Positions 1 through 64,000 of a DNA stretch of 64,000 bases are shown piece after piece. Origin of the DNA: Candidatus Multivoradales bacterium (GTDB taxonomy: Bacteria; Acidobacteriota; Thermoanaerobaculia; Multivoradales; Multivoraceae). Location: positions 480,001-544,000 of the forward strand of contig CBDCWI010000002.1 of NCBI GenBank assembly GCA_965223325.1. The letters are read 5' to 3'. Position 1 is the stretch's first letter. Each line of letters starts with the position of its first letter. Position numbers and translations under genes: made by a program. The notes below the pieces were generated by a model. It did no database searches. It worked only from the letters and a program-made list of their open reading frames with translations, and had not been told where the DNA came from.

Positions 1-19
1 AACACCTGTCCCGCCAGCC

Positions 20-844
20 GTGACCACCGCGGTCTCAGAGAATCGGGGTACGCTCGAGATCACCTATCTCGCCAACGAAGGCTTCCTCCTTCGCCGCGGC
101 GAGCACAGCGTGCTGGTCGACGCGCTGTTCGGAGACGGTCTCCCTGGCTACGCCAACGTGCCCGGGGCTCTGCGCCAGGTCCTCGAGGCCGCCCAACCAC
201 CCTTCGACCAGGTCGACTTCGTCCTCGCGACCCACTTCCATGGCGACCACTTCGACCCGCAGGCTGTCGCCCGCTTTCTGGCCAACTCGCCCTCCTCGGT
301 CTTCGCCTCCAGCCCGGATGCGGTTGCCCAGGTCAGAGCCCTCCTCCCTGGCGACAGCGCAGCCGAGCTCGAACCGCATTATCCGGCGGTCGGCGAGACT
401 CACGACGTCTCGGTCGCAGACACCGACCGACCCGAGGTCACGATCCTCCGCCTGCACCACGGCAAGACCCGCCCGGAAATCCAGAACCTCGGCTTCATCG
501 TCGACTTCGACGGCTTGCGCATCCTGCACATCGGCGACACCGAGGCGACCTGGGACGACTTCCTGCCCTACCGCGAGCTGGTCGCGGAAATCGACTACGC
601 ATTCCTTCCGGCGTGGTTCTTGACCACCCCGAGCTACGCCAAGGTGACCCGCGAGCTGCTCCGCCCTCGTCAGATCGTCGCCATGCATCTCGCCGAAGAG
701 GGCGCGCCGCCCTCCTGGTTTGGCAGCGACCGAACGCGTACCAACCGCCTCGAACGTGTCCGGCGCCTGTTTCCCAACGCTCTGATCGCCGAACGGCCCG
801 GGCAGAAACTCGCGCCCTCGCCGCCGACGCAGGCGCGTCGCTAG
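20..844 (+). CDS. MBL-fold metallo-hydrolase (UlaG-like), probably extends upstream of the window
   Basis: THFHGDH (HxHxDH) motif plus HIGDT and AMH metal-ligand motifs; the frame is open back to the window start. Confidence 0.85.
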   Translation: MTTAVSENRGTLEITYLANEGFLLRRGEHSVLVDALFGDGLPGYANVPGALRQVLEAAQPPFDQVDFVLATHFHGDHFDPQAVARFLANSPSSVFASSPDAVAQVRALLPGDSAAELEPHYPAVGETHDVSVADTDRPEVTILRLHHGKTRPEIQNLGFIVDFDGLRILHIGDTEATWDDFLPYRELVAEIDYAFLPAWFLTTPSYAKVTRELLRPRQIVAMHLAEEGAPPSWFGSDRTRTNRLERVRRLFPNALIAERPGQKLAPSPPTQARR

Positions 845-3474
845 TGCGCGCTCGCCGTACCCACCTCAGCGAGCCAGTCGGCGAAGTTCTCGGCCCGCTT
901 CGTTGTCACCTCGTAGCGCGGGATTCGCATCGCATCGACCCCAGCCGCGACTCCCGCTTCGCCGACCGTCAACGCAAAACGAAAGCCCGCCCGTTGGGCG
1001 ATCTCGACCGCTTGCGGCGAGCAGGCCCCGAAGGGCCAGGCGAGCACCTGGACCGGCCGACCGAGGAGCAGTTCGAGATCGATGCGATTCGACGCGATTT
1101 CGTCAATCACCCGGTGAGGCGGGACATGCCGCAGGTCGAGATGCGAGCGGGTGTGGGCAGCGATCTCGAGCCCCGGTAGGCGGTCGAGCTCCTGCAGCTG
1201 GGAAGGCGTGAGTACCCGGTCCAGGTCTTCGAGCCGTTCACACCCCAGTAGCCCTCTACCTGCGAGCACCCGCTCTTGATCGAAGCCATCGAGCAGAGGT
1301 AGCACTTGGGACAGCTCCGCCACGTGCTCTTCGCTGAGCCCTCGCCTCGTCGCGGCCCTGGCCAGACGGTCCCACCAGAATGCCGGGTCATGCTCGTTCC
1401 AGCTTCGCGAGGTTGCAAAGAAGGTGGCGGGAAACCCGCGCTCGACGAGCTCGGGCGCGGCCCATTCGAGACTGTCGCCACAACAGTCGTCAAACGTCAG
1501 GCACACGATCGGCTTGTCGTTCGGGCTCGTCAACTCGCCCTTCGAGATGCCTTCTAGAAGGGTTCCCAGGCCGAGAACCGCGTACTCGCGCGCCAGCAGA
1601 TCGAGATGTTCGGCGAACTTCTCCGGGGCAACGGCGAGCTCGGCAACCGGCGCCGTGGCCGCTTCCATGACCCGGTGGTAGCAGAGGACGCGCGGAGGCT
1701 TCTGCGGCCAACTCCCGGTCTTCTTCCTCGGCCTTCGAAGAGCGGCCGCTTCGCCACTGTGAATCTTCGCGGTCACCACCGAGAGCGTCGGGAAGGAAGG
1801 GTCGCAATAGATGTGACCGGCCGGCGAGAGCGCTTCCGGACCAAGACCGCACAGCGCCAGAGTCGAGGTCTGCAGGTTGCCGATGCCCCGTGCGTTGACA
1901 TCGGCCTCGGGCAGGATCGCTTCGACGAGGCGGCGCAAGCCGCCCGGCACCAAGCGCCACAGATCGGCCGATGAGACGGCGCGAGCGGTTGCAACCGCCG
2001 AGAGCACCAGCAACCCGTCGCAGCGGAGCGCCCGGTAGAGGCTACGGATGGCGCCGTCGAGATCGCCCGCACGGTTGAGAACCTCCCAGGCAAAGATCAC
2101 GTCGTAGCTGCCTTCGGTGATCTCCGCCAGGCGCTGATCGAGCATCTCCGGCGCCTCCTCGTCGTCAACGGCGAGATGGTCGAGGCACTCCAACTGCCCT
2201 CCTTCACTCCCCAACCGTGCCCCGAGCGGCGCGGCCACACTCGCTTCACCGATCTCGAGCCATCTCGATCCCGGCTGATCACGCAGCGCGCCGGCGAGCG
2301 CCGGGCAGGAAAGGAACTGCTGGCGGCACCAGCGCACCATCGCTCCGGGGTCGCAGGCGGAACCGGCGCGCTCTGCCGCCCAACGTAGCGAGCCAACGTC
2401 GAGGGGAGCGACCGGAGGGTCCGAAGCGGCGAGCCTCTGCTTGGCCAGGTCGATGCGCTCCAGGAGGGCCTGGCGCGCGCGCTCTGCCTCGGCGATCTCG
2501 GCGACCACCTCAGCGGCTCGGGCCTCGTAGGTGAAGCGCGCGGCGTCGGCGCTTCGCACCGCCTCAGCGATCGAGTCGCCAACCGGCACTGGCGCGCGAG
2601 CCGGTCCTCTAGCTCGCGGCGGCGCAGCCTTCGAGCCCCGTTGGCCCCGAGCATCGACCGGCTTGTGGGCGCGTACCCCCAACACCAAAGGGCACAAGGC
2701 GGCTGTGCGCTCGAAGTCCGCCGGCGGAACGTCGGCGTCCGCGAGGCCAAAGAGAAAGGCCATCGCCAGCCAGGTGTCTCCAAACGCGGTGACATCGAAG
2801 CAACCGCCCGGAAAGTGCCTCGTCATGAGCCTTCGTGCTCCGGCTCCCGTGAATCGCCAGCAGTCCTGGTCGAGGTCGTACTCGGGCGGCAATCGGCTGG
2901 CCGTGGGCAGAGTCAGAAGGAGAACCCCTCCCGGTGCGAGCAAACGCCAGCTCTCGGCCAGGGCGCGTTCGATGTCGGGAATCAAGAACAAAACCTGGGT
3001 GAACACCAGGCAGTCGTAGGACCCGCCAGGCACCTGATCGGCCGCGGTCAGATCGGCGATCCAGGTGGCCCGCGGGTTCTCTGGATCGATATCGAGCACG
3101 TCGCTGGTGGTCACCTCGCCGTCGGAGTAGCGCTCGGTGTATACGCGGTCCTCGATCTCGAGCACCCGGCCACGAATGTCGCTACGGTTTCGCTCGAGGA
3201 AGCCTTCGATATAGACCCGATCGAGCGGGCGCCCACGCTCGAGGCCCCACTGATCGCTGAATGGGCTCAGCCGGTCAAAGTCTCCCCAGAAGAATCCTCG
3301 TGGGCGGCCGCCTTCGGCGAGATCCCGCTCGCGCGCCTGGCTTGCCGCCTCGGTCTCAGCGACCTGTGCCTGGCCGCGCCGCCGCAGCTCGAGGTCCTGC
3401 TGGCGCCTGAGCGCCGCTCTCGTCCGCTCATCGGCAGAGCGAAGAGCCGCGTGCACGCCCCCAATGCCGTTCAT
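841..3474 (-). CDS. Fusion of two class I SAM methyltransferase-like domains and a C-terminal NodB polysaccharide deacetylase
   Basis: RGRVLEIED...DVLDID...YDCLVFTQV...LAPGGVLLLT (MT1); WLEIGE...YDVIF...LRCDGLLVLS (MT2); LCYHRV, LTFDDC, AAHTRSH, AWPFG (NodB). Start placed at the ATGA overlap (3474) with the upstream stop. Confidence 0.8.
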   Translation of the reverse strand: MNGIGGVHAALRSADERTRAALRRQQDLELRRRGQAQVAETEAASQARERDLAEGGRPRGFFWGDFDRLSPFSDQWGLERGRPLDRVYIEGFLERNRSDIRGRVLEIEDRVYTERYSDGEVTTSDVLDIDPENPRATWIADLTAADQVPGGSYDCLVFTQVLFLIPDIERALAESWRLLAPGGVLLLTLPTASRLPPEYDLDQDCWRFTGAGARRLMTRHFPGGCFDVTAFGDTWLAMAFLFGLADADVPPADFERTAALCPLVLGVRAHKPVDARGQRGSKAAPPRARGPARAPVPVGDSIAEAVRSADAARFTYEARAAEVVAEIAEAERARQALLERIDLAKQRLAASDPPVAPLDVGSLRWAAERAGSACDPGAMVRWCRQQFLSCPALAGALRDQPGSRWLEIGEASVAAPLGARLGSEGGQLECLDHLAVDDEEAPEMLDQRLAEITEGSYDVIFAWEVLNRAGDLDGAIRSLYRALRCDGLLVLSAVATARAVSSADLWRLVPGGLRRLVEAILPEADVNARGIGNLQTSTLALCGLGPEALSPAGHIYCDPSFPTLSVVTAKIHSGEAAALRRPRKKTGSWPQKPPRVLCYHRVMEAATAPVAELAVAPEKFAEHLDLLAREYAVLGLGTLLEGISKGELTSPNDKPIVCLTFDDCCGDSLEWAAPELVERGFPATFFATSRSWNEHDPAFWWDRLARAATRRGLSEEHVAELSQVLPLLDGFDQERVLAGRGLLGCERLEDLDRVLTPSQLQELDRLPGLEIAAHTRSHLDLRHVPPHRVIDEIASNRIDLELLLGRPVQVLAWPFGACSPQAVEIAQRAGFRFALTVGEAGVAAGVDAMRIPRYEVTTKRAENFADWLAEVGTASAH

Positions 3475-4595
3475 CGTGCCGCAGGTTCCCGCGCGCCCTG
3501 CCTGCGGTGCTCGACATGCGTCGCCACTTCGCTCGCTGGTGAGCGCCGTTTCAGGAACCAACCCAGGATCCGGCGCAGCGGTCGCGTGATGCGCCAACTC
3601 CACGACCCGCGAAGAGCGTCGCGCTCGGAAGCGACCCGCGCCAGCGATTCCTCAAGGCTAGCGAGGCGTGCCTCCAGGTCGTAGCGAAAAGAGTCCTCGG
3701 CGGCTGCGGCCGCTACGCGTCGTCGTGTGCCGCTGTGTGAGCGCGCCTCCTCGACCTTGCGCTCGAGCCGTGCCGCTTCGAGCGCCAACAGACGATTGCC
3801 GGGATCGAGCAGGTCGTCGAGCCGACTCTCGAGCAGGAGGTTCTGCGCCTCGATCGCCTCCAGCTCAGCCGCCTTGAGTTCCAGGACCTGCCCGAGGTGG
3901 CGTTCGAACACCGGACGGTGCTTCTGGATCATGTAGCCCATCAGGATCTCGTGCCCCTCCTCCGAGCAACAGCGATCACTCATCGAGCCGGTGCGCCGGC
4001 GGTAGTCGAACAACACCTCCGGCAGGATCACGCCCTCGCCGCCCTGGGCGACCAGCCGCAGCCAGAACTCCCAGTCCTCGTACCCCATTTCGGGCATCGA
4101 CTCATCGAAGCCACCAACCCGGTCGAACGCGCTACGCCGCACCAGCGCTGCCGTACAAACCGTGCACTCAGCGAGCAGCTGCACGACGTCACAGGCCGTG
4201 GGCGACCACACCACATCCAAATCACCGAAGTTCTGCAGCCAGAACGACACGAAGGCTGGCTCGTCCGGCCCTTCGATCGCGCCAAGCGTCTTCTCGATCA
4301 TTGCGGGGCGCAAAAGGTCGTCGGCGTCGAGAAACGTCAGGAAAGGGGCCGTGGTCTCGCGGGCTCCGCGGTTGCGGGCCGCCGCCAGGCCGCGGTTCGG
4401 CGTTCTGACCACCCGGGTGCGCGGGTAGGTCAGCCCTTCGAGCAGCTCACGAGTGGCCGGGTCGTTGGAGCCGTCATCGACGACGACGACTTCGAAGTCC
4501 TCAAAGGTCTGCGCCATGACGCTCGCGAGGGTCTCTTCGAGGTACCTCCCGAGGTTGTAGCACGGAACGACGACGGCGACGCGCGGGCTCGTCAT
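3471..4595 (-). CDS. GT2 glycosyltransferase with C-terminal coiled coil and SWRITRPLR amphipathic tail
   Basis: VVVPCYN, VVVDDGS, FLDADD, YEDWEFW; ATGA overlap with the wzt stop at 4592-4595. Confidence 0.9.
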   Translation of the reverse strand: MTSPRVAVVVPCYNLGRYLEETLASVMAQTFEDFEVVVVDDGSNDPATRELLEGLTYPRTRVVRTPNRGLAAARNRGARETTAPFLTFLDADDLLRPAMIEKTLGAIEGPDEPAFVSFWLQNFGDLDVVWSPTACDVVQLLAECTVCTAALVRRSAFDRVGGFDESMPEMGYEDWEFWLRLVAQGGEGVILPEVLFDYRRRTGSMSDRCCSEEGHEILMGYMIQKHRPVFERHLGQVLELKAAELEAIEAQNLLLESRLDDLLDPGNRLLALEAARLERKVEEARSHSGTRRRVAAAAAEDSFRYDLEARLASLEESLARVASERDALRGSWSWRITRPLRRILGWFLKRRSPASEVATHVEHRRQGAREPAAR

Positions 4596-5386
4596 GCCGG
4601 AACCAGGGGAGCGTCTTCGGGCATCGCCTCTGGCGGTGCCTTTACCGGGCCGGGCTCGCAACCCTCGAGCTCGAGATAGGCGTCGACGACTTCGCTGGCG
4701 GTGCCCTCTGCCACGATGCGACCCGACTCGAGTAGCAGGCCGCGGTCGCAGAACTCGCGGATCAGAGGATAGGCGTGGCTCACCAGGATGATCGTGTGCC
4801 CCTCAGCCTGGAGCTCGCGGAACCTCGCCTTGCAACGCTCTTTGAAAGCAGCGTCGCCAACCGCGAAGATCTCGTCGAGAACCAGAATGTGCCGCACCGC
4901 GCGGAAGGCGACCGCATAGGCCAGGCGGGCCGACATACCGCTCGAGAAGTGGCGCAGCGGCATGCGGGCAAAGCGATGTAGGCCAGCGAACTCGAGAACC
5001 TCGTCCAGCACTCCGCCGATCTCTGACAGGGTCAAACCCATGATTCCACCCAGCAGATACACGTTGTCGATGGCGTCGAGCTCCGGGTTCCAGCCGACTC
5101 CGAGCTCGAGAATCGGCGTGATTGCCTCTTCGCACACCACCCGCCCCTCGTCTGGCGCGTAAATACCCGAAATGATCTTCAGCAGGGTCGATTTGCCGCA
5201 GCCGTTGCGACCCATGATGCCGAGCGTTTCGCCGCGCTCGACTCTGAAGTCGACGCCATCGAGCACCGTCAGGGTCTCGCGTGGGCGTGGCCTGAACAGA
5301 TTCAGGGCATGCGCCCGCAGCGTGTCCCGCCGAGTGGACGGGATGATGAACTTCTTCGACAGCCCGCGGACTTCGATCATCGCCAT
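4592..5386 (-). CDS. wzt: Polysaccharide export ABC transporter ATPase (Wzt), no C-terminal carbohydrate-binding module
   Basis: Walker A GRNGCGKST, signature FSSGMSARL, Walker B ILVLDE followed by AVGDAAF, H-loop VSH; only 264 aa. Confidence 0.92.
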   Translation of the reverse strand: MAMIEVRGLSKKFIIPSTRRDTLRAHALNLFRPRPRETLTVLDGVDFRVERGETLGIMGRNGCGKSTLLKIISGIYAPDEGRVVCEEAITPILELGVGWNPELDAIDNVYLLGGIMGLTLSEIGGVLDEVLEFAGLHRFARMPLRHFSSGMSARLAYAVAFRAVRHILVLDEIFAVGDAAFKERCKARFRELQAEGHTIILVSHAYPLIREFCDRGLLLESGRIVAEGTASEVVDAYLELEGCEPGPVKAPPEAMPEDAPLVPA

Positions 5387-5395
5387 ACCTCTGCC

Positions 5396-6196
5396 TCAGA
5401 GCTCCTGAATCGCGCGTTTCGAGTGGCGCCAGAAGAGCCATCCACCAACCGCGAGAATCACCGATGCCTCGAGAGCCAGGAGACCATGGGCGCGCGCCGA
5501 CGGGATGGTACCCATCACGAGGACCTCACGCGAGAACTGGATGATGGGCGTCGGAAGCCACATGTAGAGAAGAATGTGAAAGCGCTCCGGCAGAATGTCG
5601 AGCGGAAAGATGATCGGTGCCACGAAGAAGCCGGCCTGCAGAACGACCTCCCAGACCTCGTTGAGGTCGCGATAGCGCAGAAAAAGCACACTGGCGCCGA
5701 GCGAGAAGCCACAGACGATCAGGACGTACATGGCGAGGTAGAAGAAGAACAACGCCACCTGGAGCAGTGACGGGATGAAACCGAAAGCCGCCAGGAAGCC
5801 GAAGATAACGACCGAGAACACGGCGAGCGTGATCAGCGGATTCGACATCGACGTGAGCACGATGACCCAGGTTGGGAACTTCGCCTTGGTCAGAAGAAAA
5901 CTCTTCGAGTGCAGAGACCGCAAGCCCGATTTGGTCCCCTCGGCGAAGAAGTCCCACAGGAAGAGGCCGATGATGAGGTCGAACTTGTATCGCGGCTCGG
6001 AAGCGAAGATGTAGGAGAACACTCCCAGAAGCACCGCGAACATGAGGCTCGGTTTGAGCAGTGCCCACACGAAACCACCGATGGTTCCGTGGTAGCGGGT
6101 CTTGAAGTCGGTGCGAATGAGAGTCCAGATCAGCCCGCGCAGGTATCCGCGACGGTCGACCGGCATCTCTTCGGGCGTTGTGGCCGCAATCGTCAT
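5396..6196 (-). CDS. wzm: Polysaccharide export ABC permease (Wzm)
   Basis: TDFKTRYHGTIGGFVWALLKP N-terminal motif, RYRDL, about six hydrophobic segments; adjacent to wzt. Confidence 0.92.
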   Translation of the reverse strand: MTIAATTPEEMPVDRRGYLRGLIWTLIRTDFKTRYHGTIGGFVWALLKPSLMFAVLLGVFSYIFASEPRYKFDLIIGLFLWDFFAEGTKSGLRSLHSKSFLLTKAKFPTWVIVLTSMSNPLITLAVFSVVIFGFLAAFGFIPSLLQVALFFFYLAMYVLIVCGFSLGASVLFLRYRDLNEVWEVVLQAGFFVAPIIFPLDILPERFHILLYMWLPTPIIQFSREVLVMGTIPSARAHGLLALEASVILAVGGWLFWRHSKRAIQEL

Positions 6197-8652
6197 CAGC
6201 GCGCTGACCCTTCGTCAGGCCCCTCGGGTCGCTCGCTTCCGACGCGCGAACCGACTCTCAGAAAGCGCGTCCAGCGCCAGCTGCGCGACTGGCGGATCTC
6301 GGCCAGACGGGTTTCTGCAGCAACCGCTGCCGCCTGCAGCGAGTGGGAAACCTCTTGCGCCTCGCGCGCCTCGACCGCGAGTGACGCGAGACGTTGTTGG
6401 AGTACCGCGACTTCCCGGTCCCGTTCTGCAAGCGCGCGGCGAGCGGCGTCGCGATGCTGGTTGGCCGTATCGAGCTCCTGGTGGAGCCGCCCCGCCTCGC
6501 GTTGCGTCTCGTCGAGACGTTGGGCATAGCTCGCGACCTCCTGGTCACGCGACGCCAGCGCTGAGCGGGCATCTTCGAGAGCCCGATGGGCACCGTCGAG
6601 GTCGCGGTGGAGACCATCACGTTCCCTGGAAACGCTGTCGAGTGCGGCGTGGAGTCTCTCCGCCTCGCGTTGCGCCTCGTCGAGGCGCTGTGGGTAAGCT
6701 GACACTTCCTGGTCACGCACCGCCAGCTCTGCGCGCGCATCCTCGAGTGCCCGATTGACCCCGTCGAGCTCCTGGTGGAGAGCATCGCGCTCCTTGGAAA
6801 CGCCGTCGAGCTCCGCCGGAAGTCGCTGGGCCTCGCGTTGCGCCTCGTCGAGGCGTTGTGTGGCGTCTCTGACCTCCTGGTCACGCACCGCCAGCTCTGC
6901 GCGCGCATCCTCGAGTGCCCGGTTGACCCCGTCGAGCTCCTGGTGGAGAGCATCGCGCTCCTTGGAAACGCTGTCGAGCTCCGCCGGAAGTCGCTGGGCC
7001 TCGCGTTGCGCCTCGTCGAGGCGTTGTGTGGCGTCTCTGACCTCCTGGTCACGCACCGCCAGCTCTGCGCGCGCATCCTCGAGTGCCCGATTGACCCCGT
7101 CGAGCTCCTGGTGGAGAGCATCGCGCTCTTTGGAAACGCTGTCGAGCTTCGCCGGAAGTCGCTGGGCCTCGCGTTGCGCCTCGTCGAGCCGTTGTGTGGC
7201 GTCTCTGACCTCCTGGTCACGCACCGCCAGCTTCGAGCGCGCATCTTCGAGGGCCCGATTGACACCGTCGAGCTCCTGGTGGAGAGCATCGCGCTCTTTG
7301 GAAACGCTGTCGAGCTCGTCGTGGAGTTGCTGGGCCTCGCGTTGCGCCTCGTCGAGGCGTTGATTGGCGTCAGCAACGTCCTGGTCACGCGACGCGATCT
7401 CTGAGCGTTCATCCTCGAGAGCGCTATTGGCACTGTCGAGCTGCTGGTGCAAAGCATCGAGTTCCTTCGCAAGACCCAAGAGCGCGGTGTTGTGCTTCGC
7501 CTCCAGAGTCTCCACAGCCGTATGGCTCTCGTCGAGCTGGCCATGCAGCTCTTCGAACTCTGCGTTGCGCTCTGCCAGCTCGGCGCGCACCGAAGCGAGG
7601 TCCTGCGCTGCTCGATCGAGCTCTGCATGCAGAGAGGCGTTCTCTTGATCGCGTTCTGCAAGCCGGGTGTGAAGTCTAGCTCTCTCGAGGTCGCGCTGGT
7701 GCAGACGCGCCCCCTCTTCGGAAAGCGCACGGTTGGCACGATCGAGGTCACGCTCGAGTTTGGCCAGAAGACGCGCGCCGCTGTCCGCTTCAGGTGGTTT
7801 GCGTTTGCCTATTCGCTGTCGGACCGCGTCGAGAATCAACTGCACGCGCACAGCTTCCGGGTCGAAAGTGGAGAGTTCCGCCGCTTCGCGCTGCCACTCG
7901 GTCCAGGCCTGATACTGGACATGCCACCCCTCGGCCTGCTCGCTCTTCGACAGCCGCGCTTTGCGTTCGCGCTCGATCTTGCGCTCCGCGTGTGCCCGCG
8001 ATCGCACCGGATAGTGGCGAAGCAGAAAACGGATCGGAAAAACACGCCGCGACCGGAAGGTCGCTTCGTGACCACCGCTCGAGACCAGGTCGACGGTGTC
8101 GCCGAGAGGTCGTTTCCAGGCTTTGATCTGCAGCCGGTTGAAGGCCGGCGACACTTCGTAGTGGCGGTAGGCATCGCGCAGGTCCCGCGCACAACGAAAG
8201 CTCGGAGCCTCTCCCAGCCGTTCGGCGTTCTCCTCCGTCGGCCAGAAATCGAGGACCTCGAAGTCGATGGCGTTGTAGCCCGCCCCGTCGACGACTTCGA
8301 TGGCTTGCCGCAGGCTGAGGTGACTCCAGGGACTCTCGCGCAACTCGTCGGCATCGTGAGAGATGAACCAATCGCCCTCTGTCTCGTTGGCGGTTGTTTC
8401 CTTCCACTCGAGGATGTCGCGCCAGGCGCGCCGGCCGTCCGTTGGAGGGCCCAACCGCTCTACTTCGAGCATCTGGCGATCGTCGACAGTCTCTTCCGCG
8501 ATGGCCACCGTGTCGTCGGTACTGGCGTCGTCGAGCAGCCGCACAGCGATGTCCTGTTCGAAAAGATCACCGAGCGTCGCGCCAATGACGTCGGCTTCGT
8601 TGTACGCCGCAACCAACGCCATGATGCGTAGCTTTCGAGCCGGCGAGTTCAC
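6196..8652 (-). CDS. GT2-like glycosyltransferase with ~490-aa repetitive coiled coil and SRSWRWTRFLR tail
   Basis: AAYNEADVI, DDASTDDT, WFISHDADE; 56-aa heptad repeats. Start placed at the GTGA overlap 8649-8652. Confidence 0.85.
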   Translation of the reverse strand: MNSPARKLRIMALVAAYNEADVIGATLGDLFEQDIAVRLLDDASTDDTVAIAEETVDDRQMLEVERLGPPTDGRRAWRDILEWKETTANETEGDWFISHDADELRESPWSHLSLRQAIEVVDGAGYNAIDFEVLDFWPTEENAERLGEAPSFRCARDLRDAYRHYEVSPAFNRLQIKAWKRPLGDTVDLVSSGGHEATFRSRRVFPIRFLLRHYPVRSRAHAERKIERERKARLSKSEQAEGWHVQYQAWTEWQREAAELSTFDPEAVRVQLILDAVRQRIGKRKPPEADSGARLLAKLERDLDRANRALSEEGARLHQRDLERARLHTRLAERDQENASLHAELDRAAQDLASVRAELAERNAEFEELHGQLDESHTAVETLEAKHNTALLGLAKELDALHQQLDSANSALEDERSEIASRDQDVADANQRLDEAQREAQQLHDELDSVSKERDALHQELDGVNRALEDARSKLAVRDQEVRDATQRLDEAQREAQRLPAKLDSVSKERDALHQELDGVNRALEDARAELAVRDQEVRDATQRLDEAQREAQRLPAELDSVSKERDALHQELDGVNRALEDARAELAVRDQEVRDATQRLDEAQREAQRLPAELDGVSKERDALHQELDGVNRALEDARAELAVRDQEVSAYPQRLDEAQREAERLHAALDSVSRERDGLHRDLDGAHRALEDARSALASRDQEVASYAQRLDETQREAGRLHQELDTANQHRDAARRALAERDREVAVLQQRLASLAVEAREAQEVSHSLQAAAVAAETRLAEIRQSRSWRWTRFLRVGSRVGSERPEGPDEGSAR
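6470..7480. repeat. Intragenic tandem repeat, 168-bp (56-aa) unit, about 5-6 copies, central ~3.5 nearly identical
   Basis: Anchor TCGAG(C/G)T recurs at 6596, 6764, 6932, 7100, 7268 and 7436 (exact 168-bp spacing). Confidence 0.95.
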
Positions 8653-10397
8653 GAGGCCCCCGCCGCACGAACCAACGCTTCGTTGCGTGCAATGCAGTCC
8701 TCGACTCCGCGCGTCCGCGGGGCCAGCGAGCGCACCTCGTGGCAGAGCTCCAGCGCACCTGCCGGGTCGCGATCGAACTGCTCGCGTATGTAGGCCAGGC
8801 TCATTCGCGCCAGGACGTTGCCCTCGTCGGCAGCAAGCCCGAGGTCCAACCACTTCCTGGCCTCTTCCACTCGCCCGGCCATGAGCTCGAGTTTCGCCAG
8901 GTTGTTGTAAGTCCGCACATGACCAGGTTCGAGCTCGGCGACGGCCCGGAACCTTCGATAGGCACCGCGATAGTCCTCTGTTTCAGCCAGACAGATCCCC
9001 AGATTGATCTGGGCGTCCAGGTGTTCGGGATCGAGCTCGACGGCGCGCTGGTAGGCCGGAATCGCTTCTCGGACACGACCCTCTCGCTGGAGCGCGGTAC
9101 CGAGCCCGAAGTGGGCCTCTGCAACGCCGCTGGCCTGTGCCACAGCGTTGCTCCACAAACTGACCGGGTTCTGCCACACCTGGTTACGCGCGCTGGCAAG
9201 AGCCGCGAGCACCAGCACCACGACCGTTCCGAGCGTCGCAACTGGCACCAGGCCAAGACCGCGACGTTTTCCGAGCTGGAACCGTGCCTCGGCCACCAGC
9301 GTCAGCAGTAGCCCGAGGCTTGCGAGGTAGACACGGTGTTCTGCCATCAGTTCTTTGAGCGGAATCACACTCGAGGACGGGGCGAGGCAGGCAGCGAACC
9401 AGACCACCCCGAGGAGCCACCAGGGGCGCGCGCGCCGAAAACGCCACGCGACCCACAGTGTGACACCGATCGCGAGTAGGCCGATGATGACCGAAGGATC
9501 GAGGAGCCTCGTTCGATCGTCGACCGCATGGACTACCGACTGGCCGCGGGGCCAGAGCAGGAGAGCGAAGTAGCGCCACACCACTCCTATCTGGGTGAGC
9601 ACGTTGGTCGCCACCGAGCGCGGCAGGGTTCCCGCTTCCTGCAGGAGGAAGCCGCTCAGCCGTACGGCGCCGCCGGCCGCGGTCAACAAGAGAAGCGGCA
9701 GGTGGAGACGCAGCAGGCGCCGGCGCTCTCCGGCAGGAGCGATCAACAGTCGGTCCCAGGCTAGAGCGATGAGGGGAAACGCCGCCGCAGTTTCCTTAGA
9801 AGCCAGCGCCGCGATCCACGCCAACACCCAGCTCACACGCCAGGGCCAGATCGCACCGCCGCTGCTCCTGGCCCCCAGTGCATCCTGACGGAAGGACAAG
9901 AGCGCCACCAGAAAGAAGAAAGCCGCAACGCTTTCCGAGCGCCCGGTGACGTAGCTGACGCTCTCGCTCAAGAGCGGGTGCACTGCGAACACGGCGGCAC
10001 CGAAGCACGCCAGGCCGGGCCCGACCCACCCTCGGCCACGCTCCGGTTGCTCGCTCTCCCGGCGCCCGATGTCGGCAAACAGCCCCATCAGAAGCCAGAA
10101 CACCAACCCGGCGTTGGCCGCGTGCAAGACCAGATTGGTGGCGTGAAACGCGCCAGGATCTTTGCCACCGCGCAGAAAATCCGCCACGTAGGTCAGCGAA
10201 ACCATCGGCCGGAAGCGGTCGAAGTGCAGGACCGCTTGCCAATCGAGGGGGCGCTGGAGCGAAGCGTTCTCGAGCACCGTTCGGTGGTCGTCGAAGGCAA
10301 AGGGATGATCCAGGGCCCCTCGATAGACGAGGAAGACCAGAACGACCGGGGCGCAAGCGAGCGCCCAGCGGAGGGGCCTTGTAGGCGAACGGGCCAC
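8649..10397 (-). CDS. TMTC-like multi-pass GT-C glycosyltransferase with C-terminal TPRs
   Basis: FAFDD, FRP, FHATNLVLH, FAVHPLLSESVSYVTGR, SKE, EHRVY, RNQVW...LW, followed by TPR repeats. Confidence 0.85.
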   Translation of the reverse strand: MARSPTRPLRWALACAPVVLVFLVYRGALDHPFAFDDHRTVLENASLQRPLDWQAVLHFDRFRPMVSLTYVADFLRGGKDPGAFHATNLVLHAANAGLVFWLLMGLFADIGRRESEQPERGRGWVGPGLACFGAAVFAVHPLLSESVSYVTGRSESVAAFFFLVALLSFRQDALGARSSGGAIWPWRVSWVLAWIAALASKETAAAFPLIALAWDRLLIAPAGERRRLLRLHLPLLLLTAAGGAVRLSGFLLQEAGTLPRSVATNVLTQIGVVWRYFALLLWPRGQSVVHAVDDRTRLLDPSVIIGLLAIGVTLWVAWRFRRARPWWLLGVVWFAACLAPSSSVIPLKELMAEHRVYLASLGLLLTLVAEARFQLGKRRGLGLVPVATLGTVVVLVLAALASARNQVWQNPVSLWSNAVAQASGVAEAHFGLGTALQREGRVREAIPAYQRAVELDPEHLDAQINLGICLAETEDYRGAYRRFRAVAELEPGHVRTYNNLAKLELMAGRVEEARKWLDLGLAADEGNVLARMSLAYIREQFDRDPAGALELCHEVRSLAPRTRGVEDCIARNEALVRAAGAS

Positions 10398-10554
10398 TGA
10401 ATCTCCTGATTCCGGGGGACAACGTCCGAGGCAAAAGCCTCGGCGGGGGGACGAACCCGCACCACCGCAGATTCCTCAAAAAGGCTAACATAACGAGTGT
10501 ATCGAGGGAGTCGTCTCTCTCGATTCGTGCCTCTCCTTCTTCTTCTTGTGTTCT

Positions 10555-11898
10555 ATGACCATTCTTGCGGACAGCGGCCGGGCGCCCGAGCGCCCGCCAA
10601 CCACGACAGGGCGGCCTTCTGCCAGGCCGTCGCTGCGCATCCTGCACGTCACGCCCTACTACGCCGATGCCTGGGCCTACGGAGGCATTCCGCGCGTCTG
10701 CACCGCTCTGGCGCGCGCTCAAGATGCCCTCGGTCATCAGGTGACCGTTTGCACCACCGACGCACGGGATGCCCACGGCCGCTTGCTCCACCGTGGTCAC
10801 CGGAGCGCAGCCAACGAGCCCGAGCAGCAGGTCTTCCGCAACGCCTCGAACCGGATCGCCTGGCGACTGCAGTTTTTTACCCCAACTGGCATGCGGCGCT
10901 ATCTGCGACGCGCCGCCGGCGACTTCGACGTCGCGCACGTCCACGGCTACCACCACCTGCCCAGCGTCTGGGCGGAGGCTGCGTCGCGGCGCGCCGACCT
11001 GCCCTGGGTTCTACAGCCCAACGGAACCGCACCGCGCATCGAGCAGAGACAGTCTCTCAAGTGGCTGTTCGACAAGACCCTCGGTCGACGGGTGCTCGGT
11101 GCCGCCCATCGGGTGATCGCGGTCAGCGATACGGAGCGCGTGCAGCTCGAGATGATGGGCGTCGCCCCGGGTCGCATTCGGGTGATTCCGAACCCGGTCG
11201 AGGTCGACGCCTTCTCGAACCTCCCGGCCACCGGCACCCTGCGCAAGAACATCGGCCTCGGGCGGGCCCCGATCGTCGCCTACCTCGGCCGACTGTCGCC
11301 GCGCAAACGGCTCGACGTCCTGCTCGAAGCCTTCGCGTGCCTCAACGACCGGGAGGCCGAAGCCCCACATCTCGTTCTGGCGGGAGCGGACCAGGGGGTG
11401 GCACACGAGCTCGAGCGGCGTGCGGAGGCGCTCGGGGTTGGCAACCGCATGCATCTCCTCGGGGTGTTGGCCGACGACCAGCGCCTGCCCTTGCTTGTCG
11501 ATGCCGATGTTGTGGTCTACGCAACCAGCCAGGAGATCTTCGGCCTCGTTCCGATGGAGGCCTTGCTCGCTTCGACTCCAGTGATTGTTGGCGACGACAG
11601 CGGCTGCGGTGAGTGGTTGTCTGAGCTCGGGGGTCGTGAGATCGGCGCCCGCCTGGTCCCGACCGCGGCAGGCGACCGGCAGGTCGAGATCGCCGCCCTC
11701 AATGAAGCGCTCGAGTCCGTGCTCGTCGACCCGCAGCTGGAGGCCTCCCGGGCCCGCCGCGGAGGAGCCCTGGTGCGCGATCGCTTCGCCCCCGACGGTG
11801 TCGCGCAGCAACTGATCGACTGCTACGAAGATCTGGTCTCCGATCGCGCCTCACAAGGCGACTCCGGCGCTCCATCGAAACCGAGACTGGTGCGATGA
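10555..11898 (+). CDS. GT4 glycosyltransferase
   Basis: LRILHVTPYY...YGG, VIPNPV, YLGRLSPRKR, EIFGLVPMEA (ExFG-x4-E); start uncertain. Confidence 0.9.
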   Translation: MTILADSGRAPERPPTTTGRPSARPSLRILHVTPYYADAWAYGGIPRVCTALARAQDALGHQVTVCTTDARDAHGRLLHRGHRSAANEPEQQVFRNASNRIAWRLQFFTPTGMRRYLRRAAGDFDVAHVHGYHHLPSVWAEAASRRADLPWVLQPNGTAPRIEQRQSLKWLFDKTLGRRVLGAAHRVIAVSDTERVQLEMMGVAPGRIRVIPNPVEVDAFSNLPATGTLRKNIGLGRAPIVAYLGRLSPRKRLDVLLEAFACLNDREAEAPHLVLAGADQGVAHELERRAEALGVGNRMHLLGVLADDQRLPLLVDADVVVYATSQEIFGLVPMEALLASTPVIVGDDSGCGEWLSELGGREIGARLVPTAAGDRQVEIAALNEALESVLVDPQLEASRARRGGALVRDRFAPDGVAQQLIDCYEDLVSDRASQGDSGAPSKPRLVR

Positions 11899-13085
11899 CG
11901 GAGTGGCACACGCCAGAGGCACCTCTCGAATCAGGTGGGGTCTCGGTCATTGTGCCCGTCCACAACGGTGCGCGGACGTTGAAACCCGTCCTTTTGGCCC
12001 TCCGCCGCCTGAAGAGTTCGTTCCCCGAGGTCCCGGTTGAGTTCTTGCTCGTCGACGACCACAGCACCGACACGTCGCCGCAGCTCCTTTCTGAGTTCGA
12101 AGACACGGTGAAATGCACACGAATCATCAGCGCCTCTGAAGGAACCCTGAACGCTCACGGCGCCGCGGCGGCGATGAACCGCGCCATCGAAGAAGCGCGC
12201 TTTGACCTGATCGCGCAGTTCGACCAGGACGTCGTACCAGCGGCCGATTGGCTCGAGAAGATGATCCAGGCCTTTGCCGCAGTCACCGGCCAGCGGCCCC
12301 TTGCAGCGCTACAAGCCAATTTCAGAGTCGACCAGCGTGCGCCGCTCCTGGCAAGGGTCAACGACCTCGACCTCGACTTGAGATACCAACGACGTGGAGG
12401 GAAGTCTCCGGAATGCCTTGCAGAAGGAGTCACCGCCGCCGAGCAGGTCTGTACCGGCAACACCCTCTACTGGCGCCCGGCTCTGGTCGCCGTTGGCCTG
12501 TTCGATGAGTCGCTCGGCTACGGCTACGACAACGACCTCAGCTATCGCCTGGCCGCAGCGGGCTGGAGTCTCGGTTTCGCCCCCGGCGTCTCCTCCCAGC
12601 ACCTCGACCGCGAGCACCTCGGGCCCTGGGTGAGGCGCCAGTACGGATTGGGCTACGGCCGGCTAGATCTCATCGCCAGGCATCCCTACAAGGGCGGCGG
12701 CGACGACGTCTCAGGACTGGGGATGATTCTGCACGCGGTCGGCGGCACCGTTCTGTTGATGTCGATGGCGCTGGCGGCAGGCGCTCTGCTGGCGGGATGG
12801 GGGACGCTGGCGCGCCTGGCTATCGCCGTCGCAACCGCGGTGCTTGGCCTACTGTCGCTCGAGCGCCTGCTCGCGAGCCTCGCCAGCCTTCGGAGCCATC
12901 GCGACCTGGCCGCGCTTTGGTTTGCACCGCTTCACCTGCTGCGAGATCTGTCGTGGGGAGCCGCCACCTTGACCTGGATGGCGCGCCGAGTTCTCCGGCG
13001 CCCGCCCCGCTCGACCGACAGCATGCCGCAGCGACCAGGCAACGCTTCAGAGCCGCGCACGCTAGCCGAGGGCCCGGCACCATGA
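11895..13085 (+). CDS. GT2 glycosyltransferase with C-terminal TM helices
   Basis: SVIVPVHN, LVDDHSTD, QFDQD, GYDNDLSYRL; ATGA overlap with the upstream gene. Confidence 0.88.
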   Translation: MTEWHTPEAPLESGGVSVIVPVHNGARTLKPVLLALRRLKSSFPEVPVEFLLVDDHSTDTSPQLLSEFEDTVKCTRIISASEGTLNAHGAAAAMNRAIEEARFDLIAQFDQDVVPAADWLEKMIQAFAAVTGQRPLAALQANFRVDQRAPLLARVNDLDLDLRYQRRGGKSPECLAEGVTAAEQVCTGNTLYWRPALVAVGLFDESLGYGYDNDLSYRLAAAGWSLGFAPGVSSQHLDREHLGPWVRRQYGLGYGRLDLIARHPYKGGGDDVSGLGMILHAVGGTVLLMSMALAAGALLAGWGTLARLAIAVATAVLGLLSLERLLASLASLRSHRDLAALWFAPLHLLRDLSWGAATLTWMARRVLRRPPRSTDSMPQRPGNASEPRTLAEGPAP

Positions 13086-13900
13086 CTCACCCACTCTTTG
13101 TGCTACCGGCTCACAACGAGCACGACTGCCTGGAACAGGTTCTCGAGGAGCTCCACGAGCTCGTTGATCGTTCCTACCCGGGTTCAGAAATCCTGGTGGT
13201 CGACGACGGTTCAACCGACCAGACCGAGCAGCTGATGCCGGTACTGGCAGCCCGCCTGGGCGTGCGCTGGGTGAGGCTCCCCGAACGTCTGGGGATTGGC
13301 GCCGCAACCATCGCCGGGTTGCGCTTTGCGCAGGAACACCAGCTCTCACCCGTCGTGCGTCTCGATGCCGACGGACAGCATGACCCAGCCTATGTCCGAC
13401 CGTTGCTCGAAGCCCTGGAAGAGTGCGACGCCGCGTCAGGCTCGCGCTTCCTCTGCCACCTGACCTCTGGACCGATCAAGCAGGGTGCCCGGCGCTTCTC
13501 GCAGTACGTTCTGGCTACCGTCCTCACGCGCTTGACAGGTCGTCGCATCACCGATCCCACTTCGGGCTTCTGGGCCTTTGGCCGTCGCGCCATTGCTCTC
13601 CTCGCCCACGAGCACCCCAGTGGTTATCCAGAACCGGAGCTCCATCTCCTCCTCCACCGCACTGGGATGCACACCTGCGAGGTCGCCGTACGGATGCGCG
13701 ACCGCATTGCCGGCCAGAGCACGCTCGGACTGCGCGCGGGAGTTCCCTTCGCGGCCCGTGTGCTGCTGGCGGCATTCATCGTTCCCTTGCGGCGCTTCAA
13801 GCCTGCGGGTGAACTGTCAGCCGGCGAGCAAGCGCCGGCCCTCGAGCCGACGGTTTCCGAGGCCGCCCTGGGCGCAGCCTCGAAGGTCAGCAGCCGATGA
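13082..13900 (+). CDS. DPM-synthase-like GT2 (polyprenyl-phosphate sugar synthase)
   Basis: LPAHNE, VVDDGSTD, RLDADGQHDP, SGSRF, TDPTSGF, YPEPE, R-x-AGQS; start at the ATGA overlap 13082. Confidence 0.88.
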   Translation: MTHPLFVLPAHNEHDCLEQVLEELHELVDRSYPGSEILVVDDGSTDQTEQLMPVLAARLGVRWVRLPERLGIGAATIAGLRFAQEHQLSPVVRLDADGQHDPAYVRPLLEALEECDAASGSRFLCHLTSGPIKQGARRFSQYVLATVLTRLTGRRITDPTSGFWAFGRRAIALLAHEHPSGYPEPELHLLLHRTGMHTCEVAVRMRDRIAGQSTLGLRAGVPFAARVLLAAFIVPLRRFKPAGELSAGEQAPALEPTVSEAALGAASKVSSR

Positions 13901-14262
13901 CTGCCAACGTCCAGCTCCTCGCCATCGTCGTCAGCGTCCTCTTGATGGTCCTGGTTCTCGAGCTCGTGCGGCGACGCGTCCTGAGCGAGGAGTTCTCCTT
14001 CATCTGGATCGTCGGCGCGGCCGTTTTGATCGTTGCCTCCGCCTGGCGCGACAGCCTGCACCTTCTCGCCGCCGCTCTTGGCATCCACTATCCACCGGCG
14101 GTGTTGCTGCTGCTCCTTACGCTCTTCGTTTTCGTCGGCCTGCTCTACTTCTCAGCCGTCGCCTCGACCCAGCGCCGCCACATCGAGCGCCTGATGGTCG
14201 AAGCCGCTCTCCAGGAAGAACGGCTGCGGGTTCTCGAAGACGAAAGAGTGCCGCTCGAGTGA
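13897..14262 (+). CDS. DUF2304 family small membrane protein
   Basis: 121 aa, three TM segments, LVRRR...W...ALGIHYPP pattern; typical partner of DPM-like GT2. Confidence 0.8.
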   Translation: MTANVQLLAIVVSVLLMVLVLELVRRRVLSEEFSFIWIVGAAVLIVASAWRDSLHLLAAALGIHYPPAVLLLLLTLFVFVGLLYFSAVASTQRRHIERLMVEAALQEERLRVLEDERVPLE

Positions 14263-14314
14263 CCGGGATTTCGCCCGAACGATGAAGTCGCTCAGACGCT
14301 AGCGCTCCAACTCA

Positions 14315-17149
14315 TCAGTCGGTCCATCGCACGGAGGAAAACGCAACACCAAGGTGGCGTCGATCGGTGGAATCAGACATTGCCGAGGGGATGAGGATGC
14401 CTGGAACCTCCAGAAGGAACTCAACGGGCCCCCCGGCATCGAGCACCGGGAGAACGGCGGGTGCAATCTCGACTTCCTGCTCGACGAATTGCCCCGCGCT
14501 GACCTCTACGGTCGCGGCTTTCAACCCGTTGGCCCATACGATCACTCCACCGTCGCGCGCCGCGCGCCAGCGAATGACCAGGGTTCGCGCCGCCCGGGGC
14601 CGAGCGAGGAAGAACGTGCCGTAGCCAGAGCTCCAGCGGAATTCGATCGTCTCCTCATCCTGCTGCTCTCGTTCCGGACCATGCCAACCGAGTCCGAGGG
14701 CGCCGTCTTCGAGACGACCTCCGTCGCCGCCGGTAGCGATCTCTAGAGATGAATGGATGTGCGCAGGATCGATGGTGGCGGCATAGCCCTCCCGGTACTG
14801 CGGCACCGGCACTGGAATGACCGGGGCAGCCTTGCCCTCACTCAACAACCTCGTCGCTTCGATCGGCGCCCCGGGAGGCGCCCGCAGAGCCCCGCGCCGT
14901 CGGCTGAGGGTTGCCAGAAGCCGCACCAGGTTCCACGCCCAGGCGCCGAGGCGGTGCCGAAGGGCACTCCACCGGCGCGCCCGCAGCGCGCCGAGCACCG
15001 CGGTGCCCTCAAAGCGTAGGAGCGTGGGCGCAGCCTGCAGTAGCCATACGGACGGCATCGCCTTCAACAACGTCATCAGCCGATTGCGGTGATCGAGACC
15101 TTCGGAGAAGCTCTCCGGCCGGCCGGAGGCAAACGTGAAATGAAACGCCTCGGCTCCTGGCTCGTAGGTCACCTCCCAGCCGGCTCGCCGCAGGCGCAGC
15201 GACAGGTCGAGGTCTTCGTAGTAGAGAAAGTAGCGCTCGTCGAAGCCACCGATCTGGTCCCAGGCCTGCCGGCGCACGAGCAGTGCGCAGCCAGAGCCGC
15301 CGATCACCGGGCCGGGCGTATCCCACTGGCCCCGGTCGAGCTCGAGGTAGCCACGATCCCAGCCGTAGCCGACCTGGTTCATGCACAGACCCGCGCTGTT
15401 GAGAATCTCGGGCTGCCACCCCATGCGGGTCTTGGGAACCACGGCGCCACAGTGCGGGTTCTCGCTGAGCACCGCCTGGAGGCGTTCGAGCGCTTCGGGC
15501 GCCAGCGTCGCATCGGGGTTGAGCAGCAGAATGTCGAGGGTTCGGTCCGTGACACTTCGCACACCGCGATGGTTGCCTACCGCAAACCCCGGGTTGTCCA
15601 GGAAGCCGAGCACCGCGACTTCCGGGTAGAGCCTGCGAACGAGGTCGGTCGTACCATCGGTCGAGCCCTGGTCGACGACGACGATGCGCTCCGGAACACG
15701 CGTTCCCGAGGCTAGAGAGTCGAGCGTCTGGGCGATCGAGTCGCGATGGTTGCGCGTCACGACGACGGCGAGCACTCCGCGGTCTGCCCGATCCCCTGCG
15801 GACTCTCGGGGTGGCGAATCGACCTGGTCAGCCGACGCGCCGTCACCTTGCCGCCTATCGCACTGGCGCAGGTAGAACCGCTCGGCGCGATCGACCGTTC
15901 GTTCCCAGCGCCACTTGGAATCCACGTGCTGGCGGCCCGCCTCACCCATCGCCCGCGCGACCTCGGGAGACTCGATGAGCTCGGTGAGAACCGCCGCGAG
16001 CTCGCCCTCGCCGTCCTGCCGATCCGGCCCACACGCAGTCTCATGATCCTCTGCTTGGCCCGGATCGATCAGGCGACCGTCCACGCCGTCACGAACCAGG
16101 CTTGCCTGGGGGCCGGTGCGGGCGGCGACCACTGGCGTTCCAACCGCCCAGGCCTCGAGCAGCACCAGGCCGAACGAGTCAACGCGCGACGGCTGCACCA
16201 ACACATCCGCCGCTTCGAGCCACTGCCACTTCTCCTGCTCTACCACGTCGCGTTTCACCACCAGACGATCCCTACGGTCAGCCGGAAGGCGTACTCTCAC
16301 TTCGGCAAGCAGGTCTTCGAACTCGCCGTCGGAGTAGACCGTCGACCCTCCGACAAACGCAAAGGTCACCGCACCCCGCGAGATCACCCGTTCGGCGGCA
16401 CGCACCACAGCCGGGATGCCCTTCGCCTTCTCGAGCCTTCCAAGAAAGAGCACCACCGCCTCGTCCGCTGGGATGCCGAGCTCACGCCGAGCCGCGGCAG
16501 GGCCAACCAGTGATTCCGGGTCGGGCACCTCAACCCCCCCACCCAAGACAACCGACTCGGTCGACACGCCGAGCGCCCGCAGCAGGCTCGACTCGTAGGC
16601 AGTGAGGGTGAACAACCCATCGGCCTGGTCCAGCAGCGCCCAGGCCGACGGGTTGTCCATCAGCCAGGGATCTTCCGAATGCAGGCACGGCATGGCAATC
16701 CATGGCACACCCAGGCGACGTGCCACCCGCTCTGCCACCCAGAGATGCAGGAACGGCAAGGTACCGGCCACGATCAGGTCGGGTTGAATCGTTTCGATGG
16801 TGCGCGCCGCGCCACGCAACCACGGTCCCGCCCAGGCCGCCTTGACCCGCCCGTAGCCCGGCAGTCGACGACGCCACCATCCCACCGCCAGCGCATCGCG
16901 CACCTTTCGAACCGGCGCCGGCCAACGTCGATAGGCCAGCCGGTGCACCTTGACGCCTTCGATCTCCGTTGTCTCTCTGGGCAAAGGTGCCCGAGCACCG
17001 TAGGCGAAGTCTTCGGGTGATGTGGCGTTCGAACACACGACGTGTACCTCATGGCCGCGACGCACCAACTCCTCGGACAGGCGCTTCATGATCAGTTCGC
17101 TACCGCCAATGGCCGGCGAGTAGTCGTGGATCAAGTGAACGATGCGCAT
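14315..17149 (-). CDS. GT4-GT2 fusion glycosyltransferase with C-terminal beta-sandwich-like domain
   Basis: MRIVHLIHDY..GG, DSFGLVLLEAW (GT4); VVVDQGSTD, LLNPDA, FLYYEDLDL (GT2); LGLGWHGPE...FRWSS tail. Confidence 0.88.
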   Translation of the reverse strand: MRIVHLIHDYSPAIGGSELIMKRLSEELVRRGHEVHVVCSNATSPEDFAYGARAPLPRETTEIEGVKVHRLAYRRWPAPVRKVRDALAVGWWRRRLPGYGRVKAAWAGPWLRGAARTIETIQPDLIVAGTLPFLHLWVAERVARRLGVPWIAMPCLHSEDPWLMDNPSAWALLDQADGLFTLTAYESSLLRALGVSTESVVLGGGVEVPDPESLVGPAAARRELGIPADEAVVLFLGRLEKAKGIPAVVRAAERVISRGAVTFAFVGGSTVYSDGEFEDLLAEVRVRLPADRRDRLVVKRDVVEQEKWQWLEAADVLVQPSRVDSFGLVLLEAWAVGTPVVAARTGPQASLVRDGVDGRLIDPGQAEDHETACGPDRQDGEGELAAVLTELIESPEVARAMGEAGRQHVDSKWRWERTVDRAERFYLRQCDRRQGDGASADQVDSPPRESAGDRADRGVLAVVVTRNHRDSIAQTLDSLASGTRVPERIVVVDQGSTDGTTDLVRRLYPEVAVLGFLDNPGFAVGNHRGVRSVTDRTLDILLLNPDATLAPEALERLQAVLSENPHCGAVVPKTRMGWQPEILNSAGLCMNQVGYGWDRGYLELDRGQWDTPGPVIGGSGCALLVRRQAWDQIGGFDERYFLYYEDLDLSLRLRRAGWEVTYEPGAEAFHFTFASGRPESFSEGLDHRNRLMTLLKAMPSVWLLQAAPTLLRFEGTAVLGALRARRWSALRHRLGAWAWNLVRLLATLSRRRGALRAPPGAPIEATRLLSEGKAAPVIPVPVPQYREGYAATIDPAHIHSSLEIATGGDGGRLEDGALGLGWHGPEREQQDEETIEFRWSSGYGTFFLARPRAARTLVIRWRAARDGGVIVWANGLKAATVEVSAGQFVEQEVEIAPAVLPVLDAGGPVEFLLEVPGILIPSAMSDSTDRRHLGVAFSSVRWTD

Positions 17150-17179
17150 TCTGCTGATCGGCTAGAAGCCCCGCCGAAC

Positions 17180-19555
17180 CTACGACGTTTCGATTCCGCC
17201 AGACCGCCCGGCATCGAAGTCTTCGATGCCAGCACGAACTGCCTCGGCCATCTCGCGCCGTCTGACACCGCCGGCTAGAAACGCATGCGCACGGTTGAGC
17301 GCGACGATCGACCAACGCCTGAAGAGTGGCAGCCGCCGGCCTCCGGCGTGCTTCTTCGCCAGAAGCAGATGGTTACGGGCCGCGTATCGAAAACGCAACG
17401 GATCGTTCGCCGGCAACGAAACGCTGCCCTGGTGGAGAGCGTGGGCGTCGCCGACGGTCACCGTCGACCAGCCGTTCTTTCTCGCCCGCAGGCAGAACTC
17501 GAGGTCTTCGAACGAGAAGAAGAACTCCTCGTCGAGCAGACCGGCGCTCTCGAAGACCTCGGCGCGAACCAATAGAGCACACCCGGCCGCCCCATCAACG
17601 ATACGCAAGCCGAAGGAGGGAAGCCTGGCGGCTGGCGTTCCGTAGTCGAGGTGGCGCATTCTGCCGAGCACCGGCCCGTAGCCGAGACCGGTCGAGATCA
17701 CCATTCGCGGGTCGCTGCGCGAACGCAAGACCGGTGCTGCGATTCCCGGTTGCAGCGCCTGGTCTCCCGGTCTCGGGAAGAGCGCCTCACGCAGAGCCAC
17801 AATCGCTCGTGGCTCGATGACCAGATCGGGGTTGACCAGCAGAACCGAATCGGCGCCTTCATCGAGCGCGCGTCGGATACCGACGTTGCAGCCGCCCGAG
17901 AAGCCCAGATTGTCGTCGTTGACCACCAGCTCGACCGCAGGGCGCCGCCTCGTGGTCGCTGACAAGAGGGGCCCAAGGCGCCTCTCGAGCTGCTCGAGGG
18001 AAGCCTCCTCCGAGTGGTTTTCGACCACTACGATGCGCTCGAGCGGTGAATCCTCGCGCGCCAGCGCCCGCACCGCCATGACAGTCTCGTCTGGTGTTCG
18101 GTAGTTGAGAACGACCGCCGCCGTCCCGCCGGCCGCAGGTTCCTCCGCCGGCTCTCTGGACCCGGCCTTGCACACTCCCGCGTAGCGCACCTGCCAGTCT
18201 CGCGCATCATCGGCGATCGTTTTGACCGCCGGCACCCCGGCGCGTAGCTGTTCCAGGAGGCGCGGCTCGTTCACCAGGCGCTCGAGCTGATCGGCGAGCT
18301 CGAGAGCGGAGAACGCGTCATACAGGAGCCCGCCGACCTCGTGCTCGACAAGACCCGGGATGCCTCCCATGTCGGCACCCACGACCGGCACTCCCGCCAT
18401 GAAAGCCTCATGAATGACCAGCGGCGAGTTCTCGGGCCACAGCGAAGCCACGACCAGGACATCGAACGAGCTGTAGACCTCGCGCACCCTCGAACCGTCG
18501 AAACCTCCGCGCAGGTTGCCGGGTAGCCCCTCGCCTTCGCTTCGCAGTCGCGCTGTGTAGTCGGGGAAGGTCTCGAAAGCACCCCAGATGTGGGCCTCGA
18601 ACGCCTCGGGACCGACACGCTCGGCCAACAGACCAAGCGCCTCGAGCAGGATATGGGCACCTTTGTGCCACACCAGAGTCCCCACGAAGCCGATGCGCAG
18701 GCGGCCTTCTTCGCTCTTGTTTCGCTCCCGCGCCAGCTCTCCGGGAAGTCCTTCGAAGGGTTCGGTGACGAAACCGTAGTCAGCGACCTCGAGTCGATCG
18801 TCGGGCATTCCGAGCGCCCGGTACTCGTCGCCGAGCGCTTCTGAAGGCGCCACCCAGAGATCGACCGCAGAGAGGACCTCCTGCGCGGCTTCGAATCGTT
18901 TGCGCATCGCACCGGTCGAAATCCGTGGACCGCCCGGGACTCTCGACGCCAGGCGCGAACCCACCGCCGCTGCCGCACGCATGCGTCGGCGCACCGGCCC
19001 CGGCTGTGACGCCTGACGCGCCCCCGGTAAACCCAACGATCCGTAGACCAGACGCCCGTGGAAATTGTGTTCCATAAAGCAACGACGGCAACGTTCGACG
19101 TCGATCTCGCGACAGATGTGAAGCTCGGCCTGATGGACCCGCTGGCCTCCCGACGGGCAGAAGAGGGTGTAGTCGTGCAGCGTCGCCACCGTCGCTATGC
19201 CACGGCGGCGGCAGATCTCTGGCAACTCGAACGACAGGTTCAACATGTTGTGAATGTGCACGACGTCGGGTGCGAGAGCCTCGAGCACGTTCTCGAACTG
19301 CTCGGCGACGAGCGGCGAGCGCCAGGTCTCCTCGAAGTCAGAGAAGACCCAGTTGTTGATCAGCTCGACCACCGGCAGGTCGCGCCACGTCCGCCACACC
19401 AGGGTGCCGTGGTCACGCCCCAGATCGTAGTCCGTCGCCATGAGCCAGACGTCCTCTCCACTCGCAAGCAGGGCCTGACAGAGCTCGTCAGCATAGATCT
19501 CGGACCCGGCGCGGTGCCTGGGCAGAAAGTCGTGGATGACGTGGAGGACGCGCAT
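17180..19555 (-). CDS. GT4-GT2 fusion glycosyltransferase
   Basis: MRVLHVIHDFLP, TLHDY, ENSPLVIHEA (GT4); VVLNY, NLGFSGGCN, LVNPD, FFSFEDLEFC (GT2). Confidence 0.88.
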   Translation of the reverse strand: MRVLHVIHDFLPRHRAGSEIYADELCQALLASGEDVWLMATDYDLGRDHGTLVWRTWRDLPVVELINNWVFSDFEETWRSPLVAEQFENVLEALAPDVVHIHNMLNLSFELPEICRRRGIATVATLHDYTLFCPSGGQRVHQAELHICREIDVERCRRCFMEHNFHGRLVYGSLGLPGARQASQPGPVRRRMRAAAAVGSRLASRVPGGPRISTGAMRKRFEAAQEVLSAVDLWVAPSEALGDEYRALGMPDDRLEVADYGFVTEPFEGLPGELARERNKSEEGRLRIGFVGTLVWHKGAHILLEALGLLAERVGPEAFEAHIWGAFETFPDYTARLRSEGEGLPGNLRGGFDGSRVREVYSSFDVLVVASLWPENSPLVIHEAFMAGVPVVGADMGGIPGLVEHEVGGLLYDAFSALELADQLERLVNEPRLLEQLRAGVPAVKTIADDARDWQVRYAGVCKAGSREPAEEPAAGGTAAVVLNYRTPDETVMAVRALAREDSPLERIVVVENHSEEASLEQLERRLGPLLSATTRRRPAVELVVNDDNLGFSGGCNVGIRRALDEGADSVLLVNPDLVIEPRAIVALREALFPRPGDQALQPGIAAPVLRSRSDPRMVISTGLGYGPVLGRMRHLDYGTPAARLPSFGLRIVDGAAGCALLVRAEVFESAGLLDEEFFFSFEDLEFCLRARKNGWSTVTVGDAHALHQGSVSLPANDPLRFRYAARNHLLLAKKHAGGRRLPLFRRWSIVALNRAHAFLAGGVRRREMAEAVRAGIEDFDAGRSGGIETS

Positions 19556-19728
19556 TGCAGGATGGCTGGCGGAGGTAGGACCAAGAACGGCCCGAGGGTG
19601 GGCAAGGCTGGAGGGGCGTGGTAGCGACGGCGCGCTACCGTGGGGTCGCTAGCCTGCCATGAAGCTGGCGCTACGTCGAGTTCGCCCTACACCCGGGTGT
19701 CGGACCTCACCCGGGTCGCAAGGGGCTC

Positions 19729-20847
19729 TTAGTCCGGACGGAACCCACTCGAGCCAGCCGCGAGTCGCTCCGCGAGGTTCCCCGGAATCCGCTCTTCACG
19801 TGCCCTTTCCCGCAGGCGCTGCCAGGAGAAGCTCTCGATGAGCTCGCCCAGCCGAACCGGAAGCGGCTCGTCGCGCAAGCCGAGACCGTAGGCGAGGAAC
19901 CCCACGACGGACGACGCACGGACTCCGGCGGCGCGCAGCGAGTCGAGCGTCAGCGACGCGTCGCGCTTCGAAAGCTTCTCGCCCTCTTCTGAAAGCAAGA
20001 GCGGCACATGTCCGAAGCGCGGAGGCCGAGCGCCGAGCGCTTCGAACAACTGAACCTGGCGCGCCGTTGAGCTCACCAGATCCTGCCCGCGCACGACTTC
20101 GGTGATCTGCATCTCGATGTCGTCGACAACCACCGCCAGTTGATAGGCCCAGAGCCCGTCCCGCCGACGCAGGACGAAGTCCCCCACCGCCTGGTCAACC
20201 CGTTCTTCCTGCGGCCCGAGAAAGAGATCGTCGTAGACCACCTTGCGATCGTCGACTCGAAAACGCACCGAGGCCGCGGGATCATCCCCTGCCAGCAGTT
20301 CTTCGAGCCAGCGCTCGCGCAGCGATTGCGGCCTGAGTGATCGCGGATAGGCCTGGGCTTCGGGACCATGGGGAGCGCTGGCGATTCCCCGCAGTTCGCG
20401 ACGCGTGAGCGTACAGGGGAATAGGCGTCGATCGTGATTGAGGCGCGCCAGCGCTTCGAGGTAGTACGCGTCGCGGCGCGACTGCTCGTAGGGTGCGAAG
20501 GCGCCGCCCGCCGGGTTGCCCTCGATTGCCGCAACCGCGGGGCCTTCATCCCAATCGAGGCCCAGCCAGGAGAGGTCCCGCGCCTGCTCCTCTGCCCGGC
20601 CAGGAACGACACGCGGACCGTCGAGGTCTTCGACCCGCCAGACGAAGACTCCGCCCTGGCTACGCACCGAAAGCCACGCCACCAGGGCGGTGCGGGCGTT
20701 TCCGAGATGAATCTGGCCCGTCGGAGACGGCGCGTTGCGGCCCCTCTTCAGGCCCAGAACACTTCCAGCAGGAAACGAATCCGTGAAACCGCCTGGACGT
20801 TGCCGGCACGACGCCGGCGGCGACGCGAGTAGCACAGGCTCCCCCAC
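19729..20847 (-). CDS. gluQ: Glutamyl-Q tRNA(Asp) synthetase
   Basis: APSPTG-x-x-HLGN, RVEDLD, GDFVLRRRDG, YQLAVVVDD, VRGQDL, KLSKR; no anticodon-binding domain. True start may be ~30 codons downstream. Confidence 0.85.
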   Translation of the reverse strand: MGEPVLLASPPASCRQRPGGFTDSFPAGSVLGLKRGRNAPSPTGQIHLGNARTALVAWLSVRSQGGVFVWRVEDLDGPRVVPGRAEEQARDLSWLGLDWDEGPAVAAIEGNPAGGAFAPYEQSRRDAYYLEALARLNHDRRLFPCTLTRRELRGIASAPHGPEAQAYPRSLRPQSLRERWLEELLAGDDPAASVRFRVDDRKVVYDDLFLGPQEERVDQAVGDFVLRRRDGLWAYQLAVVVDDIEMQITEVVRGQDLVSSTARQVQLFEALGARPPRFGHVPLLLSEEGEKLSKRDASLTLDSLRAAGVRASSVVGFLAYGLGLRDEPLPVRLGELIESFSWQRLRERAREERIPGNLAERLAAGSSGFRPD

Positions 20848-21538
20848 CGTCCGGCCCGGCGTGGACGAGCACCGTCGAAGTCGAGCGGCTGCGACAGGCG
20901 CGACAGGCGACCGCGAGCAGGCGTCGGCCCGTAGACGTGACGTGCCTGATGTTCGCTCTCGCGTTCGCCCGAGCGCTGCTCGCGGAGAGGATCGAGCCGC
21001 CGAGCGATCGCACGTCTCGGGGGCAGCGCGCGCGAGCGTGGGCAGGTTGCCTCTGAAGCAAGAGTGCGGGCGCGATTCTCGCGCTGTGTGTAGACGGACC
21101 TGTGGCTCGTACGCCGATGGGGCATGAATGCCTCCCTGGCGACCGCCGGTCTCCCGTCGGACAGCTGTGCGCTGTTCGCGAGAGCCTTTGGGTACGGAAC
21201 CTCCGTCGCGAATCGTACGGGTCGAGGAGGGTCACGCTCTACCCGTGCGACTGCTGGCCTCGTTTGCTTGCTGTCAACGAGACCGGTGGATCGCTATGTT
21301 CTGAAGAGATCTTGGGGTGTCTTGGCGGGTTTGTCTTTGATGCTGGTCTGGAGATGACCTGGTCGTTTCGCGCGCCGCCCTCTCGAGACACGCTGGGCCA
21401 CGGGGGCAGCGGTCGAGGGACCGGCAGGATGCGAACCACCAGGAAACGACGGACGCCGACTCGAAAGGTGATGCTGGGCGAGCAAGAACAAGGAAAGACG
21501 AACCGAGAAGGGGTCGGCCCGATCTGGAGAAGTTGGCT

Positions 21539-21562
21539 AACAATAGCGGAGTTGACTCCGCT
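21539..21562 (-). terminator. Possible intrinsic terminator of the E1 gene
   Basis: AGCGGAGT-nn-ACTCCGCT inverted repeat (21545-21562) followed on the minus strand by ATTGTT, ~60 nt after the stop. Confidence 0.4.
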
Positions 21563-21623
21563 CTGCACCTCTGGAGCAGAAAAGGTCGATCGACCGTACC
21601 GACCTCTCGCTCCAATCCGCGGC

Positions 21624-24059
21624 TCAGAAGACCGCGGGAAAGTCAGACGGGGCACCCTCACGCATCAGGGCGTAGACCTCTTCGATCACAGAGTCGGCGC
21701 TGGGCTTCGAGAAATAGTCGCCGTCTGAGCCGTAGGCAGGACGATGCTCCTGCCCCGAGATGGTGCGCGGCTCGGCATCGAGATGCCAGAAGGCGCCACC
21801 CTTTTCGAGAACCTGGTGCGTCATGTAGGCGGTCGTTCCACCGGGGACGTCTTCGTCGACGAAAACCACCCGACCTGTGCGTTCGACGGCGGCAGCGATA
21901 CGCCCATGAACATCGAAAGGCAACAGAGTCTGCACGTCGATCACTTCGCATTCGACCCCCAGACCCGCGAGTGCCTCCGCCGCCTCGAGGCATATCTCGA
22001 CGCAGGCTCCGTAGGTCACGATGGTGACATCGCTTCCCTCGCGCAGGGTCTCAGGAACACCGAGGGCGACGGTGAAGTCGCTCAGGTTCTCGGGAACGGG
22101 CAGCTTCTTGCGGTAGCCGTTGAGCACTTCGACGACTAGAGCCGGATCTTCGGCCGCCAGTAGTGTGTTGTACATGCCAGCGGCCTGCACGGCGTCGCGG
22201 GGCACACAGACTCGCAAGCCGCGGCACAGGTGAACGATTGCTGCCATTGGCGAGCCCGAATGCCAGATGCCTTCGAGACGATGGCCACGGGTCCTGATGA
22301 TCACCGGGGCACGCTGGCCGCCACGGGTACGCCAGTGGAGGGTCGAAAGCTCGTCCGACATGAGCTGAATGGCATACAGGATGTAGTCGAGATACTGGAT
22401 CTCGCAAATCGGTCGCAAACCGCGCAACGACATGCCGATCGCCTGGCCGAGGATGGTGGCTTCGCGAATGCCGGTGTCGGTGACCCGGTGCAGGCCGTAC
22501 TTGGCCTGCAGGTTCTGGAAGCCCTGGTTGACGTCACCCAGGCGGCCCACATCCTCGCCCATCGCAAAGAGGTGTGGCATGCGCTCGAGGGCCGCGTCGA
22601 AGCAGTTGTTGAAGATCTCGAAACCGGCCAGCATTCGGGGCTTGCCATTCTCGTCGTCTTGATAGGTGGGTGCGATCACGGGGACCTCGAGCGCACTCCC
22701 GGAGCCGTCAAGGTAGAGCGCCGAGGAGTAGCGCTCTCGACCGTCGTCCTGCTCAGCCTTGCGCCAGGCCAGCAGCCGGTCGCGCGCTGCGCCCCGGTGA
22801 TCGCGGGTGGCAATGAGCACCTCCGTGGCTGCAGCCAGCATGTCGCGGCGAATGGCGTAGCGCTTGCGCCCGAGCGACTTCAGCACCGGCGCGATGGCGT
22901 TCTCGAGACCGCTCTCGGACGAAACGGCTACCGCCAGGGCCTCGAACTCCTTCTGCATCTGCTCGAGTGGCGCGCGATAGGCAGCGCGGGCGTTGTCTCT
23001 GGCGGTCTCGACGAACCGTTCTTCTTCGAGCACGATGGCGTCGAGCTCCTCGGAGGTGGCGAGACCTTCACGCTCGATCCACTGGCGCATCTTGCGCAAG
23101 CAGTCCCAGCGCTCTTCCCACTCCAGGCGCTCAGCGGGTTTGTAGCGTTCGTGACTCCCGGAGGTGGAGTGGCCAAGCGGCTGGGTGAGCTCGGTGACAT
23201 GCAAAACGACCGGGACCTGGTCTTTGCGCATGTTCTGGGAGGTGCGCAGGTAGACCTCGCACAGCCGGGCGTAGTCCCACCCGGGCACGGTGTGCAAATC
23301 GAAGCCCGGGCGCCCACCAACGCGACGGCGGAAGCCCTGCAGAACGGCCGAGACCGAACCTTTGGTCATCTGGAACTGGTTGGGCACCGAGATGCCGTAG
23401 CCGTCATCCCAGATCGAGACCAGGGCCGGCGCCTGGAGGACACCGATCGCATTGATCGACTCCCAGAACAAGCCTTCGGCACAGCTGGCGTTGCCAATCG
23501 TTCCGAAGGCGATCTCCGAACCGTCATCAGAGAAGCCTGGCACTGCGTCAGCGAGGCCATCGACTTCACGATAGAGCTTCGACGCCAGCGCGAGACCGAC
23601 GAGCTTCGGCATCTGTGAAGCGGTTGGCGACAGGTCGGCGGCCGAGTTGTACTCGTCGATCGAATTCTTCCACTGGCCGTCGGCATCGATGAGTCGCGAC
23701 GCGAAGTGACCGTTCATCGAGCGGCCGGCGAAGAAGGGCTCGTGACGAGGATCGGCGTGCGCGTAGAGCTGGGCGAAGAACTGTTCAGCGCTGAGTACGC
23801 CGAGCGCCATCATCAGGGTCTGGTCGCGGTAGTAGCCACAGCGGTAGTCGCCGCGCTCGAAGGCATAGGCCATCGCGAGCTGGGCGACTTCTTTGCCGGC
23901 GCCGAAGATGCCGAATTTTGCTTTGCCGCTCAGGACTTCTTTGCGGCCGAGCACCGAGACGTGGCGGCTGCGCATACCGATTCTGAAGTCGCGGAGCACG
24001 GCTTCGCGGCTGAATTCGATACTGCCTGTCTTGAACGGTGAGGAGATGACGGTCGTCAT
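21624..24059 (-). CDS. 2-oxoacid dehydrogenase E1, fused alpha+beta (TPP-dependent; possibly branched-chain)
   Basis: GYYRDQ, IGNASCAEG (variant TPP motif), GHSTSGSH, GEDVG..GDV, DTGIREATI, EIQYLDY, transketolase C-terminal domain. Confidence 0.9.
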   Translation of the reverse strand: MTTVISSPFKTGSIEFSREAVLRDFRIGMRSRHVSVLGRKEVLSGKAKFGIFGAGKEVAQLAMAYAFERGDYRCGYYRDQTLMMALGVLSAEQFFAQLYAHADPRHEPFFAGRSMNGHFASRLIDADGQWKNSIDEYNSAADLSPTASQMPKLVGLALASKLYREVDGLADAVPGFSDDGSEIAFGTIGNASCAEGLFWESINAIGVLQAPALVSIWDDGYGISVPNQFQMTKGSVSAVLQGFRRRVGGRPGFDLHTVPGWDYARLCEVYLRTSQNMRKDQVPVVLHVTELTQPLGHSTSGSHERYKPAERLEWEERWDCLRKMRQWIEREGLATSEELDAIVLEEERFVETARDNARAAYRAPLEQMQKEFEALAVAVSSESGLENAIAPVLKSLGRKRYAIRRDMLAAATEVLIATRDHRGAARDRLLAWRKAEQDDGRERYSSALYLDGSGSALEVPVIAPTYQDDENGKPRMLAGFEIFNNCFDAALERMPHLFAMGEDVGRLGDVNQGFQNLQAKYGLHRVTDTGIREATILGQAIGMSLRGLRPICEIQYLDYILYAIQLMSDELSTLHWRTRGGQRAPVIIRTRGHRLEGIWHSGSPMAAIVHLCRGLRVCVPRDAVQAAGMYNTLLAAEDPALVVEVLNGYRKKLPVPENLSDFTVALGVPETLREGSDVTIVTYGACVEICLEAAEALAGLGVECEVIDVQTLLPFDVHGRIAAAVERTGRVVFVDEDVPGGTTAYMTHQVLEKGGAFWHLDAEPRTISGQEHRPAYGSDGDYFSKPSADSVIEEVYALMREGAPSDFPAVF

Positions 24060-24323
24060 GGTGGGTCGGTCATTCTAGCGCCTTCGTGCGTAACCAACGT
24101 GCGCCGGGACTTTGGTCGATCGACCAACTTCTCCGTGAGCCGTTACCGGCTGGATGCGGAGGGGCTCGCTCACCGTCCGTTCGGCTCCTGGATTGGGTAC
24201 TGGTGACGGGGTTGGAGGATGTTTGGGCAATGCCCTCCTGCACCACCGCGATACCAGGCACTGAGCAAGAGCCAAGCGGAGGGAGAGCCGTGGACTCTGT
24301 TGGGGGTTCGCGCGTTGGCGACT

Positions 24324-24341
24324 TTGTGAAATAGTTCACAA
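24324..24341. promoter_or_regulatory. Rex (NADH/NAD+ sensor) operator
   Basis: TTGTGAA-ATAG-TTCACAA is a perfect match to the Rex consensus TTGTGAA-N4-TTCACAA, between the divergent E1 and nqrA genes. Confidence 0.75.
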
Positions 24342-24606
24342 GCGTTGACCGAGCCATTCTGGAGAACGCCTCCGGAGAGCCTTGTTCTGAGAGCCTCGAG
24401 GCTTACTCTTGTTGCCCCTCCAGGCCAGTTGCCGTTGGGCAATTGCCATTGGGAAAGCCGCACGCTCGCGATTCGCTCCGACCTATACCCCTCCTGCCCA
24501 GTGATGACCGTCTCGGATGGCTGACGCGGCACCATGGCACCCGACCATGGCACGCGCGGGCGCGACCTGAACCTCTCTCTACCTCGTTGCTTCTAAGGAA
24601 CCCAGC

Positions 24607-25977
24607 ATGGCCTTGCACATGATCCGCCGCGGACTCGACTTGCCCATTAAAGGCGGGCCCGAGCAGCGTATTGAGGAGGCGTCTCACCCTGGCTCTGTCG
24701 CTGTTCTCGGAGATGACTATCCGGGCATGAAGCCGACGATGCACGTGCAGCCCGGAGATGGCGTGCGCATCGGACAGCTCTTGTTCGAAGACAAGAAGAA
24801 TGAGGGAGTACGGTTCACTTCGCCCGGCACCGGTGTGGTGAAGGCGGTGAATCGTGGAGCGAAGCGGCGCTTTGAGTCGGTGGTGATCCAGCTCGACCCG
24901 AGCGACCGCGGGGCGGACTCGGTGTCGTTTTCGGCCTACCGGGACAGCCACCCTTCGGGGCAGTCGCGCGACGAGGTGCGTGAGCTCTTGATCGAGTCGG
25001 GTGAGTGGGTGGCGCTGCGCGCCAGGCCGTTCGGGAGAGTCGCGGTGCCGACGACGGTTCCAAAGTCGGTTTTCGTCAACGCGATGGACACCGATCCGCT
25101 GGGTCCAGACGTCGATCTGATTCTTGCTGGGCGCGAGTCGGACTTCGAGCGCGGTTTGTGGGCGCTTTCGAAATTGACCGATGGCACGGTCTATGTCTGC
25201 CGTCACCAGGACGGGGCGGCTACGCCTCCGGATGGCGGTCCGTTCAAGGTCGAAGAGTTCATTGGCAAGCATCCGGCCGGGCTTTCGGGTACTCACATCC
25301 ACACCCTCGATCCCGTCGACCGCAACAAGCTGGTTTGGTGGACGTCGCTTCAGGATGTGCTGGCAATTGGGCATCTGTTCCGCACCGGCAGTCTCGACGT
25401 GTCGCGGGTGGTGTCGCTGGCCGGGCCCGGGGCCCGCAACCCGCGGCTTCTCCGAACTCGGCGGGGAGCATCCACCGATCGCTTGACCTCCGGTGAGACC
25501 AGGAACCCTGACGCGGAGCAGCGGGTCATTTCGGGCTCGGTGCTTTCTGGGCGCATGGCCATGGGCGACGTGCACGGCTACCTGGGGCGCTACGACCAGC
25601 AAATCGCCATCCTCGAAGAAGACCGCGAGCGCAAGTTGTTCGGCTGGATGGGGCCGGGGTTCGACAAGTTCTCGGTCAAGAACCTGTTCGTCTCGAAGCT
25701 CTTGATGGGCCACAAGTTCAACATGACGACGTCGACTCACGGCTCGCCACGCGCCATCGTCCCGATTGGCATGTACGAGAAAGTCATGCCGCTCGACATC
25801 ATGCCGACCTTCCTTCTGCGTTCGCTGGTGGTGCAGGACATCGAGCGGCTCGAAGAGCTCGGCGTGCTCGAGCTCATCGAAGAAGACCTGGCGCTCTGCA
25901 CTTTCGTGTGCCCGGGCAAGATCGACTACGGAACCCACCTGCGCAACGCGCTTTCTACGATCGAAAGAGAAGGGTGA
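24607..25977 (+). CDS. nqrA: Na+-NQR subunit A
   Basis: [49 protein letters not shown]. Confidence 0.97.
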
Positions 25978-25986
25978 CCTGAGCAC

Positions 25987-27234
25987 ATGAAACTGCTTAG
26001 ACGATTCCTCGACAAGCAAGGCGAGATGTTCGAGGAGGGTGGCCGGTTCGAGAAGTTCCACGCCCTCTACGAAGCTCCCGACACCATCCTGTACACCCCG
26101 GGCGAGGTCACCCGCGGGGCGTCCCACGTGCGCGATGCAGCCGACCTCAAGCGCATCATGGTGACGGTGGCGGTAGCGCTCATCCCCGCGATCCTGATGG
26201 CGATGTACAACACCGGCCTGCAGGCCCACCTGGCGATTCAGTCGGGCGCCCTGGCCCTCGACACCTGGCAGACGACTGCCATGCAGTGGCTCGGTCTCGA
26301 CGCCTGGGTGATCTCGGGCTCCGGAGCGGACCCGTGGAACCTGCTCGCCTGTTTCGTCCACGGAGCGCTCTACTACCTGCCAATCCTGATCGTCACGTTT
26401 GCGATCGGTGGCAATGTCGAGGTGCTGTTCTCCATCGTACGCAAGCACGAAATCAACGAGGGCTTTCTGGTCACCGGGCTGCTCTACCCGCTCACCCTGC
26501 CGCCAACCATTCCGCTCTGGCAGGTGGCAATTGGCATCATCTTCGGCGTCCTCGTTGGCAAGGAGATCTTCGGCGGCACGGGGATGAACGTGCTCAACCC
26601 GGCGCTCACCGCGCGTGTGTTCTTGTTCTTCGCCTATCCCGGGTACATCTCTGGCGACTCGGTGTGGATCGCAGCGCAGAAGGCCCCCGATGCCTTCACC
26701 GGGGCAACGCTTCTGGCGCAGGGCTTCGAAGGCGGCATGCAGCAGGTCACCGCCACTGCCGGCTTCTGGCAGTCTTTCCTGGGCTTCATACCGGGTTCGA
26801 TGGGAGAAACCTCCACCCTGGCCTGCATCCTGGGTGGTGCCTTGCTCCTCATCACCGGAGTTGCCTCCTGGCGCATCATCGCTGGAGCGACGATCGGCAC
26901 GGTGGTGATTGCCACACTCCTCAACCTGATCGGTAGCTCGGCTACCAACGGCATGCTCGAGGTGCCGTTCTGGTGGCACATGGTGCTCGGCAGCTGGGCG
27001 TTCGCGGTCGTCTTCATGGCGACCGATCCGGTCAGTGCCGCCCACTCCGAAACCGGCAAATGGATCTATGGCTTCTTGATTGGCGTCATGGGCATTCTGA
27101 TTCGCACCGTCAACCCCGCGTTCCCCGAAGGCATGATGCTCGGCATCTTGTTCATGAACCTCTTCTCGGCATTCATCGACTACTACGTCGTGCGCGCCAA
27201 CATCAAACGCAGAAAGGCCCGCTATGCAGCGTAA
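25987..27234 (+). CDS. nqrB: Na+-NQR subunit B
   Basis: HVRDAADLKR, EGFLVT, FGGTGMN, FMN site DAFTGAT, PGSMGETS, FMATDPVS. Confidence 0.97.
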   Translation: MKLLRRFLDKQGEMFEEGGRFEKFHALYEAPDTILYTPGEVTRGASHVRDAADLKRIMVTVAVALIPAILMAMYNTGLQAHLAIQSGALALDTWQTTAMQWLGLDAWVISGSGADPWNLLACFVHGALYYLPILIVTFAIGGNVEVLFSIVRKHEINEGFLVTGLLYPLTLPPTIPLWQVAIGIIFGVLVGKEIFGGTGMNVLNPALTARVFLFFAYPGYISGDSVWIAAQKAPDAFTGATLLAQGFEGGMQQVTATAGFWQSFLGFIPGSMGETSTLACILGGALLLITGVASWRIIAGATIGTVVIATLLNLIGSSATNGMLEVPFWWHMVLGSWAFAVVFMATDPVSAAHSETGKWIYGFLIGVMGILIRTVNPAFPEGMMLGILFMNLFSAFIDYYVVRANIKRRKARYAA

Positions 27235-28015
27235 TAGCAGCCTCTACACGATTCTCTTCGCCACCGCCATGTGCGTGGTCTGCGGCATCCTGGTGTCGTC
27301 GGCGGCGGTCAGCCTGCTCGAGCGCCAGGAATTCAATGCTGCTCTGGACAAGCGCACCAAGGTCCTCGAGGCGGCCGGCTTCATTGCCCCCAAGGAAAAG
27401 GTCACTGCCGAGCGCGTCGATGAGCTGTTCCAGAACATCGAAACGGTCGCCCTCGACATGGCGACCAAAGCCGAGGCGCCCGACTTCGACCTCGAGGGCT
27501 ACGACCAGGTCAAGGCCACCGGCGACCCAGCCAAGAGCCTCGAAGCGCCGGCCAACAATGCCGCGATCCAACGGGTCCCGAAGTATGCGCAGATCTTCAA
27601 GGTCAAAGACGCTTCGGGCAACGTCGACATGTTGGTCCTACCGATCGAGGGCCTGGGACTCTGGGGAACGCTCTACGGCTACATCGCCGTCGACCCTGGT
27701 GACAATCAGGTGCGTGGCATTACCTACTACAAGCATAAAGAGACCCCGGGGCTCGGGGGCGAGGTCGACAACCCGCTGTGGAAGGGCCGTTGGCCGGACC
27801 GCAAGATCTATGACGACGGCGCGGTAGGAGGCGCGGTCGCTCTCGAAGTCATCAAGGGCAGTGCCGGCTCGGTGGAAGAAACGCCCTATCGGGTCGACGG
27901 GCTGTCTGGTGCAACCATCACCGGCCGGGGCGTGACCAACATGATCCACTTCTGGCTCGGGCCAGAAGGCTTCGGTCAGTACATCGAAGCCATCGCCAGC
28001 GCGAAGGAGGCTTAG
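27224..28015 (+). CDS. nqrC: Na+-NQR subunit C
   Basis: GLWG, ETPGLGGEV, FMN site VDGLSGATIT. Confidence 0.97.
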   Translation: MQRNSSLYTILFATAMCVVCGILVSSAAVSLLERQEFNAALDKRTKVLEAAGFIAPKEKVTAERVDELFQNIETVALDMATKAEAPDFDLEGYDQVKATGDPAKSLEAPANNAAIQRVPKYAQIFKVKDASGNVDMLVLPIEGLGLWGTLYGYIAVDPGDNQVRGITYYKHKETPGLGGEVDNPLWKGRWPDRKIYDDGAVGGAVALEVIKGSAGSVEETPYRVDGLSGATITGRGVTNMIHFWLGPEGFGQYIEAIASAKEA

Positions 28016-28021
28016 GAACCA

Positions 28022-28648
28022 ATGGCCAAGTCTGACCGGGAAGCCTTTCTGGATCCCCTTTTCAATGACAACCCGATCGCCCTTCAGGTGCTTGGTATCT
28101 GTAGCGCGCTGGCGGTGACCACCAAGCTCGAGACGGCGACCGTCATGTGCCTGGCGGTGATCTTCGTTCTCATCATGTCGAATCTTTCGATCAGCATCCT
28201 GCGCGATCACATTCCGAACTCGATACGGATCGTCGTACAACTTGTCGTCATTGCCTCGCTGGTCATCGTCGTCGACCAGTTCTTGAAGGCATTTCTCTAC
28301 GAGACCAGCAAGCAGCTCTCCGTGTTCGTTGGTTTGATCATCACCAACTGCATCATCATGGGCCGCGCCGAGGCCTTTGCGATGCAGAACGGCCCCCGCC
28401 TGTCGCTCATGGACGCGATTGGCAACGGCATCGGCTACAGCCTGATCCTCTTGATCACCGCGTTTCTGCGCGAACTGTTCGGTTCCGGAAAGCTGTTTGG
28501 CACAAACGTCATGACCCCGGTGAACGAGGGCGGTTGGTACGAGCCCAATGGCGTGATGCTGCTCTCACCGAGTGCCTTCTTCATTATCGGCGGACTGATC
28601 TGGTTGCTGCGAACGTGGAAGCCAGAACAGATCGAGGAGGAGGGTTAA
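28022..28648 (+). CDS. nqrD: Na+-NQR subunit D
   Basis: [33 protein letters not shown]. Confidence 0.97.
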
Positions 28649-28650
28649 GG

Positions 28651-29265
28651 ATGGAGCACTATCTGTCTCTCCTGGTCAAAGCCATTTTTGTAGAAAACAT
28701 GGCCCTCACCTTCTTCCTGGGTATGTGTTCATTCCTGGCGGTGTCGAAGAAGGTCGAGACTGCCGTCGGTCTCGGCATGGCGGTCATCTTCGTGCTGACC
28801 GTGACGGTGCCGATGAACTACCTGTTCAAGGCCTACCTGCTCGAAGAAGGGGCGCTGTCGTGGCTTTCGGAGTCGCTCGGTGGCTATGACCTCGAGTTCC
28901 TCTCGCTGCTCTGCTTCATCGGCTCGATTGCCGCCATGGTGCAGCTGGTCGAGATGACGCTGGACCGCTTCTTCCCAGCGCTCTACAACACCCTGGGCAT
29001 CTTCCTGCCGTTGATCGCGGTCAACTGCGCCATCCTCGGCGGTTCGTTGTTCATGGTCGAGCGCGACTACAACCTGGCCGAGTCGGCGGTGTTCGGCCTC
29101 GGAGCCGGCATTGGCTGGTTCCTGGCGATCGTTGCCCTGGCTTCGATTCGCGAGCGCATGCGCTACAGCAACGTGCCCAAGAGCCTGCGGGGCCTCGGCA
29201 TCACCTTCATTCTCACCGGCCTGATGGCCTTCGGCTTCCTGGCCTTTGGCGGGATCCAGCTGTGA
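28651..29265 (+). CDS. nqrE: Na+-NQR subunit E
   Basis: [35 protein letters not shown]; start at ATG 28651 after AAGG. Confidence 0.97.
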
Positions 29266-29321
29266 GCCCCGTTCTTGCGCCGGCCACTCCTACTTCGAAC
29301 CTGACCCTGGAACGTTAGATC

Positions 29322-30545
29322 ATGGGAACAGTCACCCTCGGCGTCATCATGTTCACGGCCGTCATTCTCGGCTTGGTGTCGATCCTGATGTTTGCCAAGA
29401 GCAAGCTGGTCGCCAGTGGTGAGGTTTCGATCCTCATCAACGAAGACCCGGCCAACACCATCAAGACCGCGGCCGGCAGCACACTGCTCAACACCCTGGC
29501 CGACAACAAGATCTTCATTCCCTCGGCCTGCGGCGGCCAGGGCACCTGTGGGGTTTGCAAGGTCAACGTCCTGGAAGGCGGTGGTTCGATGCTGCCCACC
29601 GAGAAGGGCCACATCTCGCGTGGCGAGGCCCGTGAAGGCTGCCGTCTGTCGTGCCAGGTCAAAGTCAAGCAGGACATGGAGATCGAGATCGAGCCCGAGA
29701 TCTTCGGCGTCAAGCGGTGGACGTGCAAGGTGCGCTCGAACGACAACGTCGCCACCTTCATCAAGGAGTTGGTGCTCGAGCTACCCGAAGGTGAAGCGGT
29801 ACCGTTCCGCGCCGGCGGTTACATCCAGATCGAGTGCCCGCCCCACGTCGCGGCCTACAAAGACTTCGACATTCAGGAGGAGTACCGCGGCGACTGGGAC
29901 AAGTTCGACATGTGGCGCTTCGTCTCCAAGGTCGACGAGGTCGTCAACCGCGCGTACTCGATGGCCAACTATCCGGAAGAGGCGGGCATCATCATGCTCA
30001 ACGTGCGTGTCGCCTCCCCCCCACCGCGTCAGCCCGACGTGCCGCCGGGGCAGATGTCGTCGTACATCTTCAACCTCAAGCCGGGTGACGAGGTCGTCAT
30101 CTCGGGGCCGTTCGGCGAGTTCTTCGCCCGCGACACCAACGCCGAGATGTGCTTCATTGGCGGCGGCGCCGGTATGGCTCCGATGCGTTCGCACATCTTC
30201 GACCAGTTCAAGCGTTTGCACACCGATCGCAAGGTCACCTTCTGGTACGGCGCGCGCTCCTATCGCGAAGCCTTCTACGTCGACCACTTCGACGGGATTG
30301 CTGAAGAGAACGACAACTTCGACTGGTACCTCGCCCTCTCGGACCCACTCGAAGAAGACAACTGGGACGGCCTCACCGGCTTCATCCACCAGGTCACCCT
30401 CGATGAGTACCTCAGCAAGCATCCCGCGCCCGAGGACATCGAGTACTACCTGTGCGGACCACCGATGATGTTGCAGGCGTGCATGAAAATGCTCGATGAT
30501 CTCGGGGTCGAGCCCGAGAACGTGATGTTCGACGACTTCGGGTAG
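29322..30545 (+). CDS. nqrF: Na+-NQR subunit F
   Basis: [10 protein letters not shown] and RLSCQ [2Fe-2S] ligands, [22 protein letters not shown]-terminal DDFG. Confidence 0.98.
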
Positions 30546-30655
30546 GGATCGATGTGGTTTTTCGGCCACTTTCAGGTTTTCTGGCAGCGATTCGCTGTGT
30601 ACTACCGGAGCGTCTGCGAACGGCCAGCAACACGTCGTTACCACATCGATCCCTA
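30543..30655. mobile_element. MITE-like palindromic element (~109 bp) flanked by TA, overlapping the nqrF stop codon
   Basis: GTAGGGATCGATGTGGT (30542-30558) is the exact reverse complement of ACCACATCGATCCCTAC (30640-30656); the interior is an imperfect palindrome centred on CAGCGA-T-TCGCTG; no ORF. Confidence 0.55.
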
Positions 30656-30982
30656 CTGGTCTTCTCCCCCCTTGGGTCCCCCGGAGGGGGAAAAAGGCGC
30701 AGGCGGTCCACGGCGCGGGCCGTCTTCAACGGCATCCGCCCTGCACATGCAACCGGGTTCTGCACCACGTCTTGCGCGCGCCTTATCACTTCGCCGCCAC
30801 CGGAGCTCTAGGAAGACCGGAGGAGAGAAAGGCGACGCCGCCGTTTTCGGCCACTTTCAGGTTCTCTGGCAGCGATTCGCTGTACTACCGGAGCTTCTGC
30901 AAACGGCTAGCAACACGTCGTTACCACACCGATCCCTACTGGTCTTCTCCCCCCTTGGGTCCCCCGGAGGGGAAAAAAGGCG

Positions 30983-32892
30983 ATCGCGGTAGGAGCGCCG
31001 GTTGCCCGGCGCCCCCCGCACAGATCCCAGCGTGCACTGCTAATGCACTGGGCTCCTGCCTCAGGTATTGACGACAAGTCGCTCATCAGGCCAGGGATGT
31101 TGGACTCGGGCTTTGGGTAGGTAGTGGGCCACCAGGGCCCACATCCGTTTCCAGGACGTGCGGTCTTTGTCACTGCGTCGGCGCAGAGCGCGCATCCAGT
31201 GCCGAATGACCTCCTGTCGAAAGGCGTTCAACGCCGCTGAGTTGCCGGGTACGCCGTAGTAGGCATTGAAGCCTCGCACCACGGATCCCAGCCAGAGACC
31301 TTGCTCTGGTAGCGGCGAGTGTCGGTGTCCCAGAAGGGCCGTACCGACAGCCTTCAGTGTCCTGCGGATTCGGTGGCGGCTCGTGATGCGCTTCAGCAAG
31401 AACCTCCCTCGACTAGACTGCGCACAGCAGTGCGTAAAGCCTAGAAACTCGAAGGTCTCCGGCCGCCCGAGACCTCGCGCGCGTCGGTTGTAGGCCGCAA
31501 AGCGGCCAAACTCCAGCAGGCGCGTCTTCTCGGGTTGGATCTCCAACGAGAAGTCACGGAGTCGCAGGTTCAGTTCCTCGAGGAATCGTTCTGCCTCCTC
31601 CTGCCTCTCAAATCCAACGATGAAGTCATCCGCGTAGCGCACGAAGATCATGTCCCCAAGCGCGTTGCGTTTCCTCCACTGCTGGACCCAGAGATCGAGC
31701 ACGTAGTGCAGGTACACGTTCCCGAGGAGAGGCGAAATCGTCGCCCCCTGAGGAGTCCCCCGCGTGCTCGCGTGCCACTTACCGTCTTCCATCACTCCGG
31801 ACCTCAGCCATTTCTGGATGAGGCGAAGGATCCTACGGTCTCCGATACGGTGCTCGAGAAACTTCACCAGCCACTCGTGGTCCAGGGCATCGAAGAACCC
31901 ACGAATGTCTGCGTCGAGCACCCAGTTCACCTTCCGCTTTGTGATTCCAACGAATAGCGCATCCAAAGCATCGTGCTGGCTGCGGCCTCGCCTGAATCCG
32001 TATGAGTACCCGAGAAAGTCTTCCTCGTAGATCGCATCCAACACCGAGACGACGGCGCGCTGAAGGATCTTGTCCTCCAACGTGGCGATGCCAAGCGGTC
32101 GGAACCGCCCATCCGATTTCTCGATGTAGACGCGACGAGTCGCACTCGCCCGGTAGCTCCCACGGTGGACACGAGAGTGCAGGTCCTCGAGATTGCTCAG
32201 CAAAGATTCTGCGTACTCGCTCCATGACACTCCGTCCACTCCTGCCGCTGCGTCTCGGTGCAACACGTCAAATGCGCTCCGGAGTCGCTCGACCGTGATG
32301 TGGTGAAGAAGCGCTGTGAACTTCACTTCCTTGCCCCTGCGGGCGGCTTCTCGTACACGGCCCAGCGCATTGCTCGCACTCTCCATCCGGCTCTGTGTCC
32401 GGGGTGCGTTTTGCTTGCCCGTGTTCCCCTTGGCCAGGCCCCTTCCCTCCACCGCCTCCGCCGCTGGTCTCCCACCGTTGTTCGACGACTTCGCAGGTAC
32501 TACGGGCCTGTCTGACTTCCGCCATCCGTGCGTCATCGGCTTACGGCCTCTAGCCTTCCCGATGCGGACCAGATACCCAACTGGCCAGATCGCGGATCTC
32601 CCGGTTCTCGCGCATGGAGATTCCACACATGCACAGGGTCTACGACCGCGGGGAGTCGCCGCAGAGCTCGCGATAGCGCGCTACGGAGTCTCGCCTTCCG
32701 CTTCGCTTGACAGCGTCGGCACTCCCAAATTCTTATTTCGCGGCTCAATACCCGGCCTGTGTGTGCCCCTGTCAACGCTTCACCGCACCCTCGCGGGAGC
32801 CGGCGCATGACTCGGGGACCCTCTGGGTCGCTACCCCTTCGAGGGTGGGACTCTCTCATTCCTTTCTCCATGCCGGTTTATCCCGGCGTATC
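30983..32892 (-). mobile_element. Group II intron (IIB-like, probably bacterial class E-like), 1,910 nt
   Basis: Domain V GAGCCCAGTGCA...GCACGCTGGGATC (~31023-31055) and domain VI with bulged A ending CCTACCGCGAT; 5' region GATACGCCGGGATAAACCGGC; removing it restores the repeat unit (AAAAAGGCG|CAAGCGG) with no duplication. Confidence 0.93.
31061..32536 (-). CDS. ltrA: Group II intron reverse transcriptase/maturase, no endonuclease domain
   Basis: AAGVDG, RPLGI..LED, SYGFR, DADIRGFFD, GTPQG..ISPLL, RYADD, FEFLGF, thumb domain GFNAYY; start MTHGWRKSDRPVVP. Confidence 0.95.
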   Translation of the reverse strand: MTHGWRKSDRPVVPAKSSNNGGRPAAEAVEGRGLAKGNTGKQNAPRTQSRMESASNALGRVREAARRGKEVKFTALLHHITVERLRSAFDVLHRDAAAGVDGVSWSEYAESLLSNLEDLHSRVHRGSYRASATRRVYIEKSDGRFRPLGIATLEDKILQRAVVSVLDAIYEEDFLGYSYGFRRGRSQHDALDALFVGITKRKVNWVLDADIRGFFDALDHEWLVKFLEHRIGDRRILRLIQKWLRSGVMEDGKWHASTRGTPQGATISPLLGNVYLHYVLDLWVQQWRKRNALGDMIFVRYADDFIVGFERQEEAERFLEELNLRLRDFSLEIQPEKTRLLEFGRFAAYNRRARGLGRPETFEFLGFTHCCAQSSRGRFLLKRITSRHRIRRTLKAVGTALLGHRHSPLPEQGLWLGSVVRGFNAYYGVPGNSAALNAFRQEVIRHWMRALRRRSDKDRTSWKRMWALVAHYLPKARVQHPWPDERLVVNT

Positions 32893-33632
32893 CAAGCGGT
32901 CCACGGCGCGGGCCGTCTTCAACGGCATCCGCCCTGCACATGCAACCGGGTTCTGCACCACGTCTTGCGCGCGCCTTCTCACTTCGCCGCCACCGGAGCT
33001 CTAGGAAGACCGGAGGAGAGAAAGGCGACGCCGCCGTTTTCGGCCACTTTCAGGTTTTCTGGCAGCGATTCGCTGTACTACCGGAGCGTCTGCGAACGGC
33101 CAGCAACACGTCGTTACCACATCGATCCCTACTGGTCTTCTCCCCCCTTGGGTCCCCCGGAGGGGGAAAAAGGCGCAAGCGGTCCACGGCGCGGGCCGTC
33201 TTCAACGGCATCCGCCCTGCACATGCGACCGGGTACTGCACCACGTCTTGCGCGCGCCTTCTCACTTCGCCGCCACCGGAGCTCTGGGAAGACCGGAGGA
33301 GAGAAAGGCGACGCGGCCGTTTTCGGCCACTTTCAGGTTTTCTGGCAGCGATTCGCTGTACTACCGGAGCGTCTGCGAACGGCCAGCAACACGTCGTTAC
33401 CACATCGATCCCTACCGGTCTTCTCCCCCCTTGGGTCCGTACACAGGTCCGCCGGAGGGGGAAAGAGGCGCAGGCGGTCTAGTTCGCGGGCCGTCTTCTC
33501 CGACACCCGCCCTGCACTTCGCGACCGACCACTTCGCCACCCCAGGCGTGCGGCGTCTCACGCCCACGACACAGAATCTCTGAGACGGTTCTCCGCGCGA
33601 GCTGGGGCGGCAGACCGTTATAGAATCGAGCC

Positions 33633-33863
33633 ATGCCAAGACTGTACAAACAAGACACCGGCGAGACGCTCGGTGAGCTCACCCAGGCCCAGCTTCAGTT
33701 CCTCATCGACCAGCTCGAAGAAGAAAGCGAAGACGACCAGGACTACTACATCAACCGCCCGATGCTCGAGATTCTCGCCGAAGGGGGATGCGATCCGGCA
33801 CTCCTCGAAATGCTCACCAGGGCGCTCGGTGAGGCAGCCGGCGTGGATGTCGCCTGGGAGTAG
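33633..33863 (+). CDS. Small acidic hypothetical protein (76 aa)
   Basis: Strong GC3 codon bias, LQFLIDQLEEESEDDQDYYIN motif, TAGAAT 6 nt upstream of the ATG. Confidence 0.75.
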   Translation: MPRLYKQDTGETLGELTQAQLQFLIDQLEEESEDDQDYYINRPMLEILAEGGCDPALLEMLTRALGEAAGVDVAWE

Positions 33864-34153
33864 ATTCCCCTGACCTCGACTGAGCGCCGCCCAACCTGCC
33901 GAACGCCAGCAGCGGGACCGGTCGCTTCCGAGCCTCATAGGGCTTCGCGCACGGACTGCGTCAGGCATCCCGATTGACCTACTGAGTTGGCGATTCGTGC
34001 TGGCCTATAGTTTTGCCAGTTTTTGTAGCTAAATAGTGCTATGCTGCAGTTCCGCTGGGCCGACCCTCGTTGGCTCCCGGATCCCCTCCTTCTCAGGCGT
34101 CGCGCAAGCCGACGCTCCCTCCTCTCTTTACCGCACTGAGGGCACTCCTTCTC

Positions 34154-34552
34154 ATGTCTCGCAGCAACGGATCCAAAGCAGCCAAAGCCCCCGAGCCCAG
34201 TCAACTCGAAGCGGTCCGCGACCTTCTCTTCGGAGAAACGGCGCGCAGTATCGAAGATCGGCTCGAAGACGTCTCGGGCGACTTCAAAGCCCGCATCGCA
34301 GCACTCGAGGAACGCCTTGTTTCGGCGATCGAACGCGAGCAGGAAGCGCGCGAGGCGGACGTTTCGGACCTCCGGCGCGAGCTCGCGGCCCAGAAGAAGG
34401 ACTGGAACGCCCAGCTGAAGCAGGTGGTCAAGCAGTTCGAAATCGAGGTCACTGAGCTCGATCAGAAGAAGGCCAACCGCCACGCGGTGGCCGACGCTCT
34501 CGAACAGGTTGCCACCTCGCTGCGAGGTAAGCCTGCGAGCAAGAAGGCCTGA
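34154..34552 (+). CDS. Coiled-coil protein, first gene of the small-GTPase module
   Basis: LEAVRDLLFG N-terminal motif followed by heptad-rich helix; AT-rich region with extended -10 (TGCTATGCT, ~34037) upstream. Confidence 0.75.
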   Translation: MSRSNGSKAAKAPEPSQLEAVRDLLFGETARSIEDRLEDVSGDFKARIAALEERLVSAIEREQEAREADVSDLRRELAAQKKDWNAQLKQVVKQFEIEVTELDQKKANRHAVADALEQVATSLRGKPASKKA

Positions 34553-34567
34553 TCGGCTCCAGGACCA

Positions 34568-36322
34568 GTGCTTCAGGAGTCGCCAGCTCGGTCACACGAC
34601 CCGGCCGAACCCTCGCTCGAAGACGACCAGCAGGTTCTCGATCGTGTCAGGCACCTGCTGGTCGGCCTGGATCCCACTGAGCTCGACTCCCTGCGCCAGA
34701 CGGTCGAGGACCCCCTCGCCTTCCGCCGGCATCTCGCCCAGCACCTGGCGGGTGCCCTGGGCGACCTCCCCGACGATCGCGAGTTCACCGAGGCGGCCTT
34801 CGGGCTCTTGCACGAGAAGCTCTGGGATGAGATCGAGGAGAATCCCGATCGCCTCGGCGAGGTCGTGGGACCGGCACTCGGCCCAGCGATTGCCAAGGCC
34901 GTCCGGCTGACGGTCGATGGTTTCATCGAACGCGTAGACCAGGTCGTGCAAACGGGCCTTTCCCCGCGCGCCCTCGGCTGGCGAATCGAAGCCTGGCGCA
35001 CCGGCACTCCCTTCGCCGACATCGTGATCCGCAAGACCATGCGCTCCAAGGTCGAGCAGGTGCTCATCATCCACCGCGAGACCGGGCTCCTCCTACAGTC
35101 GATCGGTGAGGCAGACGCAGACCCCAGCCTGGTCTCTGGAATGTTGACCGCACTCAGGGACTTCGCCGCGGACGCCTTTGATACCCAGGAGAGCGACGGG
35201 CTCGACCGCATGCGAGTCGGTGACTTCACGCTATGGATCGAAGACGGAAAGCACGCCGTCATCGCCGCCGCCCTGCGCGGCGAGCCGCAGGTCGCTCTGC
35301 GCGAGGCCATGCGCTCTGCTCTCGCCGCGTTCGAAACCCAACACCGCGCCGCGCTGGTCAACTTCGACGGTGACACAGCCCCCTTCGAAAGCGCCTTCCC
35401 GGCCGCCACCGCCCTCCTTGGCGTGCACGGCGCAGTGAAAGACACAGAGCACCGAGGGACGCGTCGCATGGTCGCGGCGGTCCTGGTGCTCTTGACCGCG
35501 CTGATCGTCATCGCTGCCTTCTTCAACCATCGAGCCAAAGCGCGCTTTCTCGCCGCCGCCGAGCGGCTGGCTGCCACCCCTGGCATCGTCGTCACGGCTG
35601 CTGACTGGGATCGACGCACGATCGAAGGGCTGCGCGACCCGAGCGCCCTCGAGCCTCGGACGCTCCTCGGCGACGCGGAAGAGGGCGACGAGCCGAAGCT
35701 TTCTTTCTCACCATATTTCTCGCTCGAGCCCGAACTGCTTCTCAGGCGCGCAAAGCGCGTCCTCGCACCACCGGCAACCATCGAGCTGAGCTGGGCCGAC
35801 GAGAAGACCTTGCGCGTCCGTGGGACGGCAGACGCCGAGTTCGGGCGCCGACTGAGCGAAGAGACCGCTGCGCTGTTCGCTGGGCTCGGTGACCCAGTGA
35901 CCCTCGATCGCTCAGAGCTCGTCATCGCAGAAGAGCGAGATCTCGCGGATGCCGTCGCGGCGCTACCTTCGCTATCGATCGGTTTCGTCTTCGGAACTCT
36001 CGAGCCGCTCACCGAGCACAACCTCGACGCGCTCGATCGTAGTCTCTCCCGTATTCAGGAGCTCGCGCGCGGCATCTACGGTCGGCCCGGCGCCCTGCGG
36101 GCCATTGGCCTCGCCGCCTGGGAGGTTCAGGATCTGGACCAACCGCTATCCGCCGAGCGTTTCGAGTGGATTCGTTCCCGGGTCGACACACAGCTTCCGG
36201 AAGCGATCTTCGAGATCCGCGAAGACGGTCTCCCGCCCTCTGCCATTGCCTGTACCACCGACTGTGAACCCACACCCGGCATCCTCTTCGAGTGGCATCC
36301 GCCGCCCTCGGAACCCCAATGA
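34568..36322 (+). CDS. Membrane protein: cytoplasmic helical and longin/roadblock-like domains, one TM, periplasmic BON-like and degenerate OmpA-like domains
   Basis: VEQVLIIHRETGLLL...LVSGMLTALRDFAADAF...IEDGKHAVIAAALRG; TM MVAAVLVLLTALIVIAAFF; PGIVV...IEGLRDP; LAPP...LRVRGTA; OmpA-like tail without GHTD/LS..RA. Confidence 0.65.
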   Translation: MLQESPARSHDPAEPSLEDDQQVLDRVRHLLVGLDPTELDSLRQTVEDPLAFRRHLAQHLAGALGDLPDDREFTEAAFGLLHEKLWDEIEENPDRLGEVVGPALGPAIAKAVRLTVDGFIERVDQVVQTGLSPRALGWRIEAWRTGTPFADIVIRKTMRSKVEQVLIIHRETGLLLQSIGEADADPSLVSGMLTALRDFAADAFDTQESDGLDRMRVGDFTLWIEDGKHAVIAAALRGEPQVALREAMRSALAAFETQHRAALVNFDGDTAPFESAFPAATALLGVHGAVKDTEHRGTRRMVAAVLVLLTALIVIAAFFNHRAKARFLAAAERLAATPGIVVTAADWDRRTIEGLRDPSALEPRTLLGDAEEGDEPKLSFSPYFSLEPELLLRRAKRVLAPPATIELSWADEKTLRVRGTADAEFGRRLSEETAALFAGLGDPVTLDRSELVIAEERDLADAVAALPSLSIGFVFGTLEPLTEHNLDALDRSLSRIQELARGIYGRPGALRAIGLAAWEVQDLDQPLSAERFEWIRSRVDTQLPEAIFEIREDGLPPSAIACTTDCEPTPGILFEWHPPPSEPQ

Positions 36323-36837
36323 CCGCAGTCAAACGACACAAGGTGGTGATGATTGGGGTCCCCGCGGTGGGCAAGACCTCGCTCGTGCGCCGCTTCGTCG
36401 AGGGCACCTTCTCGGAACGCTACCAGTCGACGATTGGCGTGCGCATCGATAAACGTGTCGTTGAGCGACCCGAGGGAACCCACGAGCTGGTCATCTGGGA
36501 TCTCTTCGGCCCCGACGAGTTCGCCGGTATTCGGCCGAGCCACCTGCGCGGGGTATCGGGTTACCTGCTGGTCGCCGACGGCACGCAACCTTCAACGCTG
36601 CGCCGTGCCCTCGAACTGCAAAGCTGGGTGCATCTCGAGACCGACGGAGTGCCGTTTGTTCTTCTGCTCAACAAGGCCGATCTGGTCGACGACTGGGCGG
36701 TCGACGACTCCTTCGCACACTCGCTGGCAGAACTCACCTGCGAAACCATCAAAACCAGCGCAAAGACCGGCGAAGGTGTGGCGGAATCGTTCGATGCTCT
36801 GGTCCAACTGATGGGCGCGGTGAGACAGGCGTCGTGA
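36319..36837 (+). CDS. Rab/Ras-like small GTPase (Rup-type)
   Basis: G1 GVPAVGKT, G2 STIG, G3 WDLFG, G4 NKAD, G5 SAK; ATGA overlap upstream and GTGA overlap downstream. Confidence 0.92.
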   Translation: MTAVKRHKVVMIGVPAVGKTSLVRRFVEGTFSERYQSTIGVRIDKRVVERPEGTHELVIWDLFGPDEFAGIRPSHLRGVSGYLLVADGTQPSTLRRALELQSWVHLETDGVPFVLLLNKADLVDDWAVDDSFAHSLAELTCETIKTSAKTGEGVAESFDALVQLMGAVRQAS

Positions 36838-38957
36838 AAGAGCGCCAGGCTCAGGCACTCGAAGCGTCTCTCTTCCTCGAGCGAGTCAGTGCCCATCACT
36901 ATCGACTGCCGGAGTCGATACCCGGCTGGGCCAAGCCGCTGCTCTCGGAGGGCGAGCTGCACCGGTCCGGCGAAGGAACGACTCTCGAGCTCTGTGAACC
37001 GACCAGTTTCATGGGTGCCTTCGCGAGCGAGATCGAAGAACACTGGCGGGAATCAAACGCGCCACTCGGCTCTGGGGTAGTGACCTTCAAGCAAGACCTG
37101 GGCGCGGAGGTCTATCTCGAACTGCGCGCACTCACCATCGGCAGCACCCGAGTGCTCGCCGTCGAACACATCGGCAGTAGCTACGCGGAAGCCCTGGGGG
37201 CCGCCACGGCCGGCCCACGTGCTCTCGTCAACCTCGCCCACCGCGTTCGCCACCTCGTCTTTCGACCGCGCGAGGACGAGGGCAGAACGCCGCGAGACCT
37301 CACTTTAGACCTCGATCCCGACGGTGTACCGACGGCCCTTCGCCCGCCCGGGTTCCTCGGAATCGATTTCCCGGCCACGCCGTGCGCGGACAATCCTCTG
37401 ACACGGCTACCTGCCGACTTGCGTACGCAGATCGAGCGGCACCGCCTGAAGGTTCTCGAGCACAATCAGGAGAAGGACTTTCAGTACCGGTTCCCAAACG
37501 ACCATGCCGAGCGCGGAACGCTCTACCGCCTTCTGATCGAACCGGTCGGAGACGGTGCGACGCGCCTCTTTGCCCTCGACATCACCTCTCACCACGAAGC
37601 CTTCGCCCGGGCACTGATGGCCCACGACACCGACCCGGTCACCGGGCTACCCAATCGCAACGGCATGACCCGCCGCATCGCGACGGCCATCGGTCGCAGT
37701 TCCGTCGTTTCGAAAAGCTACTGCGGCGTTCTGTTCATCGATCTCGACGGCTTCAAGGAAGTCAACGACACTCATGGCCACAAGATTGGCGACCTTCTGT
37801 TGGTGCGCGTGGCCGAGAGAATTGCCGACATCACCCGCTCCGTCGACATGGTGAGCCGCTGGGGAGGTGACGAGTTCGTCGTCCTCGTCGAAGGCCTGCA
37901 TTCCGACCGGGACGCGGCGACCGTTGCCGGCAAGATCGTGCATGCGATCGCGCAACCAATCGAAATCGAGGGGACGCAGTTCGAAGTCTCGGCCAGCGTT
38001 GGCGTCGCGGTAGCACCGGCCGACGGCGAAGACGTCGACTCTCTGCTCTCGAAGGCGGACGGTGCGATGTACAAGGCCAAGGCCAGCGGCGGACGGCGCT
38101 ACCGTCTGGCAAGTCAAGTGGAGGAGAGCCTCCTCGCCCATCGCGAGAAGGTTCGCGCTTCGTTGGTCGATGCCCTGCGCAAGAAGCAGATGACCCTCCG
38201 CCTGTGGCCACAAGGAGCGGCCACCGAAGAAGTCCTGGGCTTCGAGGTCGTCCCTTACTGGTTGCATCCAGAGCGCGGACCGATCAACCCTGCTCTGCTC
38301 TTGCGCAGCGTCAGTCGATCGCGGGACCCTCTGCATGAGGTCTCGATCTGGGCTCTTGAACGGACCGTCGCGATGCTCGAGCGGGCCGACATCAGCCTCG
38401 CTTCAGGAAGCGGCGACTTCATTTGTAGCCTGGCGCTCGGAACCGAGACTCTCGGAACTGCCTCCGCCCTGGAGAAGGTGATCGCAATCCTCGAACGCGC
38501 TCCAGACGCCCGACGCCGTCTCGAGTTCATGCTTCCTGAATCAGTCCTCGAGCTCCACGACGCACCGGTCGTCGTCGGAAGGCTGCGCGCCGCTGGAGTG
38601 CGCCTGGCCCTGGTTCTCGCCGGAAGTCGCGGTCTCGAACCCGAGTTTCTCGCCAATGCCGGCTTTTCGCGCTTCGTGGTCCACGACTCTCTGACTGAGA
38701 CGGTTCTCAAAGAACCCAAAGCGCGCGCGATCGCAGCCGGGCTCGGCGGCGTCGCCCGCGGCCTGGGTCTCGAGGTCTTGGCCCGTGGCGTCGACAGCCA
38801 GAAGCAGCTCGAGGCGATGGCCGACTGCGGCTGCACGCACTTCCAGGGCTGTCGCACGGGTCATCCGCTGTCCATCGAAGAGGTCCTCGGACGCGAGGCT
38901 CAGCTCGCGGCGGATCAGCTGTTGAACGACCCCCTGCCGAGCGACTCGAACAGCTGA
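36834..38957 (+). CDS. Diguanylate cyclase with uncharacterised N-terminal domain, PAS-like region and degenerate EAL
   Basis: DPVTGLPNR, DLDGFKEVND.HGH..GD, RSVD I-site, RWGGDEF; EAL reads EVV and DDFGTG is missing. Confidence 0.9.
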   Translation: MKERQAQALEASLFLERVSAHHYRLPESIPGWAKPLLSEGELHRSGEGTTLELCEPTSFMGAFASEIEEHWRESNAPLGSGVVTFKQDLGAEVYLELRALTIGSTRVLAVEHIGSSYAEALGAATAGPRALVNLAHRVRHLVFRPREDEGRTPRDLTLDLDPDGVPTALRPPGFLGIDFPATPCADNPLTRLPADLRTQIERHRLKVLEHNQEKDFQYRFPNDHAERGTLYRLLIEPVGDGATRLFALDITSHHEAFARALMAHDTDPVTGLPNRNGMTRRIATAIGRSSVVSKSYCGVLFIDLDGFKEVNDTHGHKIGDLLLVRVAERIADITRSVDMVSRWGGDEFVVLVEGLHSDRDAATVAGKIVHAIAQPIEIEGTQFEVSASVGVAVAPADGEDVDSLLSKADGAMYKAKASGGRRYRLASQVEESLLAHREKVRASLVDALRKKQMTLRLWPQGAATEEVLGFEVVPYWLHPERGPINPALLLRSVSRSRDPLHEVSIWALERTVAMLERADISLASGSGDFICSLALGTETLGTASALEKVIAILERAPDARRRLEFMLPESVLELHDAPVVVGRLRAAGVRLALVLAGSRGLEPEFLANAGFSRFVVHDSLTETVLKEPKARAIAAGLGGVARGLGLEVLARGVDSQKQLEAMADCGCTHFQGCRTGHPLSIEEVLGREAQLAADQLLNDPLPSDSNS

Positions 38958-39158
38958 ACAGCTGAGAAAGACGCCGGGTGATTGCTTGGATCCCCCGCTG
39001 CGGAGAGGGGTTCTCACGAACCCATCCGCGTCCTCGAACGTCCAACGCATGAGTTCCGAACCCGTGGTCCCTCGGCACCAGACCACCCATGCATGATGAA
39101 GTAGGGGAAACTTCTCTTTCATCGAACATCGAACATCGAACCAACTGGAGTGCAGCCT

Positions 39159-40037
39159 TTGAGCGATACGTCCTACACCCCACCCAGAGTCTGGACCTGG
39201 GACGCCGAGAGCGGCGGAGCTTTCGCCAACATCAACCGACCGATCGCCGGGCCGACGCACGAGAACGAACTCCCGGTTGGCAAGCATCCGCTGCAGCTCT
39301 ACTCGTTGGCTACACCCAACGGTGTCAAGGTCACCGTCATGCTCGAGGAACTGCTCGCCACCGGCCACAGCGGCGCCGAGTACGACGCCTTCCTGATCAA
39401 CATTCGCGAGGGTGACCAGTTCTCGAGCGGCTTCGTCTCGGTCAACCCCAACTCCAAGATCCCGGCACTCTTCGATCGCAGTACCGATCCGGCCACCCGC
39501 GTCTTCGAGTCGGGCGCGATTCTGCTCTACCTGGCCGAGAAGTTCGGCGCCTTCTTGCCCACCGACCATCACGCGCGCACCGAGTGCCTGTCGTGGTTGT
39601 TCTGGCAGATGGGCAGCGCCCCCTACCTGGGAGGCGGCTTTGGCCACTTCTATGCCTACGCCCCGGAGAAGTTCGAGTACCCGATCAACCGTTTCGCGAT
39701 GGAGGTCAAGCGCCAGCTCGACGTGCTCGACCGGCACCTCAAAGACAACGAGTACATGGCCGGCACAGAGTATTCGATCGCCGATATGGCGATCTGGCCG
39801 TGGTACGGCGCGCTGGTCAAGAACGCTGTCTACGAGGCGGCCGAGTTCCTCGACACGGCGAGTTATACCCACGTCGACCGCTGGACCGAGCAGATCGGAA
39901 TGCGCCCTGCAGTTCAGCGCGGTCGAATGGTCAACCGGGGTTGGGGGCCTCCTGAAGAACAACTGCCCGAGCGCCACGACGCCTCGGACTTCGAACACCG
40001 CACCGGAGACAAGCTCGCGGAGTCCTCCGAGAGCTGA
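39159..40037 (+). CDS. yghU: Glutathione-dependent disulfide-bond oxidoreductase (Nu-class GST)
   Basis: YTPPRVW, FANINRPIAG, LYSLATPNGVK, NPNSKIP, FESGAIL, ERHDASDF; TTG start 8 nt after GGAG. Confidence 0.93.
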   Translation: MSDTSYTPPRVWTWDAESGGAFANINRPIAGPTHENELPVGKHPLQLYSLATPNGVKVTVMLEELLATGHSGAEYDAFLINIREGDQFSSGFVSVNPNSKIPALFDRSTDPATRVFESGAILLYLAEKFGAFLPTDHHARTECLSWLFWQMGSAPYLGGGFGHFYAYAPEKFEYPINRFAMEVKRQLDVLDRHLKDNEYMAGTEYSIADMAIWPWYGALVKNAVYEAAEFLDTASYTHVDRWTEQIGMRPAVQRGRMVNRGWGPPEEQLPERHDASDFEHRTGDKLAESSES

Positions 40038-40120
40038 GGGCCACCCCGCCCTTGGCTCGACAGGGTGCGGTGCGGTCTATCACGTGAGCCGAAAAAACAG
40101 AGATCTAGAGGGAGCCAAGC

Positions 40121-40990
40121 ATGAAGATCGGACTCATCCCCATCAACGTCGGGCAGAGCCACGTCGACCACATGGTCGGCCTCGCCCAGCATGCCGAGAA
40201 TGTCGGGTTCGAATCTGTCTGGACGTTCGAACACACCATCGTTCCCGTCGACTACGCCTCGCGTTACCCCTACGACGCCTCAGGAAAGATGGGCGCCGAG
40301 CCAGAGACCGCGTTCATCGACCCCCTCATCGCCCTTTCCGCGGTCGCTGCCAACACCGAGCGGCTGATCCTCGCTACCGGGGTCAACATCTTGCCGCAGG
40401 CCAACCCGATCTACCTGGCAAAGCAGGCGGCCAGTCTCGACTTCGTCTCCAACGGGCGCTTTCGGCTCGGCGTCGGGATCGGCTGGCTCAGGGAAGAGTT
40501 TCACGCCCTGGGCGTACCGTTCGAGCGCCGTGGCGCACGCTTCGACGACTACATTGGCGCGATGCAGAAGATCTGGGCAGGAGACGTCGTCGAACATCAG
40601 AGCGACTTTCTCGACTGGAGTGGCTGGAAGAGCTATCCCACCCCAGTGCAGGACCCGCTCCCGGTGATCATTGGGGGCTCGAAGGGCAAGGTGTTCCAAC
40701 GCATCGCCAAGTATGGGCAGGGTTGGTACGCCCCCGCCAATGATCCTGCTCAACTCGAGCCGCTGCTCGAGCCGCTCGACGCGGCGCTCGCTGACGAGGG
40801 GCGCAGCCGCGACACGCTCGAAATCTCGGCGATGTGGGTTCCGGCTGCTGGCGGACTCGATGTGGCGCGCGCCTTTGCGGATCTCGGGGTCGAGCGTCTT
40901 GTCATTCCTCTGATGACCCTTCTCGACGACCGAAACCCCGTCGAAGCGCTGTCGAAGTTCAGCGACGACTACCTGTCGAAACTGGCCTGA
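40121..40990 (+). CDS. LLM-class (putatively F420-dependent) oxidoreductase, Rv2161c-like
   Basis: GFESVWTFEH...SRYPY, DPLIALS, LAKQAASLD..SNGR..LGVGIGWLREEF. Confidence 0.85.
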   Translation: MKIGLIPINVGQSHVDHMVGLAQHAENVGFESVWTFEHTIVPVDYASRYPYDASGKMGAEPETAFIDPLIALSAVAANTERLILATGVNILPQANPIYLAKQAASLDFVSNGRFRLGVGIGWLREEFHALGVPFERRGARFDDYIGAMQKIWAGDVVEHQSDFLDWSGWKSYPTPVQDPLPVIIGGSKGKVFQRIAKYGQGWYAPANDPAQLEPLLEPLDAALADEGRSRDTLEISAMWVPAAGGLDVARAFADLGVERLVIPLMTLLDDRNPVEALSKFSDDYLSKLA

Positions 40991-41005
40991 GCCGAGGAGA
41001 AAAGG

Positions 41006-41599
41006 ATGATCAAGCTCTACTGGTGCGAAAAGACCCGCGCCTCGCGGGCCGTCTGGATGTTCGAGGAGCTCGGCAAGCCCTACGAAGTCTGCCGGGTCGA
41101 CATTCGAGACAACGCGGCAGCTCATCCACCGGGCTTCGAAGAGGCCAGTCCCATGGGTAAAGTCCCCGCCATCGTCGACGGCGAGGTGGCAATGGCTGAG
41201 TCGGCGGCGATCTGCACCTACCTGGCGGACCGCTATGCCCTGGGTCGGCTGGCACCGACACTCGACGATCCGCAGCGCGGCCTCTACCTGTATTGGATGT
41301 ACTTCACGCCAGCCGTCATCGAACCGGCGATGACCGAGAAGTTCCGTAACCTCGAGCCAGATCGGCTCTCGAACGGCTGGGGCGACTTCGATTCGATGAT
41401 CGAGGTCCTCGAAAGCCGCTTTGGCAGCGGGCCGTGGATCCTGGGGGAGAAGTTCTCCGCCGCCGACGTCATGATCGGCGGCAGCGTCCTCTTCCTACGC
41501 GCCTTCAATGCCCTGCCCTCCTCCGACGTGCTCGAAGCCTACGCCGAGCGCGCCGGAAACCGGCCTGGCTACTTGAAGGCCGGCGGGCTGGACGTCTAG
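41006..41599 (+). CDS. Glutathione S-transferase
   Basis: TRASR, PMGKVP, ESAAIC.YL, FSAADV. Confidence 0.9.
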   Translation: MIKLYWCEKTRASRAVWMFEELGKPYEVCRVDIRDNAAAHPPGFEEASPMGKVPAIVDGEVAMAESAAICTYLADRYALGRLAPTLDDPQRGLYLYWMYFTPAVIEPAMTEKFRNLEPDRLSNGWGDFDSMIEVLESRFGSGPWILGEKFSAADVMIGGSVLFLRAFNALPSSDVLEAYAERAGNRPGYLKAGGLDV

Positions 41600-41687
41600 G
41601 CAGGAGGGTCCGCACGACGTATCGAGCCGCGGAACCACTGTTTGCAAGGTCCGTTCTAATCACTGGACGACGGAGGCGACTCACGCG

Positions 41688-42107
41688 ATGGCAGATCTCA
41701 AGACCAAGCGCAACAAGGCCAGCGTGGCCGCGTTCCTCAAAGGGATCGAGGACGATCAAATGCGGCGCGACGCGCGCGAGCTCGCCAAGATGATGCGCGA
41801 GATCACTGGCGCCAAGGCAGAGATGTGGGGCCCGTCGATCGTTGGCTTTGGTCGCTACCACTACGTCTACGAGAGCGGCCGCGAGGGCGACTGGATGCTG
41901 GTCGGGTTCGCACCGCGCAAGGCGGCGCTGACCCTCTACATCATGTCCGGCTTCGGTCAGTATCAGAAGCTACTCGGCAAGCTCGGCAAGCACAGGACCG
42001 GCAAGTCTTGTCTCTACATCAAGCGGCTCGACGACGTGGACCGCGGGGTTCTCGAGCGCCTCATCCGGTCCTCGGTCGAACACCTTCGGAAGACCCACCG
42101 GGCCTAG
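41688..42107 (+). CDS. DUF1801 family protein
   Basis: MWGPSIVGFG.YHY.YESGREGDW, GFAPRK, GKSCLYIKRL. Confidence 0.88.
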   Translation: MADLKTKRNKASVAAFLKGIEDDQMRRDARELAKMMREITGAKAEMWGPSIVGFGRYHYVYESGREGDWMLVGFAPRKAALTLYIMSGFGQYQKLLGKLGKHRTGKSCLYIKRLDDVDRGVLERLIRSSVEHLRKTHRA

Positions 42108-42243
42108 GAGGGGGAAGGTCTCGTCTGCGCTCGACGCATTGTCAAATCTATATAAGCTTGAAAGCTAGTCTTACTTGTTTTTCTGTGATATAGTTCCAGG
42201 ACCGGGGAGTCCATCCCCGCCTTCCCATCCGAGGAGAACTGCC

Positions 42244-43059
42244 ATGTCCTCAGTACTTTGGCCCACACTCCGACCGGTTGGAACCACAAGCCTTCCGGTC
42301 CTACTCGTCGTTTCGTGCCTGATGGCGCTTCTTGCAGGATCACCTGCGGCTGCCCAGGAGCCGCTCCTGGCCTCGGAACGACCACGCAGCGCTCCCCTCG
42401 ACCTGCCGCCGGAAGAAGAGCTCGTCGTACGCCTCTACGAGCAGGCCCTGCGCAGCACCGTTTCGGTCTTCGGCGAGACCGATACCCACAAGGGAAACGT
42501 CATCGAGACCGTTCGCGGCCACGGCAGCGGCGTGTTGCTCGATGAACGCCACGTCCTCACCGTCGCCCACGTGGTCGCGGGCGAAGAGCGGGTGCTGGTC
42601 AAGACCGCCAACGGTCCTGAGCTCCTGGCTCACGTCGTGCGGCTCGCCGAACATGCCGACCTCGCCCTCCTGCAACTCGAGAAGGCCATCGTCGGTGCAA
42701 CGCCCGCTGTTCTCGGCGACTCCGATCGGTTGGCCATTGGTCAGCGCGTCATCGCCATCGGCAATCCCTTTGGTCTCGAGAACTCGCTTTCCGAAGGTCG
42801 CGTGAGCGGTTTCCGACGCAGTCAAGACAACGCGGTTGCTCAGCCCGAGTACATCCAGACGGACGCTGCCATCAGTTCCGGCAACAGCGGCGGGCCGCTC
42901 TTCGATTCGTCGGGCCGGGTGATTGGCATTGCCGCCAAGTTCTGGTCGGTCTCAGGAGGCTCAGAGGGCATCGGCTTCGCCGTCGCCATCAACTCGGCGC
43001 GTGAGATCTTCGACATTTCGTCGACGACGGTCGCAGCGCTCGGCGAAGAGTCGCCCTAG
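42244..43059 (+). CDS. Secreted HtrA-like trypsin serine protease without PDZ
   Basis: Signal peptide, triad TVAHV / ADLA / GNSGG, IGNPFGL, IQTDAAI; GAGGAG RBS. Confidence 0.88.
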   Translation: MSSVLWPTLRPVGTTSLPVLLVVSCLMALLAGSPAAAQEPLLASERPRSAPLDLPPEEELVVRLYEQALRSTVSVFGETDTHKGNVIETVRGHGSGVLLDERHVLTVAHVVAGEERVLVKTANGPELLAHVVRLAEHADLALLQLEKAIVGATPAVLGDSDRLAIGQRVIAIGNPFGLENSLSEGRVSGFRRSQDNAVAQPEYIQTDAAISSGNSGGPLFDSSGRVIGIAAKFWSVSGGSEGIGFAVAINSAREIFDISSTTVAALGEESP

Positions 43060-43104
43060 CGACGTCCTGGCAGTAGGAGGGTTGTATGGTGACGGGCATC
43101 CGCT

Positions 43105-44400
43105 ATGCCTCGAGCCCCGAAACACCGTGCCGTCCTCCATATGCTGGCGTTGGTGGTCGCCGGCGAAGCGGTCTTCGGGCTGCCTTTCGTGGTGGCACGG
43201 GTCTGGAGGCCCACCCTGCTCGACGTCTTTGGCATCACCAACTTCGAACTCGGCGCCGCGTTCTCCACCTATGGCGTGGTGGCAATGCTTTCCTACTTCC
43301 CGGGCGGCCCACTCGCCGACCGCTTCTCGGCGCGCCGTCTGCTGGCGATCGCCCTCCTCTTGACCGCCGCCGGGGGTGTGCTCTACGCCCGCATCCCGGC
43401 TCTATCGACACTCACCCTGCTTTTTGCCTTCTGGGGTGCATCGACGATTCTGTTGTTCTGGTCGCCCCTCTTGCGCGCCACCTGGCAATGGGGCGGCGAT
43501 ACCAGCCAGGGCAGAGCCTTTGGCATTCTCGACGGCGGGCGCGGCCTCTTCGCGGCTCTCCTGGCCAGCGCAACGGTTCTGATCTTCACCTTCTTTCTGC
43601 CCGGCGACCCCACCGAAGCTTCCCTGGCCGAGCGCAGCTTCGCACTCAGCAGGGTCATCCTGGTGTTCGCCGGCATGGCAGTTGTCGCAGCGCTTCTGGT
43701 GTGGCTCTGGGTGCCGGAAGAGAATCGCACCCGACGCCCGGATGCGCAACGAACGTTCTCCTGGGCCGCCGTGCCCGCGGTGCTCCGTCAGCCGGCACTC
43801 TGGCTACAGGCAGTGATCGTCGTCTGTGCCTACGTCGGATATAAGAGCACCGACGACTTTTCGCTCTATGCCCGCGACGGCTTCGGCATGAACGACGTTC
43901 AAGCCGCAACAATCGGAACGATCTCGTTCTACCTACGGCCGGTCGCAGCCCTGGCAGCTGGTCTGCTTGGCGACCGATTCGAATCCTCGCGCGTTCTGAT
44001 GTGGTCGTTCACGCTGCTGGTCATCACCAGCGGCGGGATGGGGCTCGGCCTCTTGCCCGAAGGCGCCCCGACGTTCTTCTTTGTCGCCATTGCCGCGACC
44101 TCGACTGCGATCTACGCTCTGCGCGGCGTCTACTTCGCACTCTTTCCGGAATCCTCCGTGCCCCCGGCCTACACCGGCACGGCCATCGGCCTGGTGTCGT
44201 TCGTTGGCTACACTCCGGACATCTTCATGGGCCCCCTGATGGGGTTTCTCACCGATCGCGCTCCCGGAGCGGCCGGCCACGAAGACGTCTTCGCAGTGGT
44301 TGGCGGTTTCGCCCTGGCGGGTCTTCTAGCGGCCGCCGCGTTTCGCGCCGTCACCCGCGACCGCAGCGAGGGCACGGCCGCTCAGGTCGCATCGCCCTAG
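43105..44400 (+). CDS. MFS transporter
   Basis: About 12 TM segments; motif A GGPLADRFSARR repeated as GLLGDRF. Confidence 0.9.
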   Translation: MPRAPKHRAVLHMLALVVAGEAVFGLPFVVARVWRPTLLDVFGITNFELGAAFSTYGVVAMLSYFPGGPLADRFSARRLLAIALLLTAAGGVLYARIPALSTLTLLFAFWGASTILLFWSPLLRATWQWGGDTSQGRAFGILDGGRGLFAALLASATVLIFTFFLPGDPTEASLAERSFALSRVILVFAGMAVVAALLVWLWVPEENRTRRPDAQRTFSWAAVPAVLRQPALWLQAVIVVCAYVGYKSTDDFSLYARDGFGMNDVQAATIGTISFYLRPVAALAAGLLGDRFESSRVLMWSFTLLVITSGGMGLGLLPEGAPTFFFVAIAATSTAIYALRGVYFALFPESSVPPAYTGTAIGLVSFVGYTPDIFMGPLMGFLTDRAPGAAGHEDVFAVVGGFALAGLLAAAAFRAVTRDRSEGTAAQVASP

Positions 44401-45137
44401 CTCGACGGTTCCGACGGCGGCTCTGAGAAGAGCGCCAGCGCCTCGGCGACCTGAAGCGAGACCGCCGCCTCATGCTCTGCAACCGCTACCAGCCAGGGCG
44501 GCCGCTCTTCTGGCACAACGCACACTGCGATCGGCTTCTCGTAGGGTGAAAGAAAGGCCGCCTGGCGCGCGAACATGCGAGCGTAGCCGGGCGGTCGAAC
44601 GTCTGATGAGAGCTCGAGCAACGCAAACGGATCAACGCTTTGTACTTCGGCACGCTTCGCAGTCTCTTGATCAACCAGCACGAGGGTACCGACCGGAGCG
44701 GGCTCGGGTCCGCCGCCGGCCAGGCCGCGACCGCCAGAGAGCACGGCGCCCCGCACCAGTTCGGGCCGCGAGCCCGCCACCAAAAGCGCCAGGAAGGCGC
44801 CCAGCCCATTGCCCATGACGGTCGCCGGGCCGATGACCGCGAGCGCCGCGTCGAGGTCGGCCATCAACACTTCGGCGGAGTACCCGCCGCCGGCTCCCCG
44901 TCCCGACGCGCCGTGTCCGGACAAGTCGAGGGCGAACACATCGCCGGGCCAATCCTGGCACTCCGCCGGTAGGTCCACCGGCGAGCGCCCCCCAAGGTCA
45001 TGCACCAGAAGAAGCGGATGACCGCCCCTCGAAGGCACCCTCTCGGCGAGCTGGAAGAGGGCGAGGTCCAGGCGTCCGTGGCGCACGCGCTCTGGGTTTG
45101 CGGTCTCTCTTTTTCCTTTGCTCGAGCTGCTCGCCAT
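44397..45137 (-). CDS. Alpha/beta hydrolase-fold protein lacking the nucleophile serine
   Basis: LLVHDLG, ALDLSGHGAS, elbow reads GNGLG. Confidence 0.8.
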   Translation of the reverse strand: MASSSSKGKRETANPERVRHGRLDLALFQLAERVPSRGGHPLLLVHDLGGRSPVDLPAECQDWPGDVFALDLSGHGASGRGAGGGYSAEVLMADLDAALAVIGPATVMGNGLGAFLALLVAGSRPELVRGAVLSGGRGLAGGGPEPAPVGTLVLVDQETAKRAEVQSVDPFALLELSSDVRPPGYARMFARQAAFLSPYEKPIAVCVVPEERPPWLVAVAEHEAAVSLQVAEALALFSEPPSEPSS

Positions 45138-45201
45138 CTTGCTCTTTCTACAGTCGTCGGGGACCGTCTGCTGGTAGCGAACTATAGTTGGCCCAACGGA
45201 T

Positions 45202-47925
45202 ATGTCGGGCCATACCCTCTCGAGAGACGACTCAGTCGGTCAGTACCGCATCCGCGAACGGATCGGCGCGGGCGGCATGGGCGAGGTGTTCCTGGCCACC
45301 GACCTCGGTACGGGACGCGAGGTGGCCATCAAGGCACTGCCCGACGATTGCAACGACAGTCCGGCGACCAAAGAGCGGCGCCAGGCCCGATTCAGACGGG
45401 AAGCCCGAGCCCTGGCCGCTCTCGATCACCCGGGCATCGTCACTCTCTACGAGCTCGAAGAGGCCGAAGAGCGCACCTACTTGGTCATGGAGTACGTCCG
45501 TGGGGTCACGCTCGATAGGCATCTCAGAGGGCGTTTGCCCGAGGCCGGTAGGTTCCGGGAACTCGCACTTGCGCTCTGCGATGCGATTGCCGCTGCTCAC
45601 GAGGCTGGAATCACCCATCGGGACATCAAGCCCGCAAACATCATGGTTACCCGAGACGGTCAGGTCAGGGTCCTCGACTTCGGTGTCGCCCGGTTTACCA
45701 GATCAGAGCTCGGCGACATCACCAGCGGGCTGCACTCACTCACCGTCGAAGGCGAAACACCCGGCACGCTGTCGTACATGTCGCCTGAGCAGCTGCTGGC
45801 CAAGGAGATCGGCCTGCCCTCGGACGTGTTCTCTCTCGGCGTCACCATCTATGAGATGGCGACGGGCACGCGACCGTTCGACGGCACCACTGGCCCCGAG
45901 ATCACGTCGGCGATCCTGCGTGATGAGCCGAGGCCCCTCCAGTCTCTGCGCCCCGACCTCGGCAGTTGCATCTCGGACATCATCGACCGCTGCCTGATGA
46001 AGGACCCCGGGAACCGCTTCCAGAACGCCGGCGACCTGCGAGCGGCGCTCTCTAAGGCACCGGTCGTAGCAGCTCCCTTGGAACCTCTCGTAGAGGCTTC
46101 GAATCGAGCGGGCAATCGAGGCGAGGTTGCCAGAAGGCGCGCCGGCACCGTTACCCTGGTCGCAGTCGGAGCCGTCGCACTGGTCGTGCTGGCCCTCGTG
46201 GGAGCTCGGGGAAGCGACCAGCGCGGCACGACCGGCAGCGAAACGGCTGCGGGGCTCCTTGAGCTTGGTGCAAACGTTGCACCAGGGCGCCTCTCCCACC
46301 TCGAGGGGTCAGTGCGCGGACCTCGTTTCGCTCCCGACGGTTCCTTCGTCGTCTACGAGAACATCGCCTCTCGCGAGACCTACCATGACCAGTCGGCATT
46401 GATCCTTCGCTCCCTCGATCAGGACGAGGTCACCGAGCTCGCCTCCGCTGCGGGCGGAGTCCACGCCACCCCGGCTGTGTCTCCCGACGGCCAGACCATC
46501 GCCTACACCTCGTTCAGTCGCAACAGTCCAGAGCATCTCCTCTATGCAATCGACATCAGAAGCCGCGAGAAGCGACAGTTGACCACCACGCCGGCCAGCT
46601 TTCCAGACTGGTCGCCGAGCGGCGACCACATCGTCTTCTCAACCGGCTTCTACGATCCGCCGTTCCACCGACGGGCGGGCTCGAGGCTCGCCATCCTCAA
46701 CCTGGCGACAACCAGGGTGACCCACCTCGACACCCTGGGGAAAGGCGCCGACGAACCCGCCTGGTCTCCCGACGGTCGGTGGATCGCCTTCTCCCGGACG
46801 ACGGAGCGCGGCTTCGACATCAGCGTCATCGAAGCGGACGGCGACCGCCAGCACAGACTTACCGAGCTGCCCGGCCGCCAGTCCTCGCCCGCCTGGGCCT
46901 GTGACGGCCGCTGCCTCTTCTTTCTGCACGACGAGAACACCTTCCGCTACAGCCTCTGGTCGCTCGCCTTCGATGGGTCAACCGGACGGGCGGCGAGTGA
47001 ACCCGTCAAGGTGCAAACGTCGGTCCCGATGGCGGCGGACTTTGCGATTCGAGACCTCTCGTCCCCGTCATCGCTTCGCTTCGAGCTCATGCTCACCGAC
47101 CGCGAAGAGCGCGCCGCGATGATTGCCCACCGGCTCGGGACCAACCTCGAGGTCGTCGCCACCGACGACCTGGCCCCGGGGGTGCGCATGAGCGCAGGCG
47201 CCTCGTTCAGCCCCACCGGCGCCCTCGCCTACACGGTCGGGGAGTCTCCGGCGGTGCGCCTCTATCTCCGTGGTCCGGAAGATGCCGAACCAGTGGCGCT
47301 CACTACCGGTGAGCTCGAAGCCACCAGGCCTCTCTGGACCGCAAAGAGCGACCGCATCTACTTCCAGGCGCGGCCGATCGACGAAAACGGCGTTCGTCCC
47401 GGGCGCGAAACCTGGTACGTGGAGTTGGTGGATCGATCGCTTCATGTCGTCGCGGGCAGCGCTGGGATGATTGGAGTCTCGATATCGCCCGATGAGCGTT
47501 GGCTGGCCGGGTTGATCGAGCGCGACGAGCCGGGAACCTTCGTCCTCCTCGATCTCAAAGAGCCGGAGAGCTCTCGCAGTCCCCAACGTTTCGAACCGGC
47601 AAACCCGGGCGGGCTCGCCTTCTGGTCCCCGGACAGCCGCCGCTTCCTGGTTCTCGTTGACGGTGAGTGGATGGTCTGTCGCCCAACGTCCGATTGCCAA
47701 CCTGGCGGGTTCGAAGGCGTCCCACAGTGGCACGACTCTTCGCGGGTCCTGGTGCAGCGGCCGGGAGAGCGCATGATCACCAACGTCGACACCGGACAGA
47801 TCGAGCGGTCCTTCGAGGTCAAAGACCGCCTCGTCGGACGCTACTTCCCGGTGCCCGGGGTGTTGCTCGAACACCGTTGGTTCACCGATTCGTCGCTCTG
47901 GCGCACAGAGCTCTCACCGCGCTAA
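45202..47925 (+). CDS. Hanks-type Ser/Thr kinase with TM and TolB/PD40 beta-propeller
   Basis: IGAGGMGEV, VAIK, HRDIKPAN, DFG, GTLSYMSPE; repeated P.(W/F)SPDG. Confidence 0.93.
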   Translation: MSGHTLSRDDSVGQYRIRERIGAGGMGEVFLATDLGTGREVAIKALPDDCNDSPATKERRQARFRREARALAALDHPGIVTLYELEEAEERTYLVMEYVRGVTLDRHLRGRLPEAGRFRELALALCDAIAAAHEAGITHRDIKPANIMVTRDGQVRVLDFGVARFTRSELGDITSGLHSLTVEGETPGTLSYMSPEQLLAKEIGLPSDVFSLGVTIYEMATGTRPFDGTTGPEITSAILRDEPRPLQSLRPDLGSCISDIIDRCLMKDPGNRFQNAGDLRAALSKAPVVAAPLEPLVEASNRAGNRGEVARRRAGTVTLVAVGAVALVVLALVGARGSDQRGTTGSETAAGLLELGANVAPGRLSHLEGSVRGPRFAPDGSFVVYENIASRETYHDQSALILRSLDQDEVTELASAAGGVHATPAVSPDGQTIAYTSFSRNSPEHLLYAIDIRSREKRQLTTTPASFPDWSPSGDHIVFSTGFYDPPFHRRAGSRLAILNLATTRVTHLDTLGKGADEPAWSPDGRWIAFSRTTERGFDISVIEADGDRQHRLTELPGRQSSPAWACDGRCLFFLHDENTFRYSLWSLAFDGSTGRAASEPVKVQTSVPMAADFAIRDLSSPSSLRFELMLTDREERAAMIAHRLGTNLEVVATDDLAPGVRMSAGASFSPTGALAYTVGESPAVRLYLRGPEDAEPVALTTGELEATRPLWTAKSDRIYFQARPIDENGVRPGRETWYVELVDRSLHVVAGSAGMIGVSISPDERWLAGLIERDEPGTFVLLDLKEPESSRSPQRFEPANPGGLAFWSPDSRRFLVLVDGEWMVCRPTSDCQPGGFEGVPQWHDSSRVLVQRPGERMITNVDTGQIERSFEVKDRLVGRYFPVPGVLLEHRWFTDSSLWRTELSPR

Positions 47926-48115
47926 CGCCCTGGCGCTCCGGCGCTCCGCCGTCATGTGTTCCACGCGCCCAGGCGAGGCCTCCGGCGTCTACGCCGCTGC
48001 CGTGCACCCGGAGGCGAAACGAGCAACCCCACCCAGAGAAACGAGCTCTCGAGGTCCGAGAGTCTCTGAATCTCCAGCAGAACGACGGCTGCTTCGGCCA
48101 GGCACACCGATCCCC

Positions 48116-49561
48116 TCACATGCCAAGCCGCAACATTCGCTTGCGAAGCCCTTCGCGGGTGATCCCGAGGGTGCGCGCAGCCTGGCTCTTGTTGCCACCC
48201 GACATGAGAAGGTGGGCCTCGACCAGTTGACGTTCGACCTCCTCGGGATCGGGAAGCGCTGCTCGTGGGTCGCCCCTTTGCACTTCCTCGGAAAGGTGAA
48301 CCACGTCGAGCGCCTCCTCCGGCGCCGCGACGGCCAGCATGCGCGCCACTTCGTTCTCGAGCTGACGCACGTTGCCGGGCCAGGCGAAGGTCACCAGGCG
48401 CTCTTCGAGCGCCCGAGTCAGGCGCCGGTGGCCAGCCCCCCCACCAACCAGAAAGAAGCGCACGAGCGGCAAGACATCGACGCGGCGATCCGACAATGGA
48501 GGCACTCGGCTCTTGACGGCGTTCAAGCGAAAGTACAGATCTTCGCGAAAGCGCCCCGCCTCGACCTCGGCCACCAGGTCGCGGTTGGTCGCGGTGACGA
48601 ACCGCACATCGAGGGCAACCGTCGCGTCCGAACCGACCGGCCGTACCTCACCTTCCTGGAGCACACGCAGGAGTTTCGGCTGCAGGCTGAGCGGCAGTTC
48701 CCCGACTTCGTCGAGGAAGAGGGTACCGGCATCGGCTGTCATCAGGATGCCGGCGCGGCCCCTGGAGGCGCCGGTATAGGCACCGCGCCGGTGGCCGAAG
48801 AGTTCGGCCTCGAAGAGGCCTTCTGACAGCTCGCCGCAGTTCAGGGCCACGAACGGCCCCGAGGCGCGAGCGCTCGCTGCATGCAGGGAGCGCGCGACCA
48901 ACTCCTTGCCCGCGCCCGTCGGGCCCTCGATCAGCACCGGTAGATCGGTCACGGCGACCCGTGCCAGAACTTCGAGGTCGCGTCGCCAGGCTGGATCGCG
49001 GGTTGGTTCCCCCGACCATGGAAGAGACGGTAACGGTGCACTGTGTGCCTGGTCGATCTGCGACGACAAGAGCCCGTCGGCGAGCTCAACGATCTGCTCG
49101 AAGACTGCCAGGTCATCGTCGTCGAACGGCTCCGTCTTGCCCGAACGCTCAACGTAGAGGGCACCGTGGCTGCCAGCACTGGTGCGCAGCGGTGCCACGA
49201 GTACGGAACGAATGCCGAGTGACAGAACGCTCGGAGCTTCTTGGAAACGCTCATCGACCGCCGCATCCCGAACCAGCATCGTGTCACCACGTTCGAGCGC
49301 TGCCTCGACGATGGTCGTCGACAGCCTGCCGCGGCGGCTCTCGAGATCGTCAGGCTGCCAGTTACGCAGGACGCGATAGCTCAGATCCGAGCCCTCGCGA
49401 ACCGCGAGCAGCGCGTTGTCACCCATCAGGAGTTCGAGCGCCGACGTTGCGACCTGCTCGAGACTCGCATCTCCAGCCTCGGTCGCCAGGAGCCGACGCG
49501 CGAGATCGTAGAGGCCCTGAAGGCGCGACTCGACCAAGCGAGGGCCGACGAGTGAGTTCAT
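48116..49561 (-). CDS. Sigma54-dependent enhancer-binding protein (GAF-AAA+-Fis HTH)
   Basis: [55 protein letters not shown]; start uncertain (49561 or 49567). Confidence 0.93.
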
Positions 49562-49629
49562 GACCATGAGTGTAGCTCGCCAAGAAGTCCTGCCACCTGC
49601 CAACCCGCCGGCATGACTGACGGAAAAAG

Positions 49630-49647
49630 CGCCAACTCGAGTTGGCG
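49630..49647. promoter_or_regulatory. Perfect 18-bp palindrome, candidate activator site (UAS)
   Basis: CGCCAACTCGAGTTGGCG, ~65-80 bp upstream of the sigma54 promoter. Confidence 0.55.
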
Positions 49648-49710
49648 GTGTGGGCAGAAGCTCACGGGTTACTGAGAGTCTTCGCTCGTTCTCCAGGACG
49701 TTTTCGAACC

Positions 49711-49726
49711 TGGCACGGTGCCTGCT
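49711..49726 (+). promoter_or_regulatory. Sigma54 -24/-12 promoter
   Basis: TGGCACG-GTGC-CTGCT versus consensus TGGCACG-N4-TTGCW, divergent from a bEBP gene. Confidence 0.75.
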
Positions 49727-49811
49727 CTAGCTCCTGACTGTCCCTCGACAACCTTCCCCTCGACAACATTCCCCTGGACCACACTTCAGGGCGAAAAGGA
49801 GTTTCACCAAC

Positions 49812-50279
49812 GTGACCAGCAACAAGAACAGCAGGATCCTCCTCGCACCTCTCGTCGCCGTCTTCGTGCTACTTCTCGCAGGCGGCCCCTCGAGCGCTCA
49901 AGAACCACCGGGCACCGAAGATATCCCCGGGCCGCTCTTGATCAACTTCGAGAAAAGCGCCATCGACCAGGGTGTCTGGAAAGGGCATGTGGCGGGAAAC
50001 CAGTACGCCAATCTGCGCTCCTACCTGATCGAGCTCGAGACGCTCGAGAAAATCTGGTTGGTCAAGTTCGACTGGGTCATCCGCGACTGGCAGAGCCCAG
50101 CGCTTTCGTTCACCGCTCGCATGGCCGGAATCCTCAACACAGAGACCGGGCGCGTCTTCATGCGCGGTGAGGTGATCGAGGGTTACAGGAAGGGCGCAGA
50201 GGTCAAAGAGGAGGGTTGGTTGATCGACGCCGACACCCTCACCTTCAAGGGCAAGATCGAGGTCTCTCCCCTTCCGTGA
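49812..50279 (+). CDS. Secreted beta-rich hypothetical protein
   Basis: AAGGAG RBS, GTG start, signal peptide ending SSA-QE, alternating beta-strand pattern. Confidence 0.78.
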   Translation: MTSNKNSRILLAPLVAVFVLLLAGGPSSAQEPPGTEDIPGPLLINFEKSAIDQGVWKGHVAGNQYANLRSYLIELETLEKIWLVKFDWVIRDWQSPALSFTARMAGILNTETGRVFMRGEVIEGYRKGAEVKEEGWLIDADTLTFKGKIEVSPLP

Positions 50280-50334
50280 GGGCGCAGTCGCCAGGGCACC
50301 GCAGCCGGAACGCTCTGGCCGAGGCCTGAGCCTT

Positions 50335-52488
50335 CTAGGGCCGACTCTGAGCCCGGTCGATGACGTAGGCACGGACTGCCTGCGTGTCCTCCGGGCTCAG
50401 AACGTCGGCGAACGAGGCCATGCCGCGGGCCTCGAAACGACCGTCGAGTACGATCTCCTCGAAGTTGTCGAACACCGCCCTGCGTGAGTAGCGAAGGTCG
50501 CTGATCAAACCGTTCGACTCGAGCGCACCACCGTGGCAGACCGCGCAGAACTCCGAGTACAGCACTTCACCGGTCGCAATCTGCTCCGGCGAACCGAACG
50601 GCTCAGGTAGAGGTCCGGCGGCGTCGGCCTTTCGTTCGACCACCGGCATCTCGGCAGTTCCGTCGAGCCGATAGGTGAGCACCCGCCCCGGGTTGAGGTG
50701 GGTCTTGGCGATTGCCTTGGCACCGCCGCCGACACCGCCCCAGCCAGCGACCACGGTGATGTGCTGGATTTCGTCTGCCTGCCACGCGATCGGCGGTGCG
50801 ATGATGCCGACGTTCGGACTGCTCTCCCAGAGCTTCTCACCGTCGCTGGCACGGTAGGCAGAGAACTTGCCGTCGGCGGTGCCCTGGAAAATGAGATTCC
50901 CAGCCGTGGACAGCAGCCCACCGTTCGAGCGCGAGGGTTGTTCGACGCGCCACGCCTCACGGCCGGCCACCGGATCCCACGCCTGCAGAAAACCCTGCGC
51001 TTCGGGCACCTCGAAGGCAGCACGACTTGCTTCGTCGCGCGCCGTACCGAGGTTCCACGCTCCGGGTGTGTATTCGAAGTCCTTGGCCAGGCCGTAGACC
51101 GAACCGCGCCGGTGCATGGGGATGTAGACCAGGCCGGTCTGGGGGCTAAACGCCATCGGCTGCCAGTTGTGCGCCCCACCCGGACTCGGGAAGATCAGCC
51201 GCGGCTCTTCGTCGTAGTTGCCGCCCGGAAGCTCGACCGGCCGGCCGGTGGCCATATCGACATGGCTCGCCCAGGTCAGATAGCCGAACTTCTCGGCTGA
51301 CAGGAGCTCCCCGGTCTCTCGGTCGATGACGTAGAAGAAGCCGTTCTTGGGCGCCTGCATGAGCACCCGACGGAGTTTGCCGGAGATCTCGAGGTCGGCG
51401 AGGATGATGTTCTGGGTGGCCGTGTAGTCCCAGTTGTCACCGGGTGTCGTCTGGTAGTGCCATACCAGGGAGCCGTCGCTGGGTGAGAGCGCCAGAATCG
51501 ACGACAGGTACAGGTTGTCGCCGCCGCCCGGGCTCCGCCAGGCCCGCGCCCAGGGGGTGCCGTTGCCGGTGCCGACGTAGAGCAGATCGAGGTCAGGGTC
51601 GTAGGCCATGCCGTCCCAGACAGTGCCGCCACCACCGACGACCCACCACTCACCCTTCCAGGTCGACGCGGCGCGTTCCATGGCCGCGTTTTCGAAACCG
51701 TCGGCCGGATTGCCGGGCACGGTATAGAAGCGCCACAGAAGTTCGCCATCCTCGCTGTCATAGGCGGACACGTACCCACGCACACCGTACTCCGCACCCC
51801 CATTGCCGATGATCACCCGCTTGCCGATGACCCGCGGTGCACCGGTGATGGTGTACGGACGCTCACGGTCGACGGTAAGAACCTCCCAGGCGACTTCGCC
51901 GGTCGCCGCTTCGAGCTTGACCAACCGGCCATCGAGCGTCCCGAGGAAGACGTGCTCTCTTGAGATCGCTACGCCGCGGTTGACGACATCGCAACAGGCG
52001 TAGCGACCCCACTCCCCCGGCACGTCGGGATCGTAGATCCACAAGAGCTCACCGGTCATGGCGTCGAGTGCGTGCACGCCGGACCAGGGAGTGGTGACGA
52101 ACATCTGACCGTCGGCAACGATCGGCGTCGCTTCGTGACCTCTGGTACGCCCGGTGTCGTATGACCAGGCGAGCCCAAGGCGCGAGACGTTGCTCTCGTC
52201 GATCTGGGTGAGCGGCGAGTGACGTTGCTCACTGTAGTTGCGCCCATGCGTGAGCCAGCTGCCCGGTTCGTCGTCGGCAGCCAGTAGACGGGCGCCGGTG
52301 ACGCCAGACTCGGGACCGGTGGCAGCCGCCGGCTCGACGGCCGAGGGTTCTTGAGCTTCAGGTGGCGCGCAGCCGAGGAGGCCAGCGACGCCGAGGCCGA
52401 GGGCAACGGTGAGGAAGAAGGACACCCTTCCGGATGCCGAGCGGTATCGGAACAAATCGAGCTGGCGAACGCACCGATCAATCGTCAT
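50335..52488 (-). CDS. Quinohemoprotein (type II) PQQ alcohol dehydrogenase, lipoprotein
   Basis: GLLGC lipobox, ACCDVVNRG vicinal disulfide, GNGGAEYGVRG, WDYTATQ, C-terminal CAVCH heme c. Confidence 0.92.
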   Translation of the reverse strand: MTIDRCVRQLDLFRYRSASGRVSFFLTVALGLGVAGLLGCAPPEAQEPSAVEPAAATGPESGVTGARLLAADDEPGSWLTHGRNYSEQRHSPLTQIDESNVSRLGLAWSYDTGRTRGHEATPIVADGQMFVTTPWSGVHALDAMTGELLWIYDPDVPGEWGRYACCDVVNRGVAISREHVFLGTLDGRLVKLEAATGEVAWEVLTVDRERPYTITGAPRVIGKRVIIGNGGAEYGVRGYVSAYDSEDGELLWRFYTVPGNPADGFENAAMERAASTWKGEWWVVGGGGTVWDGMAYDPDLDLLYVGTGNGTPWARAWRSPGGGDNLYLSSILALSPSDGSLVWHYQTTPGDNWDYTATQNIILADLEISGKLRRVLMQAPKNGFFYVIDRETGELLSAEKFGYLTWASHVDMATGRPVELPGGNYDEEPRLIFPSPGGAHNWQPMAFSPQTGLVYIPMHRRGSVYGLAKDFEYTPGAWNLGTARDEASRAAFEVPEAQGFLQAWDPVAGREAWRVEQPSRSNGGLLSTAGNLIFQGTADGKFSAYRASDGEKLWESSPNVGIIAPPIAWQADEIQHITVVAGWGGVGGGAKAIAKTHLNPGRVLTYRLDGTAEMPVVERKADAAGPLPEPFGSPEQIATGEVLYSEFCAVCHGGALESNGLISDLRYSRRAVFDNFEEIVLDGRFEARGMASFADVLSPEDTQAVRAYVIDRAQSRP

Positions 52489-52534
52489 GACAGGTAGGCC
52501 CCCAAGGGGAAGAGTTGGTCTTCGGATGAATCGT

Positions 52535-53512
52535 CTAGGAGAGAAAGGCCAGTGTACGATCTGCGGCGCGATCGGGATGTTCAATGTGCACGAAATGTCC
52601 ACAGTCGTCCCAGACTTCGACCGGTGTTCCCGGCGGCAGATACTGAGGCACCTCAGCCGGATCGGTGCCCCAACCCATCGGCTCGTTGATCTTCCCGAGG
52701 ATCACCATCATCGGTACCCGGATGTCGGCCAGACCGCGAAGGCCCCACTCCGGGCGCCAGGGACCGGGAACCATCATCTGGACGTGGGGATCGAGCTTCC
52801 AGCGCCAACCCTCGGGCGACCAGCGGGCGCCCACCGTCACAAGGTAGCGCAACCACTCCATGCTCGAGCGGGGGTTCATCCGCAAGCGCCGTTCGGCCAG
52901 TTCGTCGAGCGTTCCGGGACGGCGCTCCCTGGTTGCCATAGCCCGCCGACTGTCGAGGTATCGCTTCAGCCAGGCGGCCCTGCCCTCGACCCGTTCTTCG
53001 AGCGCTAGACCACGACTCCGCGAGCCCGACGACGCCTTAGGCACGCCGTCGATGTTGACCAGGTGGCTGAAACGCTCTGGGCGGGCGCCCACCAGGTGCG
53101 ACAACAAACCGCCGCCTTTGGAATGACCGACTGCTCGCACCGGTCGTTGCCCGACCGAGTCGAGCGCCGCTAGCGCGTCCCGACAGTCGGCACTCCAGCT
53201 GTAAAGGGCCGCGCGCGCCGAGTCGCCGTGCCCGCGATGGTCCCAGGAAACCACGCGGTAGCCCGCCGAAGCCAGACGCGGCGCGAAGCCATCGAAGGTG
53301 CGGGCGAAGTCCGCTCCGCCATGCGCGAGGAAGATCACGGGCGCCTCCGGGTCACCCCATTCGTAGACCGCCAGGTCGACTCCCGCGCTGTCGACCCTCT
53401 GCACGCGGTCGGGGGGACGGGTTCCGGGAAAGCGGTGCTGGGCGATCGCCTCGGTCACCGCTGCCTCATCGTGCGCGTCCTCGGCACCCTCTTTCAATGT
53501 GTCGGTCCCCAT
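52535..53512 (-). CDS. Alpha/beta hydrolase
   Basis: AHGG, DHRGHGDS, GHSKGG nucleophile, GHFVHIE. Confidence 0.9.
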   Translation of the reverse strand: MGTDTLKEGAEDAHDEAAVTEAIAQHRFPGTRPPDRVQRVDSAGVDLAVYEWGDPEAPVIFLAHGGADFARTFDGFAPRLASAGYRVVSWDHRGHGDSARAALYSWSADCRDALAALDSVGQRPVRAVGHSKGGGLLSHLVGARPERFSHLVNIDGVPKASSGSRSRGLALEERVEGRAAWLKRYLDSRRAMATRERRPGTLDELAERRLRMNPRSSMEWLRYLVTVGARWSPEGWRWKLDPHVQMMVPGPWRPEWGLRGLADIRVPMMVILGKINEPMGWGTDPAEVPQYLPPGTPVEVWDDCGHFVHIEHPDRAADRTLAFLS

Positions 53513-53597
53513 CTTCTTCTCGTGATCTTTGTTCCGCTGTCGAGCGAGCCTAGCCGAAGAGTGGTGCGCGGCCCCGTTCCAGAATAGATTGCTCGAG

Positions 53598-54722
53598 ATG
53601 AACCGTCACCCACGCCCATTCCGCCGCCCAGTTAGAAGACGTCGGCTGCACCGGCTAGCGCTTCTCTTGGCGCCCGGTCTCCTGATGCTCTCCTGCGGTC
53701 GCAACACCGAACCTCAGTCGCAGGCAACAATCAGAGGTGCGGCAATGGGTACCAGCTGGTCGGCCATCCTGATCACCGAGGAACCGCAGGACGCCTCGAC
53801 CCTGGCGAGCCTACAGGCCGCGGTGGTTCTCGAGATCGACCGACTCGAGGACATCCTCTCGACCTGGCGACCAGAATCTGATCTCTCCCGGTGGAACGAC
53901 ACCTCCTCGACTGAACCCCAACAGGTGCCGGAAGAGCTGGTCGCGGTCGTTCGTGTTGCTCTAGCGGTCGCGCAGGCCTCTGGGGGCGCGCTCGATCCAA
54001 CCGTGGCACCCGCTGTCGAGGCCTGGGGGTTCGCCGCCAGCGCACCGCAACCCACACCGCCCACCGAAGGAGGCCTGGCGCTCCTCCAGGAACGCATTGG
54101 GTTCGAGCGGGTGACGACTGGGAGTACCACGCTCTCGAAGTCGCACCCGGAGCTGACCCTCGACTTGTCGGCGATCGCCAAGGGCTGGGCCGTTGACCGG
54201 GTTTCCGACCTCCTGGTCGCGCGCGGCTACCGTGACACCCTGGTTGAGATCGGCGGCGAGCTGGTGGCCAGGGGCGAGAACGCAGCCGGCCACCCCTGGC
54301 AGTTGGCGATCGAACGACCGGTACGCAAGAGGAGCCAGCGACCAGCCGGGCTCGAACCCATCGAACGTGCGATCCATACGGTCATCGGCATGAGAGACGG
54401 TGCCCTGGCCACCTCTGGCGACTACCGCAATTGGCGAATCATCGGCGGTAAACGCGTCTCGCACACCATCGATCCACGCACCCTGCACCCGATCAGGCAT
54501 CGTCTGGCTTCGGTCAGTGTAATGGCGCAAGACTGCGCCACGGCCGACGCCTGGGCGACGGCACTCAACGTCATGGGGCCGAGACACGGCTTCGAGATGG
54601 CCAAGCACCACAAGATCGCCGCCTTCTTCCTCACCTACACGGACGACACCCGCCAGCAGGTCGAGGTCTGGCGATCACCCGAGTGGATCAGGCGAGTGGA
54701 TGAGCGAGCCGCGCAAGAGTAG
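53598..54722 (+). CDS. apbE: FAD:protein FMN transferase
   Basis: LMLSC lipobox, AMGT, DLSAIAKGWAVD, EIGGE, ATSGDYRN, SHTIDP, ADAWATAL. Confidence 0.95.
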   Translation: MNRHPRPFRRPVRRRRLHRLALLLAPGLLMLSCGRNTEPQSQATIRGAAMGTSWSAILITEEPQDASTLASLQAAVVLEIDRLEDILSTWRPESDLSRWNDTSSTEPQQVPEELVAVVRVALAVAQASGGALDPTVAPAVEAWGFAASAPQPTPPTEGGLALLQERIGFERVTTGSTTLSKSHPELTLDLSAIAKGWAVDRVSDLLVARGYRDTLVEIGGELVARGENAAGHPWQLAIERPVRKRSQRPAGLEPIERAIHTVIGMRDGALATSGDYRNWRIIGGKRVSHTIDPRTLHPIRHRLASVSVMAQDCATADAWATALNVMGPRHGFEMAKHHKIAAFFLTYTDDTRQQVEVWRSPEWIRRVDERAAQE

Positions 54723-54765
54723 TGGGCTCGCCGGGGCAGCGAGGCCGCTGGTAGAATCAAACCTC

Positions 54766-54960
54766 ATGGGACTCCTTTTGATCACCATAGTTCTCATCGG
54801 CCTCCTGGTCGTCGGGATGTCCATCGGGACCATCCTCCAGGGCCGTTGTCTAAGGGGCAGCTGCGGTGGGCCCGAGGTCCTCGGACCTGACGGTGAGTCA
54901 CTTTCCTGTGCGACCTGCCCAATGAAGAAGCTGCGCGAAAACGCTGGTGAAGCTACCTGA
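54766..54960 (+). CDS. nqrM: Na+-NQR maturation factor NqrM (DUF539)
   Basis: N-terminal TM, GMSIG, RGSCGG, CATC; directly downstream of apbE. Confidence 0.82.
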   Translation: MGLLLITIVLIGLLVVGMSIGTILQGRCLRGSCGGPEVLGPDGESLSCATCPMKKLRENAGEAT

Positions 54961-54988
54961 CAGCGGTCTGGCGTCGGTCCGCGTCCTG

Positions 54989-55591
54989 TCAAGCGAGCAC
55001 GTCGCGTAGCCAGTCCCGCAGCCCGTCGAGTTCACGGCGCAGAATCGTGGCGTCGGCCAGGGCCTGACTCACCAACGAGGCGCCCTGCGTACGGGCGAGA
55101 AAGTGCACCGCGAGGTTGTGCGCTTCCTTTTTCCTACCGGCAGCGCGAAACTGTGCCGCCAACCACTCGAGCTGCAGCACGAAGAGCTTCTCCGCCCAGC
55201 CCTCGAAACGCCCATCGAGCTTTTCGAGCTCCTGGTTGAGACCGCCGAGCGGACAGCCGTGTTGTGAAACGTTCTCGCAGTTGGCCGCCAGGTTGTCGAG
55301 TAGCCGCTCGACTCTCGCCCGCGGCGTGGTCGCCGTCTCCGAGTCGGCGATGATCTCGTTCACTGTGTCGAGATGGCGATCGATGACCGCCCGCACGAGC
55401 TCGTCTTTGGTTTTGAAGTAGTAGTAGACGTTGCCAAGCGGAACTCCGGAGGACTCGGCCACATTCGCCAGGGTCGTCGCCGAGTAGCCGCGACGGTGGA
55501 TTTCAGAACTCGCCGCCGCGATCAGGCGCTCCCTCTTGGTGAGCTCGCGGGTCTCGGCGCCACGTTCGCTGGCGGTGTCTGGAAGGCTCAT
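54989..55591 (-). CDS. TetR family regulator
   Basis: GYSATTLANVA...GNVYYYFKTK HTH, GCPLG. Confidence 0.92.
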   Translation of the reverse strand: MSLPDTASERGAETRELTKRERLIAAASSEIHRRGYSATTLANVAESSGVPLGNVYYYFKTKDELVRAVIDRHLDTVNEIIADSETATTPRARVERLLDNLAANCENVSQHGCPLGGLNQELEKLDGRFEGWAEKLFVLQLEWLAAQFRAAGRKKEAHNLAVHFLARTQGASLVSQALADATILRRELDGLRDWLRDVLA

Positions 55592-55603
55592 GACAACTCT
55601 CGC

Positions 55604-56494
55604 TCAGGGACCGCTTGGAGACCCTGGAGACCATTCTAGTCTCTGTCTCTCTGACAGCCGCCACGAACCCGTCCGGCGGGCGCGCTCGAGCGGTAGACGG
55701 TAGCCGAGAGTCAGGTGCCCCATTCCGGTCCCATACTCGTTGTTGGTCCACGAGAAGAGAATCTGGTCACAGAGCACCACTCCGATCTCGACGCTCGGTG
55801 CAAGGCTCTCGATCCAGGGTTCGACGACGTCGTACTCCGCCCAACTCGCCCGCACACCGAGCATCGCCTGAAGCTCTAACCAGGTCGTCGCGTTCCAACT
55901 CCAGGCCGCGCCGAGCTCCAGCCACTGTTGATAGCCCTGCGCGATCCGCAGGTCGACCCGGGTCTCGAGCGTATGGCGGCTCGTCATCGGGAACCACTTC
56001 CTGAAGTCGAACCCGAGGACCGGGAAGTGGTCGTTGCTGGCGACGTACTCGAGGGTCACCTCGTCGTCGCCAATCGCACGATGGAGAGCGTTCTGTAGGT
56101 TCTCGCCAGCGAGGCCTCGGCCCGCCCGCACCGCGCCACCGAAGAGGTCGAGCTTCCAGTCCGAGCCGGTGAGGCGTTGGCCGAGCAACAACCACGATTC
56201 GTCGTAGCGCACTCCGGCCTCGGTGTCGGTGAACAGGTTCTCTTCGAAGGTAAGGGTTCCGCGACCGAGTCGAGCGTTGTGAATGCGGAGCTGCTCGAAG
56301 TCGATGGTCAGGCCAATCCCTCCGGTGTACAGGTCGTCGGAGCGCGAGTTACCGGCGAGGAAATCGTTCCCGGTACGCAAGTGCACCGTGTTCTGGGCCA
56401 GGAGCGGGGCTCCGACGAGAATCCCCGTCTGAAGAAGCACCGCCGCCATCAGCGATGCTGCGACCCGCGAATGCCCTGATTTGTTGATCTTCAT
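55604..56494 (-). CDS. Outer-membrane beta-barrel, LpxR/DUF2219-like
   Basis: Signal peptide, GNDFL...DDLYTGG, ENLFT, LQNALHRAIG; GGGAG RBS. Confidence 0.6.
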   Translation of the reverse strand: MKINKSGHSRVAASLMAAVLLQTGILVGAPLLAQNTVHLRTGNDFLAGNSRSDDLYTGGIGLTIDFEQLRIHNARLGRGTLTFEENLFTDTEAGVRYDESWLLLGQRLTGSDWKLDLFGGAVRAGRGLAGENLQNALHRAIGDDEVTLEYVASNDHFPVLGFDFRKWFPMTSRHTLETRVDLRIAQGYQQWLELGAAWSWNATTWLELQAMLGVRASWAEYDVVEPWIESLAPSVEIGVVLCDQILFSWTNNEYGTGMGHLTLGYRLPLERARRTGSWRLSERQRLEWSPGSPSGP

Positions 56495-56818
56495 CCCTAC
56501 TCCCACCAGCTGGTCTGCTTTCATGGGTATAAGCCAGTTAACTAACTCATACGGAGAAAGAACCGGGACGGTTTCATGGACCATCGAAGAAACATGAGCC
56601 TCCTCGCGCCGCCCGATCCGGTCCCGCCCCGCGGCCAAACCCACTCCGGGCGCTCGCTCCTCACTGTTTGGAACGCAGCCGACCATAAGAAACCGCCACA
56701 TCCGGTCGGGCCGGTCTGGCGCTCCTGTTCGCTCACCCGGAGGTTTCCACTAGGCTCGGCACCTTCCCCCTTTAGGGACATGTGTTCCCCATCTCCGCTA
56801 ACCACCTCGGAACCACCT

Positions 56819-57949
56819 GTGGATTCGCTGTTCTCTTTGCTCTCGACCGAAACCTGGACCTGGCTTGGCATTGTCTTCTGCCTGTCGCAGTCGGCGATGT
56901 TCTCGGGACTCAACCTGGCCTTCTTCTCGGTCGGCAGGCTACGGCTCGAGGCAGAAGCAGAGAACGGCAATCACGCGGCGCAACGCGTCCTGCGGCTCCG
57001 CGAAGACGCCAACTTTCTCCTCTGCACCATCCTGTGGGGCAACGTTTCGGTGAACGTGCTCCTTGCGCTACTGAGCGAATCCGTTCTGGCAGGAGCCGGT
57101 GCGTTCGCCTTCTCAACCATCGGTATCACCGTCTTCGGCGAGATCATGCCGCAGGCCTATTTCTCTCGCCACGCCATCCGTGTTGGCGCCCTCCTGGCAC
57201 CAGTGATCCGCCTGTACCAGGCGCTACTGTTCGTGGTCGCCAAGCCAACAGCAATCGTGCTCGATGGCTGGGTGGGTCCTGAGGGCCCCACCTTCCTCCG
57301 CGAACGCGACATGGAGGTCATTCTGCAGAAACACATTCGCGAGGCGGACTCGGAAATCGGTGCAACGGAAGGGCGCGGCGCCCTGAACTTCCTCAACCTC
57401 GACGACCGCCTGATCATCGAGGAAGGAGTGGAGATCGACCCCGAAACGGTGCACTCCTTCCCCTCCAAGCTCGACCTTCCGATGATTCCAGCGGCCGGCG
57501 ACGAGGGCGCGGTCGAGTTCATCGAGGCACTGAAGAACTGCGAGCTGAAGTGGACGATCGTCACCGACGAGACCGACATTCCGCAGTTGGTTCTCGAAAC
57601 CGACTCCTACCTGCGCGACGTGCTTTCCGGCCTACGGAATGCCGACCCGTACCGCCACTGTCATCGCCCTATCGTAGTCACCGACCCGGCAGTGACCCTC
57701 GACGAAGTGCTCGGACAGTTCGTCGTCGAGGCAGACCATGGTCAAGATCACGTCATCGATCGCGACGTGGTGATCTTCTGGAGCGATGATCGACGCCGCA
57801 TCGTGACCGGAGCTGACATTCTCGGCCGCCTTCTGCAGGGTATCGCCACGCGAACCGCCAACCGCACTGCTCCCGACTCGCCCGCGGAGGCGCAACGAGC
57901 CTTTGAACCGGATCCGGGTCGTGAGCCTCGGCTGAAGGGAAGCGCCTGA
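56819..57949 (+). CDS. DUF21/CNNM-domain membrane protein
   Basis: SAMFSGLNLA, LCTILWGN, FGEIMPQA; start uncertain (56780 or 56819). Confidence 0.85.
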   Translation: MDSLFSLLSTETWTWLGIVFCLSQSAMFSGLNLAFFSVGRLRLEAEAENGNHAAQRVLRLREDANFLLCTILWGNVSVNVLLALLSESVLAGAGAFAFSTIGITVFGEIMPQAYFSRHAIRVGALLAPVIRLYQALLFVVAKPTAIVLDGWVGPEGPTFLRERDMEVILQKHIREADSEIGATEGRGALNFLNLDDRLIIEEGVEIDPETVHSFPSKLDLPMIPAAGDEGAVEFIEALKNCELKWTIVTDETDIPQLVLETDSYLRDVLSGLRNADPYRHCHRPIVVTDPAVTLDEVLGQFVVEADHGQDHVIDRDVVIFWSDDRRRIVTGADILGRLLQGIATRTANRTAPDSPAEAQRAFEPDPGREPRLKGSA

Positions 57950-58004
57950 CCTGTGCTCCTCGGGGAACCCCACTCGAGTCCGGTGTGTGATCGAGAAGGG
58001 GAAC

Positions 58005-60491
58005 TCAGAGTCTCTGCTGCGGCTGCCAACCCATCGCCTGCGCAGCCTGTATTCCCTGATTGGCAAACACGATCTCTTCGCGCTCCAGCCAGAAGGCGAG
58101 CGCCCGCAGGACGCGAAACTGTGGTGCACGAACGCGCTCCTCGATGGTCGCCAGATCGGCGCCGGACCGCAGGACAGTCCACAGGTCGTTGAGCAGCATT
58201 CCGTCCGGCTCGCCACGCGGAATTGTCGGCTTGGCCACCACCGGGATCATGGGCAGGGTGCTGGCGAGGGCCATGCGTAGACCAGGTCGTGCTTCGTAGC
58301 GGCGCAGACCTTCACCGATCAAACTGTCGAGATTCTCCTTGCGGGAACTCGCTGTGTCCTTCGAAGCAATGTCTTTCGCGAGGGCGCGAAATGGCGCCTC
58401 GAAGAAGCGCCACTCACCTTGGAGTGGCTGCTCGAGCAGAGCATAGAGCGCCTCACTGCCAGTCGAACGACCGCATGCCGCGGCCAGAAAACACCCGTTC
58501 TCGAACTGCACTCGGCCGCGCAGAGCGCCGTTTCCAAGATCGAGGAAGAGCTCACCGGAACGCCCGGCCTCAAACCTCTGGAAGAGGCCGGGCAAAGCAT
58601 AGGGAGCCACCTCGCCGTGCTCCGGTTCGGCTGTCTGGGCGGCGACGGGGCTCGGCTGGTTCGAAAGCGATGCCGCGAGATCGGCCGCTGCCACCGCCAG
58701 TTCCTGGTTCCCACCAGCCCGCAGGTCGTCGAGCAGGCCGAAGACTTCCGGTGAGGGAGTGCGCTTGAGCGCCGTGAGCAGGCTGCGGACGGCCTGCGCG
58801 TCAGCCCGGGGCAGGCGCCTTACTCTACCCAGGAGGCCGGGAGCGCGGAGTCGGTTGCGAACCGCGCGCACCAGAAGCGCCACCGTCTCGGGTTCGGTCG
58901 ACAGGTTCTTGCTTCCCAGCTGGGCAAGCGGCGCCGAATAGTCGAAGCGCTCGAAGTCGGAGACGATGCGTGTGATCGCCGAACGTCGGGCCTCCGGACG
59001 GCCAGACTTGATGAGGATCTCGAGGGCGAGTACCCAGAGACGTCTGGTCTCGGCCGCCGTCTCGCAGTCGTCCACCTCGGCGAGGGCAGCCGAAAGCTCA
59101 TCCAGCTTCTCTTCGAGCAGGCCCTCGGCGAGGGCACTTCTCTGCTCGCCAAGAAACAGCACCACCTCGCGCTGGAGTTGCGTTGCCCGGTCGCAACCAC
59201 CGAAACCGGCGACCAGGCGAATCTCGGCCCGGCGCCGGGCGATCGACTGGACGTGATCGCTCTGGGTGTGGCGCACGATGTGGATCAGGTTGCGCAGCAC
59301 CCACCAGCGGAGCGGGCGCCTTCGGGTCCGCTGCGCCTGGCGGCGCAGCACCTGGAGCGCCTCGTCGCGAATGCTCTCGCCATGCATGAGTGCCAGCTCA
59401 ATGAGACGGCCACGCTCGGCGCGTCTGTCCTCTCGCGCCAGCTGCTTGATCAACGCCCGTGCGTCATAGCCAGGCACATGAGACATCAACTCACTGATCG
59501 CTATGTGCTGACGGTGGCGACGAAAGGCATTGTCAAAGGCCGCGAGCTCGATGTCACCGAGCGCCTTCCGGCGCAGCACGGCGCGCTGGCGACGATCTTC
59601 CACTGCCAGCGCCAGTACCTCGTCGGTGATGTCGAAGGCCAGGGTCGCGCGCCCGATTTCACCTCGCAGCAGGCTGGCCGCCGCCGCCTGCAGCAAGAGG
59701 TCGATGCGCGCATGTGAAAGCTGGCCTGGGAGCGAGTGACGGGCGAACCGATCGCCGATCCTGAAACCCTGATGCGCACCAACGAAGCACCGCACGACCC
59801 GGCGAACGCCGGTCGCTGTGTGATGTCTCACCCTACGCCCCCGGACTTCCCAGTCAGGCAGAGCGCCGACGAGCTCTTCTGCTACCTGCTCTTCGGTCGC
59901 TCCGAGGCGCGACAAGACCTCGCGTACGACGTCGAGCTCTCCGCGCTCGAGGGCAACACCCGCCACTTCGACCAACTTCGCCGAGGACATCGCCTGGGCA
60001 ACCGCCATCGAGAGAACCGCGGCTGGTTTGACCTCCTGAACCAGTGCCACGCCGGAAAGGAGCGCCGAGGACTGCATCGCCTCAACCGCCGAGGCGTCGA
60101 GGCCTTCGAGTTGCGCCTGCATCTGGGAGCGTCGGTCCGCTGGACAAGCGTTGACGCACATCGTCCGGACGCGACTGAGGTCGGTCGAAAAACCGCGCGC
60201 CTCGACGCGCACGAGAACCGGCAGGTGGGCGAGGTCTTCGAGAGCCTCGACAATGTACGCATCGACCGGCCGCCCACCGTGCACGGCCTTCTCGTGCGCC
60301 CACGCCAGCAGACTGCCCACCAGATCGGCCGAGTCCTCGCGCAGATCGGTCAAGAGGCGCCCTGCGGCGGCGGCGTCGCGACGAACGGCGTCTAGATAGT
60401 CTCGGAGAACGGCCCCCGTGTGAAGAGCACCTGGCTCTAGGGCGAGGGTCGAAGGGCAAGGGGAGGGCCGGCTGACGGCAGCAGAAGACAT
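58005..60491 (-). CDS. Large helical (HEAT-like) protein with C-terminal DUF4388-like domain
   Basis: WWVLRNLIHI HEAT-like motif; LPGLFQ...RSGELFL...GRVQFENG...GSEALYALL...LIGEGLRRYE; GAGG RBS. Confidence 0.65.
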   Translation of the reverse strand: MSSAAVSRPSPCPSTLALEPGALHTGAVLRDYLDAVRRDAAAAGRLLTDLREDSADLVGSLLAWAHEKAVHGGRPVDAYIVEALEDLAHLPVLVRVEARGFSTDLSRVRTMCVNACPADRRSQMQAQLEGLDASAVEAMQSSALLSGVALVQEVKPAAVLSMAVAQAMSSAKLVEVAGVALERGELDVVREVLSRLGATEEQVAEELVGALPDWEVRGRRVRHHTATGVRRVVRCFVGAHQGFRIGDRFARHSLPGQLSHARIDLLLQAAAASLLRGEIGRATLAFDITDEVLALAVEDRRQRAVLRRKALGDIELAAFDNAFRRHRQHIAISELMSHVPGYDARALIKQLAREDRRAERGRLIELALMHGESIRDEALQVLRRQAQRTRRRPLRWWVLRNLIHIVRHTQSDHVQSIARRRAEIRLVAGFGGCDRATQLQREVVLFLGEQRSALAEGLLEEKLDELSAALAEVDDCETAAETRRLWVLALEILIKSGRPEARRSAITRIVSDFERFDYSAPLAQLGSKNLSTEPETVALLVRAVRNRLRAPGLLGRVRRLPRADAQAVRSLLTALKRTPSPEVFGLLDDLRAGGNQELAVAAADLAASLSNQPSPVAAQTAEPEHGEVAPYALPGLFQRFEAGRSGELFLDLGNGALRGRVQFENGCFLAAACGRSTGSEALYALLEQPLQGEWRFFEAPFRALAKDIASKDTASSRKENLDSLIGEGLRRYEARPGLRMALASTLPMIPVVAKPTIPRGEPDGMLLNDLWTVLRSGADLATIEERVRAPQFRVLRALAFWLEREEIVFANQGIQAAQAMGWQPQQRL

Positions 60492-60755
60492 CCAGGATTC
60501 CTCGCAGCAATGACAACAAAGAGGGGCACAGGTTTCACTGGGTGCACGCCTCATGCCAGCAAAACCTAGGAAATCATCGCCCGTTTTTTTCGTTACAAGA
60601 GGAATCAAGAGTGTCATGGCTCTATGAATTTCTTTTATCTCTCCCGTTCCGTATCGACTCGAAACGAGCGTTGCCGACCGGGTCGCCGCCGGAGAGGGCG
60701 ACGGACGCTCCATCGGTCGCGCGTCTTCTGCCTGCACCCGATGGTCGATCACCAA

Positions 60756-60805
60756 CCTTCACCAACCCTTAACAGAGTCTTCATAAAGACGGACTTGCGG
60801 TTCAC
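60756..60805 (+). promoter_or_regulatory. Putative PHO box (11-bp direct repeats)
   Basis: TTCAC (60758), TTAAC (60769), TTCAT (60780) at exact 11-bp spacing, plus TTCAC at 60801, upstream of phosphate genes. Confidence 0.55.
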
Positions 60806-60861
60806 ATAACGGCCGAATCAGAACCTGTTCGGGCCCTTCTTCTCTAAGGAACAGACTGGAG

Positions 60862-61200
60862 ATGAAGATCCTCCGCTGGGCCGATGAACCCGGCCCGCAC
60901 ACGAGTCTCCTAGCCACCATGACCACCAATGCGACCCTGGTTTGTCTGGTTTGTCTGGCTTCTCCGGCTGGCCCTCGTCATCGACCGCCACTCGCGGTGG
61001 TGTTCTTCTTTTCTCTCGCGCACGGCGGTGAGGTCACCGTGCGCAGCGAACTCGGTCGCGGAACCTTGCTTCCGCCTCACTCTGCCTTCATCCAAGGAGC
61101 CGCAGATTTCCTGAGATCGCCGGGTGCCACGCGGGAACACGCGAGGAAGGTGCTAAGGTCCGTCTCGCTTTCCCCTGGTCTTTACGGAATCTTCATATGA
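60862..61200 (+). pseudogene. Two-component system remnant (histidine kinase C-terminal fragment)
   Basis: AHGGEVTVRSELGRGT (~61018-61066) is a typical HATPase_c ending; N-terminus MKILRWADEP resembles a receiver start; the middle looks non-coding. Confidence 0.5.
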
Positions 61201-62393
61201 CGTCTTCTCACGGCGACTCGAAGGGGCGTGCGGCGCCCTGGGCAACCCGGCTGTTTACCGTCCTCGCGCTGCTCTACATCTTCTGTATCGGCCTGGACAT
61301 GATGGGCTTGTCCTTCAAGCTCTTCGGCAAGGGCTTTGCGCAGCAGCTTCTCACGACCACCGCGAATCCCCTGGTCGGGCTGTTCATTGGCGTCCTGGCG
61401 ACCACTCTGGTGCAGAGCTCTTCGACGACGACCTCGATCGTCGTCGGTCTGGTTGCCGCCGGCGCAATCAGTATCGAGGGCGCAATCCCCCTCATCATGG
61501 GAGCCAATATCGGCACCTCAGTGACCAACACGATCGTTTCGCTAGGTCACGCCTCGCGGCGCGAGGAGTTCCGTCGCGCGTTTGCCGGCGCGACCGTGCA
61601 CGACTTCTTCAACTGGCTGGCGGTGCTCGTCCTGCTACCGATTGAGGTCTTTTTCGGACCGATCCAGGCGATCTCGACCTGGATGACAGAGGTCCTCGAC
61701 GGGGTCGGCGGCGTGAAGCTCTTCAACCCCCTGCGTGAAGTCGTACGGCCCGCCGCCGAAGCGCTTTCGGGCCTGGTCAACGAGTCGGGGGTTCTGACCC
61801 TCCTGATCGGCATCGCCCTCTTGTTCTTCGCGCTGCGCTATCTCGTCCGCGTCCTGCGCTCGAGTTTGACCGGTGAAGCCGAACAGATTCTCCACCGCAC
61901 GCTCTTCCGCTCGGCAACTGCCGCGGTCCTTGCCGGGATCGCGGTCACCGTGATGGTTCAGTCCAGTTCGGTGACCACTTCGGCCATCGTGCCACTCGTC
62001 GGCGCCGGCGTGATTTCTCTCGAACAGCTCTTTCCGTTGACCATCGGTGCCAACATCGGCACGACGGTCACCGCGATGCTCGCTGCTCTGGCAACCGGCG
62101 AGTCGGCCGCGATTACCGTGGCGTTTTCTCACCTGACCTTCAACATCATGGGCACCCTGATCTTCTTCGTGCCTCCGCCGCTGCGCCGCGTGCCCCTGGC
62201 GATGGCCCGCTGGATGGGCGATCTCGCAGCCCGTAACCGTGCAGCGGCGGCCGCCTACGTCCTCGGCACGTTCTATGGTGTTCCTCTGCTTCTCATACTC
62301 TTGACCGGCGCGTTCGGCGACAAGCCCGACACCGCGACCACTTCGGCACCTGACACGCCAGCGGCCAGCGCGAGCGTCGATCCCACCCACTGA
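61197..62393 (+). CDS. Na+/phosphate symporter (NptA/SLC34 family)
   Basis: Two QSSS motifs and two GANIGT motifs. Confidence 0.92.
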   Translation: MTSSHGDSKGRAAPWATRLFTVLALLYIFCIGLDMMGLSFKLFGKGFAQQLLTTTANPLVGLFIGVLATTLVQSSSTTTSIVVGLVAAGAISIEGAIPLIMGANIGTSVTNTIVSLGHASRREEFRRAFAGATVHDFFNWLAVLVLLPIEVFFGPIQAISTWMTEVLDGVGGVKLFNPLREVVRPAAEALSGLVNESGVLTLLIGIALLFFALRYLVRVLRSSLTGEAEQILHRTLFRSATAAVLAGIAVTVMVQSSSVTTSAIVPLVGAGVISLEQLFPLTIGANIGTTVTAMLAALATGESAAITVAFSHLTFNIMGTLIFFVPPPLRRVPLAMARWMGDLAARNRAAAAAYVLGTFYGVPLLLILLTGAFGDKPDTATTSAPDTPAASASVDPTH

Positions 62394-62402
62394 GGTATTC
62401 CC

Positions 62403-63056
62403 ATGTTCAAGAAGCTTTTTGGCGACACGGCGGGCTCGGCCCTCATCGAAGAGTCCTTCCGCGAGGTCACGACGATGATCGAGCAGTCCGAACGAATGTA
62501 CAACCACGCCATCGCGGCTCTGCTCGACAATGCGCCGCTCGAAGTCGATCTCGAAGACCTCGACGACGTCGTCGACGAAGCCGAACAACGAGTCCGGCGA
62601 CGAGTGCTCGAGCACCTCGCGATCAGGCCCGATCAGGACCTGGTCTCCTGTCTACTCCTGATGAGCCTGGTTCAAGACGGCGAACGCGTTGGCGACTTCG
62701 CCCGCGGACTTGTCGAACTCGTGCCGCTGGCGCGATCTGAGCGTGTGGGACCCTTCGCTAGCCGGCTACGCGCTGCTTCGGAGGTAACGCGCGCCCTGTT
62801 CACCGACACTCGCCGCGCCCTGGTCGACGAAAACGCCGACCTCGCGGTCCGCGTTACCGACGCGGCGCGCGAGAACAAGCGCGAGATGATCGCGCTCACT
62901 GCGGATCTCGCGGCCAGCGACGCGAGCGCCGACATGGCGGTGGTCTATTCGGGTGCAGCACGGATCTTGCGCCGCATTACCTCGCATCTGAGTAACATGT
63001 GTTCGACGGTTTCACAGCCGTTCCATCGCATTCGCCACGACGACGAAGAGGCCTGA
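62403..63056 (+). CDS. PhoU-domain protein
   Basis: DDVVDEAE, DGERVGD, LRRITSHLSN. Confidence 0.85.
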   Translation: MFKKLFGDTAGSALIEESFREVTTMIEQSERMYNHAIAALLDNAPLEVDLEDLDDVVDEAEQRVRRRVLEHLAIRPDQDLVSCLLLMSLVQDGERVGDFARGLVELVPLARSERVGPFASRLRAASEVTRALFTDTRRALVDENADLAVRVTDAARENKREMIALTADLAASDASADMAVVYSGAARILRRITSHLSNMCSTVSQPFHRIRHDDEEA

Positions 63057-63096
63057 GAGCTGCCAGTGAGGGCTTGGGCTTCGTGAGGCCAGAGCC

Positions 63097-64000
63097 ACGA
63101 GCAAACCATCTTCCAAGGGTCCTGCCCCCCGGGTCGTGCACCGGAAGGGGACCCGGACACCTTTCCTTCGCGGCATGGTCACTCACGACCTGGTGCGTCG
63201 AGGCCTCGCCTTCGACGACGCCTATGCCGTCGCGCACGCCGTGCGGGCGGCGCTGGCAGATCGCTCGGAGGTCACCACCTCTGAACTGCGCGACATCATC
63301 AACGCCGAGCTCGAAGTTCTGGTGCCCGGCCAGGTCGACTCCGAGCCCACCGAGCCGCAGCCACCCACGCTGGCGGTGACCTACGGCGGCGAGCGCCAGC
63401 CCTTCTCCCGCGGCCTGCTGGCGCGCAGCCTCTACGGTGCCGGGATCGACCTCGACCACGCCTACTCCCTGGTCCTCCAGATTCAGCGGCAACTGGTGTC
63501 CGAACGGGTCGAGTCGATCGACGCACACGCGCTCTCAGAGCGCATGGCCGAGATTCTCGAGGAAGAGATCGGCGAACGCGAGGCCCGGCGCTACCGGCTC
63601 ATCCGGAGGCTGCAACGGCTGCCACAACCGTTGGTGATCTACTGCGCCGGCGCCACTGGTACCGGCAAGTCGACACTTTCGCTCGAGTTGGCGCCCCTCC
63701 TGCACACCTTCCGCATCACCTCCACCGACACTATCCGTGAAGTCATGCGCATGGTGTTCTCGCCGAGCATTCTCCCGGCACTCCATCGCAGCAGCTTCGA
63801 GAGTGCCGAAGCCACGGAAAAGCTAGCGGGCGAAGAAGACGACGCCCACCTCTTGCGCTCCTACGAGGAACAAGCGATCCGCGTCTGCGTTGGCGTGCGG
63901 GCAGTGGTCGAGCGTGCGCTGGCCGAGAACCAGAACATCCTGGTCGAGGGAGTGCACCTCTTGCCATCGGTGGTGCCATTCGGTGATCTCGAGGGCGCCG
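63097..64000 (+). CDS. 2-phosphoglycerate kinase-like P-loop protein with two ATP-cone domains (3' truncated)
   Basis: Read by hand (absent from the ORF track): TPFLRGMV.., QPFSRGLLARSL (ATP cones), GATGTGKST, STDTIREVMR, P.LHRSS, VEGVHL; start uncertain. Confidence 0.85.

Follow-up and report, generated by a model that had tools for sequence, protein, structure and literature searches.

A diverged Group 1 Rup-type operon from Candidatus Multivoradales with a longin domain predicted to dock on its Rab-like GTPase

Four adjoining genes in a stretch of 64,000 nucleotides from a Candidatus Multivoradales bacterium (contig CBDCWI010000002.1; the whole stretch is called the window here) raise the question of what system they constitute, and how the membrane protein, the small GTPase and the output enzyme that they encode might be connected. 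The open reading frames are listed below.

34154..34552, + strand: gene 1 (132 aa), coiled-coil protein, DUFY of Group 1 Rup systems (weak coiled-coil-type Pfam matches, profile)
34568..36322, + strand: gene 2 (584 aa), single-pass membrane protein, DUFX:OmpA (homologues, structure model)
36319..36837, + strand: gene 3 (172 aa), Group 1 Rup-type Rab-like small GTPase (PF00071, motifs, PDB profile)
36834..38957, + strand: gene 4 (707 aa), output protein (Pfam; family profile match, E 4.4e-24)

As a preliminary description had stated, the genes are co-oriented and the last three are joined by overlaps, which was borne out by the ORF coordinates and by the junction letters ATGA (36319-36322, gene 2/gene 3) and GTGA (36834-36837, gene 3/gene 4); gene 1 starts with ATG and is spaced 15 nt from gene 2. 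A promoter scan returned no sigma-70-like sites, and five terminator-like sites were found where 3.4 were expected; among the sequencing runs listed, none holds RNA. The gene-neighbourhood survey proposed earlier was carried out on 80 homologous loci, with one spurious match in L004 left out, and it demonstrated that the four genes are co-conserved, the complete four-part set being present in 67 loci. The GTPase gene was found in 76 of the 80 loci and directly after gene 2 in 73, a gene 1 homologue was detected by profile in 78 (both misses being contig edges), and the Rup-associated N-terminal output domain was present in 71; in three of the four loci lacking the GTPase, the contig ends less than 500 nt from gene 2. 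Among 381 proteins, no fusion of the longin protein encoded by gene 2 to the GTPase, the gene 1 product or the output domain was found.

The operon order DUFY > DUFX:OmpA > Rup > DGC/PDE or histidine kinase was described for Group 1 Rup (Rup1) GTPases by Wuichet and Søgaard-Andersen (Genome Biol Evol 7:57, PMC4316618), in whose section 18 the cyclase/phosphodiesterase output and a membrane-signalling hypothesis already appear. Judged by gene set, motifs and the profile of the output N-terminal domain, the four genes form a diverged operon of the Group 1 Rup type, classed as a variant of the gene set described in 2014 because the invariant Gln of the output protein is replaced by T125. The preliminary description had missed this earlier account; of its overall interpretation, the fold, the co-conservation, the Rab-like GTPase and the predicted contact held up, and the wall anchoring was weakened.

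The gene 3 product matched Pfam PF00071 (Ras, E 3e-28). Its five G motifs, claimed to be intact, are all present (G1 GVPAVGKTS, G2 T38, G3 DLFG, G4 NKAD, G5 SAK), but the residue after the G3 DxxG, at the position of the Ras/Rab catalytic Gln, is Pro65. In 74 family rows this position is held by Glu in 56, Asp in six, Ala in five and Gln in four, with Pro, Ser and Thr once each. Size and motifs fit the rule of PMC4316618 for stand-alone Rup proteins, which calls for 150-240 aa, membership of the Ras superfamily and G1-G5 motifs of eukaryotic type. That the protein is Rab-like and not MglA-like was upheld by a family profile, whose best 60 PDB matches were Rab proteins, Rab23 being first (E 4.6e-40); the profile was required, as a single-sequence phmmer search of the PDB at E<=1e-20 gave 0 matches. 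Switch I reads F31-x3-Y35-Q36, with the Tyr found in 75 of 75 rows and followed by His in 41, by Gln, as here, in 23 and by Leu in nine, and the family alignment contains no invariant Arg in the Rup1 switch I. Identity to the GTPases of same-type loci was 37-50%.

The gene 2 product is modelled as long cytoplasmic helices followed by the segments below.

35042..35437, + strand: predicted longin domain, residues 159-290 (model, Foldseek, VIA-align)
35465..35527, + strand: single TM helix, residues ~300-320 (hydropathy)
35549..35926, + strand: periplasmic BON-like repeats, residues 328-453 (model pattern, homologue Pfam)
35963..36202, + strand: degenerate OmpA-like domain (recognisable only via homologues)

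For the cytoplasmic segment, described earlier as longin/roadblock-like and placed at 35050-35340, Foldseek on the model pointed to a longin-type fold, and the predicted domain is larger, at 35042-35437; the model favours the longin half of the description over the roadblock half. The modelled elements (strands 161-169 and 175-180, helix 186-203, strands 214-217, 220-226 and 230-237, helix 242-258, then helices 260-264 and 278-285) follow the longin order strand-strand-helix-strand-strand-strand-helix-helix, as that order is given in the available text of PMC3747258. In VIA-align, ranks 1-9 were longin-domain entries covering the model to residues 283-293, with the Vamp7 longin as the best (Z 12.0, rmsd 2.6, 115 aligned); identity in the top structural rows was 7-19%. 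The best roadblock, at Z 10.0, lay only 2 below the best longin; longins superpose over residues 159 to 287 or 292, whereas roadblocks end at 260-265 and miss the last helix, and roadblock chains align only from their own residue ~17-29 on, leaving their N-terminal helix unmatched. A roadblock/MglB identity was rejected on topology, the permuted order with an N-terminal helix not being found in the model, and MglB itself is one of the structures near it (Z 9.3, rmsd 2.8, 102 aligned). We therefore consider it very probable, on the strength of the model, that residues 159-290 of DUFX adopt a longin fold.

Sequence searches were less telling: PF19036 (Fuz_longin_1) appeared below threshold in 7 of 74 family members (best E 0.008), the window member not among them, and the search from the longin domain to the PDB gave seven chance-level matches (best E 0.096), none significant. 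The same longin family was also seen outside this architecture, in tandem and giant repeat proteins with archaeal look-alikes, and this may provide a link between bacterial and Asgard longins. Atlas leads with scores below 0.9 suggest archaeal clusters, in one of which PF19036 stands at 22%. For the longin-family protein P0326 there was no PDB sequence match, and metagenome scans for its relatives and for those of the diverged variant gave 117 and 301 pattern matches, respectively, with 0 confirmed in either. A word search for stand-alone longin homologues yielded 148 matches of 2572 candidates; the matches listed, at least 120, looked mostly like pieces of the same protein, and none of them was named archaeal.

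The complex prediction suggested in the preliminary description was run for the longin dimer with the GTPase (2:1) and predicted a direct contact, with a score of 0.71 against 0.25 for the best of three controls. In a benchmark whose counts are only roughly valid for the alignments and stoichiometry used here, 116 of 157 solved complexes reached the mark, as did 2 of 215 mismatched pairs, and the score may arise by likeness because solved longin/roadblock-GTPase complexes exist (3cue, 5ldd, 3t12). The runs had at least 91% of contacts in common, with a partner pLDDT of at least 77. On the longin side the predicted contact comprises helix 1 (186-203) and the loop 171-175, and on the GTPase side strand 1, switch I, interswitch and switch II, with the P-loop outside the interface. 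Interface columns were more conserved than the rest in the longin (0.74 vs 0.62, p 0.012) and in the GTPase (0.78 vs 0.65, p 0.007), and the diverged copy itself retains the consensus residue of the family at 20 of the 26 positions predicted to form the interface, compared with 41 of the remaining 104 (Fisher p 0.0008); these tests are not independent of the prediction, because predictors also favour conserved surfaces. From the models, the longin dimer probably binds strand 1, switch I, interswitch and switch II of the GTPase through helix 1.

The output protein consists of a Rup-associated PAS-like domain, a linker helix, a probable second PAS-like segment, GGDEF and a degenerate EAL domain, with the following landmarks.

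36861..37178, + strand: Rup-associated N-terminal domain, PAS-like fold (model mean pLDDT 85.4)
37206..37208, + strand: T125, replacing the family's conserved Gln (Q in 53 of 56 homologues)
37629..38096, + strand: GGDEF domain (PF00990, E 1.7e-44)
38157..38849, + strand: EAL domain with degenerate catalytic motifs (PF00563, E 1.1e-29)

The N-terminal region matched the Rup-associated family profile (E 4.4e-24), and nearly all 50 rows of its structure comparison were PAS domains (best Z 7.8, rmsd 2.6, 87 aligned). The same domain was found on unrelated output enzymes, as expected of an input module, and the PAS-like domain is likely where the output protein reads the GTPase. The diguanylate cyclase motifs DxDxFK, NDxxGH and GG(D/E)EF were recognised in the sequence at residues 301, 311 and 344, the GGDEF motif being intact, and an RxxD site lies at residue 335. 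Active EAL phosphodiesterases carry the motifs EAL, DDFG and AEGVE; EVV, LVLAGS and ARGVDS stand in their places here. The proposed c-di-GMP output is consistent with the intact GGDEF of this copy but does not define the system, as other loci swap the output for kinases, sigma-54 activators, adenylate cyclase, SpoIIE or HD domains. The conserved Gln, whose T125 column was taken as the equivalent of the invariant Gln of PMC4316618, would lie, according to the model, in the linker helix that follows the PAS core. It is present in both types of output N-terminal domain, between which hhalign gave a probability of 3.9% (E 0.011). Compensation in trans by this Gln was rejected, given that of four GTPases with their own Gln, three still adjoin a Gln-type domain.

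How these parts might work together was considered with the direction of the longin's action on the GTPase in mind. The favoured reading, to which we give slightly less than an even chance, is a Group 1 Rup-type operon in which the cytoplasmic longin dimer binds and switches on the GTPase, which acts through the PAS-like input on the cyclase and c-di-GMP. In this scheme the periplasmic part of gene 2 would sense the envelope state, the longin dimer of the membrane protein would bind the Rab-like GTPase and would switch it on by exchange, and the GTPase, once loaded with GTP, would address the diguanylate cyclase at its PAS-like N-terminal domain, changing c-di-GMP. Among longins in general, many serve as GTPase effectors or have no GTPase partner. 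We infer the GEF-like direction because the sensor end of a pathway should activate, and because the GTPase is without the catalytic Gln and the candidate GAP Gln of PMC4316618, in its available parts, sits on the output side. Two observations run against a GEF-type reading, namely that the lysine of Mon1-Ccz1-type exchange is missing and that the predicted interface does not include the P-loop.

The latter geometry also bears on a reading that we regard as unlikely, in which the longin dimer is an MglB-like allosteric GAP that holds the GTPase inactive; an envelope cue would lift this block, and the GTP form would then accumulate and act on the cyclase. The predicted 2:1 platform meets switch I and switch II and not the P-loop, as the MglB dimer does, MglB is a structural neighbour of the modelled domain, and a GTPase lacking the Gln, as in 70 of 74 rows, needs help in hydrolysing; moreover, the proposed trans-Gln is lost from the output of this copy, and a GAP would therefore have to be elsewhere. 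Conversely, MglB positions an intrinsic Arg of MglA according to the available text of PMC3747258, while the Rup1 switch I is without an invariant Arg, and the fold is longin-ordered, longin platforms being chiefly GEFs in the accessible part of PMC10933270.

The conserved Gln of the output domain enters a further proposal, to which we assign a rather low probability: the longin would be a landmark or effector site tethering one nucleotide state at the membrane, and the output Gln helix would be the GAP proposed in 2014. The switch/interswitch surface is the one read by GTPase effectors, and the predicted interface covers it; the fold matches include the SRX longin-SRbeta-GTP complex (5ck3, Z 8.4, rmsd 3.6, 118 aligned), the exchange lysine is absent, and the Gln is conserved in both output domain types. 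The Gln is nevertheless missing from this copy, a structural role is equally plausible for a residue of the linker helix, beyond the PAS core, and the adjacency of Gln-type domains to three of the four GTPases with their own Gln also speaks against it.

Returning to the favoured activation by the longin dimer, its envelope side was examined in the rest of gene 2. Hydropathy peaked at 2.99 in the window starting at residue 301, and no TM peak was found in the other three proteins. The BON-like repeats were modelled with a helix-strand-strand-helix-strand pattern at pLDDT 89-98, PF04972 was found in the homologues P0004 and P0273, and Foldseek matches, for which matched ranges were not given, include YscD/CdsD periplasmic domains (E ~3e-3). 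The OmpA-like block was modelled at pLDDT 51-89, the tail falling to 30-38. Homologues of gene 2 numbered 160 among 8000 scored candidates, PF00691 being carried by most of the at least 120 among the matches listed; the OmpA domain claimed for this copy was recognised via these homologues, and the copy itself gave no PF00691 match at E<=1. In OmpA domains, the conserved Asp and Arg serve in peptidoglycan binding. The GxxD present in 90 of 94 homologues has lost its Asp here, D524 replaces an Asn found in 92 of 94, and R531 is kept. The description as a wall-anchored membrane protein was hence right about the TM protein, and the anchoring is weakened for this copy because GxxD and Asn are lost and the Arg alone is kept; this copy would probably have weak or no peptidoglycan binding.

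By sequence, this copy is the most diverged of those examined, as no row fell below its consensus match in any of six alignments, a divergence exaggerated because the comparison set was collected by conserved patterns. It is very unlikely, in our estimation, that the copy is decaying, as a horizontally acquired or relict operon of which only the cyclase still matters. Such decay would agree with the lowest consensus match, with the degenerate OmpA, EAL and output Gln, with full-length gene 2 in only 2 of 60 relatives, and with a GC3 of 0.75-0.77 against 0.84-0.86 in two adjoining genes. All four frames are intact, however, the overlaps are retained and the predicted interface is preferentially kept; P0002, 43% identical, shows the same departures, including the altered OmpA motif, with residues 102-157 largely identical; and the pattern-based comparison set inflates the divergence. 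The strain is a poor model but offers a useful natural experiment, in which the wall-binding and Gln motifs were dropped and the predicted longin-GTPase surface was kept.

The remaining component, gene 1, gave only weak coiled-coil-type Pfam matches and is short here (132 aa) relative to the ~200 aa of most homologues. It had been reported to share an N-terminal motif with gene 2, and both strings were located.

34205..34234, + strand: N-terminal motif LEAVRDLLFG of gene 1 (family consensus DKIRDILFG-Q)
34637..34666, + strand: N-terminal motif LDRVRHLLVG of gene 2 (resembles the gene 1 motif)

The core [LIV]R-x-[LIV][LIV]-x-G occurs at the N-terminus in 74 of 75 gene 1 rows and 39 of 74 gene 2 rows, far above the 25 of 4337 background ORFs of this genome. 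On sequence grounds the shared string is a real short motif; it is taken short of proven homology because the hhalign profile-profile match of gene 1 and gene 2 is weak (35 columns, E 0.012, probability 3.5%). The coiled-coil protein would pair with the N-terminal helix of gene 2 via the common motif.

Rup1 GTPases cluster with eukaryotic Rab/Ras/Rho/Ran (PMC4316618, in its available parts; 10.1101/2024.02.28.582541), and our literature search, in which subscription papers were thinly covered, found neither experimental work on them nor a longin reading of DUFX in print. Longin domains were stated in 2013 to be absent from prokaryotes (available text of PMC3747258) and later turned up in Asgard archaea, whose longin genes as a rule lie apart from those for GTPases and cannot be matched with them (accessible part of PMC10933270). 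An operon-encoded longin-Rab-like pair puts a name to both the regulator and its client and comes with a prediction of how they meet, and an ancestral action of longins on Rab-like GTPases thereby becomes testable on a pair of small soluble proteins. There are limits to the surprise: a description of the operon dates from 2014, longin/roadblock was jointly given as present in bacteria in a 2016 review, and according to a 2026 preprint 48% of the proteins with a longin/roadblock signature belong to clusters that span all four lineages. New relative to the literature searched are the predicted longin assignment of DUFX and its predicted docking on the GTPase. It is possible but doubtful that many bacterial phyla possess an operon-encoded longin-dimer exchange factor with a Rab-like client, a counterpart of TRAPP/Mon1-Ccz1 and possibly a relative by descent, which passes an envelope signal to interchangeable enzymes via a GTPase-reading PAS domain.

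Compared with the Rup1 system of PMC4316618, the four components occur in identical order, the G3 Gln is absent and the output is GGDEF-EAL; homologous loci were found here in Nostoc, Anabaena and Nitrospira, genera of Table S2 of that paper. OmpA is stated there to be 'often' in DUFX, and Table S2 includes OmpA-less rows. The available parts gave DUFX no assignment and expected no MglB-type partners ('longin' has 0 occurrences in the text and two supplement files searched), whereas DUFX is here a predicted GTPase-docking longin. This copy departs from that system in lacking the Gln of the output protein and both the Asp and the Asn of OmpA, in the Pro that follows G3 and in the shortness of gene 1.

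The predicted longin fold resembles those of eukaryotic longin-dimer Rab GEFs (3cue_C, Z 10.5, rmsd 3.0, 124 aligned; 7q3d_C, Z 11.8, rmsd 3.1, 122 aligned; 9rs6_B, Z 10.0, rmsd 3.4, 129 aligned). With TRAPP Bet5/Trs23-Ypt1, Mon1-Ccz1-Ypt7 and Fuzzy-Inturned-Rab23 it shares a helix 1 dimer platform, predicted here, and a Rab-like client, and the spacing of the switch I Phe and Tyr is the same in the Rup GTPase and the client Rabs of eukaryotic longin GEFs. Mon1-Ccz1, Fuzzy-Inturned and BLOC-3 require a switch I Y-K/R motif in the substrate (available text of PMC12383261), whereas the client here has Y35-Q36 and misses the lysine. In contrast to the eukaryotic GEFs, the platform is modelled as a homodimer within a single-pass envelope protein, and the output is a two-component-style enzyme rather than trafficking. 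The Rab23/CPLANE/Fuz_longin_1 coincidence was considered but not accepted as evidence of orthology.

As in MglA-MglB and the actinobacterial conservons, the gene of a bacterial small GTPase adjoins that of a platform from the longin/roadblock superfamily, with a connection to signalling enzymes, and the 2:1 binding predicted here is that of MglA-MglB. The differences are a Rab-like GTPase with the G3 Asp, and a longin-ordered platform (third helix C-terminal) fused to TM and periplasmic domains. The MglB dimer contributes no catalytic residue but reorients MglA and positions its intrinsic Arg (PMC3747258), and longin platforms are mainly GEFs (PMC10933270), according to the available parts of these papers. 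An Asgard archaeal longin also superposed on the model (PDB 8yqg, Z 11.0, rmsd 3.6, 131 aligned); in MK-D1 the GTPase genes generally lie outside longin operons (PMC10933270, accessible part), whereas in the bacterial loci analysed here the GTPase and longin-protein genes adjoin in 73 of 80.

The operon was shown to comprise four co-oriented genes, the last three overlapping as originally read, with an ATGA overlap at the gene 2/gene 3 junction and a GTGA overlap at the gene 3/gene 4 junction; 15 nt lie between genes 1 and 2.

34154-34552, + strand: gene 1, ORF for the coiled-coil protein
34568-36322, + strand: gene 2, ORF for the membrane protein, without meaningful Pfam or NCBIfam match
36319-36837, + strand: gene 3, GTPase (Ras, PF00071, E 3e-28)
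36834-38957, + strand: gene 4, output protein with GGDEF and EAL matches

The operon is of the Group 1 Rup type, its gene set corresponding to the reported neighbourhood of exactly four genes, for a coiled-coil protein, an unknown domain-TM-OmpA protein, a GTPase, and a DGC/PDE or kinase, no member of which had been characterised at the time of that study (PMC4316618). Genes 1, 2, and 3 each occur once in the 6.69-Mb genome by tblastn, and profile searches also gave single copies of gene 1, the gene-2 longin, and the N-terminus of the output protein. The Rup1 GTPase profile gave two more weak genome matches, at C2:2966120 (+, E 2e-9) and C2:697898 (-, E 9e-4). Directly 5' of the operon lies an acidic 76-aa ORF (33633-33863, +) without Pfam or NCBIfam match.

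Further upstream, the gene run at 25987-30545 (+) reads in translation as nqrB-F, presumably encoding a Na+-translocating NADH:quinone oxidoreductase. A tandem repeat array with a unit of about 283 nt (30559-33517; four copies of a 40-nt core, spaced 285, 2193, and 283) was not found elsewhere in the genome by blastn, and is split by the following element.

31061-32626 and 32636-32854, - strand: group II intron with reverse-transcriptase ORF (Rfam RF02005, 180.6 bits)

Since blastn detected 14 near-full-length copies of this intron in the genome at ≥99% identity, the window one included, it appears to have been recently active.

Scanning genomes with the alignment of gene 2 led to at least 565 of 594 candidate stretches being confirmed, and the best 80 loci, spanning Acidobacteriota, cyanobacteria, Nitrospirota, Desulfobacterota, and others, were used for counts. 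Among these best 80, gene 1 was found in 78, the GTPase in 76 (directly downstream in 73), the Rup-associated type-A output domain in 58 (59 with one spurious match at locus L004), and a type-A or type-B domain in 71; all four parts were present in 67, and the proposed grouping of the four genes thus held across neighbourhoods. Rearranged loci were also seen, with the GTPase upstream (L075) or divergent (L078) or the output upstream (L051); no GTPase was found at L051, and no type-A or type-B domain at L021 and L022. The longin profile matched 5567 clusters at 50% identity. Full-length gene 2 was present in only 2 of 60 relatives of the window genome, the 61/61 tally for gene 2 among relatives consisting of generic OmpA matches.

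In the AlphaFold2 model of gene 2 built from 95 sequences (mean pLDDT 77), residues 161-285 showed the longin element order. The top Foldseek matches were COPI and AP adaptor subunits, Rag complexes, MglB, Mon1-Ccz1, and TRAPP chains (three with E ≤ 0.001), and in VIA-align over 48,161 chains the longin of Vamp7 came top (Z 12.0, rmsd 2.6, 115 aligned), ahead of CPLANE (11.8), Sec22 (11.3), a longin from Lokiarchaeota (11.0), and TRAPP (10.5). Because the best roadblocks (Z 10.0) aligned only to residue 260-265, leaving the last helix unmatched, the modelled domain is longin-ordered, and of the longin/roadblock-like character first proposed, the roadblock identity was rejected. At the sequence level the assignment is weakly supported: Fuz_longin_1 matches, all below threshold, occurred in 7 of 74 family members, nothing significant was found in the PDB by sequence, and atlas look-alikes were archaeal leads all scoring <0.9.

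Outside the OmpA architecture, the longin family occurs in three and two copies in the giant repeat proteins P0241 (670-798, 1175-1303, and 1679-1805) and P0359, with CARDB and DUF5915, and as a tandem pair in the 329-aa protein P0326, whose atlas look-alikes, archaeal clusters scoring 0.88, amount to no more than a lead.

Modelling two copies of gene-2 residues 155-290 with one GTPase gave a score of 0.71 (runs 0.71, 0.76, and 0.71) against 0.25 for the best control. Of 157 solved complexes, 116 attained the score mark, as did 2 of 215 mismatched pairs, counts only roughly valid here. At least 91% of contacts were common to the runs, with partner pLDDT ≥77. On the longin side, the predicted interface comprises the loop at 171-175, the first helix of each copy, and residues 267-274, including the invariant G173, M192, A195, D202, and G268; on the GTPase side, it comprises residues 3-8, 28-45, 56-60, and 72-79, including the invariant K8, Y35, G40, V41, W60, and G78. 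Interface columns were more conserved than the remaining ones, and the window copy was at consensus in 20 of 26 interface positions versus 41 of 104 others (p 0.0008), which is supportive rather than independent, since predictors favour conserved surfaces. The longin pair is predicted to contact the GTPase directly; as similar complexes are already solved, the pass may reflect no more than likeness.

The solved structures nearest to the GTPase family profile were Rabs, in line with the Rab-like reading. The description of the G1-G5 motifs as intact needs the qualification that Pro replaces the catalytic Gln after G3, a Gln kept in only 4 of 74 family rows. Three of these four GTPases stand before a short (~200 aa) type-A protein (L013:8259-8864, L024:9263-9844, and L039:9267-9866); a Pfam scan of that at L013 gave no match. 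The N-terminal motif noted in genes 1 and 2 proved family-wide (74/75 gene-1 and 39/74 gene-2 rows, versus 25/4337 background ORFs), profile similarity outside it being weak.

The output N-terminal domain (model pLDDT 85) was PAS-like, with a best Z of 7.8, in a range the tool calls common, and nearly all 50 rows PAS. From the known functional roles of the GGDEF, RxxD, and EAL motifs, the gene-4 enzyme is likely a cyclase only, since its GGDEF and RxxD site are intact and its EAL motifs degenerate. The c-di-GMP output originally proposed is replaced by other enzymes elsewhere: the 32 scanned of 65 output proteins >200 aa included 19 with a kinase ATPase domain, three sigma-54 activators, two SpoIIE phosphatases, and one each of adenylate/guanylate cyclase, HD, and PAS only, with no domain match at 1e-8 in five. 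Output enzymes of Group 1 Rup-type loci are interchangeable. Type-B domains, with WGG and FLEGLLP motifs and a QQ end, follow the GTPase in 36 of the best 80 loci (e.g., L009:9266-9667, L001:9281-10159, and L048:3270-5033), standing alone as a small gene in most cyanobacteria and fused before type A in Desulfobacteraceae; both types are present in 23 of these 80. The invariant Gln reported at the output N-terminus was proposed as a GAP residue (PMC4316618); the family Gln taken to be this residue lies on the helix that follows the PAS core and occurs in 53 of 56 homologues, with Thr in the window copy. That the output is the GAP and the longin a passive landmark seems unlikely to us.

No homologue fitted the consensus worse than the window copy in 6 of 6 alignments tested, a comparison to be read with caution, as the loci were gathered via conserved patterns. 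The OmpA GxxD and Asn, present in 90 and 92 of 94 homologues, are absent and the Arg is retained, which makes the wall anchoring suggested in the preliminary description doubtful here. Decay of the window copy would be very unlikely, as the homologue P0002 (43% identical) has the same departures, which point rather to a maintained sub-lineage.

In the mechanism that we tentatively favour, the gene-2 protein would form a dimer, its longin pair would stimulate nucleotide exchange on the GTPase it binds, and the GTPase, once GTP-loaded, would act on the PAS-like domain to alter cyclase activity; gene 1, judging from the shared motif, would partner the first helix of gene 2. Tri-longin GEFs require a client Y-K/R motif, according to PMC12383261, and Rup1 GTPases retain its Tyr and lack its Lys, which disfavours the exchange direction. 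An MglB-like GAP role for the longin is a rather unlikely alternative to exchange. The operon was already known from genomics. Neither the assignment of the longin nor the predicted complex turned up in the literature searched, and subscription papers or preprint supplements may contain an earlier assignment. Across life, profilin-longin-like domains are often GTPase-associated, according to unpublished work cited in 10.64898/2026.10.19.760177.
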